Source: Candidatus Saccharimonadota bacterium (GTDB lineage Bacteria > Patescibacteriota > Microgenomatia > UBA1406 > GWC2-37-13). Taken from it: a stretch of DNA of 32,000 bases. The notes under the pieces were generated by a model. The model did not search any database, was not told where the DNA came from, and saw only the letters and a program-made list of their open reading frames with translations. Positions 1 through 32,000 of the stretch are shown one piece after another. The stretch covers positions 840,001 to 872,000 of the forward strand of contig CP064967.1 of assembly GCA_016699265.1 (NCBI GenBank), written 5' to 3'. A program made the translations under genes and the position numbers. How positions within the stretch are numbered: the stretch's first letter is position 1; each line of letters opens with the position of its first letter.

Positions 1-1168
1 TCGAATCTGCATTGGAAAAATCATGCGAGGAGTACTAAAAAAAGGAATGAAGGTCTCACTTGTCGATGAGACCGGGATTCTTGGAACTTATAATGCAACT
101 AAACTTTTCACTAGTTTCGGACTTCAAAGACAGGAGGTCGAAGAGCTGAGGGCTGGAGACATTGCCGCACTGGCAGGAATTCCTGAGTTAACCATTGGTC
201 AAACCGTCACGGATCCCTCAACTCCGGAATGGTTACCTCCGATTAAGGTAGAAGAGCCAACCATCAAAATTAAGATTGGTCCCAACACGAGTCCCTTTGC
301 TGGACGGGAGGGAACATATGTTACAACTCGACAGATTAAGGATCGACTTCTTAAGGAACTTGAGACAAACCTCGGGCTTAAGTTTGAGCTTGACCCAGCT
401 TCCAGCTCATACATTATAAGTGGACGAGGAGAACTTCATCTTGCGGTTTTGATCGAAACAATGAAACGTGAAGGTTTTGAACTTCAGGTTTCAAAACCAC
501 AGGTTATTTTTAAGGAATTCGAAGGAAAAAAGTGTGAGCCCTATGAAGAGTTAACTGTTGATGTGCAAAAAGACTACATGGGAGCAGTGACAGATGAGAT
601 TGGTAAACGAAAAGGAAAGTTAATAAATATGCATACCGTTGGAGACACAAATATGCGTCTCATATATAAGATATCGAGTAGAAATCTTATTGGAGTAAGA
701 AGTAAGTTACTTACCGCAACACGTGGTACTGCAGTTTTGAATACATATCTTCTCGGTTATGAACCAATTGGAACATATATGGAAAATGTGCGAAATGGCG
801 CACTTATCTCAACTCAATCTGGAGAAACAATGGCCTATGGTCTTGGATTTGCTCAGGAACGTGGATCAATGTTCTACGGACCACAGGTAAAGGTCTACGA
901 GGGAATGGTAGTCGGACTTGCAAATCAAGACAAAGATATTGAGGTTAATGTCTGCAAAGCAAAGCAACTTTCAAATAATCGTTCTTCAGGAGAAGGAGTG
1001 AAGGTAATTCTTGAGCCCCCAATAGAGTTGAGTCTTGAGCAGTATCTTGACATTATTGGAGACGACGAACTTCTTGAGGTAACGCCAAAAGCACTAAGAC
1101 TTCGCAAGCAGTATCTCACCTTAACTCAACGTCGAGTAGAGAGTCGAAGAGCTTCCTCAAGCAAATAA
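1..1168 (+). CDS. typA: Translational GTPase TypA/BipA, C-terminal ~389 codons (5' end lies outside the window)
   Basis: The frame of ORF 23..1168 stays open to the left window edge. The translation has the EF-G-like beta-barrel and C-terminal domain layout of BipA, and it ends ...LEVTPKALRLRKQYLTLTQRR as BipA proteins do. Confidence 0.9.
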   Translation, partial: RICIGKIMRGVLKKGMKVSLVDETGILGTYNATKLFTSFGLQRQEVEELRAGDIAALAGIPELTIGQTVTDPSTPEWLPPIKVEEPTIKIKIGPNTSPFAGREGTYVTTRQIKDRLLKELETNLGLKFELDPASSSYIISGRGELHLAVLIETMKREGFELQVSKPQVIFKEFEGKKCEPYEELTVDVQKDYMGAVTDEIGKRKGKLINMHTVGDTNMRLIYKISSRNLIGVRSKLLTATRGTAVLNTYLLGYEPIGTYMENVRNGALISTQSGETMAYGLGFAQERGSMFYGPQVKVYEGMVVGLANQDKDIEVNVCKAKQLSNNRSSGEGVKVILEPPIELSLEQYLDIIGDDELLEVTPKALRLRKQYLTLTQRRVESRRASSSK

Positions 1169-1227
1169 TCTTGTTATTGTCAAAATCGCGGGATTTAACT
1201 CAAAATAGGCGTATACTTAGTTTACAG

Positions 1228-1425
1228 ATGTTATTTAAAGCTAAGGAAAAAACAAAAGCAAAAATTATCTGTCCTTTCTGTAAAAACGAAATCTTCTCCG
1301 CACATAAGACCGAAATTTTTTACCAGAGTAGCTGGATTAATGGATGCAATGACTGCTTCGCACTTTCCATCAGCTCAGTAACGGGTAAAGACTTTCAGTC
1401 GAAGGACTATCAACTCCATCAGTAA
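1228..1425 (+). CDS. Small hypothetical Cys-containing protein (possible zinc ribbon)
   Basis: ATG at 1228 inside ORF 1171..1425. The translation contains CPFC and CNDC pairs. No family recognised, and it could be non-coding. Confidence 0.25.
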   Translation: MLFKAKEKTKAKIICPFCKNEIFSAHKTEIFYQSSWINGCNDCFALSISSVTGKDFQSKDYQLHQ

Positions 1426-1435
1426 GGGTGATTTT

Positions 1436-2242
1436 TTACGAAAGAAGAACGCCTCCATCAACCACAACCTGAGTACCGGTCATATATGAGGACATGTCCG
1501 ATGCAAGAAACAACGCAACCTTGCCAATTTCATCTGGCTCTCCCATACGGTGCATTGGAATTTTTGCCATAAATGATTCCATCATTTTTGTCATATCCAC
1601 GCCCTGAGGTACAGGAGATGCTTGCTGCAACTTTTGAACACCTGGTGTTACTATTCCTCCAGGAGCTATTGCATTTACCCAGATCTTATGCACTGCTAAT
1701 TCGAGTGCGACGTTTTTTGTGAAACCCCATACTCCATGTTTCGACGCGTCGTAGTGCGCGAGCCCGATAGACGAAGGATGAAGTGCGTCGATAGATGTAA
1801 CGTTAATAATCTTCCCTCCTCTTCCTTGAGCAATCATCTGCTCAGATACATACTTAGTACAGAGAAATACTCCCTTAAGATTTACCGAAAGTACAGACTC
1901 AAAATCCTGAAGTGTCATCTTATGTACCGGAATAGATGGATAGATTCCAGCATTGTTTACCAGAATATCAACCGAACCAAAATCGGATACCGCCTCCTGA
2001 ACCATTCGCTTTACATCATCCTCTTTAGAAACATCCACGACAGAACCTTTTACCGTGAATCCTTTTTCGGTAAGAGCATCGACCGTTGCTTTAACCTGCT
2101 CTGCGGATCTACTGGCAATGAGGACTTTTGCTCCTGCCTCAGCGAGTCTGTACGAAATTCCGTAACCAATGCCAACTGCCCCGGTAACTATCGCTGTTTT
2201 ACCAGAAAGATTAAGAAGTTTATTATTAGTAGTTAATTCCAT
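1436..2242 (-). CDS. Short-chain dehydrogenase/reductase (SDR) family oxidoreductase
   Basis: 268 aa. Rossmann motif TGAVGIGYG, NNAG motif and catalytic YDASK (YxxxK). Confidence 0.9.
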   Translation of the reverse strand: MELTTNNKLLNLSGKTAIVTGAVGIGYGISYRLAEAGAKVLIASRSAEQVKATVDALTEKGFTVKGSVVDVSKEDDVKRMVQEAVSDFGSVDILVNNAGIYPSIPVHKMTLQDFESVLSVNLKGVFLCTKYVSEQMIAQGRGGKIINVTSIDALHPSSIGLAHYDASKHGVWGFTKNVALELAVHKIWVNAIAPGGIVTPGVQKLQQASPVPQGVDMTKMMESFMAKIPMHRMGEPDEIGKVALFLASDMSSYMTGTQVVVDGGVLLS

Positions 2243-2248
2243 ACAAAC

Positions 2249-2277
2249 AGTCTAAAAGATTTATTCATATAATTCAA
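2249..2277 (-). promoter_or_regulatory. Sigma70-like promoter TTGAAT-N17-TAGACT, ending 6 nt before the ATG at 2242
   Basis: Minus strand reads cTTGAATtatatgaataaatctttTAGACTgtttgtATG. No Shine-Dalgarno sequence lies between the -10 box and the ATG. Confidence 0.45.
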
Positions 2278-2284
2278 GCATCTC

Positions 2285-2584
2285 CTAAGAATCATTGATT
2301 GTTTGAGGTGTTGTTGTGATAGGCTTTGAGCTTGGTTTTCTTCTTATGAGAGGGAACAGATACATCATGATCCCGGTCAACATCATGATGCCAAGTGATA
2401 CTACAAAATAAATACTTGACTCATTATGTAGATACCTCATTAACCCTAAATCTAAAAATCTCCAGTCTCTAAAAAATGAGTACTTAAGCATAATTCCTGT
2501 TACGCTCATAAAAATGAGCATATATGAAGTTAGATATAAAAATATACGATGAATTGTTTTAGAAAGTAAATATAGTTTAGTCAT
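2285..2584 (-). CDS. Small polytopic membrane protein (about 3 TM helices, conserved His residues), function unknown
   Basis: ATG at 2584 (MTKLYLL...) overlaps the cytochrome b5 stop codon by 8 nt. Hydrophobic helices contain His (TIHRIF, RYLHNE). The longer ORF start at 2611 is less likely. Confidence 0.5.
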   Translation of the reverse strand: MTKLYLLSKTIHRIFLYLTSYMLIFMSVTGIMLKYSFFRDWRFLDLGLMRYLHNESSIYFVVSLGIMMLTGIMMYLFPLIRRKPSSKPITTTPQTINDS

Positions 2585-3095
2585 CTTCGTCACTCCTTCC
2601 GCTTCCTCCACTTCTCACCGGAGCTTTCTGTACCGGGCTTACTACTGTAGTTTTCTGCTGTTGCGTGGCCGCACCATTCAACTCTCCTATATAGTAGGAG
2701 CCCAGAATGTCGTACGCATTCTGCGAATGACTTCCTCGCCCACCCATTGTGGTGAACGCTTGAGTTGCTTCTTGACCACAGTAAGGAATTATTCTATCAG
2801 CCCCTCCTGGATGTTGATTAAGATAGGAGCTGGCTGAGTACACTTTGTTCTGGACAATGATCCAGCAGTCAGTAGCATTGTTATGCTTTGCAACGAGATC
2901 GGATGTGAGCCGTTGAGTTGCTTGCGTTGGTCTACCTGACACAGTTGGAGTCTGATTAGCGATAGAAGGTGCGGTAGGAACAAGTAAACCTACTTTTCTA
3001 TTTTGATATTGAATAGTATGAACAACTATAAATACCGTAAATAAAATAGCACTTAAAATACCAAGGATGAGTTCTCTTCTAAAGCTTGCTCCCAT
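2577..3095 (-). CDS. Membrane-anchored cytochrome b5-like heme-binding domain protein
   Basis: Start at ATG 3095 (MGASFRRELILGILSAILFTVFIVV, a single N-terminal TM helix). The C-terminal domain carries the classical b5 HPGG motif (YLNQHPGGADRI) and a second His (GSHSQNAYD). Confidence 0.8.
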   Translation of the reverse strand: MGASFRRELILGILSAILFTVFIVVHTIQYQNRKVGLLVPTAPSIANQTPTVSGRPTQATQRLTSDLVAKHNNATDCWIIVQNKVYSASSYLNQHPGGADRIIPYCGQEATQAFTTMGGRGSHSQNAYDILGSYYIGELNGAATQQQKTTVVSPVQKAPVRSGGSGRSDEDD

Positions 3096-3115
3096 GAAGT
3101 AATTATACCTCCATA

Positions 3116-3841
3116 TTATTTTATATCCCGCATCCAATCATGTGCTAAGATTTCCTCCTCACCTGACTCAATAATCTCAAGAATTTTTTCAGCCACCAAC
3201 ACTGGAGGATCTCCTTCGGGTAGTACATCATCCATATCTTGATGCGACTCGGTACGTGGGCCGCTCATTACATTTTTTCCAAAGTATGTGTTGGTTATAT
3301 ATGGATAAACGATGCTTACCTTAATTCCATCCTTCTCCAGCTCTACACGTGCCGTACTTGAAAGACCGTTAAGCGCTTTCTTCAGTGAAGAGTAAGCGGC
3401 AAGATTGGGAATGTTCATTAAAGAAGTTCCGGAACTCACATTTACAATTGCTCCTTCTCCGTTTTTCCTCATGTGGGGGATTGCCTCCTGCATCAAGACT
3501 AATGGTCCTAGTACATTTATTTGAAAAAGTTCTGTGTATAACTTGGGGTCGATCTTTTCAACCTCGATGTCGTAACCCAGCCCCGCATTGTTAACTACGA
3601 TATCTAAACGCCCGTAATGTTCTATCGTTAGTTTCACCAAATTTTTAAGCGCATCTATGTTTTTTACATCCGTCGGGACAGTGTAGGAGTCCTTTAGTGT
3701 TCCCGAAAGAGCCTCGAGCTTGTCTTTTGAACGCGCGGCAAGAACAACCTTCGCACCATGTTCAGTAAGAATCTTAGCGGTTGCTTCGCCGATGCCGGAG
3801 GATGCACCTGTAACGATGGCTACTTTATCTTGCACTATCAT
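3116..3841 (-). CDS. Short-chain dehydrogenase/reductase (SDR) family oxidoreductase
   Basis: 241 aa. TGASSGIGEA, NNAG and YSSLK (YxxxK) motifs. Confidence 0.9.
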   Translation of the reverse strand: MIVQDKVAIVTGASSGIGEATAKILTEHGAKVVLAARSKDKLEALSGTLKDSYTVPTDVKNIDALKNLVKLTIEHYGRLDIVVNNAGLGYDIEVEKIDPKLYTELFQINVLGPLVLMQEAIPHMRKNGEGAIVNVSSGTSLMNIPNLAAYSSLKKALNGLSSTARVELEKDGIKVSIVYPYITNTYFGKNVMSGPRTESHQDMDDVLPEGDPPVLVAEKILEIIESGEEEILAHDWMRDIK

Positions 3842-3847
3842 GAAGTC

Positions 3848-3856
3848 AGTATAACA
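3848..3856 (-). promoter_or_regulatory. Extended -10 element TGtTATACT, ending 6 nt before the ATG at 3841
   Basis: Minus strand reads cttTTGtTATACTgacttcATG. No Shine-Dalgarno sequence. Confidence 0.35.
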
Positions 3857-3902
3857 AAAGTTACAATGTACCTCACATTACTATCGTCCGAATGATGTTA
3901 TG

Positions 3903-4151
3903 TCAACCGCTGACTATAAGTTTTTCTTTCTGCAATTTGGTCCATTTCTTGACCCCGGCCTCTCGTTTAAGTGCGGAGCTTTTACTTATATGCTTTTCTG
4001 AGTAGACCAGAGTTACCGGTTTTTTTGCTCGAGTATATTTCGCACCTCTTGTGCCTATCGAGTTATGCTCCTTAAGACGCTTGTCTAAGTTGTTAGTAAT
4101 GCCCGAATAAAGAGAGTTATCAGAGCATCGAAGAATATAAAAGTAATACAT
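3903..4151 (-). CDS. Stand-alone GIY-YIG nuclease-domain protein (82 aa)
   Basis: N-terminus MYYFYILRCSDNSLYSGITNNLDKRLKEHN matches the GIY..YIG..R..H/E pattern of the small UPF0213/YhbQ-like GIY-YIG proteins. Confidence 0.85.
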   Translation of the reverse strand: MYYFYILRCSDNSLYSGITNNLDKRLKEHNSIGTRGAKYTRAKKPVTLVYSEKHISKSSALKREAGVKKWTKLQKEKLIVSG

Positions 4152-4197
4152 GTTAAAGACTCATAGACAATGAGGTTATTCTAGCAGTTTTTAAGGA

Positions 4198-4785
4198 TTA
4201 CTCTTCTTTTGATGGAGACTCGGTAGAGTTATTTGGATCAACTTCATGAGTTTCAAGAATGTCTGATACGTCTAGATTTGATTCTGCGACTACAGGAACA
4301 GCTTCAGTCTTAGGAGCTTTTACTTCCATGGGTTTTTTTGACTTTACGGACTTTATAGACTCTTCGACTGGTCTAGGTGCTTTTCCTTTTGGTGCACCAT
4401 TAAGCAAAGCTAGAACTTGATCAAGTTTCGCACTAATTACATCTAGTTGCTTGTTGTTAGCCTGTGAGCTTCCACCTTCTCGTGGTGCAAAATCATGTCT
4501 TGGTGCGCGATCTCCACGATCACTAAATCGTCGTGGCTCTGAGTCACGGTTTTTTGCAAAACAATCGCTACACAAAACAGGCTTACTTCCTGTTGGCTTG
4601 AATGGCACTTCGCAGTCTTTTCCGCAGTTACTACATACGGCATGATGCATCTCTCGATCTCCTCGATTACTAAAGTCTCGTGAACCTCCGCCAAATGAAC
4701 GTCCGCCGCCAGATCGTGATCCTCCAAATGATCTACCGCCTCCGCCGCCTCTATTTCCTCTGTCAAAGTTTCCCATTGAGTTCAT
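4198..4785 (-). CDS. CxxC-x17-CxxC domain protein with N-terminal RGG/Gly-Arg-rich region
   Basis: CSNCGKDCEVPFKPTGSKPVLCSDC gives exactly CxxC-x17-CxxC. It is preceded by GGGGRSFGGSRSGGGRSFGGGSR repeats. The start may be ATG 4785 or ATG 4776. Confidence 0.8.
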   Translation of the reverse strand: MNSMGNFDRGNRGGGGGRSFGGSRSGGGRSFGGGSRDFSNRGDREMHHAVCSNCGKDCEVPFKPTGSKPVLCSDCFAKNRDSEPRRFSDRGDRAPRHDFAPREGGSSQANNKQLDVISAKLDQVLALLNGAPKGKAPRPVEESIKSVKSKKPMEVKAPKTEAVPVVAESNLDVSDILETHEVDPNNSTESPSKEE

Positions 4786-4824
4786 TATAGCATGTTAATT
4801 GAATAATCCCGAGCAGATGACCTA

Positions 4825-4838
4825 TTTTGATATATACT
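4825..4838 (+). promoter_or_regulatory. Extended -10-like element TTTTGATATATACT, ending 6 nt before the ATG at 4845
   Basis: Plus strand reads cctaTTTTGATATATACTattggtATG. It shares the TTTGATATA core with the motif at 18440, 20641 and 24797. Confidence 0.35.
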
Positions 4839-4844
4839 ATTGGT

Positions 4845-5174
4845 ATGAAATTTGGAATACGACTTCTCTACCTTTACCTATTCGCATTCGTTGGTCTTAT
4901 GACCACTATTATTGGAAGCGTTCAACTCGTCGATCTTGGACTCAAGAGCTATGTCTTTAAAGTCTCGGAGTATTCCTACTATCCAGAAACACCTGCAGTC
5001 GATGGAAAACCCGTATTGTCACTTGAGGAGGTTAAAAAGAGAAATGAAAAAGAACAGACAGATCAACGAAAGAGACAGCTCTCGACATCGCTTGCCATGA
5101 TCGCCGTAGGTGCTCCAGTCTATCTTTACCACTGGAAGACGATAAAGAAGGAAAGCAAAAAGAAATCCAGATAA
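4845..5174 (+). CDS. Hypothetical two-TM membrane protein
   Basis: ATG 4845 (MKFGIRLLYLYLFAFVGLMTTIIG...) with a second hydrophobic helix near the C-terminus. The ORF-track start at 4827 is a TTG that lies inside the putative promoter. Confidence 0.6.
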   Translation: MKFGIRLLYLYLFAFVGLMTTIIGSVQLVDLGLKSYVFKVSEYSYYPETPAVDGKPVLSLEEVKKRNEKEQTDQRKRQLSTSLAMIAVGAPVYLYHWKTIKKESKKKSR

Positions 5175-5226
5175 CTTACGGTTGATAGGTCTGTTGGTAT
5201 TTTTCAACAGAGTATACTTAGGCTAC

Positions 5227-5808
5227 ATGGCTAGAATTTTCTCTCATGCAAATGACACGAAAACGTTGAAGAATAAAGATTTTGTCAGTGAAGGAAATTA
5301 TCAGAAGAACTTCGATAATCAAGCAGAAGAACAACTTATACAGGAAAGCGGAAGAGAAGATGCTGTCAAAAGCCAATCTAAAAAAAAGGAGACTGATGAG
5401 CATAAGCTTGATGATATGCTTGCTCAATCTAACCGTATAATCGCAAGCGCCTCATCAATGTTTCCATGGGATTTTTTTCCAAGCACCATTAATGTTGAGG
5501 AGACGCGTGTAACCATTATCCACCGCCAATTATTATCCTCCCAAGTTCATAGCGTCGATATAAAAAGTATATCTAATGTATTTATTAACACCGATCTATT
5601 CTTTGCATCGATTACGATTGTTTCCTCTACCTTCAAAGAAAATAGCATTAAGATTATGAAGTTAAGAAAACATCAGGCAATTCTCACGCGTAGAATAATC
5701 GAGGGGATGCGAATGTTTGTTGAAAAAGATATAAACACTTCAAAATACTCAGTTCAAGAGTTGATCGGTCAACTCAAAGAACTAAGTAAAACAAAAACAA
5801 TATTCTAA
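5227..5808 (+). CDS. Hypothetical protein, possibly with a bacterial PH-like C-terminal domain
   Basis: ATG 5227 is preceded by TATACT-N8. The N-terminal half is charged and low-complexity. The C-terminal half (ETRVTIIHRQLLSSQVHSVDIKSISNVFINTDLFFASITIV) resembles bPH-type domains, but this is a weak call. Confidence 0.5.
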   Translation: MARIFSHANDTKTLKNKDFVSEGNYQKNFDNQAEEQLIQESGREDAVKSQSKKKETDEHKLDDMLAQSNRIIASASSMFPWDFFPSTINVEETRVTIIHRQLLSSQVHSVDIKSISNVFINTDLFFASITIVSSTFKENSIKIMKLRKHQAILTRRIIEGMRMFVEKDINTSKYSVQELIGQLKELSKTKTIF

Positions 5809-5853
5809 ATGGAAATACTATTGGTACGCATTAGTCTATCTTCGTATAAGGAG

Positions 5854-6166
5854 TCAATGCTGGAGACCTGACACTGCCCCTATCTCAAGGAACATATATG
5901 GAAACCGTTCAAGAGGCTTCAGACTTGGGGAAGAGACTGGTTCTGTTCCAGTGACACCTGTGAGATAGAAGTGAACTCGATGAAATGCCTGCGGTTGTTG
6001 TGTTGTGCTGATTGGCAACTTGGAATTAAGTTCCTGCTGTGGAATCAGGCCTATGAAAAGTGTTGAGTACCGAACATCTTTTGCACTGTTACCGATCTCG
6101 CTCGCTACTCTTTGGGTCTCGAGTTCTGTCAGAGCAAGCTTTTACCAATCTGCTTTGAGAAATTTC
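5854..6166 (-). pseudogene. Out-of-frame relic of the ~100-codon C-terminal tail of surface paralogue A
   Basis: About 98% nucleotide identity to the in-frame tail of paralogue B (8109..8420). Two 1-nt contractions, T4 at 6140-6143 versus T5 in B and T6 at 6177-6182 versus T7 in B, put it out of frame with 6167..8059. Confidence 0.6.
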
Positions 6167-6263
6167 CTATCTCATCTTTTTTACAGTCCAACCTAATTTT
6201 GGTTTATTAAAAGTAACTGGTTGGTATTCGTAGTAAATATATGGACGAGAAACGCCGTTCACC
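5873..6263. repeat. Direct repeat block 1, copy A (C-terminal codons plus tail)
   Basis: Aligns with 8122..8513, with only about 5 substitutions and two 1-nt indels over roughly 390 nt. Confidence 0.9.
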
Positions 6264-8059
6264 AAGAGTCTATTACTAGAGTTAACAGAGACATCCCAGT
6301 TATCGTTCTTGATAAACGGATCGGCATATGTAAGTGAGAAGTTTGGACTTATGGATATAGACCTTGTGGTAGAGGAATATATGAAAAGGGTTGGAGAAGG
6401 TCCAGTAACGCGGATTGGACAACCAGCCGGTAAACCACCATCAAACAGCGTTCCAATGTCGGGCCTTATGTTTATGTCTAACTGTGGACGGTCACCCGCC
6501 TTAACATTAGAGTAATCTATGCCTGTTTCCAATATGTTTGTAAGTTGAGTTATGTCGGTTGTTTTAGGGATAACATACAAATCTAGATCCTCAGTATTTA
6601 CAAAATACTGATTTCCATTTGCGTCGGTCTGCATCGTCTGATTGCTGACGTCTATACCGCCAGTACATGGCGATTGATTTGCTGGTACATCAGGTGCGAG
6701 CGTTGCAGCTGTAGGTCCAACCTGTGGCGGGGTAGCTACCGGAGGCTGAGTTGGTAGCGGTGTTGGGGGTGGTGGTGTTGGCGTTGGCGTAAAGGTGCCT
6801 AGGTTAATTCCTGGATTTTCATCTTCAGATTGAGCTAATAATCGTGAGGTAGAAGCTCCGAGCACCTCTTGTTTTGTAGCAGAGACCGCAGCAAGAACCT
6901 TCACTCTGTATCCTGAGGCTAGAACACCGCTACCTCTAAATACATAGTAAGGAATGAGTTTTGTCTGGACTGTGCCTGGCATCTCCTCTAAGTAAGTCAA
7001 AATGCTCTCCGTCACCTCCACCTGTGAAAGCTTGGCGGTGTCTTTGGGATACAACTTCGCATAGTCAACAGCACCCTCTCCTGCAGGGATCGTATAGATC
7101 TTATCGTATCGATTCGCCTTCAAACGCGTGACTGCCTCGTCATAGGAAATTGTAGGTATTTGTTCGACTGCTTTTATGCGTCGAGCGTTAGATGCTACAG
7201 AAATTACCTTACCCTCCTTTACTCCGACTGTAACCGTGCTGAAATCATTAGGTCGTCGTAGGCCATCTGTTTTGTCCGAAGTATTAATTACTCTTTTGTC
7301 CTTAACATTGCCCACCGCTACTCCAATTTTAAGTTTGGAAAAAGGAATGGCCTCTTGAGTATTGAAGAGACCAAAGAAACTTAGAATTGGAAGGCTTACT
7401 GAATCCCAACTTCTATGTAGTTCGTAATAATGGATTCCTGGAGTACTTGTCTTATCGTACTCATTTGTAATGACTAGGGTATTTTCATGAAACATATTGT
7501 GCACAAAAGTTTCAACACTACTTTTGACTGTTTGGGGCTTAACTTGTTGTGGTAAAGCCACGCCATCTGAGGATATATAGACAAATGCACCACTTGGCTT
7601 TTGAAGATACAGCATATCTGTTGAGGTTTTAGCGCTGAATCTACCCGCGTTCTCATCTATCTTCGGTTCTTTAATCAGTCCTGCCAAGATATTTTTGAAA
7701 TCAGAGAGTGAATAATTTTCTAGGAATGAAAATGTTCGTAGAGATCTTGGAACAGTCACTGCTGGAGCAGAGATCTTCCATGTCCCAACAGTTACTTGAG
7801 GAAGAGGGTGGGCCATTTTTTTGGCTGGAGTGTCTTGCTTATTCCCTCCTGTCGTCTGTGTTTGTGATTGTTTTGTAGATGAAGATTGTTCTTCTACCTT
7901 AGCCTGCTTTGGCATAAAAAAAGATAAAGCCACTGCAATGACTAGGAGTACGACACATAAGGCTCCTGCGATTATGAGCAATTTATTCTTAGAAATTTTC
8001 TCTTCCTGTTTGGAAAGGTTGTAGATGGAGTTACTTGGTGGTAAAGAATTTTCAGTCAT
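6167..8059 (-). CDS. Membrane-anchored surface protein, paralogue A (630 aa as assembled)
   Basis: Short N-terminal segment, one TM helix (LLIIAGALCVVLLVIAVALSFF), a large external body, a Pro/Thr linker TPTPTPPPPTPLPTQPP and a Cys-containing C-terminal domain. No family recognised. Confidence 0.85.
   Translation of the reverse strand: MTENSLPPSNSIYNLSKQEEKISKNKLLIIAGALCVVLLVIAVALSFFMPKQAKVEEQSSSTKQSQTQTTGGNKQDTPAKKMAHPLPQVTVGTWKISAPAVTVPRSLRTFSFLENYSLSDFKNILAGLIKEPKIDENAGRFSAKTSTDMLYLQKPSGAFVYISSDGVALPQQVKPQTVKSSVETFVHNMFHENTLVITNEYDKTSTPGIHYYELHRSWDSVSLPILSFFGLFNTQEAIPFSKLKIGVAVGNVKDKRVINTSDKTDGLRRPNDFSTVTVGVKEGKVISVASNARRIKAVEQIPTISYDEAVTRLKANRYDKIYTIPAGEGAVDYAKLYPKDTAKLSQVEVTESILTYLEEMPGTVQTKLIPYYVFRGSGVLASGYRVKVLAAVSATKQEVLGASTSRLLAQSEDENPGINLGTFTPTPTPPPPTPLPTQPPVATPPQVGPTAATLAPDVPANQSPCTGGIDVSNQTMQTDANGNQYFVNTEDLDLYVIPKTTDITQLTNILETGIDYSNVKAGDRPQLDINIRPDIGTLFDGGLPAGCPIRVTGPSPTLFIYSSTTRSISISPNFSLTYADPFIKNDNWDVSVNSSNRLLVNGVSRPYIYYEYQPVTFNKPKLGWTVKKMR
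6736..7375. repeat. Direct repeat block 2, copy A (central domain plus Pro/Thr linker)
   Basis: Aligns with 8963..9602 at an offset of 2227 nt. By eye, identity is about 98% over the first ~250 nt and falls to about 90% further on. Confidence 0.85.
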
Positions 8060-8076
8060 GGAAATACTATTAGCAC

Positions 8077-8106
8077 ATAATAGTCTATTTTTAGATATGG
8101 AGTCAA
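8077..8106 (-). promoter_or_regulatory. Sigma70-like promoter TTGACT-N18-TATTAT upstream of paralogue A
   Basis: Minus strand reads TTGACTccatatctaaaaatagacTATTATgtgctaatagtatttccATG. It starts just after the stop codon of paralogue B. Confidence 0.45.
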
Positions 8107-8108
8107 AT

Positions 8109-10292
8109 CTAGCGACCCGATACTGCCCCTATCTCAAGGAACATATATGGAAATCGCTCAAGAGGCTTCAGACTTGGGGAAGAGACTGGTTCTGTTCCAG
8201 TGGCACCTGTGAGATAGAAGTGAACTCGATGAAATGCCTGCGGTTGTTGTGTTGTGCTGATTGGCAGCTTGGAATTAAGTTCCTGCTGTGGAATCAGGCC
8301 TATGAAAAGTGTTGAGTACCGAACATCTTTTGCACTGTTACCGATCTCGCTCGCTACTCTTTGGGTCTCGAGTTCTGTCAGAGCAAGCTTTTTACCAATC
8401 TGCTTTGAGAAATTTCCGATCTCATCTTTTTTTACAGTCCAACCTAATTTTGGTTTATTAAAAGTAACTGGTTGGTATTCGTAGTAAATATATGGACGAG
8501 AAACGCCGTTCACATTGAGATTTACTCCGTTATTCACATCAACATTCCAGGTACTGTTTTTAACTAATGGGTCTGCGTAAGTAAGTGAGAAGTTTGGACT
8601 TATGGTTATAGACCTTGTGGTTGAGGAATAGACAAAAAGAGTTGGAGAATAACCGGAAATTTGAATCGGACAATTTACAGGCAAGCCTTGATCTAATTTT
8701 ACTGTCAAGTTGGGATCAACTTCCTGCGGTCTATCACCCGTTTGAGTTTTTGCTAACGCTATCCCCTGCTCTATAGTAACGTAAAACTGCGCAACGTCAG
8801 CAGTCTTTGGGATAACGTATAAATCGCCACCGCTTACAAAGTATTGATTTCCTTCTGGGTCTATTTGTACATTCGTAGGCTCAATGTCATTGCTACATGT
8901 TATTGCGGGAGGTAGCGGAGCAGACGTTTCAACAACCTCGGCTACCTGCCCTGGAGTAAGTACTACCGGAGGCTGAGTTGGTAGCGGTGTTGGGGGTGGT
9001 GGAGTTGGTGTCGGCGTAAAGGTACCTAGGTTAATTCCTGGATTTTCATCTTCAGATTGAGCCAGTAATCGTGAGGTAGAAGCTCCGAGCACCTCTTGTT
9101 TTGTAGCAGAGACCGCAGCAAGAACCTTCACTCTATATCCTGAGGCTAGAACACCGCTACCTCTAAATACATAGTAAGGAATGAGTTTTGTCTGGACTGT
9201 GCCTGGCATCTCCTCAAGGTAAGTTAGGATACTCTCAGTCACCTCCACCTGTGAAAGCTTAGCGGTGTCTTTGGGATACAACTTCGCATAGTCAACGACA
9301 CCCTCTCCTGCTGGGATCGTATAGATCCTGTCGTATCGATTCGCCTTCAAACGCGTAACTGCATCGGCATAGGAGATCGTAGGCATTTGTTCGACTCCTT
9401 TAATACGTCGGGCATTAGATGTTATAGAAACTACCTTACCGTCCTTTACTCCGACCGTGACGGTGCTAAAGTCATTGGGTCTTCGCAGACCATCTGTTTT
9501 GTCCGAAGTATTGATTACTCTTTTGTCCTTAACGTTGCCCACCGCTACTCCAATTTTTAGTTTGGAAAAAGGAATAGCCTCTTGAGTATTGAAAAGACCC
9601 AAAAAACTCAGAACCGGAAGTCCACTGGCTTCCCAGCTCCTATGCAGTTCGTAGTATCTAACTCCTGGGTTATTCGTTTTATCAAACTCAGTCGTAATCA
9701 CTAATGTATTTTCGTGAAATAATCTATGTACCAAGCTCTCTACCGCACTTCTTCTATCGGCTTCTTTTTCATCTGCCAAACTGACTCCTTTTGGTGACAG
9801 TAGAATAAATGAACCACTCGGTTTCTGGACATACAACATGTCTGAAGTTTGAGACGTAACAATAAATCGATTCGCATTTTCTTCAATCTTGGGTTGTTGA
9901 TAAAATCCTACCAACATATTATTTAGGTCAGTGAGTGTGAAATTTTCCAGAAAGGAATAAACTCTAGCAGAAGGTTGGGATTTCAGTGCAGTGGCCAAAA
10001 TATTCCATTTCCCAACAGTTACCTGAGGTAAAGGATGTGATTGAGGAGTCGCGGCCCCTACTCCTTTTTTCAGTCCGCCCTTAGTAGTAGAGTTCTTTCC
10101 AGAATTTAGTTGCTCATTTGAGTTTGTTTTTTGATTGGAGAAATAGGCTACGGCAACAACGATGGTCAGGAGAACTCCGCATAAAACACCCGCTAGTATT
10201 AGTAGCTTTTTCTTAGATCCATTCTCATTTTGAAACGGCAAATCGGCAACTTGTCCGCTTGAGGGTACGGCATTTGAATCTATGGCATTCAT
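8109..10292 (-). CDS. Membrane-anchored surface protein, paralogue B (727 aa from ATG 10292)
   Basis: Same architecture as paralogue A, plus an in-frame ~100-aa C-terminal tail. ATG 10292 (MNAIDS...) is preferred over the TTG at 10301, which lies inside the -10 box. Confidence 0.85.
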   Translation of the reverse strand: MNAIDSNAVPSSGQVADLPFQNENGSKKKLLILAGVLCGVLLTIVVAVAYFSNQKTNSNEQLNSGKNSTTKGGLKKGVGAATPQSHPLPQVTVGKWNILATALKSQPSARVYSFLENFTLTDLNNMLVGFYQQPKIEENANRFIVTSQTSDMLYVQKPSGSFILLSPKGVSLADEKEADRRSAVESLVHRLFHENTLVITTEFDKTNNPGVRYYELHRSWEASGLPVLSFLGLFNTQEAIPFSKLKIGVAVGNVKDKRVINTSDKTDGLRRPNDFSTVTVGVKDGKVVSITSNARRIKGVEQMPTISYADAVTRLKANRYDRIYTIPAGEGVVDYAKLYPKDTAKLSQVEVTESILTYLEEMPGTVQTKLIPYYVFRGSGVLASGYRVKVLAAVSATKQEVLGASTSRLLAQSEDENPGINLGTFTPTPTPPPPTPLPTQPPVVLTPGQVAEVVETSAPLPPAITCSNDIEPTNVQIDPEGNQYFVSGGDLYVIPKTADVAQFYVTIEQGIALAKTQTGDRPQEVDPNLTVKLDQGLPVNCPIQISGYSPTLFVYSSTTRSITISPNFSLTYADPLVKNSTWNVDVNNGVNLNVNGVSRPYIYYEYQPVTFNKPKLGWTVKKDEIGNFSKQIGKKLALTELETQRVASEIGNSAKDVRYSTLFIGLIPQQELNSKLPISTTQQPQAFHRVHFYLTGATGTEPVSSPSLKPLERFPYMFLEIGAVSGR
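8122..8513. repeat. Direct repeat block 1, copy B
   Basis: Partner of 5873..6263, at an offset of 2249-2251 nt. Confidence 0.9.
8963..9602. repeat. Direct repeat block 2, copy B
   Basis: Partner of 6736..7375. Confidence 0.85.
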
Positions 10293-10300
10293 ATGTATCA

Positions 10301-10330
10301 ATATTAGTTTAATAACTAAGATAAAGTCAA
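10301..10330 (-). promoter_or_regulatory. Sigma70-like promoter TTGACT-N18-TAATAT, ending 8 nt before the ATG at 10292
   Basis: Minus strand reads aTTGACTttatcttagttattaaacTAATATtgatacatATG. It lies in the 48-nt gap after the Clp ATPase stop codon. Confidence 0.45.
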
Positions 10331-10340
10331 TATTTCCGAC

Positions 10341-12815
10341 CTACTTTTGAATAGTCGTGTAGTTGTCGACTACCTGTTTTTGAACATCGACAGCTGGTTG
10401 AGGAACGTTGCTTGGCGCAGATTGAGCAACAGATTGAAGTTTGGAAAAAACAAAGTTCTCATCACTCTCAACGTAGTCTATAACTATGGTATCCCCTGAG
10501 ATATATTTCTTTTCGATCAGTAAAAGAGCAACGGGATTTTCGATAGAACTCTGGATAAGACGTCGCAGAGGCCGAGCACCATAAACTGGATCGTACCCGT
10601 CTTTTGCTAACTGGGAAAGGGCTTTTTCCGTAATTGTTATGCCAACTCCTTGCTCCTTTAATAAAGACTTTGTTTTCTCTATGCCAAGCTTTGCAATCTC
10701 CACCATATGGTCTGGAGCTATTGGCTCAAAAATTATGACTTCGTCGAATCGATTGATTAACTCAGGCTTGAAGAATTTATGAAGTTCGGTCATTACTATC
10801 TCAGAGAGATGCTTGAAGTTTTTTTCCTTTTCTTCTTTTGGTTTTACTGAAGAAAGCTGTTGTTGAATCAGTACGCTCCCTATATTGGATGTCGTAATCA
10901 ATATGGTATTCTTAAATGAAACCGTGTTTCCTTTGTTGTCTGTTAATCTACCATCTTCAAGAACCTGTAGGAGTATATTGAACACGTCGGGATGTGCTTT
11001 CTCCACCTCATCAAGTAATACGATCGAGTAGGGTTTTCTTCTTACGGCCTCGGTAAGTTGTCCGCCTTCTTCGTATCCTACATATCCTGGAGGAGCGCCA
11101 ATCAACTTCGCAACTTCATGTTTTTCCATATACTCACTCATGTCCAGTCTTATAATGGCGTCATCTTTTCCAAATAGTGTTTCTGCTAACGTCTTTGCTA
11201 ATTCGGTCTTTCCTACACCTGTTGGACCGAGAAAAATGAAAGAGGCTATGGGTCTTCCGCTGCTTGCGAGTCCGATTCTTCCTCTTCTAACAGCCTCAGC
11301 AATAGAGCTTACGGCATGTTCTTGGCCTATAAGTCGCTTATGAATTAGTTTCTCAAGATTTAACAACTTTTGACTCTCGTCCTCTGTAAGCTTGGCGATT
11401 GGTATACCGGTCCATCCGCTTATTACGGCCTCTATGTCACTTTTCTTAACTTCACTGTCCTTTCTTTTGCCTCCTGCGAACTCCAACTTAACTCCCGCCG
11501 CTGCCTCGTCTATAAGGTCAACCGCCTTATCTGGTAGATATCTTTCCCCTATATATCTCTTGGAAAGATGCACCGAAGCATCTATTGCTTCCTGAGAAAT
11601 CGTAACCTTATGAAACGCTTCATACTTCGGTTTAAGATAGAGCAGCATGCTTTTTGCAACGTCTTCTGTTGGTTCCTCAACCAATACAGGTTGGAATCTT
11701 CGTTCAAAAGCCTTGTCTTTCTGGAAATGTTTTCTGTATTCTGACAGAGTTGTCGTGCCAATTATCTGTATCTGGCCACGAGAAAGATATGGTTTTATTA
11801 TGTTTGACGCATCCATAGATCCCTGCTCATCTCCAGCCCCTATTAAGGTATGAACCTCATCTACAAAAAGAATTATTTGCCCCTGTGAAATCTGGACTTC
11901 CTTTATGACATTTCTGATTCTTTCCTCAAACTCTCCTCTATGACTTGCTCCCGCAACTAAGGACGACATCTCAAGTTGAATAATTTTCTTTGATGAAAGT
12001 TCTTTAGGGGTCTTGTTCTGAACAATTGCTTGTGCCAAACCTTCTACAACTGCTGTCTTTCCCACTCCAGCCTCACCTATCACGATTGGATTATTTTTAG
12101 TTCTCCTTAGCAATATATGGACTACGCGCTCAACCTCCACATCTCTTCCGCATACAGGATCTAATAAGTTTTGTCGCGCCATTTCCGTTAGGTCACTTCC
12201 GTATGTCTGCAGAACAGATTTTTTAATCGGTTTATCATTTGTCATGCTCTTTACCATTTCTTTTTGTTTCTCCTCGTCGAATCCATGATTTTTTAGCACT
12301 GCAGCCACAGTCACAGCTTCTGGCTCAGTCAAAAATGACTGTAATATATCGAGTGGTTCTATAAATGAAGAGTTCTTACCTTTTGCGACGGTGAGCGCGC
12401 TCTCAAGTAACTTAATGCTCTTTTGCCCTAATGTTGGCTGGCCGGAAAAACTACCACGGACCTGACTGCTTTGAAGCTCGCTCAAAATCTTCTCGGGATC
12501 AATAGTGGCTTTTTTAAACAGACTGAAAATTACTCGATCATAGAGAAGACCTATAAGTATCTGCTCTGGTTCTATAGCAGATTGGTTAATTTTTTTTGTC
12601 TCATTCTCAGCCTGACTCAAGACCTGAGTTGAGTCACTGTCTAGCTGGCTCAAAACAGATACGCTGTTGCGTACACTTGGAGACATCGATGAGCCCACAA
12701 CGTTTGGACCTTGTTCTACGGGAGACGGTTGGGTTGGCGCAGCCTCCGCGATTGCAGGAGCAACATAAGTGGGCATTGGCGCAACTTTTTTATTTCTAAA
12801 CAATCCTCCGAGCAT
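10341..12815 (-). CDS. Clp/Hsp100-family double-ring AAA+ ATPase (ClpA/B/C-like, atypical)
   Basis: 824 aa. Two Clp_N-like repeats. D1 has Walker A GEAGVGKTAVVEG and Walker B ILFVDEVH. D2 has Walker A GPTGVGKTELAK and Walker B IVLLDEVEKAHPDV, plus GARPLRR. The D1-D2 linker is very short. Confidence 0.9.
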   Translation of the reverse strand: MLGGLFRNKKVAPMPTYVAPAIAEAAPTQPSPVEQGPNVVGSSMSPSVRNSVSVLSQLDSDSTQVLSQAENETKKINQSAIEPEQILIGLLYDRVIFSLFKKATIDPEKILSELQSSQVRGSFSGQPTLGQKSIKLLESALTVAKGKNSSFIEPLDILQSFLTEPEAVTVAAVLKNHGFDEEKQKEMVKSMTNDKPIKKSVLQTYGSDLTEMARQNLLDPVCGRDVEVERVVHILLRRTKNNPIVIGEAGVGKTAVVEGLAQAIVQNKTPKELSSKKIIQLEMSSLVAGASHRGEFEERIRNVIKEVQISQGQIILFVDEVHTLIGAGDEQGSMDASNIIKPYLSRGQIQIIGTTTLSEYRKHFQKDKAFERRFQPVLVEEPTEDVAKSMLLYLKPKYEAFHKVTISQEAIDASVHLSKRYIGERYLPDKAVDLIDEAAAGVKLEFAGGKRKDSEVKKSDIEAVISGWTGIPIAKLTEDESQKLLNLEKLIHKRLIGQEHAVSSIAEAVRRGRIGLASSGRPIASFIFLGPTGVGKTELAKTLAETLFGKDDAIIRLDMSEYMEKHEVAKLIGAPPGYVGYEEGGQLTEAVRRKPYSIVLLDEVEKAHPDVFNILLQVLEDGRLTDNKGNTVSFKNTILITTSNIGSVLIQQQLSSVKPKEEKEKNFKHLSEIVMTELHKFFKPELINRFDEVIIFEPIAPDHMVEIAKLGIEKTKSLLKEQGVGITITEKALSQLAKDGYDPVYGARPLRRLIQSSIENPVALLLIEKKYISGDTIVIDYVESDENFVFSKLQSVAQSAPSNVPQPAVDVQKQVVDNYTTIQK

Positions 12816-12820
12816 AATTT

Positions 12821-12849
12821 ATTATGCTTTATTGTTAATGACATGTAAA
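12821..12849 (-). promoter_or_regulatory. Sigma70-like promoter TTTACA-N17-CATAAT, ending 5 nt before the ATG at 12815
   Basis: Minus strand reads cTTTACAtgtcattaacaataaagCATAATaaattATG. No Shine-Dalgarno sequence. Confidence 0.45.
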
Positions 12850-12915
12850 GCACTTGGCCACCATATCAATTGAGCTTTTCCATCGGTTAGACAACCCTCA
12901 TAAATCCAGAAGTTC

Positions 12916-14925
12916 TTAACTGTCTTGTTTCAAATTTGAAACTTCGAGCGAGGAGAAATTATTTTTTTCCGGCTCTACCTTTGCCTCAACATGGAGCTCT
13001 TTTGAGCTTAACTGTTGTTTTGCTTCAACATCTACAAATTCCTCATCCTTAACCTCCGCGAGCTTTTCTAAAACAGATTTACATGCTTCTTCTTTCGATT
13101 TTAGATATGCGATAACCTCGGTCTGTGAGAATCCTCCAACCAATAGAATTGGCAGGATTTTTGAGGCTTTCGACATCCCTTCTCTTCCTTTTTCTTTGTC
13201 GCGAGATACTAATAGATTGATTAACTCCTCTACGTCCTTGAGTTCCTGCTTAATCCAGTCCTCTCTTTTCATCTGAGCACCTTCTTTGCTCTTTGGAGGG
13301 TTTATTTTTTGGTAATTTGCAATCCATGTTTTTTTAACGTCCTCATAGTCATCTATACTTACGCTTTGAACTGGATTTACAGTTGGAAAAGTATCGAGCG
13401 TTGAACCTGAGGTTACGGTCTCTGCCGCTTTCAAAATTGTTGCGGCAACCGAACTACCTTGCTCCTTATCGTGAAGAAGTCGAGTTCTCACGTATGAGTA
13501 GTGATGTCGATCCTCAGCCGAGGTCATAGTCTCTGGTCTAGCGACTCCCATTAAGGTGTTCTGGATATTTGTTATTTGCTGTGTTTGTCCTTCGAATTTT
13601 GCAATGTCTCTGATTGTGGGAATTGTCATATTTATAAGACGCATACTCTCAGTATCTTTTTGGGTATATGTTTGGCGTGAAGTTGAGTAACGGCTTGTCT
13701 CACTTGATGTGCTCGATTGATAGCTGGGAATCGCTCTTTCTACGCCCGTAGAACGTGTAGAACTGGGTGGAATGATTACGGGTCCAGGACTGGACAAAAA
13801 CCTGTTATACAGTCCTGAAGAAGATTTAAATAGTTGGTAGACGCCCTCCTGAAGGGGATAACTTTTGAAGACATCGATCAAAATCTTTAACAATATGAAT
13901 GGGAGGATAATTACGACCCACAGCATGAGAAGAGAAACTACGTACAATGCGAAGGTTCCCGGATTATTAACGCTATTTTCAATAGAAATCACTTGACCAG
14001 GACCACCAATAAGAATGTTTACCGCTGTGGGATACAGTCCCGCTTCAGTACCAAAAGCAAAGTCAAGGGGTATTCCGGATGTTGTAGGAGTACTGGCTTT
14101 CCAGATAATAACAAGCCCAGAAAGTAAAACAGTAAAAATGGGCGCATACAGTACCCATCTAAGAAACTCGCCTACCCAAATTTTAGCAGTGTTTCTTATC
14201 GGATTGAAAAGAATCAACAAAGGAAATATTGGAGACAAAATAATGAAGAACCACATAATTATCTTCCTAATTAGAAGGATTCCGGCCATCGCAAAATAAG
14301 TTGCTGAAGTGGCTCTTATCAGAAACAAAGAAATTTCTCCAGACTCATTTAACTGATCACCAGTTCTTCTAAAACCCTGGAAACTGGTGTAGTCGAAAGA
14401 GATGCTTAGCAAATCTTTTGAGGAGATTATTGAACCATTTGACAATCTTAAGAAAAATCCTTGTATGAGATCTGTAAGCTGATATATTATCTGCAGAAGC
14501 GAATAGGAAAAAGCTATGAGAAGAACGATAGCAATAAACCTAGGAATAAACTCTTTGACCTTCAGGTTTCTTCCCCTTGTCGTTACGAATACGAAGGCAG
14601 CTATCAAAACCATTAGGATTAAAAATGCATACACAACGTCTCTGATGGAGACCCATGCGCTCGCTAATGGACTTGGCTGCCCAGGAACAACATTAGCCCA
14701 GTAATAAGTTTGAAGCGTCCAGTCAAGGAATGCCCCTATTCTGTTTGCCGTTTTACCAACCACTGTTGTTTCTGCATCCGTTACCCAACCAGTACTCACT
14801 ACGGCCTGTGTCCCTGCTGGGGTTGTCGTTGAAACTCTACCCTGCGCAATGACTGGCCGAAAGACAGAACTCGCCAAGAATAAAACAACCAGTCCCGTGA
14901 AGAATGTGTTAACAATATTTCTCAT
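12916..14925 (-). CDS. Large polytopic membrane protein with a long cytoplasmic C-terminal region (possible VirB6/TrbL-like partner of the pilin)
   Basis: 669 aa. Signal-like N-terminus (LVVLFLASSVFRPVIAQG), at least 6 hydrophobic helices, and a Ser/Thr-rich then charged ~290-aa tail. The start lies 3 nt after the pilin-like stop codon. The VirB6 label rests only on topology and on the neighbouring pilin-like gene. Confidence 0.5.
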   Translation of the reverse strand: MRNIVNTFFTGLVVLFLASSVFRPVIAQGRVSTTTPAGTQAVVSTGWVTDAETTVVGKTANRIGAFLDWTLQTYYWANVVPGQPSPLASAWVSIRDVVYAFLILMVLIAAFVFVTTRGRNLKVKEFIPRFIAIVLLIAFSYSLLQIIYQLTDLIQGFFLRLSNGSIISSKDLLSISFDYTSFQGFRRTGDQLNESGEISLFLIRATSATYFAMAGILLIRKIIMWFFIILSPIFPLLILFNPIRNTAKIWVGEFLRWVLYAPIFTVLLSGLVIIWKASTPTTSGIPLDFAFGTEAGLYPTAVNILIGGPGQVISIENSVNNPGTFALYVVSLLMLWVVIILPFILLKILIDVFKSYPLQEGVYQLFKSSSGLYNRFLSSPGPVIIPPSSTRSTGVERAIPSYQSSTSSETSRYSTSRQTYTQKDTESMRLINMTIPTIRDIAKFEGQTQQITNIQNTLMGVARPETMTSAEDRHHYSYVRTRLLHDKEQGSSVAATILKAAETVTSGSTLDTFPTVNPVQSVSIDDYEDVKKTWIANYQKINPPKSKEGAQMKREDWIKQELKDVEELINLLVSRDKEKGREGMSKASKILPILLVGGFSQTEVIAYLKSKEEACKSVLEKLAEVKDEEFVDVEAKQQLSSKELHVEAKVEPEKNNFSSLEVSNLKQDS

Positions 14926-14928
14926 CTT

Positions 14929-15222
14929 TTATTCAAATCCTGGCACCTGTAATATTTGGGCGACTATCACCTTTACAAAAAGTACCCCCAAGGCTGCAAA
15001 CACTAATCCAATTACTGAGTATTTAAGATAATCCTTTCCCTTATTTACTTCATCGGGTCTGCCCTGTGAAGTTATAAGAACATAACTTCCGTAAATTAAT
15101 GACAAGAAAGAAACTATACCTATGAGTCCTAGGCCAATGTTGTATACGAATTGTACAAAATGTGCTGGGTCCCCCGGAATACACCCTAGGTCCGTAGCCA
15201 TTTCTCCAGTTTTACAGTCCAT
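14929..15222 (-). CDS. T4SS-pilin-like small membrane protein (TrbC/VirB2-like, CPR type)
   Basis: 97 aa. A DLGCIPGDPAHFV motif is followed by two hydrophobic helices separated by SQGRPDEVNKGKDY. From memory this matches the Pfam T4SS_pilin family described from CPR genomes. Confidence 0.6.
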   Translation of the reverse strand: MDCKTGEMATDLGCIPGDPAHFVQFVYNIGLGLIGIVSFLSLIYGSYVLITSQGRPDEVNKGKDYLKYSVIGLVFAALGVLFVKVIVAQILQVPGFE

Positions 15223-15317
15223 ATTTTATAGTAACATAATGTGGGCGTGCGTGCTCAAACGCAGGAATTGTCTATGGATGAAGTATGGGTAATTGCCAAG
15301 CTATAAAGAATCCTTAA

Positions 15318-15695
15318 TTATCGTCGTCGGTTCTCGGTTTTAAAGTTTTTCTTTATGCCAACCACGACCGGAAGAATGAAGATTAAGATGTAATACAGAT
15401 ACACATCTGGTTTATAGTACCCATCTGCAGGATTGAAGACCTTAACAAGAAGAAAGTAGTCGAGAGCTATCGCAAGTATCGTCCATACCACAGCTAACAT
15501 TACGTAGTACTGAACGGATGTAGATTTAATTTTTTTAAATAAAACCCATAGAGTAATCACTGTACCAATTGGAGTAAGAATCCAACCAATCATCGATGGA
15601 CTCACAACGAAAAAAAGCAGAATACCTAGAATGTAACCGATCAACCAAAGAACTGAACCCCAACCAAACGCGTCCTTGTAAAACTGTTTACTCAT
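15318..15695 (-). CDS. Hypothetical 4-TM membrane protein
   Basis: 125 aa, four hydrophobic helices, basic C-terminus. No family recognised. Confidence 0.6.
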   Translation of the reverse strand: MSKQFYKDAFGWGSVLWLIGYILGILLFFVVSPSMIGWILTPIGTVITLWVLFKKIKSTSVQYYVMLAVVWTILAIALDYFLLVKVFNPADGYYKPDVYLYYILIFILPVVVGIKKNFKTENRRR

Positions 15696-15703
15696 ACGAC
15701 TTA

Positions 15704-15732
15704 AATGTACTCCTTGAGTATTATTTTTTCAA
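15704..15732 (-). promoter_or_regulatory. Sigma70-like promoter TTGAAA-N17-TACATT, ending 8 nt before the ATG at 15695
   Basis: Minus strand reads cTTGAAAaaataatactcaaggagTACATTtaagtcgtATG. Confidence 0.45.
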
Positions 15733-15740
15733 GAATTCAA

Positions 15741-16184
15741 TCACTCGAACTCTGAAAAAATCAATTTACTTCGATAGTACTGTATCGCGACCTTTACGTT
15801 TGGGACAATGTTGTCAGGCAAATCATCGAGATCGAACCATTGAATGCTGTCGCACTTTGTGGGCTCTGTATTTATTGGTTCTCCGGTCCAGTACTCAACC
15901 TTGAAATAAAAATCGACATGATCACGATCTCCAACAGCCTTTTTATTTCTATGCATAACGTGGTAAAAAGTGAGCGTAGTTTCGTCGATATCGAGTCCTA
16001 TTTCTTCCTTCACCTCTCGGACAAGAGCACTTTTAAGCGTCTCGCTCTCTTCAACATGACCCGATGGGAGACCGTAACATCCATCCATCCAGCCGGTATT
16101 TTTTCGGAGCGACAAAAGAATTTTTTTATCCGAAATTAAGATTGCGTAAACTGCACAGTGAACAGCGTGATGATTGCCTTGCAT
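15741..16184 (-). CDS. Nudix hydrolase
   Basis: Complete Nudix box GHVEESETLKSALVREVKEEIGL (Gx5Ex7REUxEExGU). Confidence 0.9.
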   Translation of the reverse strand: MQGNHHAVHCAVYAILISDKKILLSLRKNTGWMDGCYGLPSGHVEESETLKSALVREVKEEIGLDIDETTLTFYHVMHRNKKAVGDRDHVDFYFKVEYWTGEPINTEPTKCDSIQWFDLDDLPDNIVPNVKVAIQYYRSKLIFSEFE

Positions 16185-16191
16185 GCCTTGA

Positions 16192-17073
16192 TTATATCAG
16201 TGTGCTGTCAACAGGCAGATCGTCTTCCTGAGCACCTTCAATAATAGAAGTGGTTGGAGGGACGCTCTTCTTTACCCCAAAGATCTTTATGTAGCCAACT
16301 ACTATGCCCGTACTTACGAGAATTAGCGAGGCTATCCCAATCCAAAGTATTCTCATATTATCTGGTGAAGTTGTTTTAGATGGGATCTGGGACGTTACTT
16401 GAGTCGGCACCTTTGAGGGAACTGCAGTCGTCCTGATGGCCTGATCATCAGTCTCGATCAGAATGGGGGTCGGGGTATTCGTAATAATTCGTTTTTTGGA
16501 TACTCTTGGAGTCGGTATAATTTTTTTTGTAGGCGTTGCCTTCGGCGTCGTTATGGGAGTTGTCAATGATGGACACCATGTGGATGATGCGCCGTTGTCT
16601 AAAAAATCTTTGATAGCGTCATTGTAAAAATCGCTACTAATCCAGTTATCGGTAGATTGCTCCCCGACGATCTGGACAGTGCCGCAAAAGAGCGTGAATC
16701 TCTTAACCACTCCGTAACGGTTATTATTTCCTGATACAAATGCCCCACGAACAAATGGCCCGCCCGACAAACAAGTACCGGACTGAGGATTATCTGTCGC
16801 ATTGGACTCATCACTCGCACAGCTTAACGTTATTGTTCTATATAAATTACCAACACCGTTATACTGAACAGTCATTGTTTTTGCGGTATTGTCAGCTGTC
16901 CTCAAATAAAGACTGTACTCAAATTCTCCGGGGGTATCGGTACTTATTGCGAGCTGGTTCGAGGCGCTATATCCAACACCAACATTATATCGATCCAAGA
17001 CGGCCTGGCTTTGCTTGAAAAAAACGAATATTAGAATGAGAAATGAAATAGCTACACGTCGTAGATTGAGCAT
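16192..17073 (-). CDS. Secreted Cys-containing domain protein with a Thr/Pro-rich stalk and a C-terminal TM anchor
   Basis: ATG 17073 gives the signal peptide MLNLRRVAISFLILIFVFFKQSQA. A ~170-aa domain with 4-5 Cys follows, then TTPITTPKATPTKKIIPTP..., then the helix ILWIGIASLILVSTGIVVGYI. No family recognised. Confidence 0.65.
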   Translation of the reverse strand: MLNLRRVAISFLILIFVFFKQSQAVLDRYNVGVGYSASNQLAISTDTPGEFEYSLYLRTADNTAKTMTVQYNGVGNLYRTITLSCASDESNATDNPQSGTCLSGGPFVRGAFVSGNNNRYGVVKRFTLFCGTVQIVGEQSTDNWISSDFYNDAIKDFLDNGASSTWCPSLTTPITTPKATPTKKIIPTPRVSKKRIITNTPTPILIETDDQAIRTTAVPSKVPTQVTSQIPSKTTSPDNMRILWIGIASLILVSTGIVVGYIKIFGVKKSVPPTTSIIEGAQEDDLPVDSTLI

Positions 17074-17161
17074 ACAGAGATATATCCGATTATATCTGGT
17101 CACAGTTCTGAAGCACAAGTTGAGAGCCAAGTACATCTACACTTTATGTTTTTAGCTCGTA

Positions 17162-18302
17162 CTAAGATCTTTCTTCCTGAAAAATACCATCGAATTCATC
17201 TTTAATCTCTCCAACCAATTTTTCTACAATATCTTCTAAAGCAACTAACCCAGAAGTAGCACCATCTTCACCGACCACTACGGCAATATGGACTCTTTTA
17301 GCACGCAGCAATACCAGCACGTCATCTATCCTATCGACTTCTTTGACGCGCGGAATTGATCTAATTATCTTAATTTGAGCCAATGTCCTCTCCCCTGAGC
17401 CTTTAAAAACACGTCATGTATCTCTTTAGTTGAGGCTCCTTTTTATCCGAAATGAGGTGAGCATAGATGTCTTTTATATGAACGAATCCCACAATATTAT
17501 CCATCGTATTTTCATAGATAGGAAACCTACTATGCTGATAGCTTTGCGTTGTTTTCAGGATCTTGGCAATTGTTATCTTCTTTTCAAAAGCAATTATTTT
17601 CGATTTTGGAATCATAACCTTACTTACTGGCGTATCTCCTAGTTTTAATACGCTATAAACCATCTCAACTTCATTTTTTTCCAACGCTCCTTCTGCAACA
17701 CTTTGAGCAAGTATTATTTTTATTTCCTCCTCAGAATGTACGAGTTGTCTTCCTGATGGCGCAGAAAATCCGACCAGTCTTAAGACTAAATTACCAACTT
17801 CATTCAAAACCCAGATAAACGGTTTGAAAACTGTCGCAAATAATGTGAGCGGAGCAATGATGAATAGCGATGTAGTTTCTGCTTTTTTTAGCGCTATCGT
17901 TTTTGGCGCCAGCTCTCCAAGAACGATATGTAAAAATGTTATTATCGTGAATGCAATTACAAAGGCAACGCTATGTGAGGTTATGACCGCAGCTCCCTGA
18001 GGCAATATATTATGAAGAGCCGGCTCTATAAATCGGGCAATGGCCGGTTCACCTATCCACCCGAGCGCAAGGGAAGCAAGAGTAATTCCTAGCTGCGTAG
18101 CGGAAATAAACGTATCGAGTTGGGCAATCGATTTTTGTACTAATTTAGCAGGTTTGTTACCCTTTTTTACCAATACATCAATTCGCGTTTTTCTTACCGC
18201 AACTAACGCAAATTCTGAAGCAACAAAAAAACCATTCAGAAAAACAAGGAGTAAGACTAGTCCAAATTGAAAAATGAATTCCACGCATGATAATTCTAAC
18301 AC
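17162..18302 (-). pseudogene. CNNM/HlyC-type DUF21-CBS-CBS membrane protein, split by a 1-nt frameshift (ORFs 17403..18302 and 17162..17383)
   Basis: The 299-aa ORF holds the DUF21 TM domain and the first CBS motif. The 73-aa ORF holds the second CBS (VHIAVVVGEDGATSGLVALEDIVEKLVGEI). Removing one base from the A5 run at 17405-17409 fuses them as ...MTCFKGSGERTLAQIKII... No CorC_HlyC C-terminal domain follows. Confidence 0.7.
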
Positions 18303-18439
18303 AATCTGAGGCTAAAAAAACGGTTCTCCTCCATAATTTAGTATTTAGAAAAATGATCTTGAAAAGAACTGTACACAATAGTTATTAAATCGAGTAACCT
18401 GCACTAATCATAATATTCTGCCCAGTTATCATCCTCGAC

Positions 18440-18457
18440 TTTTAGCTTTGATATAAT
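18440..18457 (+). promoter_or_regulatory. Conserved promoter motif TTTTAGCTTTGATATAAT (extended -10), ending 8 nt before the ATG at 18466
   Basis: TGaTATAAT is an extended -10 element. The 16-nt stretch TTTTAGCTTTGATATA is identical to the copy at 24799-24814 on the minus strand and differs at one position from the copy at 20641-20658. Confidence 0.5.
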
Positions 18458-18465
18458 AACTTCAT

Positions 18466-19290
18466 ATGAAATTCGTGATAGTTAATGACATTCATAATGG
18501 TCCTTCCGATAGTGGATTTCATAAAGGCATTCAGCGCAAACTAACATTCATGGCAGAGGGCCTCGTACAAAAATTTGTGGAGACAATGAATTCTGATGAG
18601 AAACCAGAATTCGTTGTAAATCTGGGAGACTTCATTGAAGATGTTAACAACCGAGAAGTAGACATGCGGTATTTTCGTGAAACCGTAGAGCTACTGCTGC
18701 CTCTACGAATGCCTGTTTATTCCCTCATAGGAAACCATGATGTTAGAACCTTAACTGATGACGACATGAAGAAAATCTTGAACTACGATCAACTGTACTA
18801 CAGCTTTGATCATGGAGGATTTCATTTTATCGCGCTAAGCTTTACCATGACTGGGAATCATAAAATAGATCTTGACGATATAAAAGCAGAGGTTCTTTCC
18901 GACCAACTTAAGTGGTTACACAACGATCTTTCATCAACGACAAAACCAACCATCGTATTCATTCACTATGGTCTTGCCGATGATGACCTTATAGGTAACT
19001 TTTGGTTCGAATCTAAGCCAGAGTATGGACTACTTCATAATCGTGCAGACGTAAGAAAAATTCTTGAAGCGTCGGGAAAAGTTAAGGCAGTTATTTCTGG
19101 GCACCAACACTGGAATCGAATGAAAGTTCATAATGGAATTCCATATTTTGTGGTCACTTCACTTGTAGAGAATTTTAGAAACGACGGGACACCGACCGAA
19201 GCACACACCGTGGTTACTCTCGATGAGAAAGGAATAGAAATAGACGTAAAAGGTAACGATCCTACGAAATTTCATTTTGAGTTCGAATAG
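18466..19290 (+). CDS. Calcineurin-like metallophosphoesterase
   Basis: Motifs DIHNG, GDFIED, GNHD, IHYGL and GHQH appear in the canonical order. Confidence 0.85.
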   Translation: MKFVIVNDIHNGPSDSGFHKGIQRKLTFMAEGLVQKFVETMNSDEKPEFVVNLGDFIEDVNNREVDMRYFRETVELLLPLRMPVYSLIGNHDVRTLTDDDMKKILNYDQLYYSFDHGGFHFIALSFTMTGNHKIDLDDIKAEVLSDQLKWLHNDLSSTTKPTIVFIHYGLADDDLIGNFWFESKPEYGLLHNRADVRKILEASGKVKAVISGHQHWNRMKVHNGIPYFVVTSLVENFRNDGTPTEAHTVVTLDEKGIEIDVKGNDPTKFHFEFE

Positions 19291-19321
19291 CGAATACACT
19301 CACCACTATATTCGATCTTTA

Positions 19322-19996
19322 TTACTTTTTTACGGTGAGCTTTGTGAAGGCTGATGGACTAAATCCCTTAAATGTGAGCCAGAGCCCAAGTGAAAATTCA
19401 AACAACGCAACGGGAACAGCGGACAATGCCGCAAGTGGAGCTAGTCTTCCTACAAAACCAAACATCACCGCAAAATAACCTACAAGAAGTATCGGCCCTC
19501 CCACAATACCGATAAGTGAAAGAGCACGTGGCACAAGACGAGATTTGTAGAGAAGAAATCCCAGAAGAACATCACAAATTGCTGGCATGAAGCTTTGCCC
19601 CAATAAGAAGATCCGATTGTAGAGTGCGACGAGTGTGTTACTTATTGCAAGTGCGCCAGAACCTACTCCATCTTGTCGAAGCGTAACAAGTGACAAAATA
19701 AATGCAACGCCTACAAAGGTGGTTGCCGATTCCAAAATCCTTGCAGCTACCAAGCCAAGCGCAAGTTCTTCTCTTTGTTTCTTGAGAATTGGGAAAAGGG
19801 TTACAGCAGTAGCTATACCAGCAAGTGCGACTATAATCTCGAGAATTCCACCGAATATGATGGAGGTGTCTGGACCAGCACTCAGAATATAGCTCGTTTC
19901 CTTGACCTGACCGTAAATAGCGATTGTTGGGATTGAGACAAAGGTGAGTAAATACAGTAATCCTGCAGTTAACGAAGTTCTCCTGGATGAAGTCAT
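19322..19996 (-). CDS. DUF4386-like polytopic membrane protein
   Basis: 224 aa. N-terminus TSLTAGLLYLLTFVSIPTIAIYG followed by about 6 helices. The family name comes from memory of similar sequences. Confidence 0.6.
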   Translation of the reverse strand: MTSSRRTSLTAGLLYLLTFVSIPTIAIYGQVKETSYILSAGPDTSIIFGGILEIIVALAGIATAVTLFPILKKQREELALGLVAARILESATTFVGVAFILSLVTLRQDGVGSGALAISNTLVALYNRIFLLGQSFMPAICDVLLGFLLYKSRLVPRALSLIGIVGGPILLVGYFAVMFGFVGRLAPLAALSAVPVALFEFSLGLWLTFKGFSPSAFTKLTVKK

Positions 19997-20061
19997 GAGC
20001 CAACTATACGGAGTCCCACCTTAAATAGATACTCGAGATTTTAAACCGTCACCTCAACGCG

Positions 20062-20634
20062 CTAAACCTTAAGAGCACCTCGAAAACCTCTACTTCCATA
20101 ATAGGAGTCTGCTCCATTATGAAACACGAAGACGTGGTTGTATCTTCGATCAGCAAAAATCGCCCCACCCAGTTTTCTGATCTCTGAAGGAGTTTGTAGC
20201 CAACTGGAGGTCTTTACATCGAACTCTCCCAACTCCTGCAACTCACGGTATTCGTTCTCGGTGAGGAGTCCGATACCCATTGCCCGCGCAAAATCTTCCG
20301 CGCTATCTTTTGGTTTATATTCTTTCCGCTCTTCAAGCGCTTTACGGTCATAACAAAGACTTCGTCGGCCCTTCGGGCTTTCTGCTGAGCAGTCACAGAA
20401 AATATATTCACCCGTATTCTTATCATGACCTACAACATCTGGCTCCCCACCCGTACTCTCCATTTCATTGAGAGACCATAACTTCTCAGGATTCGACTCC
20501 AACCTCTCAAGGACTTTACCCCAGACTACCTCCTCATGCCTCTTCATATTTTTCTCAAATCGAGTTTTCAAACTATTCGAAAAGATTCTCCCGGTCTCTT
20601 CTATACGTAGATCCTTGTTGGAGCTATTACTCAT
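20062..20634 (-). CDS. DUF4256-like protein
   Basis: 190 aa. The segments NPEKLWSLNEMESTGGEPDVVG, CSAESPKGRRSLCYD and RKLGGAIFADRRYNHVFVFHNGADSYY match my recollection of DUF4256 proteins. Confidence 0.65.
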   Translation of the reverse strand: MSNSSNKDLRIEETGRIFSNSLKTRFEKNMKRHEEVVWGKVLERLESNPEKLWSLNEMESTGGEPDVVGHDKNTGEYIFCDCSAESPKGRRSLCYDRKALEERKEYKPKDSAEDFARAMGIGLLTENEYRELQELGEFDVKTSSWLQTPSEIRKLGGAIFADRRYNHVFVFHNGADSYYGSRGFRGALKV

Positions 20635-20640
20635 GCAGAA

Positions 20641-20658
20641 AGTATATCAAACCTAAAA
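20641..20658 (-). promoter_or_regulatory. Conserved promoter motif TTTTAGGTTTGATATACT, ending 6 nt before the ATG at 20634
   Basis: Minus strand reads tcgaacTTTTAGGTTTGATATACTttctgcATG. Confidence 0.5.
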
Positions 20659-20690
20659 GTTCGAAGGAGTTCGCACAGTCTCAGACTAAA

Positions 20691-21221
20691 CTACCTACTC
20701 CTATAGTTTGGTCCATCTCCGCGACCATTTTGCATATATTTGGGTACTCTGAATTCAGAGTTTTGGCCTTCAATATGCTGATAGAAGCGCATCATCGGTC
20801 CTTGTCGAGACCATGCGTCATTAAGTCCCAAAGAGTCTAAAATAAAAGCGGCAAGAACTACTGAAAGAATGAACCAAAGAATTATGAACCAAAAGTTCTT
20901 TTTATACGAAAAGTCATACTTTCTAAGCATTGCTATCCCAAGCACTATACCAACCACTGCCAGTATCGGTACCCACAAAGGGAAACTATCCAGCATCGTC
21001 TGTAGACGCCATTGTCCCATCGGCCCGTGCTTACGAAGCGAGAAAAGCATGAGATTGGTTGAAAAAATAGCTCCGGTACTTAAACCTACTAAGCCCAATA
21101 TCATAAGAAGGGACCCTGACACGAAGTACCAACGCGGCTTCATTGAAATCTCATTAGACTTCACTTTCGCCATTATGGTCTTTTCAAAATCTATTAGTGT
21201 TTTTTTTGTTGTTTTTGACAT
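20691..21221 (-). CDS. Four-TM membrane protein immediately downstream of the ECF sigma factor (candidate anti-sigma or partner protein)
   Basis: 176 aa. It overlaps the sigma gene stop codon by 28 nt; an alternative ATG lies at 21173. Short cytoplasmic N-terminus, then hydrophobic helices. The function is inferred from position only. Confidence 0.5.
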   Translation of the reverse strand: MSKTTKKTLIDFEKTIMAKVKSNEISMKPRWYFVSGSLLMILGLVGLSTGAIFSTNLMLFSLRKHGPMGQWRLQTMLDSFPLWVPILAVVGIVLGIAMLRKYDFSYKKNFWFIILWFILSVVLAAFILDSLGLNDAWSRQGPMMRFYQHIEGQNSEFRVPKYMQNGRGDGPNYRSR

Positions 21222-21748
21222 AATTTTTTCATAAGCACTTTGGCGCGGTTAACTCGTGTTCCGACCGTGCCAACTGGTATTCGTAATATATCGCCAATTT
21301 CTTCATAGGACTTATCTTCTAAATAATAAAGCGATAATGGCTCTTTATATATTATCGGCATTTGTTCAAGACACCGATGCGTATTACTAACTAATTCCTT
21401 TTTAACGACTTCATCCTCCAAATCGAATCCACTATCAAGATCTATTCTATCGTCCATGGGTCGTTGTTTCTTACGTTTGTTTAGTGCATTCATAGCCTCG
21501 TTGTGAACTATACGATATACCCAACTGGAAAATTTCTTCTTAGTATCAAACCTGTTAAGATTAATGTAAGTTTTGATAAGGCTTTCCTGCACAACATCTG
21601 CTCCCATATTCTCATCTCCCATTATGTAACGCGCATATCTCATAAGTTTAGTCTGATACCGTTTAATAATCTCAGCATAAGCTTCCTTGTCCTTGGTACG
21701 GACAATTACAATCACGTCTTCATCTGATAATTTGGATGTATCGCTCAT
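21194..21748 (-). CDS. ECF-type sigma-70 family RNA polymerase sigma factor
   Basis: Region 2 (YQTKLMRYARYIMGDENMGADVVQESLIKTYINLNRF...SWVYRIVHNEAMN) and region 4 (LYYLEDKSYEEIGDILRIPVGTVGTRVNRAK). The start is uncertain, at ATG 21748 or 21781. The ORF-track start at 21880 is unlikely. Confidence 0.85.
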   Translation of the reverse strand: MSDTSKLSDEDVIVIVRTKDKEAYAEIIKRYQTKLMRYARYIMGDENMGADVVQESLIKTYINLNRFDTKKKFSSWVYRIVHNEAMNALNKRKKQRPMDDRIDLDSGFDLEDEVVKKELVSNTHRCLEQMPIIYKEPLSLYYLEDKSYEEIGDILRIPVGTVGTRVNRAKVLMKKLCQKQQKKH

Positions 21749-21858
21749 AACTATTTGATTTTGAACAGCATAGTGGCGCATATGTTTACGCCGCTGCAAA
21801 GTGCTGAAACCCCACTCATAGTATACAAGTGAGGAATCAGCTATTTGTACAAATATGA

Positions 21859-22233
21859 CTAACGACTCCTTCTGTCGCAACCCGTTCCTTGACCTTTTCC
21901 TGTTCCATTGTGCAAACCGAGCCCAAGTTCAGCTCTTATTTTATTTGACTCATCAGTTTTCCCCTGCTCTGCCAGTTCGTGAGCTTCGGCAAACTTTGCG
22001 AAATTTTGAGCATTTACAACCTGTGTTGCTCTGCCTCGTCCAGCCATAAGTGTTTTCCAAGCATTGAAGTCTTTATTTTCAAATGCTTTTTCCATAGCTG
22101 TGTGGCGCTCCTCAGTATATAAAGGTCCTTTAACTGCCGGGTCGCCTCTATAGGCAATTGCTGCCTGTGGCGCTAATACGGCCCCACCGATGACAAGCGC
22201 TGTTAATCCTAATATTATTGATCTTTTATTCAT
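21859..22233 (-). CDS. Small secreted helical protein, function unknown
   Basis: Signal peptide MNKRSIILGLTALVIGGAVLAPQAAIA. A good Shine-Dalgarno sequence (AAGGGGGTG) lies 7 nt upstream. It is the first gene of the sigma-factor cluster. Confidence 0.7.
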   Translation of the reverse strand: MNKRSIILGLTALVIGGAVLAPQAAIAYRGDPAVKGPLYTEERHTAMEKAFENKDFNAWKTLMAGRGRATQVVNAQNFAKFAEAHELAEQGKTDESNKIRAELGLGLHNGTGKGQGTGCDRRSR

Positions 22234-22530
22234 ATTTTCTCACCCCCTTAAGTTCTTAACTACTATTCATATGTATTACAGCGGGAGGGCAGATTTTCTT
22301 TCAAGCAAATTTCCTGAGTTTTTTCATTACTATTCAAGATCGACGGAAAGAACAAAAGCAGAAAGTATATCCTTCGGCTATGCTCAGGACAAGTCAAGAG
22401 GAGTATTCGTCAAGAAACTCACTGGCAACATCATTCGCTTCCTAGATAATCTCCTCGGTTGTCGACTCGACTTTGGTTTCGCAAGAAAAACAATTGAGAT
22501 TTTGTGCAGGACTTCAGACTGTCTGAAGCA

Positions 22531-23805
22531 TTATTTTACAACTCTAAAGAAGCTTGTGTTTGAAGCTCTCGTTACTTGAAGCGTGTTCGACCAGTTCCCA
22601 GGTTGACAACCATTCCCTCCACGGATCTTAAAGTAATAAGTAGTGCCAGGATCTAAATCATGGATTGGGTACGTGATAGCTCCGCTTGAATATCCACTAG
22701 AAAAACTCACACCATACCTTTCATCAAAGACCGAAAGTCCGTACGCAATAAAGTAGTAATTATTTGATCCTCCAACTGGTGTAAAGTGCAAGGTAGCGTC
22801 AGCTCCAGTTCTATCAATTTGAAAGAGATCTGGAGAATTGGTAGGCGTTACATCGCTACATGTAGGAGTTGCAGTAGTATTTGTGACGACCGCTCCTTGA
22901 GATGTGGGATTTGTAGCTACGGTGACGATTGGTATTGGCCGCCAATTCGGTTGCCCACTATCATATACATGATTCGTAAGTCTCGTCTGTGCCGAACCAT
23001 CTGCATTCATTTTATATATCTCATTATTCACATGTCTCGATGTAGCAAAAATAAACAAGGTTCCGTCCGGCGACCAAGCCGGATCAAACTCATTAGATGC
23101 AACCTGAGTAATATTCACCAGACTGGATCCGTCTGCATTCATCGTATAAATTTCGTTATTTCCACCATCACGGTCCGTACGAAATGCTATTTTTGTACCA
23201 TCGGGTGACCAATCAGGCTGTTGATCGATCGCTGAATTATTAGTAAGTCTAATCAAGCCGGTACCATCTGCATTCATTGTGTATATTTCGCCATTACCAT
23301 CTCTGTACGTTCTGAATGCTATTTTTGTACCAGAAGGAGAAACTGATGGGTCTTGGTCGACTGCCGAATTATTCGTAATATTGGTTTGGTTCGATCCATC
23401 GATATTCATACTATATATTTCGTAATTACCATCGCGGTTTGAGACGAAATAAATCTTGTTTCCGTCTGCCGACCATGTAGGATCGAAGTCTGTACTTGAA
23501 TTGTTAGTTAACCGCGTCTGATTCGATCCATCAGCGCTCATACTATATATTTCGTAATTACCATCACGGATTGTGTAAAAGACGATCTTTGTTCCGTCTG
23601 CCGACCATACAGGTTTTAGGTCGTTACCTACCGCTGATGTGAGCTGTACCACATTCGTTCCATCAGCAGCCATGGTATATATATCGTATGTGCCGGATGG
23701 TCTAGAAACAAAAACGATTGAGCCATTTGTTCCTGGAAAAGAAGCATTAACCGGATTAATTAATGAGGCTAAAGGCGTAACGAAAGCTACTATAACAATC
23801 CACAA
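22531..23805 (-). CDS. TolB-like PD40/WD40 beta-propeller repeat protein with a C-terminal FN3-like domain
   Basis: There are at least 6 repeats of the type DIYTMNADGS..RLTNN...D..P.WSPDGTKIAF, followed by a beta-rich C-terminal domain. The TTG start at 23805 has no ribosome-binding site. An SD-ATG at 23825 is 1 nt out of frame (see findings). Confidence 0.8.
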   Translation of the reverse strand: MWIVIVAFVTPLASLINPVNASFPGTNGSIVFVSRPSGTYDIYTMAADGTNVVQLTSAVGNDLKPVWSADGTKIVFYTIRDGNYEIYSMSADGSNQTRLTNNSSTDFDPTWSADGNKIYFVSNRDGNYEIYSMNIDGSNQTNITNNSAVDQDPSVSPSGTKIAFRTYRDGNGEIYTMNADGTGLIRLTNNSAIDQQPDWSPDGTKIAFRTDRDGGNNEIYTMNADGSSLVNITQVASNEFDPAWSPDGTLFIFATSRHVNNEIYKMNADGSAQTRLTNHVYDSGQPNWRPIPIVTVATNPTSQGAVVTNTTATPTCSDVTPTNSPDLFQIDRTGADATLHFTPVGGSNNYYFIAYGLSVFDERYGVSFSSGYSSGAITYPIHDLDPGTTYYFKIRGGNGCQPGNWSNTLQVTRASNTSFFRVVK

Positions 23806-24039
23806 AAAAACACGTGAAATAGCATCTTTAAACCTCCCTTTTAGTATATATACTTTATAATTTTAGAGATATAAGTCAACTCGAATTTCAACTTTTGTCA
23901 ATTTTTTAGCGCTTTGTGTAGGCCTAAACCGAATAGTGCATCTTTCTGCATCAGCGATAATTATCTCTGTAAAAAGTCGTGTTAAATAGTACAAAAAACA
24001 ACTCTTTTTTTCGTGGTTATCGGGGTATAAAAAGGCACC

Positions 24040-24492
24040 TCATTTAGTTTTCACCACTTGCTTAGCAACCCAAAGAAGATATGGTGCCGAGCCCATCATG
24101 GTGATATGGAATCCATACTCGATATACAGAAGACTTTGCAAGTTCATACCAATATGCATGTGTAGCGAATCATGCATCCACCAATTTCCAAGAATCCAAA
24201 GCAAACATACAAAAGCAGTTCGTGTTTGTTTTAACGTAAGCGAAGATAAAGCTTTTTTTGGAAAATAAAACAATAGTAAAACTAAAGTCAGGGCGAATGT
24301 TACTGACTCAACAATGTTAAGAAGTATGAAAAAAGGCAGCTGTAGATTTGTCGGATTAGGTGCCATGCTATTCGGTCGCCAAAAGAATCCGAGTGGACCA
24401 TGCGGATTCGAGGTAAAAGCAAGAACCGCTATGACTACTCCGACAACAAGCTTCACACTCTTGTTCATATATCGAAGTATACACTTCCTCAT
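24040..24492 (-). CDS. Hypothetical polytopic membrane protein
   Basis: 150 aa, or 142 aa from ATG 24468. Four hydrophobic helices and a His-rich loop (WWMHDSLHMHIG). No family recognised. Confidence 0.55.
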   Translation of the reverse strand: MRKCILRYMNKSVKLVVGVVIAVLAFTSNPHGPLGFFWRPNSMAPNPTNLQLPFFILLNIVESVTFALTLVLLLFYFPKKALSSLTLKQTRTAFVCLLWILGNWWMHDSLHMHIGMNLQSLLYIEYGFHITMMGSAPYLLWVAKQVVKTK

Positions 24493-24503
24493 TAAAACTT
24501 CAA

Positions 24504-24517
24504 TTGCTCCCCCGCGT
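24504..24517. repeat. Distal copy of the tRNA-Asn 3'-end sequence (ttgctcccccgcgt)
   Basis: 14/14 identity with 27060-27073 and 12/12 identity (gctcccccgcgt) with 27443-27454 inside the tRNA gene. It sits exactly in the gap between two genes. Confidence 0.7.
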
Positions 24518-24520
24518 AAA

Positions 24521-24790
24521 TTACCTTTTGTAGATGTATCGCTCCCACATTTTTCTAAAAACTAGGAGTGTGAGCGTTGAGAGTAAAAAACCAACCGTTG
24601 GAACAATCGCATTAATCCACGGGTCAATTCCAACAATGAATTTTAAATAAAGAGCTATCGCAAGGTATGTAAAAACAGAAATGAGTAATTTCCGAGTCCA
24701 GCTTGTTTCCCATGCTTTATCCAGTTCAACCTTACTATTTCTAGCTTCAATTTTTCCTACCCTTTCCTCAAGATTTTTTATCTTATCCAT
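24521..24790 (-). CDS. Small protein with an N-terminal coiled-coil segment and two TM helices
   Basis: 89 aa, MDKIKNLEERVGKIEARNSKVELDKAWE followed by two hydrophobic helices. It is preceded by the conserved promoter motif. Confidence 0.6.
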   Translation of the reverse strand: MDKIKNLEERVGKIEARNSKVELDKAWETSWTRKLLISVFTYLAIALYLKFIVGIDPWINAIVPTVGFLLSTLTLLVFRKMWERYIYKR

Positions 24791-24796
24791 GTAATA

Positions 24797-24814
24797 AGTA
24801 TATCAAAGCTAAAA
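24797..24814 (-). promoter_or_regulatory. Conserved promoter motif TTTTAGCTTTGATATACT, ending 6 nt before the ATG at 24790
   Basis: Minus strand reads tcggaaTTTTAGCTTTGATATACTtattacATG. Confidence 0.5.
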
Positions 24815-25035
24815 TTCCGAAGATTGAAAATGGTGATCATAGTCGAACCAAAACAGTAGAAATGCTCCCCCAGGTTGAAGCATTCAGGAACCACAAAATC
24901 GAATTTAACATCTCGTTAATAGACATAGAGTCTCTTTGCTCATTTTATCATTTGCATACAAATAATCTTTGACCACATAAAAAACTTGTGATAGACACTT
25001 TATGCAAATTCAAAGAATATGTTAAGCTTACCTAT

Positions 25036-25584
25036 ATGAAGGTTGTTATTTCTGCTCATTTCGATTTAGCGCGGCCCATCATGTTCATGAAATTGGATGA
25101 CAAAGGACTTAGTGGGCTTGTTGACAATTTTGCGGGTGTATTTGCTTCATATCAGGCATCCCGACGCACGGGCACTCCTGTATATCTCACTAATTATGAG
25201 GAGCTTGATTTTGATGGAGCTGACGCAGCTGCTAAAACCCTGGATAAAGAGACTCTTGTCATAGTTGTCGACACTATCCTAGAGCAGGATATTCTTGGAA
25301 AGCCCGTATCTATTGCCAATGCATATGATCTTTCACCTGAAATTTGGACTCAGCTAAAGTCAAAATTTAGTGACAAGATTCATTTTAAAGACGGATTTTT
25401 TGAACAAACTGAAGACGAAAGCTGGATCTACGGTCATAAGAATGGCTTAAAAACATTTTACTTTGGAGTGCCTATCCCAGGCACATACTATCATAGTACA
25501 GAAAACCGCGTTTCCCTTAAAACAATTGACGACGCAACAGAAACTTTGATTGAGGTAATTAATTGGTTTTCAAACGTAAAGTAA
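25036..25584 (+). CDS. Hypothetical protein with M42/M28-like metallopeptidase ligand pattern (tentative)
   Basis: From ATG 25036 (MKVVISAHFDL...). The motifs SAHFD, GLVDNFAG, NYEELDFDG, TEDE and YYHSTEN occur in the same order as the H-x-D / D / EE / D-E / H metal ligands of M42/M28 peptidases, but in a much shorter protein. The GTG at 24988 is an alternative start. Confidence 0.4.
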   Translation: MKVVISAHFDLARPIMFMKLDDKGLSGLVDNFAGVFASYQASRRTGTPVYLTNYEELDFDGADAAAKTLDKETLVIVVDTILEQDILGKPVSIANAYDLSPEIWTQLKSKFSDKIHFKDGFFEQTEDESWIYGHKNGLKTFYFGVPIPGTYYHSTENRVSLKTIDDATETLIEVINWFSNVK

Positions 25585-25593
25585 AAAGAATCG

Positions 25594-27004
25594 TCATTGG
25601 TCTGATTGCAAAGCATTAACTTTCACCTCCAAAAGTAGTTCAATTTCCCGAGTTCGTTCCTGACCATCTCCAAGTATCGCATATCCAAATTTACCTCTTC
25701 CAAATTTTGATCTCATTGACTCAGTAAATACTACTCCTGCTTTTTCTGCCTCCATTGGATAAATAATATCTGAAAGCGCTTCCTTCAACTGAGCATAAGA
25801 AATACCATGAAGATTTTGTCTTATAAACTTGTCATTTGTCCTAATTGAAACTTCTTCTTCCCAATTATCTCCATACAAAAGTTTTGCCAAATCAACAACA
25901 TAGCTCATACTTGTTCGTCTTAAGTTAGCCTCGGTGGGTGATATTTGGCCGTCTGTTGCTAATATATAATCCGTATCGTACCAACCTCTATAACCTTCCG
26001 CACTTAATTCTTCTCCAACAGCAGAAGTAAATTTCCTAAGTGTATCAGCTTGTGTTTCATCAAACAAACCTTTTCCAGCAACGCATCCATAAAACCTACT
26101 TCCTCACCATCATGACGAATGACCATCGCGTCAATAGCTTGAACTTCAACCGTACCATCCACAGTAACAATTGCGTCGACGCTAGGATGTGCGCCATGGT
26201 GATTGAAGTCTACATCTATTCTTTCTTCAACTACCACTTTATCATTATGAAAAGACCATTAGCACGGATTTTTCCTCGCATTTCTTCTAACTTTTCTGGC
26301 GTGTCTACTTGCTCTTGTTTGAAAACATTCACACCAATACCAGCTCCACCTGAGTTTGCTTTAAAAACTACACCTCTACCACTTTCAATGAAATAGTCCG
26401 CTCTTGATAATGCGTCATCAACTGTATCACAAACATATCCTTCGGGGATTTTAATATCTAACTCTGGATGCTTAGCTTTAACTCTTTGTAATAAATCTCG
26501 TGAACCTACTTTTGTTTCAAAATATTCCGCAGCCGCAATCCCCTCATCGGTTGGGCTTTCTGGCGTTCTAAAATTTGCACCTCTTGATCGCAGGTTATCC
26601 ACTAAACCTTGAAATTGAGGAGTATACCCAAAAGGCACCACTTGCACATCTTCTGCTCTATCAATCTCATTAACGAGCTCCTGAAAAACACCCTCATCAG
26701 AAACAATATCACTTGAAAGTCCCGCATCGGTTTCATGCGGCACTAATAGTCTAGCATTCTTAAATCCAAAAAGAGTAGAGATGTCAGATATAAATTCAGG
26801 ATCAAGTGCTCTAGGTAATAGTACAATTTTGTCATCACCAAACCACATAAAATCCATATCGGCTTCATCAATATCGGATTCTACGAATTCTAATCTCTGT
26901 GATTCTGGAACAAATCTATCAACAGGAGAGAAAAACTCTCGGTCATTTCCCACAACTATCGATTTTATTGGAGGTCGTGAAGGCCCACGTTCTAAATCTG
27001 GCAT
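25594..27004 (-). pseudogene. ATP-grasp family ligase (pre-ATP-grasp plus ATP-grasp, PGM1-like?) broken into three ORFs by two 1-nt frameshifts
   Basis: ORFs 26231..27004, 26004..26237 and 25594..26067 read on as a single protein if one A is added to the A4 run at 26250-26253 (...RANGLFHNDKVVVEERIDV...) and one to the A4 run at 26091-26094 (...GEEVGFYGCVAGKGLFDETQ...). The protein has a GVVFKANSGGAGIGV loop and a DTDYIL...EANLRRT segment typical of ATP-grasp enzymes. Confidence 0.7.
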
Positions 27005-27059
27005 CGCGCAATGCCAACATACGCTCCTTATTTAGTCAATGTCGTCATCGTTTGGTACT

Positions 27060-27075
27060 TTGCTCCCCCGCGTGG
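27060..27075. repeat. Middle copy of the tRNA-Asn 3'-end sequence (ttgctcccccgcgtgg)
   Basis: 14/14 identity (gctcccccgcgtgg) with 27443-27456 in the tRNA gene. It lies 2 nt from the left inverted repeat of the GIY-YIG element. Confidence 0.8.
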
Positions 27076-27077
27076 TA

Positions 27078-27098
27078 TCCTTCGCTGAAGCTACAGAT
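27078..27098. repeat. Left terminal inverted repeat of the GIY-YIG element
   Basis: See 27076..27440. Confidence 0.6.
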
Positions 27099-27117
27099 AC
27101 CTATCTTAACAGAACAA

Positions 27118-27375
27118 TCATCTTTCTTTAAAGCTCCTCACCAGACGTTTATATGCGAATGCTTTACCTGATCCAGATTTTAAGTACAGTTCAAAATCTT
27201 TCGCTCCTTTTAAATTGGGAAATGCGCAGTACCACACCAACTTCCATGGAATATGAGGCTTGGTTGATAGTGATAAGCCGTCATTATGCATTTTAAATCT
27301 TTCTTTTAAATTTGGGCTGTGCCCGTAGTAAAAGATTTTAGATTTTGAACTGTACAAAATGTATGTATAGTACAT
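27118..27375 (-). CDS. Stand-alone GIY-YIG nuclease-domain protein (85 aa)
   Basis: MYYTYILYSSKSKIFYYGHSPNLKERFKMHN carries the GIY-YIG motifs. It is only distantly related to the copy at 3903..4151. Confidence 0.85.
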   Translation of the reverse strand: MYYTYILYSSKSKIFYYGHSPNLKERFKMHNDGLSLSTKPHIPWKLVWYCAFPNLKGAKDFELYLKSGSGKAFAYKRLVRSFKER

Positions 27376-27419
27376 ATGGCGCCAGCCGTCTGCCGTTTAC
27401 AACTTTAGACGGCTTAGTC

Positions 27420-27440
27420 ATCTGGAGCTTTAGCGAAAGA
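27420..27440. repeat. Right terminal inverted repeat of the GIY-YIG element, abutting the encoded CCA end of tRNA-Asn
   Basis: See 27076..27440. Confidence 0.6.
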
Positions 27441-27516
27441 TGGCTCCCCCGCGTGGACTCGAACCACGAACCTTATTCTTAACAGGAATCTGCTCTGCCA
27501 ATTGAGCTACAGGGGA
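27441..27516 (-). tRNA. tRNA-Asn (anticodon GTT), CCA encoded
   Basis: Minus strand reads TCCCCTG-TA-GCTC-AATTGGCA-GAGC-A-GATTC-CTGTTAA-GAATA-AGGTT-CGTGG-TTCGAGT-CCACG-CGGGGGA-GCCA. It folds as a cloverleaf with a 7-bp acceptor stem, T-loop TTCGAGT and anticodon loop CT-GTT-AA. Confidence 0.9.
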
Positions 27517-27632
27517 ATAAACAAAAATTTAAAGAGCAAAGTGAAAAACTCAAATATCTCCTCTCTATTTTATCATAAAGATGTGCGAGACCGGCTTTCT
27601 CAACTCAAATTCTGATGTTATATGTCTACACG

Positions 27633-27662
27633 TTGCAAAACTCGGTTAACACTGCGTACAAT
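27633..27662 (+). promoter_or_regulatory. Sigma70-like promoter TTGCAA-N18-TACAAT, ending 6 nt before the ATG at 27669
   Basis: Plus strand reads cgTTGCAAaactcggttaacactgcgTACAATgaatttATG. It lies inside the longer ORF-track prediction, which supports the downstream start. Confidence 0.45.
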
Positions 27663-27668
27663 GAATTT

Positions 27669-28142
27669 ATGGCAAAAAGAACACCTTCATACCTCAGCGC
27701 TCTCCAATTGATTGGATTTGTTTTCGTGTGTCAGGCTGCTGGGTCAGTTGGATCTCTCTTCACCTTTTCTGCAATCCCGAATTGGTACGCATATCTGAAT
27801 AAACCTTTTTTTAGTCCTCCTAATTGGGTCTTCGGACCGGTCTGGACCTTACTCTATACAATGATGGGTATCGCAGCTTACTTAGTTTGGAAGAAAGGAA
27901 AAGGAGTTTCGTTTTGGTTTTGGTTGCAGCTTGGTCTAAATACGTTATGGTCGATACTTTTTTTCGGATTACACAATCCTACCCTTGCCTTCTTTGAGAT
28001 TATTTTGCTTTGGCTCGCAATTTTTCTTTCGATCAAGGCGTTTTATCAAAGAAGTAAAACGGCAGCATATCTTCTCGTGCCCTATCTTTTGTGGGTTACC
28101 TTTGCTACGCTTCTTAATGCCTCGATTGCGATTCTTAACTAA
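27669..28142 (+). CDS. tspO: TspO/MBR family tryptophan-rich sensory protein
   Basis: Five TM helices. The segments NWYAYLNKPFFSPPNWVFGPVWTLLYTMMGIAAYLVW and WLQLGLNTLWSILFF are typical of TspO. Confidence 0.85.
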   Translation: MAKRTPSYLSALQLIGFVFVCQAAGSVGSLFTFSAIPNWYAYLNKPFFSPPNWVFGPVWTLLYTMMGIAAYLVWKKGKGVSFWFWLQLGLNTLWSILFFGLHNPTLAFFEIILLWLAIFLSIKAFYQRSKTAAYLLVPYLLWVTFATLLNASIAILN

Positions 28143-28152
28143 GGAGATATTC

Positions 28153-28365
28153 TTATGTAGTTGATGCGGAATATCCAATATTCTTTACGATTTCAATAAT
28201 TTTTTTATCAGAAATTAAAGACTCGTCATACACTACCTCGGTAATCATCTTTGCGTAACTCGTCTTCGACTCTTTCACTCCTTTTGTATCCTCCAGCTCT
28301 CCGTCAATATTCATAGCACAGCTTGAGCAATGCATCCCATCAATCTTAAATCGTTGAGTTCTCAT
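28153..28365 (-). CDS. copZ: Heavy-metal-associated (HMA) domain copper chaperone, CopZ-like
   Basis: From ATG 28365 (MRTQRFKIDGMHCSSCAMNIDG...). It has a GMxCxxC metal-binding motif. Its ATG overlaps the upstream stop codon as ATGA (28362-28365). Confidence 0.8.
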   Translation of the reverse strand: MRTQRFKIDGMHCSSCAMNIDGELEDTKGVKESKTSYAKMITEVVYDESLISDKKIIEIVKNIGYSASTT

Positions 28366-29348
28366 ATGATATTTATTACTCCTCGGTACATGCCCATACT
28401 GCACATAAATGGCATTGTGCCTTTTTGATTCGGAGCCCTAAATGTAACCGTAGCCGAAGATCCAAGAGGAACAATCTTTTGAATTCCTAATGCCGGAATT
28501 GTAAAGGCTTGAATGCAACCTGAGCCATTTTTATTGTCCAGACGAAGCGAGACATCGGAGTTCGCTTTCACCGTAATAGCATTTGGAGAGTAACCGAACT
28601 CATTGATCGATATTGTTGGAGTATCTGATGCGACCAAATTTTGTTGAGGCCCTTTGTCGCTGAATGAATAACCAGTTAATGCAAGTGCGCCATAAAAATT
28701 GTAGGCAGCAAGCAAAATGAGTGTTACGGCAGCAAACTGCATAAATTGATTATGTAGTTTCTCTCCCAACTTTGAAGCAAAGTATCCAAGAATAAAAAAC
28801 AAAGGAGAGGTCCCAAGTATGAAGACAAACAATATCGTGGCGCCAATTATCGGATTACCCGTTGCTATTGCGAGTGCCATCATTGCCTGAGTTGTGCCGC
28901 ACGGAATAAAGACAGTGAATGCTCCAAGAAACATTGGGGCAAATAAATCTGTCCTTTTGGACTGCCTACGTACAAGTCTCGTAAGAAATCTTGGAGGCTG
29001 GATGACGAAATAGCGAAATATTGGATGAACATTGAGTATGTTCATAGCAGTGCCTAGCATGAATACAACTACAGCAAACTGTAAAAAAACCTTAATGGAT
29101 AGCGACAGCTGAACCACCGCACCGAGCCAACCAAGAAGAAATCCAAGGAATGTATATGCGATTAGTTTAGCAAAGAGGAATGACAAAATTGGGACCGCAT
29201 TCTGTCCCTTCGCGTTCGTAACGCTTGCAATGGTAGACTCTCTTTGAGCTATCATCGAGGTCAGGAGTCCTCCTTGTACCGCAAGACAGGTTAGTCCACC
29301 CGTCACGAGGCCCGTTATAAAAATTGCGAATAGATTTATTTCTTGCAT
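28362..29348 (-). CDS. TauE/SafE (DsbD-like) type permease fused to a C-terminal cupredoxin-like domain
   Basis: N-terminus GLVTGGLTCLAVQGGLL followed by about 6-7 helices. The C-terminal ~100 aa (YSPNAITVKANSDVSLRLDN...FTIPALGI...MPFMCSMGMYRGVINI) resembles the EfeO-type cupredoxin-like fold. Confidence 0.6.
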   Translation of the reverse strand: MQEINLFAIFITGLVTGGLTCLAVQGGLLTSMIAQRESTIASVTNAKGQNAVPILSFLFAKLIAYTFLGFLLGWLGAVVQLSLSIKVFLQFAVVVFMLGTAMNILNVHPIFRYFVIQPPRFLTRLVRRQSKRTDLFAPMFLGAFTVFIPCGTTQAMMALAIATGNPIIGATILFVFILGTSPLFFILGYFASKLGEKLHNQFMQFAAVTLILLAAYNFYGALALTGYSFSDKGPQQNLVASDTPTISINEFGYSPNAITVKANSDVSLRLDNKNGSGCIQAFTIPALGIQKIVPLGSSATVTFRAPNQKGTMPFMCSMGMYRGVINII

Positions 29349-29362
29349 GGCTCTAATTGTAC

Positions 29363-31609
29363 CTATTTATGATCGAGTTTTACGGTTCTTAACCTGAGAG
29401 AGTTAAGGACTACCGAGACACTGCTTCCGGCCATCGCAACTCCTGCAAATACGGGATTCAAAAGAAGACCGAATACGGGATAAAAAACTCCAGCAGCGAG
29501 TGGGATCCCGATAACGTTATAAATAAAAGCCCAGAACAAATTTTGCTGAATTGTTCGGACCGTTGCCTTCGAAAGTTTGATTGCCTTTGCAATCTTTTCA
29601 ATTTCTCCACCCAACAATACAACGTCTGCTGACTCAATTGCAATATCCGTACCGTTTGCCATGGCGATACCCACATTCGCCTGTGTGAGTGCCGGCGCAT
29701 CATTAATACCGTCTCCCGCCATCGCAACGCTCGCTCCCGCATCCTGTAGTTCCTTAATTTTATGAGACTTGTCACCTGGCATCACCTCAGAAATCACCGA
29801 GTCGATCCCAACCTGTTTGGCAATACCATCTGCAGAGTATCGATTATCTCCGGTCATCATAATTACTCGAATACCAAGTTTATGTAGAGAATCGACCGCG
29901 CTCTTCGCATGTTCTTTTACCGTATCGCTTATAGCAATCACACCGAACTCGCTATCATTAACTGAAACAACGACTACCGTCTTACCTTCCGACTGTAGGA
30001 TTTGAATTTTTTTATTTGTTTTCGTGTCTTTTGGTTTCCGGACAGCGATCAAATCTCCTTTAATCGTACCCTCTACCCCTACTCCCTCTACCTCCTTAAA
30101 ATTTGTTACCCCAAGTAGTTTGACTCCCTGTTTCTTTGTGCGCTCCAGTATTGCCTGAGCTAGAGGATGAGAGGATTTTGATTCGACGCTTGAGGCAATT
30201 TGGAGTAAGTAGCTTTTAGATATTTCTTTCGTAAACGGTACGACGTCCGTAACCTCAGGTCTTCCATTTGTGATCGTTCCGGTCTTGTCCATGACAACCG
30301 TATTTATGCTTTTTAGTTTTTCCAGGCTTTCTGCATTTTTAATCAAAATACCATTTTCCGCTCCCTTTCCCACGCCCACGATGAGAGCTGTTGGTGTCGC
30401 AAGTCCAAGAGCACACGGGCAGGCAATTACCAAAACTCCAACCATACAAACTAATCCAAAGGACAAAGCGCTCGAAAAACCAATGAAAGCTATCCCGATG
30501 GTTATCCATGCAATAAAGGTACTGGCAGCAACAACCAGAACTACTGGCACAAAAACCGAAGAAACATTGTCTACAAGGTTCTGTATGGGAGCCCGTGAAC
30601 CTTGGGCCTCCTCCACCATCTTAACGATCTGCGCAAGAATTGTAGCGGATCCAACTTTTGTTGCGGTAAATAGAAAATGACCTTGTCTGTTCATCGTTGA
30701 GCCAATAACCGTATCTCCCACACGCTTATCGATCGGCATGGACTCACCGCTTATCATTGACTCATCAACTGAGGAACTTCCCTCTGTGATGGTACCGTCA
30801 ACCGGTATCTTAGTGCCTGGTTTCACAACGACTATGTCGCCAACCACAACCTCGGCTAACGGAATTTCTACCTCAACTTCTTTTCTTAATACGAGTGCGG
30901 TTTTTGCCTGAAGATTGATAAGTTTTTTAATAGCTTCGCCTGTTCTCAACTTCGATCTTGCCTCTAAGTATTTCCCAAGAGTAATGAAACCGATGACGAT
31001 TATGGTTACGTCATAATATGTATGCTTCACATCTATAAAAGCTCCGAGTGGACCTTCAAAAGCAGTAACGATAAAGCTGTAAATATAAGCCGCAAGAGTC
31101 CCGACTCCTACCAAAGTGTCCATATTTGCAGCACGGTACTTTATGAAGTTCCAGACACCCTTAAGATACGGAACACCGACCACGAACAACGCATATGTTG
31201 CAAATAGAGGAAGGAGGTGATGAAAAAATTCTTCAGTTACCATCGGCATTTCTGACCACAGGCCAAATGGTTTCGCTCCTATCTCCCACCCCATAACAAG
31301 TACACTTACGGCCATGATAGGCAGCATAGTGAATATCTGAAATCTTTGTCTCAGCAAATCGTTGTGAGATGAGCCATCTGACATCCGATGTTCGTTATCA
31401 ACAAATTGGTATCCGATCTTACTTATCTCCTCGTTCATTCGAATAACAGAAACGAGATGTGGATCGAAACTAACTCTTGCTTTCTCATTCGTGTAATTTA
31501 CGTCGCATGCTTTCACGCCGTTGAGTTTGCTTATTTTTCTCTTTATGATGGAGCTGCAGCTGGCACAGTGCATTCCTCTCACCTCGAATGTTTTTTGCTC
31601 TATAGACAT
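29363..31609 (-). CDS. copA: Copper-translocating P1B-type ATPase
   Basis: From ATG 31609 ([20 protein letters not shown]), with AGAGG 8 nt upstream. It has an N-terminal HMA domain, TGES-type SGES, a CPC motif ([11 protein letters not shown]), DKTGT and GDGINDAP. Confidence 0.92.
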
Positions 31610-31613
31610 AGCG

Positions 31614-31886
31614 TTACCTCTTTTTCTTAAAGACCTCCATAATTTCTTCGATAGATTTATCAGCCTTCCCACTCTTTATGGCATTCGCAACGCAGGTTTT
31701 GAGATGATTCTCAAGTAGTAGATTCCCGGTTTCCTTGAGTCCCGCCTCAACCGCTATCAGTTGGTGCATGATGTCTATACAGTATGTATCATCCTCAAGC
31801 ATCGAAATTATCTTATCCAGATGACCCCGTGAAATCTTGAGACGATGCGCAATTCTTTCTTTTGTATTTTTTGGTTTATATGTCAT
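31614..31886 (-). CDS. csoR: CsoR/RcnR-family metal-sensing transcriptional repressor
   Basis: 90 aa. [12 protein letters not shown], and Cys-His-Cys ligands in YCIDIMHQ...HLKTC. Confidence 0.85.
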
Positions 31887-31905
31887 ATATTTATAAGACT
31901 TGAAG

Positions 31906-31930
31906 ATACCCCCCCCATAGGGATATGGTA
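31906..31930. promoter_or_regulatory. Candidate CsoR operator (G/C-tract pseudo-palindrome ATACCCCCCCCATAGGGATATGGTA)
   Basis: It lies about 20 nt upstream of the csoR ATG, is the only C8 tract in an AT-rich spacer, and resembles the ATACCC...GGGGTAT-type operators described for CsoR repressors. Confidence 0.45.
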
Positions 31931-32000
31931 CACCTACTTTTTTCCACCTGCAAGTTCAACTGTTTGTATAATGTATGTATGATTGCCTACGAAGACTTTG

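Follow-up and report, generated by a model that had tools for sequence, protein, structure and literature searches.

Probable segmental gene conversion between two old tandem paralogues encoding predicted membrane-anchored proteins in a Candidate Phyla Radiation bacterium

Introduction

In Helicobacter pylori, the paralogues babA/babB and sabA/sabB are alike at both gene ends, 5' and 3', and diverge in the segment between them, which binds the ligand; inter-locus conversion and chimeras vary by strain. These adhesin loci are dispersed, and their products are outer-membrane beta-barrels of a diderm pathogen whose glycan ligands are known. A second pair of interest here, yycH and yycI, are themselves adjacent genes. 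Bacteria of the Candidate Phyla Radiation (CPR) are believed to spend their lives attached to other cells; to our knowledge, almost none of the surface proteins behind this attachment have been identified.

The Staphylococcus aureus lpl cluster consists of adjacent same-strand paralogues in which recombination between copies alters copy number and makes hybrids; the conserved unit covers the intergenic region together with the 3' end of the ORF before it and the start of the gene after it (PMC2568036). Among Plasmodium falciparum merozoite surface antigens, neighbouring paralogues likewise swap segments by gene conversion, with deeply diverged types kept alongside homogenised parts (PMC10919680). 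YycH and YycI are WalK accessory membrane proteins of Firmicutes with an N-terminal single transmembrane (TM) anchor and an extracytoplasmic alpha/beta multi-domain body (PDB 2o3o; PMC7355866).

Here, we describe two paralogous genes, A and B, in a 32,000-nt stretch of contig CP064967 (hereafter, the window) from a tiny uncultured wastewater bacterium of the CPR. The pair resembles the lpl genes in its tandem same-strand arrangement with copy-number variants and hybrids, and in a repeated unit, since the tail and intergenic region recur after both A and B. They represent a different protein family from the lpl genes: A and B lack a lipobox, carry a type-II TM anchor, were seen here in CPR genomes only and number only two copies, and their exchange omits an internal variable module. 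They are tandem, unlike the dispersed H. pylori loci. The P. falciparum antigens share the segment swapping; however, they belong to a eukaryotic parasite with meiotic recombination, and the proteins are unrelated. A and B resemble YycH/YycI in the anchor and, probably, in the type of extracytoplasmic body, but are two to three times longer, with a linker, a variable module and a C-terminal domain added, and have neither a Pfam sequence match nor an adjoining histidine kinase or response regulator.

Results

Gene models and the 3' end of the distal copy

The locus consists of two tandem units, 5809-8057 and 8058-10300, with one large gene in each, as proposed in an earlier sequence-only reading of the window; ORF calls place both genes on the minus strand (Table 1). 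For B, a TTG start at 10301 was disfavoured, and ATG 10292, common to QQR63828.1 and all relatives, is the most likely start. Each gene has its own TTGACT-N18 site upstream, as that reading had also stated, these being consensus matches in a region where the total of promoter-like sites was not above shuffle expectation (8 found versus 9.2). The -10 box of B ends 8 nt before its ATG, so that the leader would be very short or absent. A third TTGACTCC lies within 5809-5872, with no same-strand gene downstream.

Table 1 Features of the A/B locus, in window coordinates
Feature	Coordinates	Strand	Remarks
Gene B, proximal copy	8109..10292	-	727 aa; ORF; QQR63828.1
Gene A, distal copy as assembled	6167..8059	-	630 aa, ends ...GWTVKKMR and stop; ORF; QQR63827.1
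A C-terminal domain, out-of-frame remainder	5854..6166	-	98-100% identity with the coding 3' end of B
A6 run, first 1-nt deletion	6177..6182	-	A7 in B and in A of 7/7 related assemblies compared
A4 run, second 1-nt deletion	6140..6143	-	A5 in B and most; one base short versus all relatives
Promoter-like TTGACT-N18-TAATAT upstream of B	10301..10330	-	9/12 consensus matches
Promoter-like TTGACT-N18-TATTAT upstream of A, in the 49-nt B-A intergenic region	8077..8106	-	10/12; consensus match only
Copy of the B-A intergenic region downstream of A	5809..5872	-	75% identity; marks the end of the duplicated unit
Core block A (second half of ectodomain and Pro/Thr linker)	6736..7375	-	Mosaic of tracts, 83% to 100% identity
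Core block B, partner of A 6736-7375	8963..9602	-	Contains the 40-nt identical stretch 8963-9002
Variable module A, aa ~443-600, Cys465 and Cys547	6264..6735	-	pS about 0.75, saturated
Variable module B, Cys466 and Cys541	8514..8962	-	Sub-block 8514-8706 has a third allele elsewhere
C-terminal block B, coding	8122..8513	-	98% to A 5873-6263; pS 0.065
TM helix B, aa 30-51, KKK before	10140..10205	-	
TM helix A, aa 27-49, KNK before	7913..7981	-	

The sequence beyond the assembled stop codon of A, described in that reading as a 3' tail, is no non-coding tail. Its homologue in B is coding sequence, the final ~100 codons of that gene, and in A it is shifted out of frame by two 1-nt deletions in A-runs, the second 38 nt downstream of the first. 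Restoration of both bases yielded an intact A ORF of 735 aa with its stop at 5854-5856, whose product, the terminal residues aside, differs from that of B by 1 aa in its final ~130 aa. Other versions of A in the NCBI and JGI databases comprised five full-length proteins of 735 aa and one partial protein extending past both A-runs, all frame-intact. L002, an independent JGI assembly, also carries a substitution at the second A-run. A peptide across ...GWTVKKDEIGNF... in an A-type context is indistinguishable from B.

The two deletions are probably assembly errors, since they were found only in CP064967, an unpolished hybrid assembly made with Unicycler (--no_pilon --no_correct --mode bold) from Nanopore and Illumina reads of sample Damh_18-Q3-R51-60 (PRJNA629478) at low coverage, roughly 12-15x on our interpretation of the coverage column. 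Over ~20 kb compared with seven assemblies, the only clean window-specific indels were 1-nt homopolymer deletions, four in all and grouped into two clusters. The second cluster, around 17385-17450, breaks a CNNM/CorC gene 11 kb away that is intact in both L001 and L002.

Alternatively, A could be truly truncated in this strain, through recent pseudogenisation of the C-terminus or on/off slippage in the A6/A7 run, with the tail as a recent remnant whose similarity is preserved by conversion from B; we regard this as rather unlikely. Real slippage also happens in homopolymers, and the first deletion makes an in-frame heptamer, A AAA AAG, but the tracts are short (6-7 and 4-5 nt), two separate deletions would be needed, and an unrelated second gene has the same paired homopolymer deletions. 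The deposited genome does annotate a 630-aa protein, yet it was assembled without short-read polishing, and the frame is intact in every other version of A and in 7/7 related assemblies. In a check for phase variation, the length of the A-runs deviated only in the window when set against the seven assemblies and the other database proteins. Programmed -1 frameshifting at the heptamer was considered and rejected: a ribosomal slip at this site meets a stop 16 codons on, which the second deletion puts there. The truncated A and the broken CNNM gene are likely homopolymer errors and should not be taken for pseudogenes. Both copies are probably full length in vivo, and each would be expressed from its own promoter-like site.

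Synonymous divergence separates conserved from diverged blocks

Conservation between A and B is strongly blocky, as had been noted from the sequence. DNA identity was 98.0% in the C-terminal block (385/393) and 92.2%, gapless, in the core and linker, compared with 55.7% and 31 gap columns in the variable segment and 58% and 20 gap columns in the N-terminal third. The longest run of identical residues (VDYAKLYPKDT...PLPTQPPV) is present as reported, at a length of 111 aa in place of ~105.

Divergence per block was likewise non-uniform at synonymous sites, with excess identity in the conserved blocks: pS was 0.84 and 0.72 in the N-terminal blocks and 0.75 in the variable module, versus 0.31 and 0.18 in the core and 0.065 in the C-terminal block, so that values of 0.065-0.31 inside the conserved blocks stand against 0.72-0.84 outside them. 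Synonymous differences affected 45 of 256 sites in the core and C-terminal blocks and 177 of 233 in the others (Fisher p = 2e-40). The C-terminal block is the youngest conversion tract. Differences in the core were mostly transitions. Saturation of synonymous divergence in the variable module precludes a dN/dS estimate there and, with it, a claim of positive selection.

We then compared the locus with that of another species (L006), whose distal copy, P0005, is the likely orthologue of A. In the N domain, A shares 82% DNA identity with this copy and 65% with B. By contrast, A and B share 92% in the core and 99% in the tail, where the values against L006 are 69-70% (A and B each) and 79-80%, respectively. 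The block phylogeny is thus incongruent, A pairing with P0005 in the N domain and with B in the core and tail. The duplication is old, not recent, and predates the split between the two species. Over the 79 nt available, the tail of the proximal L006 copy is 100% identical to that of the distal copy, indicating that the tail was homogenised in the second species too. The tandem pair of a further genome, L013, looks divergent throughout in two translations read by eye, and homogenisation may therefore not be general to the family.

Protein identity between A and P0005 is only 43% in the variable module, compared with 82% (N domain), 70% (core) and 75% (C-terminal block), and most indels across 81 family members fall in this module, bearing out the proposal that one module diversifies.

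Taken together, it is likely that A and B are old tandem paralogues in which inter-copy gene conversion, presumably by a RecA-type mechanism, overwrote the core and C-terminal domain and from which the N-terminal third and the variable module escaped. Three lines of evidence thus support the proposal that gene conversion homogenises a scaffold: the pS contrast, the conflicting phylogenies of the blocks and the polymorphic variants described below. Purifying selection of unequal strength after a single duplication, with no exchange of sequence, is a highly improbable account. The homogenised blocks are indeed also the most conserved across the 81 members (entropy of 2.18-2.21 bits versus 2.6-2.9 elsewhere), but purifying selection at the protein level does not cut synonymous divergence tenfold (0.065 versus 0.75-0.84), and the A tail, out of frame as assembled, is still 98% identical to B. 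Moreover, the core and tail are closer within a genome than between species, and the N domain shows the opposite.

A diversity-generating retroelement target was considered and rejected, as mismatches in the sub-block of the variable module were spread evenly over T, G, A and C with no adenine bias. Pfam scans covering most window ORFs of at least 100 aa found no reverse transcriptase.

Two-copy, chimeric and single-copy forms among related assemblies

The two-copy arrangement recurs in L002, which is collinear with the window at 99.2% identity over 14.8 kb, in L003 and in a further GenBank metagenome-assembled genome (KBC14_03485/03490, adjacent accessions), and tandem pairs of the A/B family were also found in three more distant genomes (L006, L007 and L013). 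An artefactual origin of the duplication or of its mosaic structure, whether from a repeat collapsed or expanded during assembly or from strains stitched together, can be dismissed as barely credible despite the low-coverage hybrid metagenome assembly in bold mode and the single-copy versions in other assemblies, given this recurrence and given the divergence of ~42-45% between the copies over 1.1 kb, a difference that no assembler would create.

In four assemblies of the same species (L016-L019), exactly one unit is missing and the gene present is a hybrid that joins the body of B to the end of A; one of these deletions sits on a 707-kb contig. Recombination in these cases fell within a ~590-nt stretch, comprising the sub-block and tail, defined by the overlap of two alignment pieces. 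L003 carries a chimera, B with the variable module of A, whose crossover lies within the 40-nt identical stretch of the core; going by the contig name, k was 119, longer than this identity, and the crossover must therefore be spanned by reads. Both the chimera and the single-copy hybrids were recovered from metagenomes assembled from short reads, and the right-hand junctions lie where the copies are nearly identical (exact matches of up to 125 nt) and a copy switch by the assembler is possible. We also observed conversion patches, namely an A-type protein with a B-type core stretch (P0285) and smaller patches in P0278 and P0279, as well as the third allele of the sub-block in L002, L017-L019 and other relatives. 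The expectation that the long repeats drive unit loss and chimera formation accordingly holds in these metagenome assemblies.

Protein architecture, family and neighbourhood

B comprises, in order, a short cytoplasmic N-terminus, a TM helix, a three-part alpha/beta ectodomain, a Pro/Thr linker, the variable module with its Cys pair and a conserved C-terminal domain. The KKK ahead of the TM helix suggests an N-in topology with the body outside. The TM helix, the linker and the Cys pair are present in both proteins, as first described; the Cys-containing module, however, had been placed at the C-terminus and is internal, followed by a conserved C-terminal domain of ~130 aa. In B, the separable domains lie at aa 92-233, 234-405, 448-600 and 600-727. 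The two Cys of the variable module are nearly invariant across the family, and the C-terminal domain, invariant residues included, is kept down to 35% overall identity.

An AF2 model of B reached a pLDDT of 80.1 with 81 sequences, compared with 48.6 with 6 sequences. On the basis of this model, the N-terminal ectodomain probably has a YycH/YycI-like fold: Foldseek matched 2o3o with E = 7e-6 to 1e-4 and a probability of 1.00 over ~320 aligned columns, at an rmsd of 10-13 A and with low TM-scores (0.15-0.17 by query, 0.34-0.38 by target), and YycI (5coz) with a high probability and similarly low TM-scores (0.15-0.18 and 0.31-0.38, respectively). A search of viral folds returned one strong match, an uncharacterised Terrestrivirus protein, which was uninformative.

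Related loci were gathered with a 6-sequence alignment, and diversity statistics were computed on 81 members. The family numbers 1583 cluster representatives at E <= 0.001 and 271 at E <= 1e-30, and all members whose source was seen are CPR (Microgenomatia). The initial impression of no recognisable family was confirmed, as searches of A and B against Pfam, NCBIfam, PADLOC and PHROGs yielded no more than chance-level matches or matches to TM segments, with none in Pfam at E <= 1. PDB sequence and profile searches returned nothing useful. In a Pfam scan of 58 diverse family members, none matched YycH or YycI (PF07435 and PF09648) at E <= 0.1.

The neighbouring genes encode a ClpC-like ATPase, a VirB6-like protein, a pilin-like protein, a DUF5671 protein and ORF208, a widespread CPR hypothetical protein. 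Pfam scans of most window ORFs of at least 100 aa found no kinase or response regulator. A functional link to the upstream T4SS-pilin-like and VirB6-like genes found no support, as these did not turn up beside family members in L004-L015; the ClpC-like gene was the only recurring neighbour in this set, found once, in L013.

Discussion

Under the gene conversion model, repeated homologous recombination between A and B since the species split would have overwritten the core and C-terminal domain, most recently the C-terminal ~390 nt, and the N-terminal third and variable module would have escaped conversion and stayed saturated at synonymous sites. The homogenised blocks probably serve in turn as recombination substrates in the population, allowing the variable module to be swapped between copies, a whole unit to be deleted with a B-body/A-end hybrid as the product, and short conversion patches to be carried, with the third sub-block allele in circulation. 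The proteins are presumably surface-exposed, with the variable module as a putative interaction surface. The mechanism itself, segmental gene conversion and unequal crossover, is textbook, and the family in which it is met here is uncharacterised.

A more speculative extension, which we consider possible though doubtful, is that an episymbiotic CPR bacterium uses the locus to vary its surface by means of two cassettes. Recombination at the homogenised blocks, used as handles, would exchange the Cys-pair module between the two expressed copies and from strain to strain, perhaps drawing in outside alleles, of which the third sub-block allele could be one, and would shift copy number between one and two. 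These changes in combination would set host-attachment or phage-receptor specificity. An even weaker addition is that slippage in the A-runs might truly remove the C-terminal domain of A in some cells.

In summary, the locus points to a large unannotated family with a clear domain plan and one hypervariable module subject to recombination between strains of one wastewater species, and it offers a handy marker for strain-level recombination in CPR populations. These traits make a role in partner recognition, or exposure to phages, a reasonable proposal for the protein.

Gene models and the 3' end of gene A

We delimited the blocks of the tandem surface-protein pair, here called gene B (proximal copy) and gene A (distal copy), with a repeat finder and by aligning the two units in MAFFT. 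The blocks of identity proposed in the sequence-only reading were reproduced almost to the base; the longest peptide identical in both proteins has 111 residues. The ATG start of B at 10292 is common to all relatives and to the deposited protein QQR63828.1 (727 aa). Upstream of B (10292-10330), a -10-like hexamer ends 8 nt before the ATG, leaving no space for a Shine-Dalgarno sequence, which suggests a leaderless or near-leaderless mRNA. A mechanical ORF call at TTG 10301 overlaps this hexamer and is probably wrong. The TTGACT-N18 promoters proposed earlier are present 5' of both genes as consensus matches; such promoter-like sites are no more numerous in the region than in shuffled sequence.

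Features of the tandem pair and its surroundings (window positions unless marked aa or codons; pS, proportion of synonymous differences between A and B)
Feature	Position	Strand	Remarks
Gene B	8109-10292	minus	proximal copy, directly 3' of ClpC-like ATPase gene; 727 aa
Gene A	6167-8059	minus	distal copy; 630 aa as assembled
Tail	A 5873-6263 vs B 8122-8513		DNA identity 98.0%
Core plus linker	A 6736-7375 vs B 8963-9602		DNA identity 92.2%, no gaps; sub-tracts 83% to 100%
Variable segment	A 6264-6735 vs B 8514-8962		DNA identity 55.7%, 31 gap columns
N-terminal third	A 7376-8059 vs B 9603-10292		DNA identity 58%
Flank 3' of each gene	5809-5872 vs 8058-8121		DNA identity 75%
N-terminal blocks			pS 0.84 and 0.72
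Two halves of core			pS 0.31 and 0.18
Variable module			pS 0.75
Short semi-conserved stretch	alignment codons 566-605		pS 0.48
C-terminal block			pS 0.065
TM helix of B	aa 30-51
Alpha/beta ectodomain	aa ~90-400
Deletion cluster 1			two 1-nt deletions in A's tail
Deletion cluster 2	17440-17445; 17392-17396		A6->A5; G5->G4
125-aa membrane protein	cluster 10341-15695	minus
97-aa T4SS-pilin-like protein	cluster 10341-15695	minus	Pfam T4SS_pilin in relatives; weak NCBIfam match to Mbov_0395 pilin-like conjugal transfer protein
669-aa protein	cluster 10341-15695	minus	sub-threshold TrbL/VirB6 match
ClpC-like AAA+ ATPase	cluster 10341-15695	minus
ORF208	5182-5808	plus	widespread CPR hypothetical protein; weak bacterial PH-domain match

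On the coding strand, B reads GTA AAA AAA GAT GAG ATC (V K K D E I) followed by ~100 further codons, whereas A lacks one A at the same place, reads GTA AAA AAG ATG AGA TAG and terminates. Another A-run, 38 nt beyond the first in A, likewise lacks a base (A4 vs A5). With both bases restored, A is an uninterrupted 735-aa ORF ending at 5854. Over its final ~130 residues it shows a single difference from B, the terminal few residues aside. The earlier gene model for this end was therefore wrong: the A7->A6 and A5->A4 deletions shift the frame, and the supposed 3' tail is coding once the two bases are restored.

The truncation itself, implicitly accepted in that model, is probably an assembly artefact, judging from seven other assemblies and from intact versions of A elsewhere. 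The window belongs to the circular 928,688-bp MAG Damh_18-Q3-R51-60_BAT3C.63_uni from Danish activated sludge, classified as Patescibacteria; Microgenomatia; o__UBA1406; f__GWC2-37-13, "Ca. Roizmanbacteria". As PMC8012365 describes them, "uni" MAGs were assembled with Unicycler on Nanopore and Illumina reads (--no_correct, --no_pilon, --mode bold), and section 18 of that paper describes further polishing for Flye assemblies only. Comparison of ~20 kb with seven independent same-species assemblies, truly divergent sub-blocks set aside, revealed only four window-specific indels. Each removes 1 nt from a homopolymer, and they fall into two tight clusters, which we infer to be long-read consensus stretches left uncorrected. 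All other full-length versions of A in a 15-billion-protein collection (5/5) have 735 aa, and one partial version likewise reads through both A-runs. A -1 ribosomal slip at A AAA AAG, considered as a rescue of the C-terminal domain, was rejected because the second deletion introduces a stop 16 codons on.

The cluster-2 deletions break a CNNM/CorC-type gene (17380-18302, minus strand) over three frames. In the related assembly L001 this gene forms one unbroken ORF of 380 aa, and in L002 it is intact over both sites; its split, with the same signature as the A-tail deletions, probably stems from long-read error left uncorrected in CP064967.

Probable gene conversion between the copies

We calculated pS per block by the Nei-Gojobori method on the codon alignment with A repaired. 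Pooled synonymous differences were 45/256 sites in the core and C-terminal blocks versus 177/233 in the others (Fisher p = 2e-40), a contrast between blocks of which protein constraint cannot be the source. The same synteny, a family gene followed by DUF5671 and zinc-finger genes, was found in a different species (contig L006; 57% protein identity to B), which also has a tandem pair. The N domain of A is closer to the distal copy of that species (82% identity) than to B (65%), indicating that the paralogues predate the species split. By contrast, A and B share 92% identity in the core (second half of the ectodomain plus linker) versus 69-70% to L006, and 99% in the tail versus 79-80%. The available 79 nt of the L006 proximal-copy tail are 100% identical to its distal-copy tail, so the tail was homogenised independently in a second species. 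In the variable module, A and its likely orthologue P0005, the L006 distal copy, share 43% identity, against 70-82% in other parts.

Polymorphic tracts were also present among same-species assemblies with ~99% identical flanks: the A-type protein P0285 carries a B-type stretch within the core (...KDGKVVSITSNARRIKGVEQMPTISYAD...), and P0278 and P0279 carry shorter B-type patches. The pS contrast, the block identities relative to L006 and these tracts support the proposed gene conversion.

For the sub-block 8514-8706, a third allele is present in many copies of B; it shares 76% identity with the window's B, 74% with L006 and 69% with A. It lies just before the conserved C-terminus (~9350-9550 in L002) and occurs in L002, in L017-L019 and in a number of database proteins; at the protein level its motifs PRSITLSP, DPSTK and SSSSLLV recur in P0005 of the other species. 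These shared motifs hint that the allele was imported from beyond this gene pair, or came from a third paralogue at another site in the genome.

Chimeras and unit loss

The anticipated chimeras and unit losses were both found. In the related assembly L003, the proximal copy follows B as far as B-coordinate 9003 and becomes A-type from 8962, placing the crossover in the 40-nt identical stretch 8963-9002; since this stretch falls short of the k=119 that the contig name (k119_...) implies, the junction must be read-borne. Four assemblies (L016-L019, one on a 707-kb contig) lack exactly one unit, aligning to the window from 16292 to 8058 and again from 6398 onwards with an overlap of ~590 nt. Their 729-aa hybrid joins the B body to the terminal ...SGLQH of A, followed by A's downstream neighbour. 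The right-hand junctions fall where the copies are near-identical (exact matches of up to 125 nt), and an assembler could switch copies there; against this, the two-copy form is traversed correctly by several short-read assemblies (L002, and probably 61-kb and 165-kb JGI contigs).

In a third arrangement, represented by L001 and the database protein P0297, a lone B-type gene ends differently (...WERGS), and both A and ORF208 are absent from L001. At the junction of the B-type gene end and the DUF5671 gene, L001 12190-12260 contains ~45 nt without a window counterpart, together with CTTTTTGCTTTCCTTCT as a short tandem repeat (~18-19 nt). Such a junction indicates a deletion, or an ancestral state, that did not arise from simple A/B repeat recombination.

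Protein family and fold

The protein comprises a short cytoplasmic N-terminus, a TM helix, an alpha/beta ectodomain, a disordered Pro/Thr linker, a variable module and a C-terminal domain. Two nearly invariant cysteines (Cys466 and Cys541 in B) lie in the variable module; the Cys-containing module, previously placed at the C-terminus, is thus internal and precedes the conserved C-terminal domain. The latter is kept, with invariant residues, in homologues down to 35% overall identity, and has pLDDT mostly >90 in an AF2 model (81 sequences, pLDDT 80.1).

A word-index search returned 8 relatives. A HMMER profile search reached 271 cluster representatives at E <= 1e-30 and 1583 at E <= 0.001; most are 680-880 aa long and match over their full length. 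The core and C-terminal domain are most conserved across the family, and most insertions (354 extra alignment columns) fall in the variable module. No model in Pfam, NCBIfam, PADLOC or PHROGs matched, in agreement with the earlier failure to recognise a family. Genome matches were to Microgenomates and Roizmanbacteria MAGs, plus four to contigs of MAGs that are named, we suspect wrongly, "uncultured Gammaproteobacteria". One such 804-kb contig, CAZLGV010000001.1, has two dispersed members ~35 kb apart in one genome (L009 and L010); both its size and its gene content look CPR-like, and its label is probably wrong.

Foldseek matched the model to B. subtilis YycI (2o3o; E = 7e-6 to 1e-4) and to 5coz (E = 3e-6), a Eubacterium rectale protein that is itself uncharacterised, both with probability 1.00 and low TM-score over ~320 columns. 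The match probably lies in the N-terminal ectodomain, the sole folded stretch that long before the linker, which we describe as YycH/YycI-like in predicted fold and architecture. Membership of the YycH/YycI family was rejected, since there is neither a sequence match nor a two-component system near the genes. Part of the model also aligns well with an uncharacterised 406-aa "giant virus" protein (BFVD A0A3G4ZNZ8, Terrestrivirus sp.; Foldseek E = 6.8e-10, 206 columns at rmsd 4.4 A), which might either derive from a CPR sequence within a metagenomic virus bin or reflect genuine transfer.

Neighbouring genes

Directly 5' of B lies a same-strand cluster kept in all same-species assemblies; it was not found beside family members in more distant genomes. 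ORF208 (176 matches, Levybacteria and Parcubacteria among them) lies 3' of A in the window and occurs in L002 and L016-L018. It is absent from L001 and L006, so its presence beside this locus varies.

Discussion

The pS values, block identities and population variants support the evolutionary reading of this locus as a whole. We propose that A and B would be type-II anchored surface proteins, probably separately transcribed, with a common scaffold, differing in the N-terminal part and an exposed variable module. Homologous recombination between the copies, presumably RecA-type, would hold the scaffold blocks alike, and these may in turn feed more recombination, in which modules are swapped, a unit is deleted or segments are exchanged with other alleles. 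The variable module may be an interaction surface for host cell, phage or envelope material.

Comparable behaviour is known from the paralogous surface-protein genes bab/sab of H. pylori. Other comparable cases among tandem or paralogous surface-protein genes are the Plasmodium MSP paralogues (PMC10919680) and, in S. aureus, the lpl cluster (PMC2568036). The behaviour of A and B is thus familiar and the mechanism not new; here it is seen in an undescribed CPR family.

Follow-up and report, generated by a model that had tools for sequence, protein, structure and literature searches.

The locus analysed here, in a 32,000-nucleotide stretch of Candidatus Saccharimonadota DNA that we refer to as the window, raises the question of how three copies of the 3' end of a tRNA-Asn gene came to lie within 3 kb. 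The best explanation seems to be that two kinds of insertion left these copies, a selfish GIY-YIG element in the inner position and a site-specific island insertion in the outer one, a reading to which we assign a probability of about 65%.

The repeated tRNA-Asn end

The tRNA gene and the copies of its end are arranged as follows:

27441–27516, minus strand: intact tRNA-Asn (GTT) gene, found by ARAGORN and matched by Rfam RF00005 (59.3 bits)
27443–27456, minus strand: DR1, CCACGCGGGGGAGC, tRNA positions 61–74; homologous loci carry the repeat at equal coordinates
27060–27075, minus strand: DR2, CCACGCGGGGGAGC followed by AA, a second copy of tRNA positions 61–74
24504–24517, minus strand: distal copy, ACGCGGGGGAGCAA, tRNA positions 63–74 followed by AA; it adjoins a promoter-like site of a 150-aa gene

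The triplication described in the initial annotation is exact: the 12-mer GCTCCCCCGCGT occurs on the plus strand at 24506–24517, 27062–27073 and 27443–27454, three matches in total, each of them between ORFs, as had been noted. With one mismatch allowed, about 0.05 matches would be expected, and none of 100 dinucleotide shuffles gave three copies, which rules out a chance origin. In the sense of the tRNA, the gene itself reads CCACGCGGGGGAGC-CA, comprising the 3' strand of the T-stem (61–65), the 3' strand of the acceptor stem (66–72), G73, C74 and CA, the middle copy reads CCACGCGGGGGAGC-AA and the distal copy ACGCGGGGGAGC-AA. Since both of the latter end in AA, they share CAA (the ttg prefix on the plus strand that had been remarked on before) where the tRNA has CCA (tgg). 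The AA that follows the 61–74 copy in DR2 is taken to be the original tRNA trailer, and the distal copy agrees with DR2, including this AA, at 14 of 14 nucleotides. An intact proximal tRNA accompanied by a distal direct repeat of its 3' segment, the arrangement by which islands are recognized, is thus present here, and the tRNA-Asn gene is the target of integration and probably also the source of a promoter for the downstream ORF.

A degenerate fourth copy (80% identical) at 24861–24875 was considered as a tRNA relic and rejected; a terminator-like hairpin is found there, and in L123, a related species, the orthologous gene has a similar motif upstream with no tRNA nearby. It is probably unrelated to the tRNA-end repeats. 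Apart from the tRNA, no Rfam match was found in the window.

A hairpin-ended GIY-YIG unit at tRNA genes

The inner unit spans 381 nt and is made up of a left hairpin, an 85-aa GIY-YIG ORF and a right hairpin, with the 14-nt direct repeat of tRNA positions 61–74 on both sides. Its parts are:

27419–27442, minus strand: left end (LE), an imperfect palindrome or hairpin, CATCTTTCGCTAAAGCTCCAGATG, forming an inverted repeat with 27077–27098 and 27119–27137
27385–27413, minus strand: extra stem-loop, GCCGTCT...AGACGGC, between LE and the start codon; lineage-specific
27118–27375, minus strand: 85-aa GIY-YIG ORF (Pfam PF01541, E 5.5e-15)
27119–27137, minus strand: inner copy of the right-end repeat, overlapping the last codons (..RSFKER*); inverted repeat, 89% complementary to 27424–27442
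27074–27101, minus strand: right end (RE) hairpin, GGTATCTGTAGCTTCAGCGAAGGATACC (covariance model 35.7 bits, E 1e-7)

The Pfam match bears out the earlier assignment of 27076–27440 to a GIY-YIG element. The element lies directly after base 74 of the tRNA gene, and the flanking duplication is 14 nt long, or possibly 16 nt with one mismatch. LE is the terminal inverted repeat partner of RE and gives a covariance-model match of 18.4 bits at 27421–27440; its first two bases complete the encoded CCA of the tRNA, and the last two bases of RE (CC) are also the first two of DR2. A further covariance-model match, at 20247–20277, lies inside an ORF and was taken as chance. In relatives, the inner right-end repeat encodes the C-terminal tail SVALAKD. 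The extra stem-loop has no T-run and is therefore not a terminator; the terminator scan reported no terminator-like site at 27385–27413. The GIY-YIG ORF is co-oriented with the tRNA, 67 nt behind it, and is presumably expressed by read-through from it. As single-stranded DNA the hairpins of the window are of marginal stability only (z −0.03 and −1.7), and its left stem does not extend into the tRNA. The GIY-YIG gene is the sole ORF of the element, in which no transposase of a known class (DDE, HUH, serine, tyrosine or Cas1) was found.

The whole 85-aa protein folds as one domain in its AF2 model (pLDDT 91.9). Its nearest PDB profile match is 1zg2 (E 1e-7), with SLX1 next, while I-TevI is matched at E about 1.3 only; Foldseek searches with the model returned Slx1 at TMq 0.62–0.72. 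Twenty-seven residues are invariant in the family, Y, Y, G, R, H and E among them, and it shows the hallmarks by which PMC1564403 defines Slx1/UPF0213 proteins, namely conserved Y, Y-x-G, R, H and E and no conserved C-terminal Asn. An extra DNA-binding domain is absent, as is any sign of membership of the UvrC/HEase branch. Judged by its sequence and predicted fold, the protein is a minimal Slx1/UPF0213-type GIY-YIG nuclease and not I-TevI-like. Homologs number more than 460 (protein clusters) across Patescibacteria, the closest at 65–85% identity, and many of the matches are on contigs of about 1 kb. Neither PHROG nor NCBIfam contained a matching family, and tblastn gave no match that would indicate carriage by phages or plasmids.

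The hairpin-ended unit, about 0.35 kb long, recurs across Patescibacteria, and in a set with one genome per species we confirmed 420 loci of this family; the proportions given below cover only the subfamily represented by the best 80 of them. A same-strand tRNA lies upstream of the homologous ORF in 58 of the 80, with 25–260 nt (median about 35) between the tRNA end and the ATG, and the tRNA types are Asn, Gln, Ser, Gly, Met, Leu and Tyr. In the remaining 22, LE is preceded by a partial tRNA, by a 4–10-nt remnant of a tRNA end behind an inserted island, by a contig end or by masked sequence. The end of the cognate tRNA recurs exactly, over at least 13 nt and within about 100 nt past the stop codon, in 39 of 57 testable loci, the modal length being 14 nt; mismatched locus pairs, used as controls, gave a mean repeat of 6.0 nt, and a single pair out of 435 reached 13 nt. 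Where the repeat is 11 nt or longer (44 loci), it begins at tRNA position 61, the base that follows the 7-nt T-loop, in 33 of them; in another seven it begins at the next base.

The ends of the element are conserved across phyla, LE in 76 loci, and an inverted LE-like copy is found near codon 80 in 18 of 44. The family alignment of the right hairpin has nine pairs, six of them with compensatory changes, and the left stem covaries with the discriminator and end of the tRNA (GC..GC, AC..GT, AACCA..TGGTT, AGCCA..TGGCT). Across the family the stems extend into flanking tRNA bases, N73–C74 on the left and C61–C62 of the second repeat on the right. They are 95–96% Watson–Crick, and the sense strand has no excess of G-T over A-C, which points to pairing at the DNA level; a hairpin function at the RNA level is not favoured for the same reason. 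Proteins that are 80–85% identical occur behind different tRNA species, each with the cognate repeat, and in two Shapirobacteria the element lies behind different members of one tRNA cluster. Nevertheless, in 26 of 44 loci, where about 10 would be expected, the nearest protein neighbour lies behind a tRNA of the same type, so that much of the distribution could be vertical or reflect homing into the same tRNA. One MAG carries two copies (L084 and L090, 62% identical), and tandem, truncated and tail-to-tail copies occur in the family. At tRNA-Gly loci, the repeats with mismatches fit other Gly tRNAs, an outcome that recombination between copies would be expected to give. In one sister strain (L012), a possible ORF-less miniature lies about 100 nt after the tRNA; its ends are only loosely LE- and RE-like, and the covariance model gave no match there. 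Full-text searches of the literature outside subscription journals turned up no description of elements of this family, which is apparently undescribed so far.

The outer segment and the choice between readings

The outer segment, 24518–27059, holds three genes:

25594–27004, minus strand: ATP-grasp gene, with two 1-nt deletions at about 26094 and 26253
25036/24988–25584, plus strand: gene for a 182/198-aa protein
24521–24790, minus strand: gene for an 89-aa membrane protein

The ATP-grasp gene had initially been called fragmented; it is intact (470 aa) in the other contigs of the species, from which the window's version differs by the two deletions alone, both in T5 homopolymer runs. The genes of the segment are conserved and apparently functional, and the segment is fixed in all of the approximately 30 contigs of the species. 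In base composition only the GC3 of the ATP-grasp gene stands out (0.23–0.24, versus 0.33–0.43 for most genes of the window), which is weak evidence. A pair of ATP-grasp and 181-aa genes is found at a non-tRNA locus in L123, and in L026 the tRNA-Asn and the GIY element are accompanied by a homolog of the 150-aa flank gene but not by the ATP-grasp module.

In sister strains, the tRNA-Asn gene behaves as a hotspot. Five junction types were seen there, four of which are islands, and 6–10 nt of the tRNA end are kept at each. One island retains an integrase and a further one, on other contigs, carries a large serine recombinase (L001/L002 and L016); newer islands land between the tRNA and the GIY element. 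Given that four or more distinct islands occupy this tRNA in sister strains, the distal copy is likely, though unproven, to be the scar of an older integration. Serial integration, as proposed in the initial annotation, is further supported by the 14-nt identity of the outer and middle copies including the non-CCA AA, by the non-tRNA locus of the ATP-grasp pair in L123 and by the low GC3 of the ATP-grasp gene. The description of the outer segment as a decayed island is plausible but unproven: as stated before, it has no integrase, and it is present in every contig of the species. For neither insertion did an empty site turn up. Every one of the approximately 30 contigs carries the element and the two distal copies in identical form; metagenome contigs scanned for the tRNA joined to either flank, as predicted of an empty site, yielded only 16 unrelated tRNA-Asn genes; and relatives retrieved through the flanking TspO, GIY, ATP-grasp and 150-aa proteins were either filled sites or non-syntenic.

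The geometry of the locus, with an intact tRNA, an insert and a partial 3' copy, is also typical of islands moved by integrases, and islands with tyrosine or serine recombinases do use the same tRNA-Asn in sister strains. All three copies might then be attL/attR cores and the GIY-YIG unit the tiny remnant of an island. We consider this improbable. No ORF or domain of a tyrosine or serine recombinase was found within 24518–27440, the inner unit has conserved inverted-repeat hairpin ends, and the integrase islands of the sister strains leave 6–10 nt only. Furthermore, at no fewer than seven tRNA types the repeat occupies the same tRNA coordinates, most often measures 14 nt and always matches the local tRNA, a pattern that a fixed attP core could not produce. 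The att-site interpretation given initially therefore holds in so far as the copies are tRNA-derived duplications from serial insertions at a tRNA 3' end, but the inner pair is not an integrase att pair. The opposite possibility, that nothing here is mobile, would make the GIY-YIG gene a domesticated, vertically inherited companion of the tRNA, for example a co-transcribed DNA- or RNA-processing factor, and the hairpins and second tRNA end selected cis-acting signals for processing, termination or regulation. In keeping with this, every strain sampled carries the gene, and in identical form; it is always close to and co-oriented with the tRNA, and its protein is under strong constraint; the left hairpin pairs and covaries with the tRNA end, the protein clusters are partly specific to tRNA types, and PMC1564403 regards standalone Slx1-like domains as non-selfish and notes a fusion to a tRNA methyltransferase. 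Such companionship is nonetheless unlikely given closely similar proteins behind different tRNA species, tandem, truncated, tail-to-tail and recombined copies, outer repeats that decay with age, stems without the G-U bias of RNA, a DR2 that lacks the 5' partner strands needed for tRNA mimicry, and many matches on contigs of about 1 kb, as expected of repeats that break assemblies.

The outer copy, too, might stem from a GIY-YIG element, an older one behind the tRNA whose interior was replaced by the ATP-grasp segment, so that one element type would have inserted twice in succession. Parallels exist in the family: in L135 two GIY-YIG elements stand in tandem and a tRNA-Gln-like end follows each of them, L099 contains a second element in truncated form, and in L053, L063 and L066 a third repeat, preceded by a right-end hairpin, encloses unrelated cargo genes. 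Moreover, 3 nt separate the stop of the 89-aa gene from the distal copy, a closeness common among GIY ORFs. On the other hand, the covariance model found no element end beside the distal copy (24504–24517) or the fourth copy, the distal copy lacks CC, the first two bases of the canonical 61–74 repeat, and no GIY remnant was found in the outer segment; there seems little chance that this is how the outer copy arose.

Possible mechanism and relation to known systems

If the GIY-YIG unit is a selfish element with an island insertion outside it, the following course of events may be proposed. Before the GIY element arrived, the tRNA gene would have ended in ...GAGC-AA. A segment of about 2.5 kb, with the ATP-grasp pair and the small membrane protein, would have been inserted site-specifically with ACGCGGGGGAGCAA as the crossover region, leaving this 14-mer at the far junction, and the recombinase would since have been lost or have acted in trans; this route of arrival is the one we infer for the outer segment. 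As for the inner element, the Slx1-like nuclease may recognize hairpin or cruciform DNA in two places, the ends of the element and the T-arm/acceptor region of the tRNA gene. It would nick one strand at 60/61 and the other at 74/75, a stagger of 14 nt, and ligation and gap filling by the host would then fix the element and duplicate positions 61–74. Such an insertion would be harmless, since it leaves the tRNA intact. As a counterpoint, the 85-aa GIY-YIG domain has no obvious sequence-reading module, and we know of no GIY-YIG enzyme that carries out transposition. We tentatively raise the possibility, to which we give somewhat less than even odds, that these units form a new class of autonomous prokaryotic transposable element. 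A bare Slx1-type GIY-YIG nuclease would be their only protein, and hairpin ends with a few bases complementary to both ends of the 14-nt target would serve as guide or splint; the units would insert between tRNA bases 74 and 75, duplicate 61–74 and use the tRNA promoter.

If so, bacteria would have their first transposon-like element driven by a GIY-YIG enzyme, and the Slx1 family its first selfish branch. Should the nuclease indeed mobilize the element, it would add a new enzyme class to the known transposases and give a testable role to the minimal bacterial GIY-YIG proteins (UPF0213/COG2827), whose function has been largely obscure so far; the fixed 61–74 duplication and the flank-complementary hairpins already yield concrete predictions of cleavage sites. 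Patescibacteria have very small genomes, yet a widespread selfish unit sits on their essential tRNA genes, none of which is broken. The units are unannotated, their extra tRNA-end copies can mislead island-finding software, and they mark points of rearrangement and assembly breakage in these genomes.

Islands that target tRNA genes by means of tyrosine or large serine recombinases likewise insert at the 3' end, regenerate the tRNA, leave a distal direct repeat and accrete in tandem. The inner element differs from them in having no recombinase, in its size of only 0.38 kb, in its hairpin terminal inverted repeats and in a 61–74 repeat that is fixed whatever the sequence of the tRNA. Terminal inverted repeats and a target duplication of characteristic length (mode 14 nt) are shared with insertion sequences and DNA transposons, from which the element is set apart by lacking a transposase of a known class. 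It resembles the IS200/IS605 family in its very small size, its hairpin ends, the pairing of a few flanking target bases with internal bases and its strict target and orientation. However, IS200/IS605 elements rely on a Y1 HUH transposase, accompanied or not by TnpB, make no target duplication and are not known to target tRNA genes, whereas the inner element has a duplication and no HUH domain. In Penelope-like retroelements a GIY-YIG nuclease serves insertion with target duplications, and Ty3 and the Dictyostelium TRE elements use tRNA genes as a safe haven; all of these are eukaryotic and depend on a reverse transcriptase, which the inner element does not have.

Among GIY-YIG proteins, the Seg proteins of phage T4, such as SegB in the tRNA gene cluster, are free-standing homing endonucleases. 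The inner element is akin to Seg and I-TevI in that a small selfish GIY-YIG ORF occupies an intergenic position beside tRNA genes (PMC2330249). Seg and I-TevI, however, belong to a UvrC-like branch, have added DNA-binding domains and show neither terminal inverted repeats nor target duplication, whereas the element encodes a bare Slx1-like domain and has both. Minimal Slx1/UPF0213 proteins are regarded as housekeeping or vertically inherited (PMC1564403). It is these proteins (COG2827, YhbQ, BH0048) that are the closest relatives of the 85-aa protein in sequence and fold (1zg2, E 1e-7; Slx1, TMq up to 0.72). To our knowledge, they have not been described before as part of a unit at tRNA genes with repeats on its flanks. 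The nuclease Slx1 acts on branched and stem-loop DNA, which it cuts, an activity that, by analogy, would fit the hairpin ends of the element.

A tRNA-associated GIY-YIG unit and its relatives

The only tRNA encoded in the window, tRNA-Asn(GTT), heads a compact inner unit, which lacks a recombinase, has inverted repeats at its termini and is flanked by a direct repeat; this unit is the object of interest at the locus. From the start of DR1, the repeat copy inside the tRNA gene (tRNA positions 61-74), to the start of DR2, the second copy, it measures 381 nt.

Parts of the inner unit, in tRNA-sense order
27441-27516, minus strand: tRNA-Asn (Rfam 59.3 bits), ending in DR1 (27443-27456)
27419-27442: left end (LE), a 24-nt imperfect palindrome, CATCTTTCGCTAAAGCTCCAGATG
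27385-27413: lineage-specific stem-loop
27118-27375: GIY-YIG ORF, 85 aa (Pfam 5.5e-15)
27119-27137: internal end-repeat copy that overlaps the final ORF codons
27074-27101: right end (RE), a 28-nt hairpin, GGTATCTGTAGCTTCAGCGAAGGATACC, inverted repeat of LE
27060-27075, minus strand: DR2

Copies of the tRNA-Asn 3' end, in tRNA sense
tRNA copy: CCACGCGGGGGAGC-CA, comprising the T-stem 3' strand (61-65), the acceptor 3' strand (66-72), G73 and C74, then CA
Middle copy: CCACGCGGGGGAGC-AA
Distal copy: ACGCGGGGGAGC-AA

The 12-mer GCTCCCCCGCGT has three exact matches, at 24506, 27062 and 27443, on the + strand each time; about 0.05 matches are expected even with one mismatch tolerated, and three were reached in none of 100 shuffles. 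The initial annotation had read these three copies within 3 kb as att-site duplications left by nested or serial integration. Its coordinates agree with a direct read-out of the sequence, the 'ttg' variant common to the two non-tRNA copies is confirmed, and all three copies are intergenic with respect to the ORF positions. Of its interpretation, integration at a tRNA 3' end is supported, whereas the inner pair is not the product of a fixed att core. A fourth match to the tRNA end (80%; 24861-24875) lies within a terminator-like hairpin (24860-24885, minus strand; AATGCT..AGCATT, then a T-rich tail), and a similar motif, CTCCCC(C)AGGT, occurs 5' of the orthologous 181-aa gene in L123, a contig of another species, far from any tRNA; this candidate was dropped on both counts.

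The 85-aa protein has more than 460 relatives, many of them carried on contigs of ~1 kb. The closest (65-85% identity) are labelled Paceibacteria, Moranbacteria, Woesebacteria, Microgenomates, Yanofskybacteria and others, and a 100% match comes from a Candidatus Paceibacteria MAG. Scanning a set with a single genome for each species yielded 420 confirmed loci, the best 80 of which were analysed. In 58 of these 80, a same-strand tRNA gene ends 25-260 nt (median ~35) 5' of the ATG, its type being one of Asn, Gln (CTG, TTG), Ser (CGA, GCT, GGA), Gly (TCC, CCC, GCC), Met, Leu, Tyr and Cys. The other 22 still have a tRNA 3' end after the right end; their left end adjoins a partial tRNA, masked sequence, the end of the contig or, behind an inserted island, the last trace (4-10 nt) of a tRNA 3' end. 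The last bases of the local tRNA are repeated exactly within ~100 nt past the stop codon (57 testable loci), with a modal length of 14 nt and at least 13 nt in 39 of the 57; tRNA ends matched instead against sequence downstream at other loci averaged 6.0 nt, with 13 nt reached in 1 of 435 pairs. Among repeats of at least 11 nt, 33 of 44 start at position 61, directly after the 7-nt T-loop, and seven more start one base later; the usual end is C74. Since the repeat keeps the same tRNA coordinates throughout the family, the inner pair is one case of a family-wide duplication, which a recombinase with a fixed att core could not yield. The architecture of the inner unit and the family pattern are established with high confidence: the unit belongs to a family, widespread in Patescibacteria, of tRNA-3'-end-specific elements encoding only an Slx1-like GIY-YIG nuclease.

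Structured ends, mobility and a possible route of insertion

The proposed structure of the ends draws its support from comparison among loci. Over 76 loci the left-end consensus is (N)ATC(T/C)TTCGC(T/C)AA(A/G)GCT(A/T)C(A/G)GA..; the right end has the form GGT(R)T(T)CCG(W)AG-[variable stem-loop]-CG(W)AGGA(Y)A, then CC. RNAalifold on 43 right ends gave nine pairs, six of them with compensatory double changes and nearly none broken, while the inner stem is free in sequence and length (GCTTTAGC, GTTTTAAC, GCCATGGC, GCCCTC..GAGGGC). The outermost pairs of the right hairpin involve C61 and C62 of DR2, and the left stem runs into the final bases of the tRNA itself, with which it covaries (GC..GC, AC..GT at A73 tRNAs, AACCA..TGGTT, AGCCA..TGGCT). 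Stem pairs are 95-96% Watson-Crick, and on the sense strand G-T (10) is not in excess of A-C (21), which favours pairing in DNA rather than RNA. In the window, the hairpins by themselves are thermodynamically weak and the left stem ends short of the tRNA; a right-end covariance model run over the whole window matched RE (35.7 bits) and LE (18.4 bits) and nothing else. Between left end and start codon, some loci carry short tandem arrays: four left-end copies in L033 (2383-2500), and 27-30-nt repeats in L097 (~2350-2500) and L089 (~2370-2460).

The nearest protein neighbour lies behind the same tRNA type in 26 of 44 loci (about 10 expected), and protein relatedness only partly tracks tRNA type. 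Pairs of proteins 80-85% identical occur behind tRNAs of different type (Ser/Gln, Gln/Tyr, Asn/Ser), with the cognate repeat at each; two Shapirobacteria share a Ser/Arg/Ser tRNA cluster in which the element sits behind different members; and one MAG has two element copies. The contig L135 (500-1320) carries a tandem pair of GIY-YIG elements of different subfamilies, with a tRNA-Gln-like 3' end after each and the outer repeat more diverged, and in L140 (150-930) the first of these elements faces one of Gly type tail to tail; together these arrangements point to recombination between elements. At some tRNA-Gly loci the repeat matches another Gly tRNA, as expected if copies recombined. In L099 a second, truncated copy immediately follows DR2, and in L053, L063 and L066 a third repeat stands behind an extra right-end hairpin, enclosing unrelated genes. 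The L053 element end itself seems to have been used as an insertion or recombination site. There is thus good evidence that the units are or were mobile, and domestication of the gene as a companion of the tRNA appears unlikely.

Two further arrangements were observed. In L053 (2775-3790), a 52-nt block of right-end hairpin and tRNA repeat is doubled around an opposite-strand 246-aa gene. In L012 (5440-5560), from the window's species, a further partial tRNA copy (GAGTCCACGCGGGGAGC) lies ~100 nt past the tRNA; the covariance model finds no match there, and because the bracketing sequences loosely resemble element ends, this copy may mark a miniature derivative that lacks the ORF.

Taken together, the 14-nt duplication, ends that would form hairpins or cruciforms and a presumably structure-specific nuclease suggest that insertion is driven by the nuclease itself through a 14-nt staggered cut, a tentative reading to which we give a probability of about 0.4. 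The nuclease would nick one strand of the target at 60/61 and the other at 74/75, both at borders of the T-arm/acceptor region, itself an inverted repeat; the 3' ends of the element would fold back and be aligned on the target overhangs by at least two flank-complementary bases, and host ligase and polymerase would complete the reaction. Such an event would restore the tRNA and give the promoter-less ORF read-through transcription. The corresponding empty site would be tRNA(1-74), with 61-74 once only, followed by the DR2 flank. A GIY-empty junction would join ...GAGTCCACGCGGGGGAGC to AAAGTACCAAACG, an outer-empty one would join it to AATTGAAGTTTTAATG.

The outer copy and the tRNA-Asn hotspot

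The distal copy, ACGCGGGGGAGCAA (24504-24517), equals DR2 plus two trailing bases and differs from the CCA version of the tRNA. In the simplest history, the tRNA gene would at first have ended ...GAGC-AA, the 2.5-kb outer segment (24518-27059), with the ATP-grasp, 182-aa and 89-aa genes, would have come in with the 14-mer ACGCGGGGGAGCAA as crossover region, and the GIY element would have arrived later, beside the tRNA, its first bases (CA) making the encoded CCA, as at other Asn-type elements. That the outer copy is the scar of an older, different insertion is somewhat favoured, and the tRNA-Asn gene being a live, strain-level integration hotspot supports it. Contigs of the window's species (L001-L021, L125-L134) show five junction types between tRNA and GIY left end, one direct and four with islands (Cu/cation-efflux, the second such operon; MmeI-type restriction; tyrosine integrase; and one more) that each retain 6-10 nt of the tRNA end. 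In still other contigs of the species the tRNA is adjoined by an island bearing restriction-modification genes and a large serine recombinase, and one strain has five tRNA-end copies within 3.5 kb.

Acquisition of the outer segment also fits its distribution and composition: in L123, from a species with an 84% ortholog, the ATP-grasp and 181-aa pair adjoins ychF, far from any tRNA; the contig L026 lacks the ATP-grasp module and has, besides tRNA-Asn, a GIY element and a homolog (42%) of the 150-aa flank gene; and the GC3 of the ATP-grasp gene is unusually low. Against it count the fixation of the segment in all contigs of the species examined, the lack of a recombinase within it, the lack of element ends by the distal copy (covariance model, whole window) and the failure to find an empty site either in a metagenome-contig scan for the predicted junctions or among relatives of the flanking genes. 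The 'fragmented' ATP-grasp gene (25594-27004), earlier taken as a sign of decay, offers no such evidence, since its split probably reflects either a sequencing error in homopolymers or a frameshift of very recent date: over 3.3 kb the window departs from L133 solely by two 1-nt deletions, both in T5 runs (~26094 and ~26253), and every related contig that holds the whole gene has it intact (470 aa).

Directly after the distal copy lies a promoter-like site for the 150-aa membrane-protein gene (TTGAAG-16-TATACT, 24476-24503), and the homolog in L026 is preceded, at the matching place, by a G-rich motif (AGAGGGGGATC). In L117/L118 (1900-7450; related genus) the 150-aa homolog directly follows a copper-resistance operon (CsoR, cupredoxin, P-type ATPase, DsbD-like, HMA) with no tRNA between; in the window, TspO, tRNA-Asn, the GIY element and the 2.5-kb segment part the copper block from the 150-aa gene.

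The nuclease and known GIY-YIG proteins

Small GIY-YIG ORFs of other subfamilies also occur near tRNA genes or in the same neighbourhoods (L063 2124-2399, L116 ~9310-9400, L124 7550-7825); one terminates within the 5' end of a tRNA-Gly, and a GIY-YIG-like one starts right behind an unrelated tRNA-Asn. The tRNA association may therefore be wider than the present subfamily.

Full-text literature searches returned no description of such tRNA-associated GIY-YIG units, and neither element nor protein had matches in phage and plasmid collections, PHROGs, NCBIfam or Rfam; as far as we could find, the family is undescribed. A profile built from 26 homologs matches UPF0213 protein BH0048 (1zg2, E 1e-7), EF2693 and next SLX1. 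The AlphaFold model (pLDDT 91.9) matches Slx1 structures (TMq 0.62-0.72, probability 1.0), I-TevI reaching an E of only ~1.3. Among the 26 sequences 27 residues are invariant, including the Tyr, Tyr-x-Gly, Arg, His and Glu positions, and SVALAKD, the conserved C-terminal tail of the relatives, is the inner end repeat in translation. In a 2006 survey of the superfamily, bare prokaryotic Slx1-like domains were taken as vertically inherited, and selfish GIY-YIG enzymes were traced to the other, UvrC-like branch (PMC1564403).

Follow-up and report, generated by a model that had tools for sequence, protein, structure and literature searches.

The locus described here lies on the minus strand of a 32,000-nucleotide stretch of DNA from a Candidatus Saccharimonadota bacterium (contig CP064967.1), hereafter called the window. 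In this orientation, a tRNA-Asn gene is followed by a 367-bp unit, whose limits (27076-27442) were set from the two copies of a direct repeat. The following features are distinguished, in order of reading along the minus strand:

27441-27516, minus strand: intact tRNA-Asn(GTT), the target gene (ARAGORN; Rfam RF00005, 59.3 bits)
27443-27456, minus strand: DR1, the 14-bp direct repeat inside the tRNA gene, at its positions 61-74 (exact repeat)
27076-27442, minus strand: probable mobile unit of 367 bp, with left-end hairpin, extra hairpin, ORF and right-end hairpin
27419-27442, minus strand: left end (LE), inverted repeat/hairpin (conservation and covariation)
27385-27413, minus strand: additional GC-rich hairpin, GCCGTCT...AGACGGC, located after LE and before the ATG (DNA fold)
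27118-27375, minus strand: predicted GIY-YIG nuclease gene, 85 codons plus stop, UPF0213/Slx1 type (Pfam PF01541)
27119-27137, minus strand: third, degenerate end sequence, oriented like RE (89% complementary to 27424-27442)
27074-27101, minus strand: right end (RE), inverted repeat/hairpin (conservation and covariation)
27062-27075, minus strand: DR2, the same 14 bp of the tRNA 3' end, repeated at the far border of the unit (exact repeat)

The GIY-YIG ORF is the sole ORF of the unit, which contains no integrase. The unit starts directly after C74 of tRNA-Asn, and its first two bases, CA, complete the encoded CCA. An earlier note on this DNA had proposed that the insertion leaves the tRNA intact, and ARAGORN indeed recovers the gene as complete, in agreement with its Rfam tRNA score. 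The same note had reported a 14-bp direct repeat of the tRNA end at both borders, and this was found to be exact: GCTCCCCCGCGTGG is present at 27062-27075 and again at 27443-27456, where it forms part of the functional tRNA-Asn (with numbering anchored on the T-loop). The 14 duplicated nucleotides, positions 61-74, comprise the 3' strand of the T-stem, the 3' strand of the acceptor, the discriminator and C74. When up to two mismatches are allowed, GCTCCCCCGCGTGG has three matches in the window, against 0.05 expected in shuffles. The third of these, at 24506-24519 (12/14), had been missed in the earlier reading.

Both ends of the unit are inverted with respect to each other. Direct reading confirms the inverted repeats previously described, with 18 of 21 positions matched between 27078-27098 and 27420-27440, and a repeat search yields a longer pair, 27077-27103 and 27415-27441, at 81%. 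Each of these repeats is itself an imperfect palindrome, the outer stem of which extends into the flanking tRNA-derived bases. On the minus strand, LE reads CA-TCT-TTC-GCT-AA-AGC-TCC-AGA-TG, its family consensus being TCYTTCGCYAARGCTWCRGA, and RE reads GGTATCT-GTA-GCT-TC-AGC-GAA-GGATACC, the last two bases (CC) falling within DR2. LE and RE are mirror images, in which the conserved G-N-A internal loops are carried by the strand that ends, 3', at the terminus concerned. The family-consensus end pattern has only two matches in the 32 kb, the LE and RE sites, in inverted orientation.

Among related loci (see below), a strict structural pattern is kept at LE in 74 of 81 and at RE in 63 of 81. Both stems show covariation: in 42 LE sequences, 89.5% of the cells are paired and 6 of 10 pairs have changed on both sides, and in 37 RE sequences the corresponding values are 94.3% and 7 of 10 (for each end, 0 of 500 shuffles reached the observed score). 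In addition, the stems co-vary with the flanking tRNA bases, the LE outer stem doing so with the terminal bases of the tRNA. LE variants track the tRNA type, for example AA..TT at Ser genes, CCG..CGG at Gly genes and TA..TA at many of the Gln genes. Of 72 elements, 20 have a segment ahead of RE that pairs with DR2. By nearest-neighbour calculation the end hairpins are weakly stable (z -0.6 to -1.5), so it is covariation that carries the case for their folding. Non-Watson-Crick pairs were too few for G-T versus A-C asymmetry to identify the strand that folds (3 versus 0 at LE, 5 versus 2 at RE). A search with the covariance models of Rfam 15 returned the tRNA only, and nothing on 27074-27101 or 27419-27442 at E-values up to 10.

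Two further hairpin-like sequences lie inside the unit. The GC-rich stem singled out in the earlier note is present, with GCCGTCT at 27385-27391 and AGACGGC at 27407-27413; the position given for it then, 27389-27417, was off by 4 nt. Folded as DNA, it reaches -7.5 kcal/mol (z -3.8). It shares CGTCTAAAGTTG...AGACG with a tandemly repeated, LE-derived unit of a related locus (L022), and it is missing from most family members. This stem is a lineage-specific, degenerate additional hairpin of the left-end type. The earlier note had considered it a possible regulatory or end-recognition structure; it is not a conserved feature of the family. The other sequence, the degenerate end copy at 27119-27137, overlaps the end of the ORF, namely its final codons (SFKER) together with the stop; a complete hairpin, TCTGTAGCTTTAGCGAAAGA, is still formed by the corresponding codons (SVALAKD) of 4 among 81 relatives.

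The encoded protein of 85 amino acids matches the GIY-YIG profile of Pfam (PF01541) over profile positions 1-74 of 78, scoring 55.9 bits where the cut-off is 22.6 (E 5.5e-15). The residues of catalytic type (the two Tyr motifs, Arg, His/Tyr and Glu) are kept: Y3, Y5, Y16, G18, R26, H30 and E62 are invariant in 39 homologues, and the AlphaFold model has a pLDDT of 93.7. In an hmmsearch against the PDB, the best match was 1zg2 (BH0048; E 6.6e-8), followed by 1ywl (EF2693; 3.4e-4) and Slx1 (1.7e-3 to 7.6e-3). Similarly, Foldseek placed 1zg2 and the Slx1 nuclease domain first, with a probability of 1.0, the latter (6seh/7cq3) at a TM-score of 0.67-0.69 and an rmsd of 1.5-2.3 A, and gave I-TevI a probability of 0.25. 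Judged from these profile and model comparisons, the element protein is a predicted nuclease that is nearest to the UPF0213/Slx1 branch, whose members are structure-specific, and far from I-TevI, which is in line with the UPF0213-type assignment made in the earlier note. No family for this protein is found in NCBIfam or PHROGs. Among its relatives, the ORF is intact in 138 of 140 distinct sequences, with dN/dS of 0.02-0.25, which indicates that the nuclease is kept under purifying selection. The interval between the tRNA and the ATG contains no promoter-like or terminator-like site. The window carries another GIY-YIG gene (3906-4151), which is of the ordinary kind; its flanks, named in the earlier note as a comparison, have none of the features of the element, neither inverted ends nor a duplication.

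The unit belongs to a family of 163 related loci, all of which were retrieved through the nuclease gene. Elements of this family measure about 325-440 bp and encode nucleases of 80-108 residues. Of 146 evaluable copies, 118 lie 25-200 bp behind a co-oriented tRNA gene and none is inverted. Of the 80 genome loci, 54 have a co-oriented tRNA that ends at most 200 bp before the ATG, as do 61 of the 78 metagenome loci that could be evaluated; the distance is mostly 25-65 bp. Six tRNA kinds are occupied (Gln, Asn, Ser, Gly, Met and Trp). At least 10 nt of the element's own tRNA 3' end are repeated exactly beyond the ORF at 43 of 54 genome loci and 48 of 59 metagenome loci, about 80% in all; the corresponding controls gave 0/54 on the other strand and 2/54 upstream. 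This repeat typically covers positions 61-74, is 13-16 bp long as a rule, with a modal length of 14, and differs in sequence by tRNA, each copy matching the local tRNA gene. The occupied tRNAs have C61, C62 and C74 in 95-96 of 97 cases each and G73 in 71 of 97, and the insertion point is constant at 74/75, splitting the tRNA target. The earlier note had advised a search for additional copies; the same ends, duplication and gene recur at more than 100 loci and in six tRNA kinds, with clean controls. This is the opposite of ends and repeat being absent from other gene-bearing loci, with no more copies anywhere.

Several observations bear on mobility. The closest homologue of the window's protein (84% amino acid identity) resides at a tRNA-Gln gene, with a perfect 16-bp repeat. 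Elements that are 90-92% identical occupy tRNA-Ser(CGA) in L021 and tRNA-Ser(GCT) in L122 and L152, the other gene being empty in each. At tRNA-Ser(GCT), the empty L021 and the occupied L152 have 183 of 184 nt in common over the upstream region and the tRNA, the difference between them being a 374-bp insert that follows C74 in L152. A conserved 31-nt block is located 74-75 nt beyond the insertion point in both, and a global alignment of the downstream flanks is not significant (15.5 versus 12.4 +/- 3.1), so that downstream orthology is supported by this block only. An inversion between the two tRNA-Ser genes, which might have accounted for the difference between L021 and L031/L122, was discarded, since in each genome DR2 corresponds to the tRNA beside it. 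The family also includes tandem copies and decayed or truncated ones. Two MAGs contain two copies each: those of the first (L051/L075) are 86% identical, and those of the second (L062/L067) do not appear in the list of pairs with at least 85% identity. No near-identical copies were found at different tRNAs, as pairs with 99-100% identity always share the tRNA and the upstream flank. Given that copies within one MAG are only 86% identical, no very recent jump is demonstrated.

At the window's own locus, the element is present in every related contig found (L001-L011, L103 and L104), with 100% identity over a 365-bp slice centred on the ORF. DR2 is kept at the same place in 10 of 10 related contigs, and the tRNA-side flank varies among them. 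An exact 28-nt pattern for the empty site (T-loop and 3' end of tRNA-Asn plus the flank after DR2) had 0 matches in metagenome contigs. Of the empty alleles that the earlier note advised looking for, one was thus found for a sister element at tRNA-Ser(GCT) and none for this locus.

Taken together, the recurring ends, the local duplication, the single gene and the sister empty allele support the proposal, already made in the earlier note, of an autonomous transposon or homing cassette. Very probably the unit is mobile and depends for this on the nuclease that it encodes. More specifically, 27076-27442 is probably a member of a family of very small, autonomous mobile elements found in Patescibacteria, which are site- and orientation-specific, carry their own nuclease and would spread by a transposition-like route.

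Other explanations account for part of these data. In one of them, the unit is a homing cassette: the nuclease would attack empty tRNA genes only, and the element would be copied from an occupied allele by break repair, in which the tRNA gene provides homology on the left and the 14-bp DR2 a built-in stretch of micro-homology on the right; the role of the inverted hairpins would then lie in expression, in mRNA stability or in making the occupied allele immune, and not in recombination. GIY-YIG enzymes are the classic homing nucleases, T4 SegB acts on a tRNA gene cluster (PMC2330249), and for homing a nuclease alone suffices. In addition, the presumed recognition site is split by the insertion, so that occupied alleles would be immune, the correlation of LE variants with tRNA type is expected of lineages that home to one target, and the tracking of the local tRNA by DR2 fits annealing to the recipient's own positions 61-74. 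Nevertheless, homing genes have no need of conserved inverted ends with structural covariation and junction-spanning stems, and homologous repair proceeds without target duplication, whereas a duplication of 13-16 bp is the rule here. Exact local duplications in six tRNA kinds would moreover require repeated non-homologous founding events, the protein lacks the DNA-binding domains that give long recognition sites and is nearer to Slx1 than to I-TevI, and a tblastn search for phage or plasmid carriers, which could deliver donor alleles, was without match. Homing is rather unlikely. We consider it quite improbable, in turn, that the cassette is a passenger moved by an enzyme encoded elsewhere (a tyrosine integrase, a Cas1-type casposase or an Xer-type recombinase), with the GIY-YIG gene as cargo, for example for addiction or defence. 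This tRNA-Asn gene is a hot spot of integration, as in strain variants other islands lie between the tRNA and the element, each bordered by a 6-10 nt piece of the tRNA 3' end, and further partial tRNA ends occur downstream in the window; the inverted ends, the duplication length and the tRNA 3'-end target also recall casposons. The island of L001 carries a tyrosine integrase and is separate from the element. Against a passenger, the nuclease is the only gene that is always found between the ends, and its intactness and strong purifying selection are unlike those of non-autonomous cargo. The junctions of the other islands are different (positions about 67-76), as is their end motif, and they have no hairpin ends; most loci have no integrase within 3 kb. 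tRNA-targeting integrases usually cross over in the T-loop, which the duplication excludes.

It is least probable, to the point of being very unlikely, that the unit is not mobile, and is instead a vertically inherited, tRNA-linked accessory gene whose hairpins act in RNA (in processing after the tRNA or in mRNA stabilisation), with DR2 as a 3'-processing signal, similar to a tRNA minihelix, that is kept by selection. This would agree with the strictly co-directional orientation and the lack of an own promoter, with a hairpin that directly adjoins the tRNA 3' end, and with the slower evolution of DR2 compared with synonymous sites; where it occurs, the pairing of the pre-RE segment with DR2 could build a minihelix-like structure. 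It is contradicted by orthologous empty and occupied tRNA-Ser genes in near-identical contexts, by related elements at different tRNAs and by tandem and truncated copies. Furthermore, the strand that carries the conserved G-N-A internal loops is not the same at LE as at RE, so that the two could not both act in a single transcript. Models based on integron attC sites, Xer/dif and IS200/IS605 were ruled out by the mirror-image hairpins, the 14-bp duplication and the absence of a tyrosine or HUH gene.

For the preferred reading, a small autonomous element with a transposition-like route, the following mechanism is proposed. The nuclease would recognise folded DNA, both in the hairpins extruded at the ends of the element and in the tRNA gene, at its T-arm/acceptor region. 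Its cuts in the target would be staggered by 14 nt, falling at 60/61 and, on the opposite strand, at 74/75. The element would be cut 2 bp within the hairpin stems, where its junctions lie; joining is assumed to be completed by host ligase and polymerase. Filling of the stagger by host enzymes would produce the 14-bp duplication. The nuclease gene may lack a promoter of its own and be transcribed from that of the tRNA, which would account for the fixed orientation. Slx1 cuts branched and stem-loop DNA close to the junction, and by analogy cutting of this kind fits element junctions that are buried in hairpin stems. A nuclease-initiated spread, as in Seg/Tev genes, is likewise plausible. Several points count against the transposition-like reading: the 85-residue protein has no separate DNA-binding domain, a single orientation is seen, although inverted ends predict both, no genome was found to have near-identical copies at two sites, and the window's own element is fixed in the related contigs found. 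Moreover, we know of no GIY-YIG enzyme that performs strand transfer. It is only tentatively, and with more reserve than conviction, that we suggest that a GIY-YIG nuclease of 80-108 residues may by itself be the mobility enzyme of a transposon, representing a new class of transposase and the smallest autonomous one (about 330 bp), with structure-specific cutting at a 14-nt stagger and joining by the host.

To our knowledge, all known prokaryotic transposons employ DDE, DEDD, HUH, serine, tyrosine or Cas1 enzymes, and GIY-YIG nucleases are known only as homing enzymes, as repair enzymes and as the nicking domain of the eukaryotic Penelope retroelements. The enzyme encoded here is outside the known transposase classes (DDE, DEDD, HUH, Ser, Tyr and Cas1), which places the unit outside every described insertion-sequence family. 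No element of this kind was found described in the open full-text literature, subscription-only papers being outside the scope of that search, and the family is possibly an undescribed and the smallest self-contained kind of mobile DNA. If one precise phosphodiester bond of tRNA genes is targeted by it across hundreds of uncultured species, this would be a new kind of mobile DNA. It would also assign a function to part of the large pool of small UPF0213/COG2827 nucleases and offer a minimal protein-plus-hairpin system for site-specific insertion beside a universally conserved gene. More generally, the family touches on genome plasticity in Patescibacteria: differences between close relatives start exactly at element borders, and islands accumulate at the same tRNA ends.

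Several known systems resemble the element in part. Like the homing genes of the Seg/I-TevI group, it is a selfish unit with a single GIY-YIG gene, and SegB is also linked to tRNA genes (PMC2330249). Proteins of that group, however, have 200-250 amino acids and separate DNA-binding domains and are phage-borne, and their genes have neither inverted hairpin ends nor a target duplication, whereas the element protein has 85 amino acids, consists of the catalytic domain only and has no phage match. UPF0213/YhbQ/Slx1 proteins (1zg2, 1ywl, 6seh/7cq3) provide the best matches to it in sequence and fold, but are treated as housekeeping or repair proteins, and none has been reported in a unit with inverted ends and a duplication; Slx1, in addition, needs Slx4 and has a RING domain.

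Casposons have inverted ends and a 14-15-bp target duplication, and insert at tRNA 3' ends. They differ in their size of 8-20 kb and in carrying Cas1 and a polymerase, the element having about 0.35 kb and no Cas1. With IS200/IS605, REP/RAYT, attC and CTX/Xer, the element has in common its small size and ends that would be recognised as folded structures and not in duplex form; its inner stem varies but stays paired, which is also seen in attC and REP. The enzymes of these systems are of the HUH or tyrosine type, in contrast to the GIY-YIG enzyme of the element, and IS200/IS605 has its hairpins on one strand at both ends and makes no duplication. Finally, islands of tyrosine integrases, which coexist with the element at tRNA-Asn, likewise insert at the tRNA 3' end, preserve the tRNA and leave a direct repeat. 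They encode an integrase and have junctions of 6-10 nt, here at about 67-76, whereas the element is marked by its 61-74 borders, its six tRNA kinds and its hairpin ends.

The unit at 27076-27442 on the minus strand, in which a single GIY-YIG gene lies between two inverted hairpin ends, is probably a mobile element that depends on its own nuclease. It follows the tRNA-Asn gene in the order given here.

Features of the locus, from the tRNA gene outward
27441-27516, minus strand: tRNA-Asn(GTT), the sole tRNA gene of the window (Rfam tRNA, 59.3 bits)
first feature downstream of tRNA-Asn, minus strand: encoded CCA
27419-27442, minus strand: imperfect palindrome, 20-24 nt long, after the CCA; the left end (LE)
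27385-27413, minus strand: GC-rich hairpin between the LE palindrome and the ORF
27375-27118, minus strand: GIY-YIG ORF of 85 codons (Pfam E 5.5e-15)
27074-27101, minus strand: second imperfect palindrome, beyond the ORF, the right end (RE)
27062-27075: distal repeat copy (DR2), GCTCCCCCGCGTGG in plus-strand reading, an exact copy of 27443-27456 in the tRNA

The tRNA repeat, the inverted ends and the GIY-YIG ORF that the earlier note had described are all present in the sequence. The duplicated 14 nt correspond to tRNA positions 61-74 (3' strands of the T-stem and the acceptor, discriminator, and C74), and shuffles give an expectation of 0.05 occurrences for this 14-mer. The LE and RE palindromes are inverted copies of one another, with 18 of 21 positions identical over the stretch compared in that note. 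The GC-rich stem that it reported exists as well, 4 nt away from the coordinates it had assigned. This hairpin has CGTCTAAAGTTG...AGACG in common with the repeat unit of L022 (L-numbers designate related loci or contigs carrying the element), and in our view it is a second LE hairpin in degenerate form and not something shared by the family.

The window's protein occurs in identical form on 21 contigs, and a protein search returned 461 relatives (65-84% identity) in many Patescibacteria lineages. Loci of the family, all retrieved via the gene, came from two independent scans. The first, covering a single genome for each species, detected at least 568 loci that encode a family member, 80 of which were fetched, and the second, of metagenome contigs, gave 80 further loci. 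A co-oriented tRNA ends at most 200 bp before the ATG in 54 of the 80 genome loci and in 61 of the 78 evaluable metagenome loci, and in most loci the distance from tRNA end to ATG is 25-65 bp. When evaluable loci are pooled, the tRNA is co-oriented in 118 of 146 and never in the opposite orientation. The tRNAs occupied are Gln(CTG/TTG), Asn, Ser (four anticodons), Gly (three anticodons), Met, and Trp. Past the ORF, 43/54 genome loci and 48/59 metagenome loci repeat 10 nt or more of the tRNA 3' end exactly, the modal length being 14 nt; the control counts were 0/54 on the opposite strand and 2/54 upstream of the tRNA. The repeat sequence tracks whichever tRNA adjoins and, upon T-loop anchoring, spans positions 61 to 74. 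Of 97 occupied tRNAs, 95-96 carry C61, C62, and C74 and 71 carry G73, whereas A73 predominates among the unoccupied tRNAs of the same loci. The taxonomic titles of many source records, which are metagenome bins, are doubtful: element-bearing records are often titled 'uncultured Gammaproteobacteria', 'Pseudomonadales' or 'Scalindua' (L012, L013, L022, L023, and others), although their proteins group with Patescibacteria. One element-bearing record is a Weeksellaceae bin (L089).

Occupancy is polymorphic, and insertion takes place in one orientation after C74 of particular tRNA genes, with tRNA positions 61-74 duplicated. The closest homologue (84% aa) is located not at tRNA-Asn but behind tRNA-Gln(TTG), with a perfect 16-bp repeat. 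The L021 element, behind tRNA-Ser(CGA), shares 90-92% DNA identity with those of L122 and L152, which follow tRNA-Ser(GCT). The tRNA-Ser(GCT) gene is identical in these three loci and is empty in L021; conversely, tRNA-Ser(CGA) is empty in L152. Over the upstream flank and tRNA-Ser(GCT), L021 and L152 have 183 of 184 nt in common, and the match breaks off precisely after C74, at which point L152 contains an additional 374 bp made up of the element and its repeat. A conserved block of 31 nt lies 74-75 nt past the insertion point in both, the remaining downstream flank being poorly conserved. DR2 fits the adjoining tRNA even where element lineages have diverged strongly at synonymous sites: the elements of L094 and L097 differ by a dS of 0.62, yet each DR2 matches its own tRNA at 14/14 positions. 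Such a fit requires turnover, re-insertion or co-conversion. There are also tandem and truncated copies: L072 has another LE and ORF start beyond DR2, an LE remnant was found in L013, and L056 and L080 have two right ends each. No very recent jump was caught among the loci retrieved, and for the window's own site no exact empty site was found, the element being fixed in all related contigs found.

Two contigs (L038 2781-3560 and L164 1-780) share 99% identity from the upstream flank across tRNA-Gln and the element to the end of DR2 and are unrelated from the first base past it, so the distal repeat also marks a recombination breakpoint.

The family consensus is (N)A-TCYTTCGCYAARGCTWCRGA for LE and TCCGWAGCTTTAGCGWAGGA-YA, followed by DR2, for RE. 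Each end is itself a hairpin: an outer stem leads through a 3x3 internal loop to an inner stem of 3 bp, which is capped by a loop of 2-8 nt. Nearest-neighbour energies are modest for the window's two end hairpins, and the case for them rests on covariation. For LE (42 sequences), 89.5% of cells are paired and 6/10 pairs have changed on both sides; for RE (37 sequences), the values are 94.3% and 7/10. In both cases 0/500 shuffles reach the score, and pairing falls to 14-52% in slid registers. These compensatory changes support both hairpins, to which Rfam gave no match. The invariant bases of the internal loop, G-N-A facing G-N-A, have their G-N-A strand on the strand with its 3' end at that terminus (bottom at LE, top at RE), which makes the two ends true mirror images. 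A single transcript could not use both, a point in favour of their being recognised as DNA. In addition, both outer stems cross the junction between element and target. That of LE pairs with tRNA bases 72/73-76 (mean extension 3.7 bp, against 1.6 +/- 0.14 with permuted flanks) and tracks the discriminator (AGCCA..TGGCT or AACCA..TGGTT), and that of RE pairs with C61-C62 of DR2.

Of 72 elements, 20 have a segment, set at a constant distance ahead of RE (35-45 nt before DR2), that is complementary to at least 6 nt of the element's own DR2, with a mean of 4.71 against 4.07 +/- 0.09 when permuted (an excess of about 7 sd). The segment occurs in L012, L025, L028, L065, L076, L084, L134, L157, and others (e.g., GGGTAG..CCTACCC), and is lacking in the window copy; it may be an adaptation, an inverted copy of the target or a tRNA-minihelix mimic. 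The left-end region is rearrangement-prone: the 3' half of LE plus spacer is present in three to five tandem copies between LE and the ATG (L022, L112, L137, L138), and right-end-type hairpins are nested in LE at five loci (L055, L063, L094, L133, L166), with a nested insert that L063 (at Ser) and L094 (at Asn) share without a mismatch for 27 nt or more despite the difference in tRNA. In L050, L054, L074, and L087, a right-end-type hairpin, TCTGTAGCTTTAGCGAAAGA, lies near codons 79-85 and encodes the conserved C-terminal peptide SVALAKD; window positions 27119-27137 are a degenerate version, coding for SFKER and a stop.

The nuclease gene is under purifying selection: 138 of 140 distinct ORFs are intact (79-108 codons), and dN/dS is 0.02-0.25 over twelve informative pairs. 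Residues Y3, Y5, Y16, G18, R26, H30, and E62 are invariant. The AlphaFold prediction has high confidence (pLDDT 93.7), and its top structural matches are the UPF0213 protein BH0048 and the Slx1 nuclease domain (prob 1.0, TM up to 0.69, rmsd 1.5-2.3 A). The match to I-TevI is far weaker in structure (prob 0.25), and also at sequence level. Phage and plasmid collections gave no match to the nuclease, and no promoter-like or terminator-like site was found in the tRNA-to-ATG interval.

A second GIY-YIG ORF of the window (3906-4151, minus strand, 82 aa, 31% identical to that of the element) has no hairpin ends, direct repeat or nearby tRNA, and appears to be an ordinary stand-alone superfamily member. 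In L094/L095, a small GIY-YIG gene of another family (2089-2334, 81 aa) ends 4 nt before the start of tRNA-Asn and is preceded by the palindrome GCTTCGCATAGCGAAGC (2020-2060), a hint that other small GIY-YIG families may also be linked to tRNA genes and hairpins.

Ten fetched contigs with the exact protein are identical in the 363-bp unit and in all sequence beyond DR2; their tRNA side varies, and homology to the window restarts within the final 6-10 nt of the tRNA. Different islands lie between tRNA-Asn and LE, at the equivalent of window 27441-27443, in the strain variants L001-L006, L009, L011, L103, and L104, with the GIY-YIG unit identical. They contain tyrosine integrase, Ymh, and methyltransferase; cation efflux and HXXEE; a 475-bp MtN3_slv cassette; or PDDEXK and unknowns, and each joins via only 6-10 nt of the tRNA end. 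The pattern is seen again in other lineages (L013, L014, L019, L029, L039, L085). Downstream of the element, the window has partial copies of the tRNA-Asn 3' end, ACGCGGGGGAGC (24506-24519) and GGGGGAGC preceded by GTTCCTGAATGCTTCAACCT (24864-24893), the latter resembling the right end of the tRNA-element islands in L002, L003, L006, and L009. The tRNA thus heads a row of segments, each closed by a 3'-end piece; one of them holds a single ORF of ~89 aa. The pre-ATP-grasp-like gene (25594-27004, minus strand), of 470 aa in L001, L003, L007, and L008, is disrupted in the window, where two deletions, each of a single T within a T run, leave separate ORFs of 257 and 157 aa; this is either a homopolymer assembly error or a pseudogene.

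How such a unit might move can be proposed as follows. The Slx1-like nuclease would recognise folded DNA, acting on the hairpins extruded at the ends and on the T-arm/acceptor region of a tRNA gene, which could fold when single-stranded during heavy transcription or replication. Cleavage of the target would fall at 60/61 on one strand and at 74/75 on the other, and that of the element 2 bp within the stems that span the junctions. Should a resident element be cut with this geometry at its two repeat copies, its excision would leave 14-nt cohesive ends on donor, element, and cut target; ligase alone could then suffice to close the donor precisely and to join the element into the target. The gene would be expressed by read-through from the tRNA promoter, which would select a single orientation.

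Because the inverted ends are conserved and structured, and because the local duplications are exact in six kinds of tRNA, we consider this transposition-like route more likely than homing. Homing with DR2 as a built-in micro-homology arm would account for the nuclease-only content and the tRNA-type-specific LE variants, but it leaves the hairpin ends unexplained, and we consider it rather unlikely. The integrase-type islands at the same tRNA could point to mobilisation by an enzyme encoded elsewhere; however, their junctions are different and the nuclease gene is too well conserved for cargo, and we regard this explanation as improbable. A non-mobile unit with a role at the RNA level conflicts with the existence of both empty and occupied alleles and with the mirror-image ends, and has very little probability.

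In the open-access full-text literature, no description of such an element was found, the nearest item being T4 SegB. The element's inverted ends, 14-bp duplication, and tRNA 3' target are somewhat like those of a casposon or insertion sequence, and its GIY-YIG nuclease is somewhat like the enzyme of a homing gene. However, it is without a known transposase class, unlike insertion sequences, without Cas1, unlike casposons, and without integrase, unlike tRNA-targeting islands, and it has a duplication, whereas homing genes have none. Since it departs from each of these systems in a defining feature and no description was found in that literature, we regard the element as a new kind, with a mechanism that we infer.
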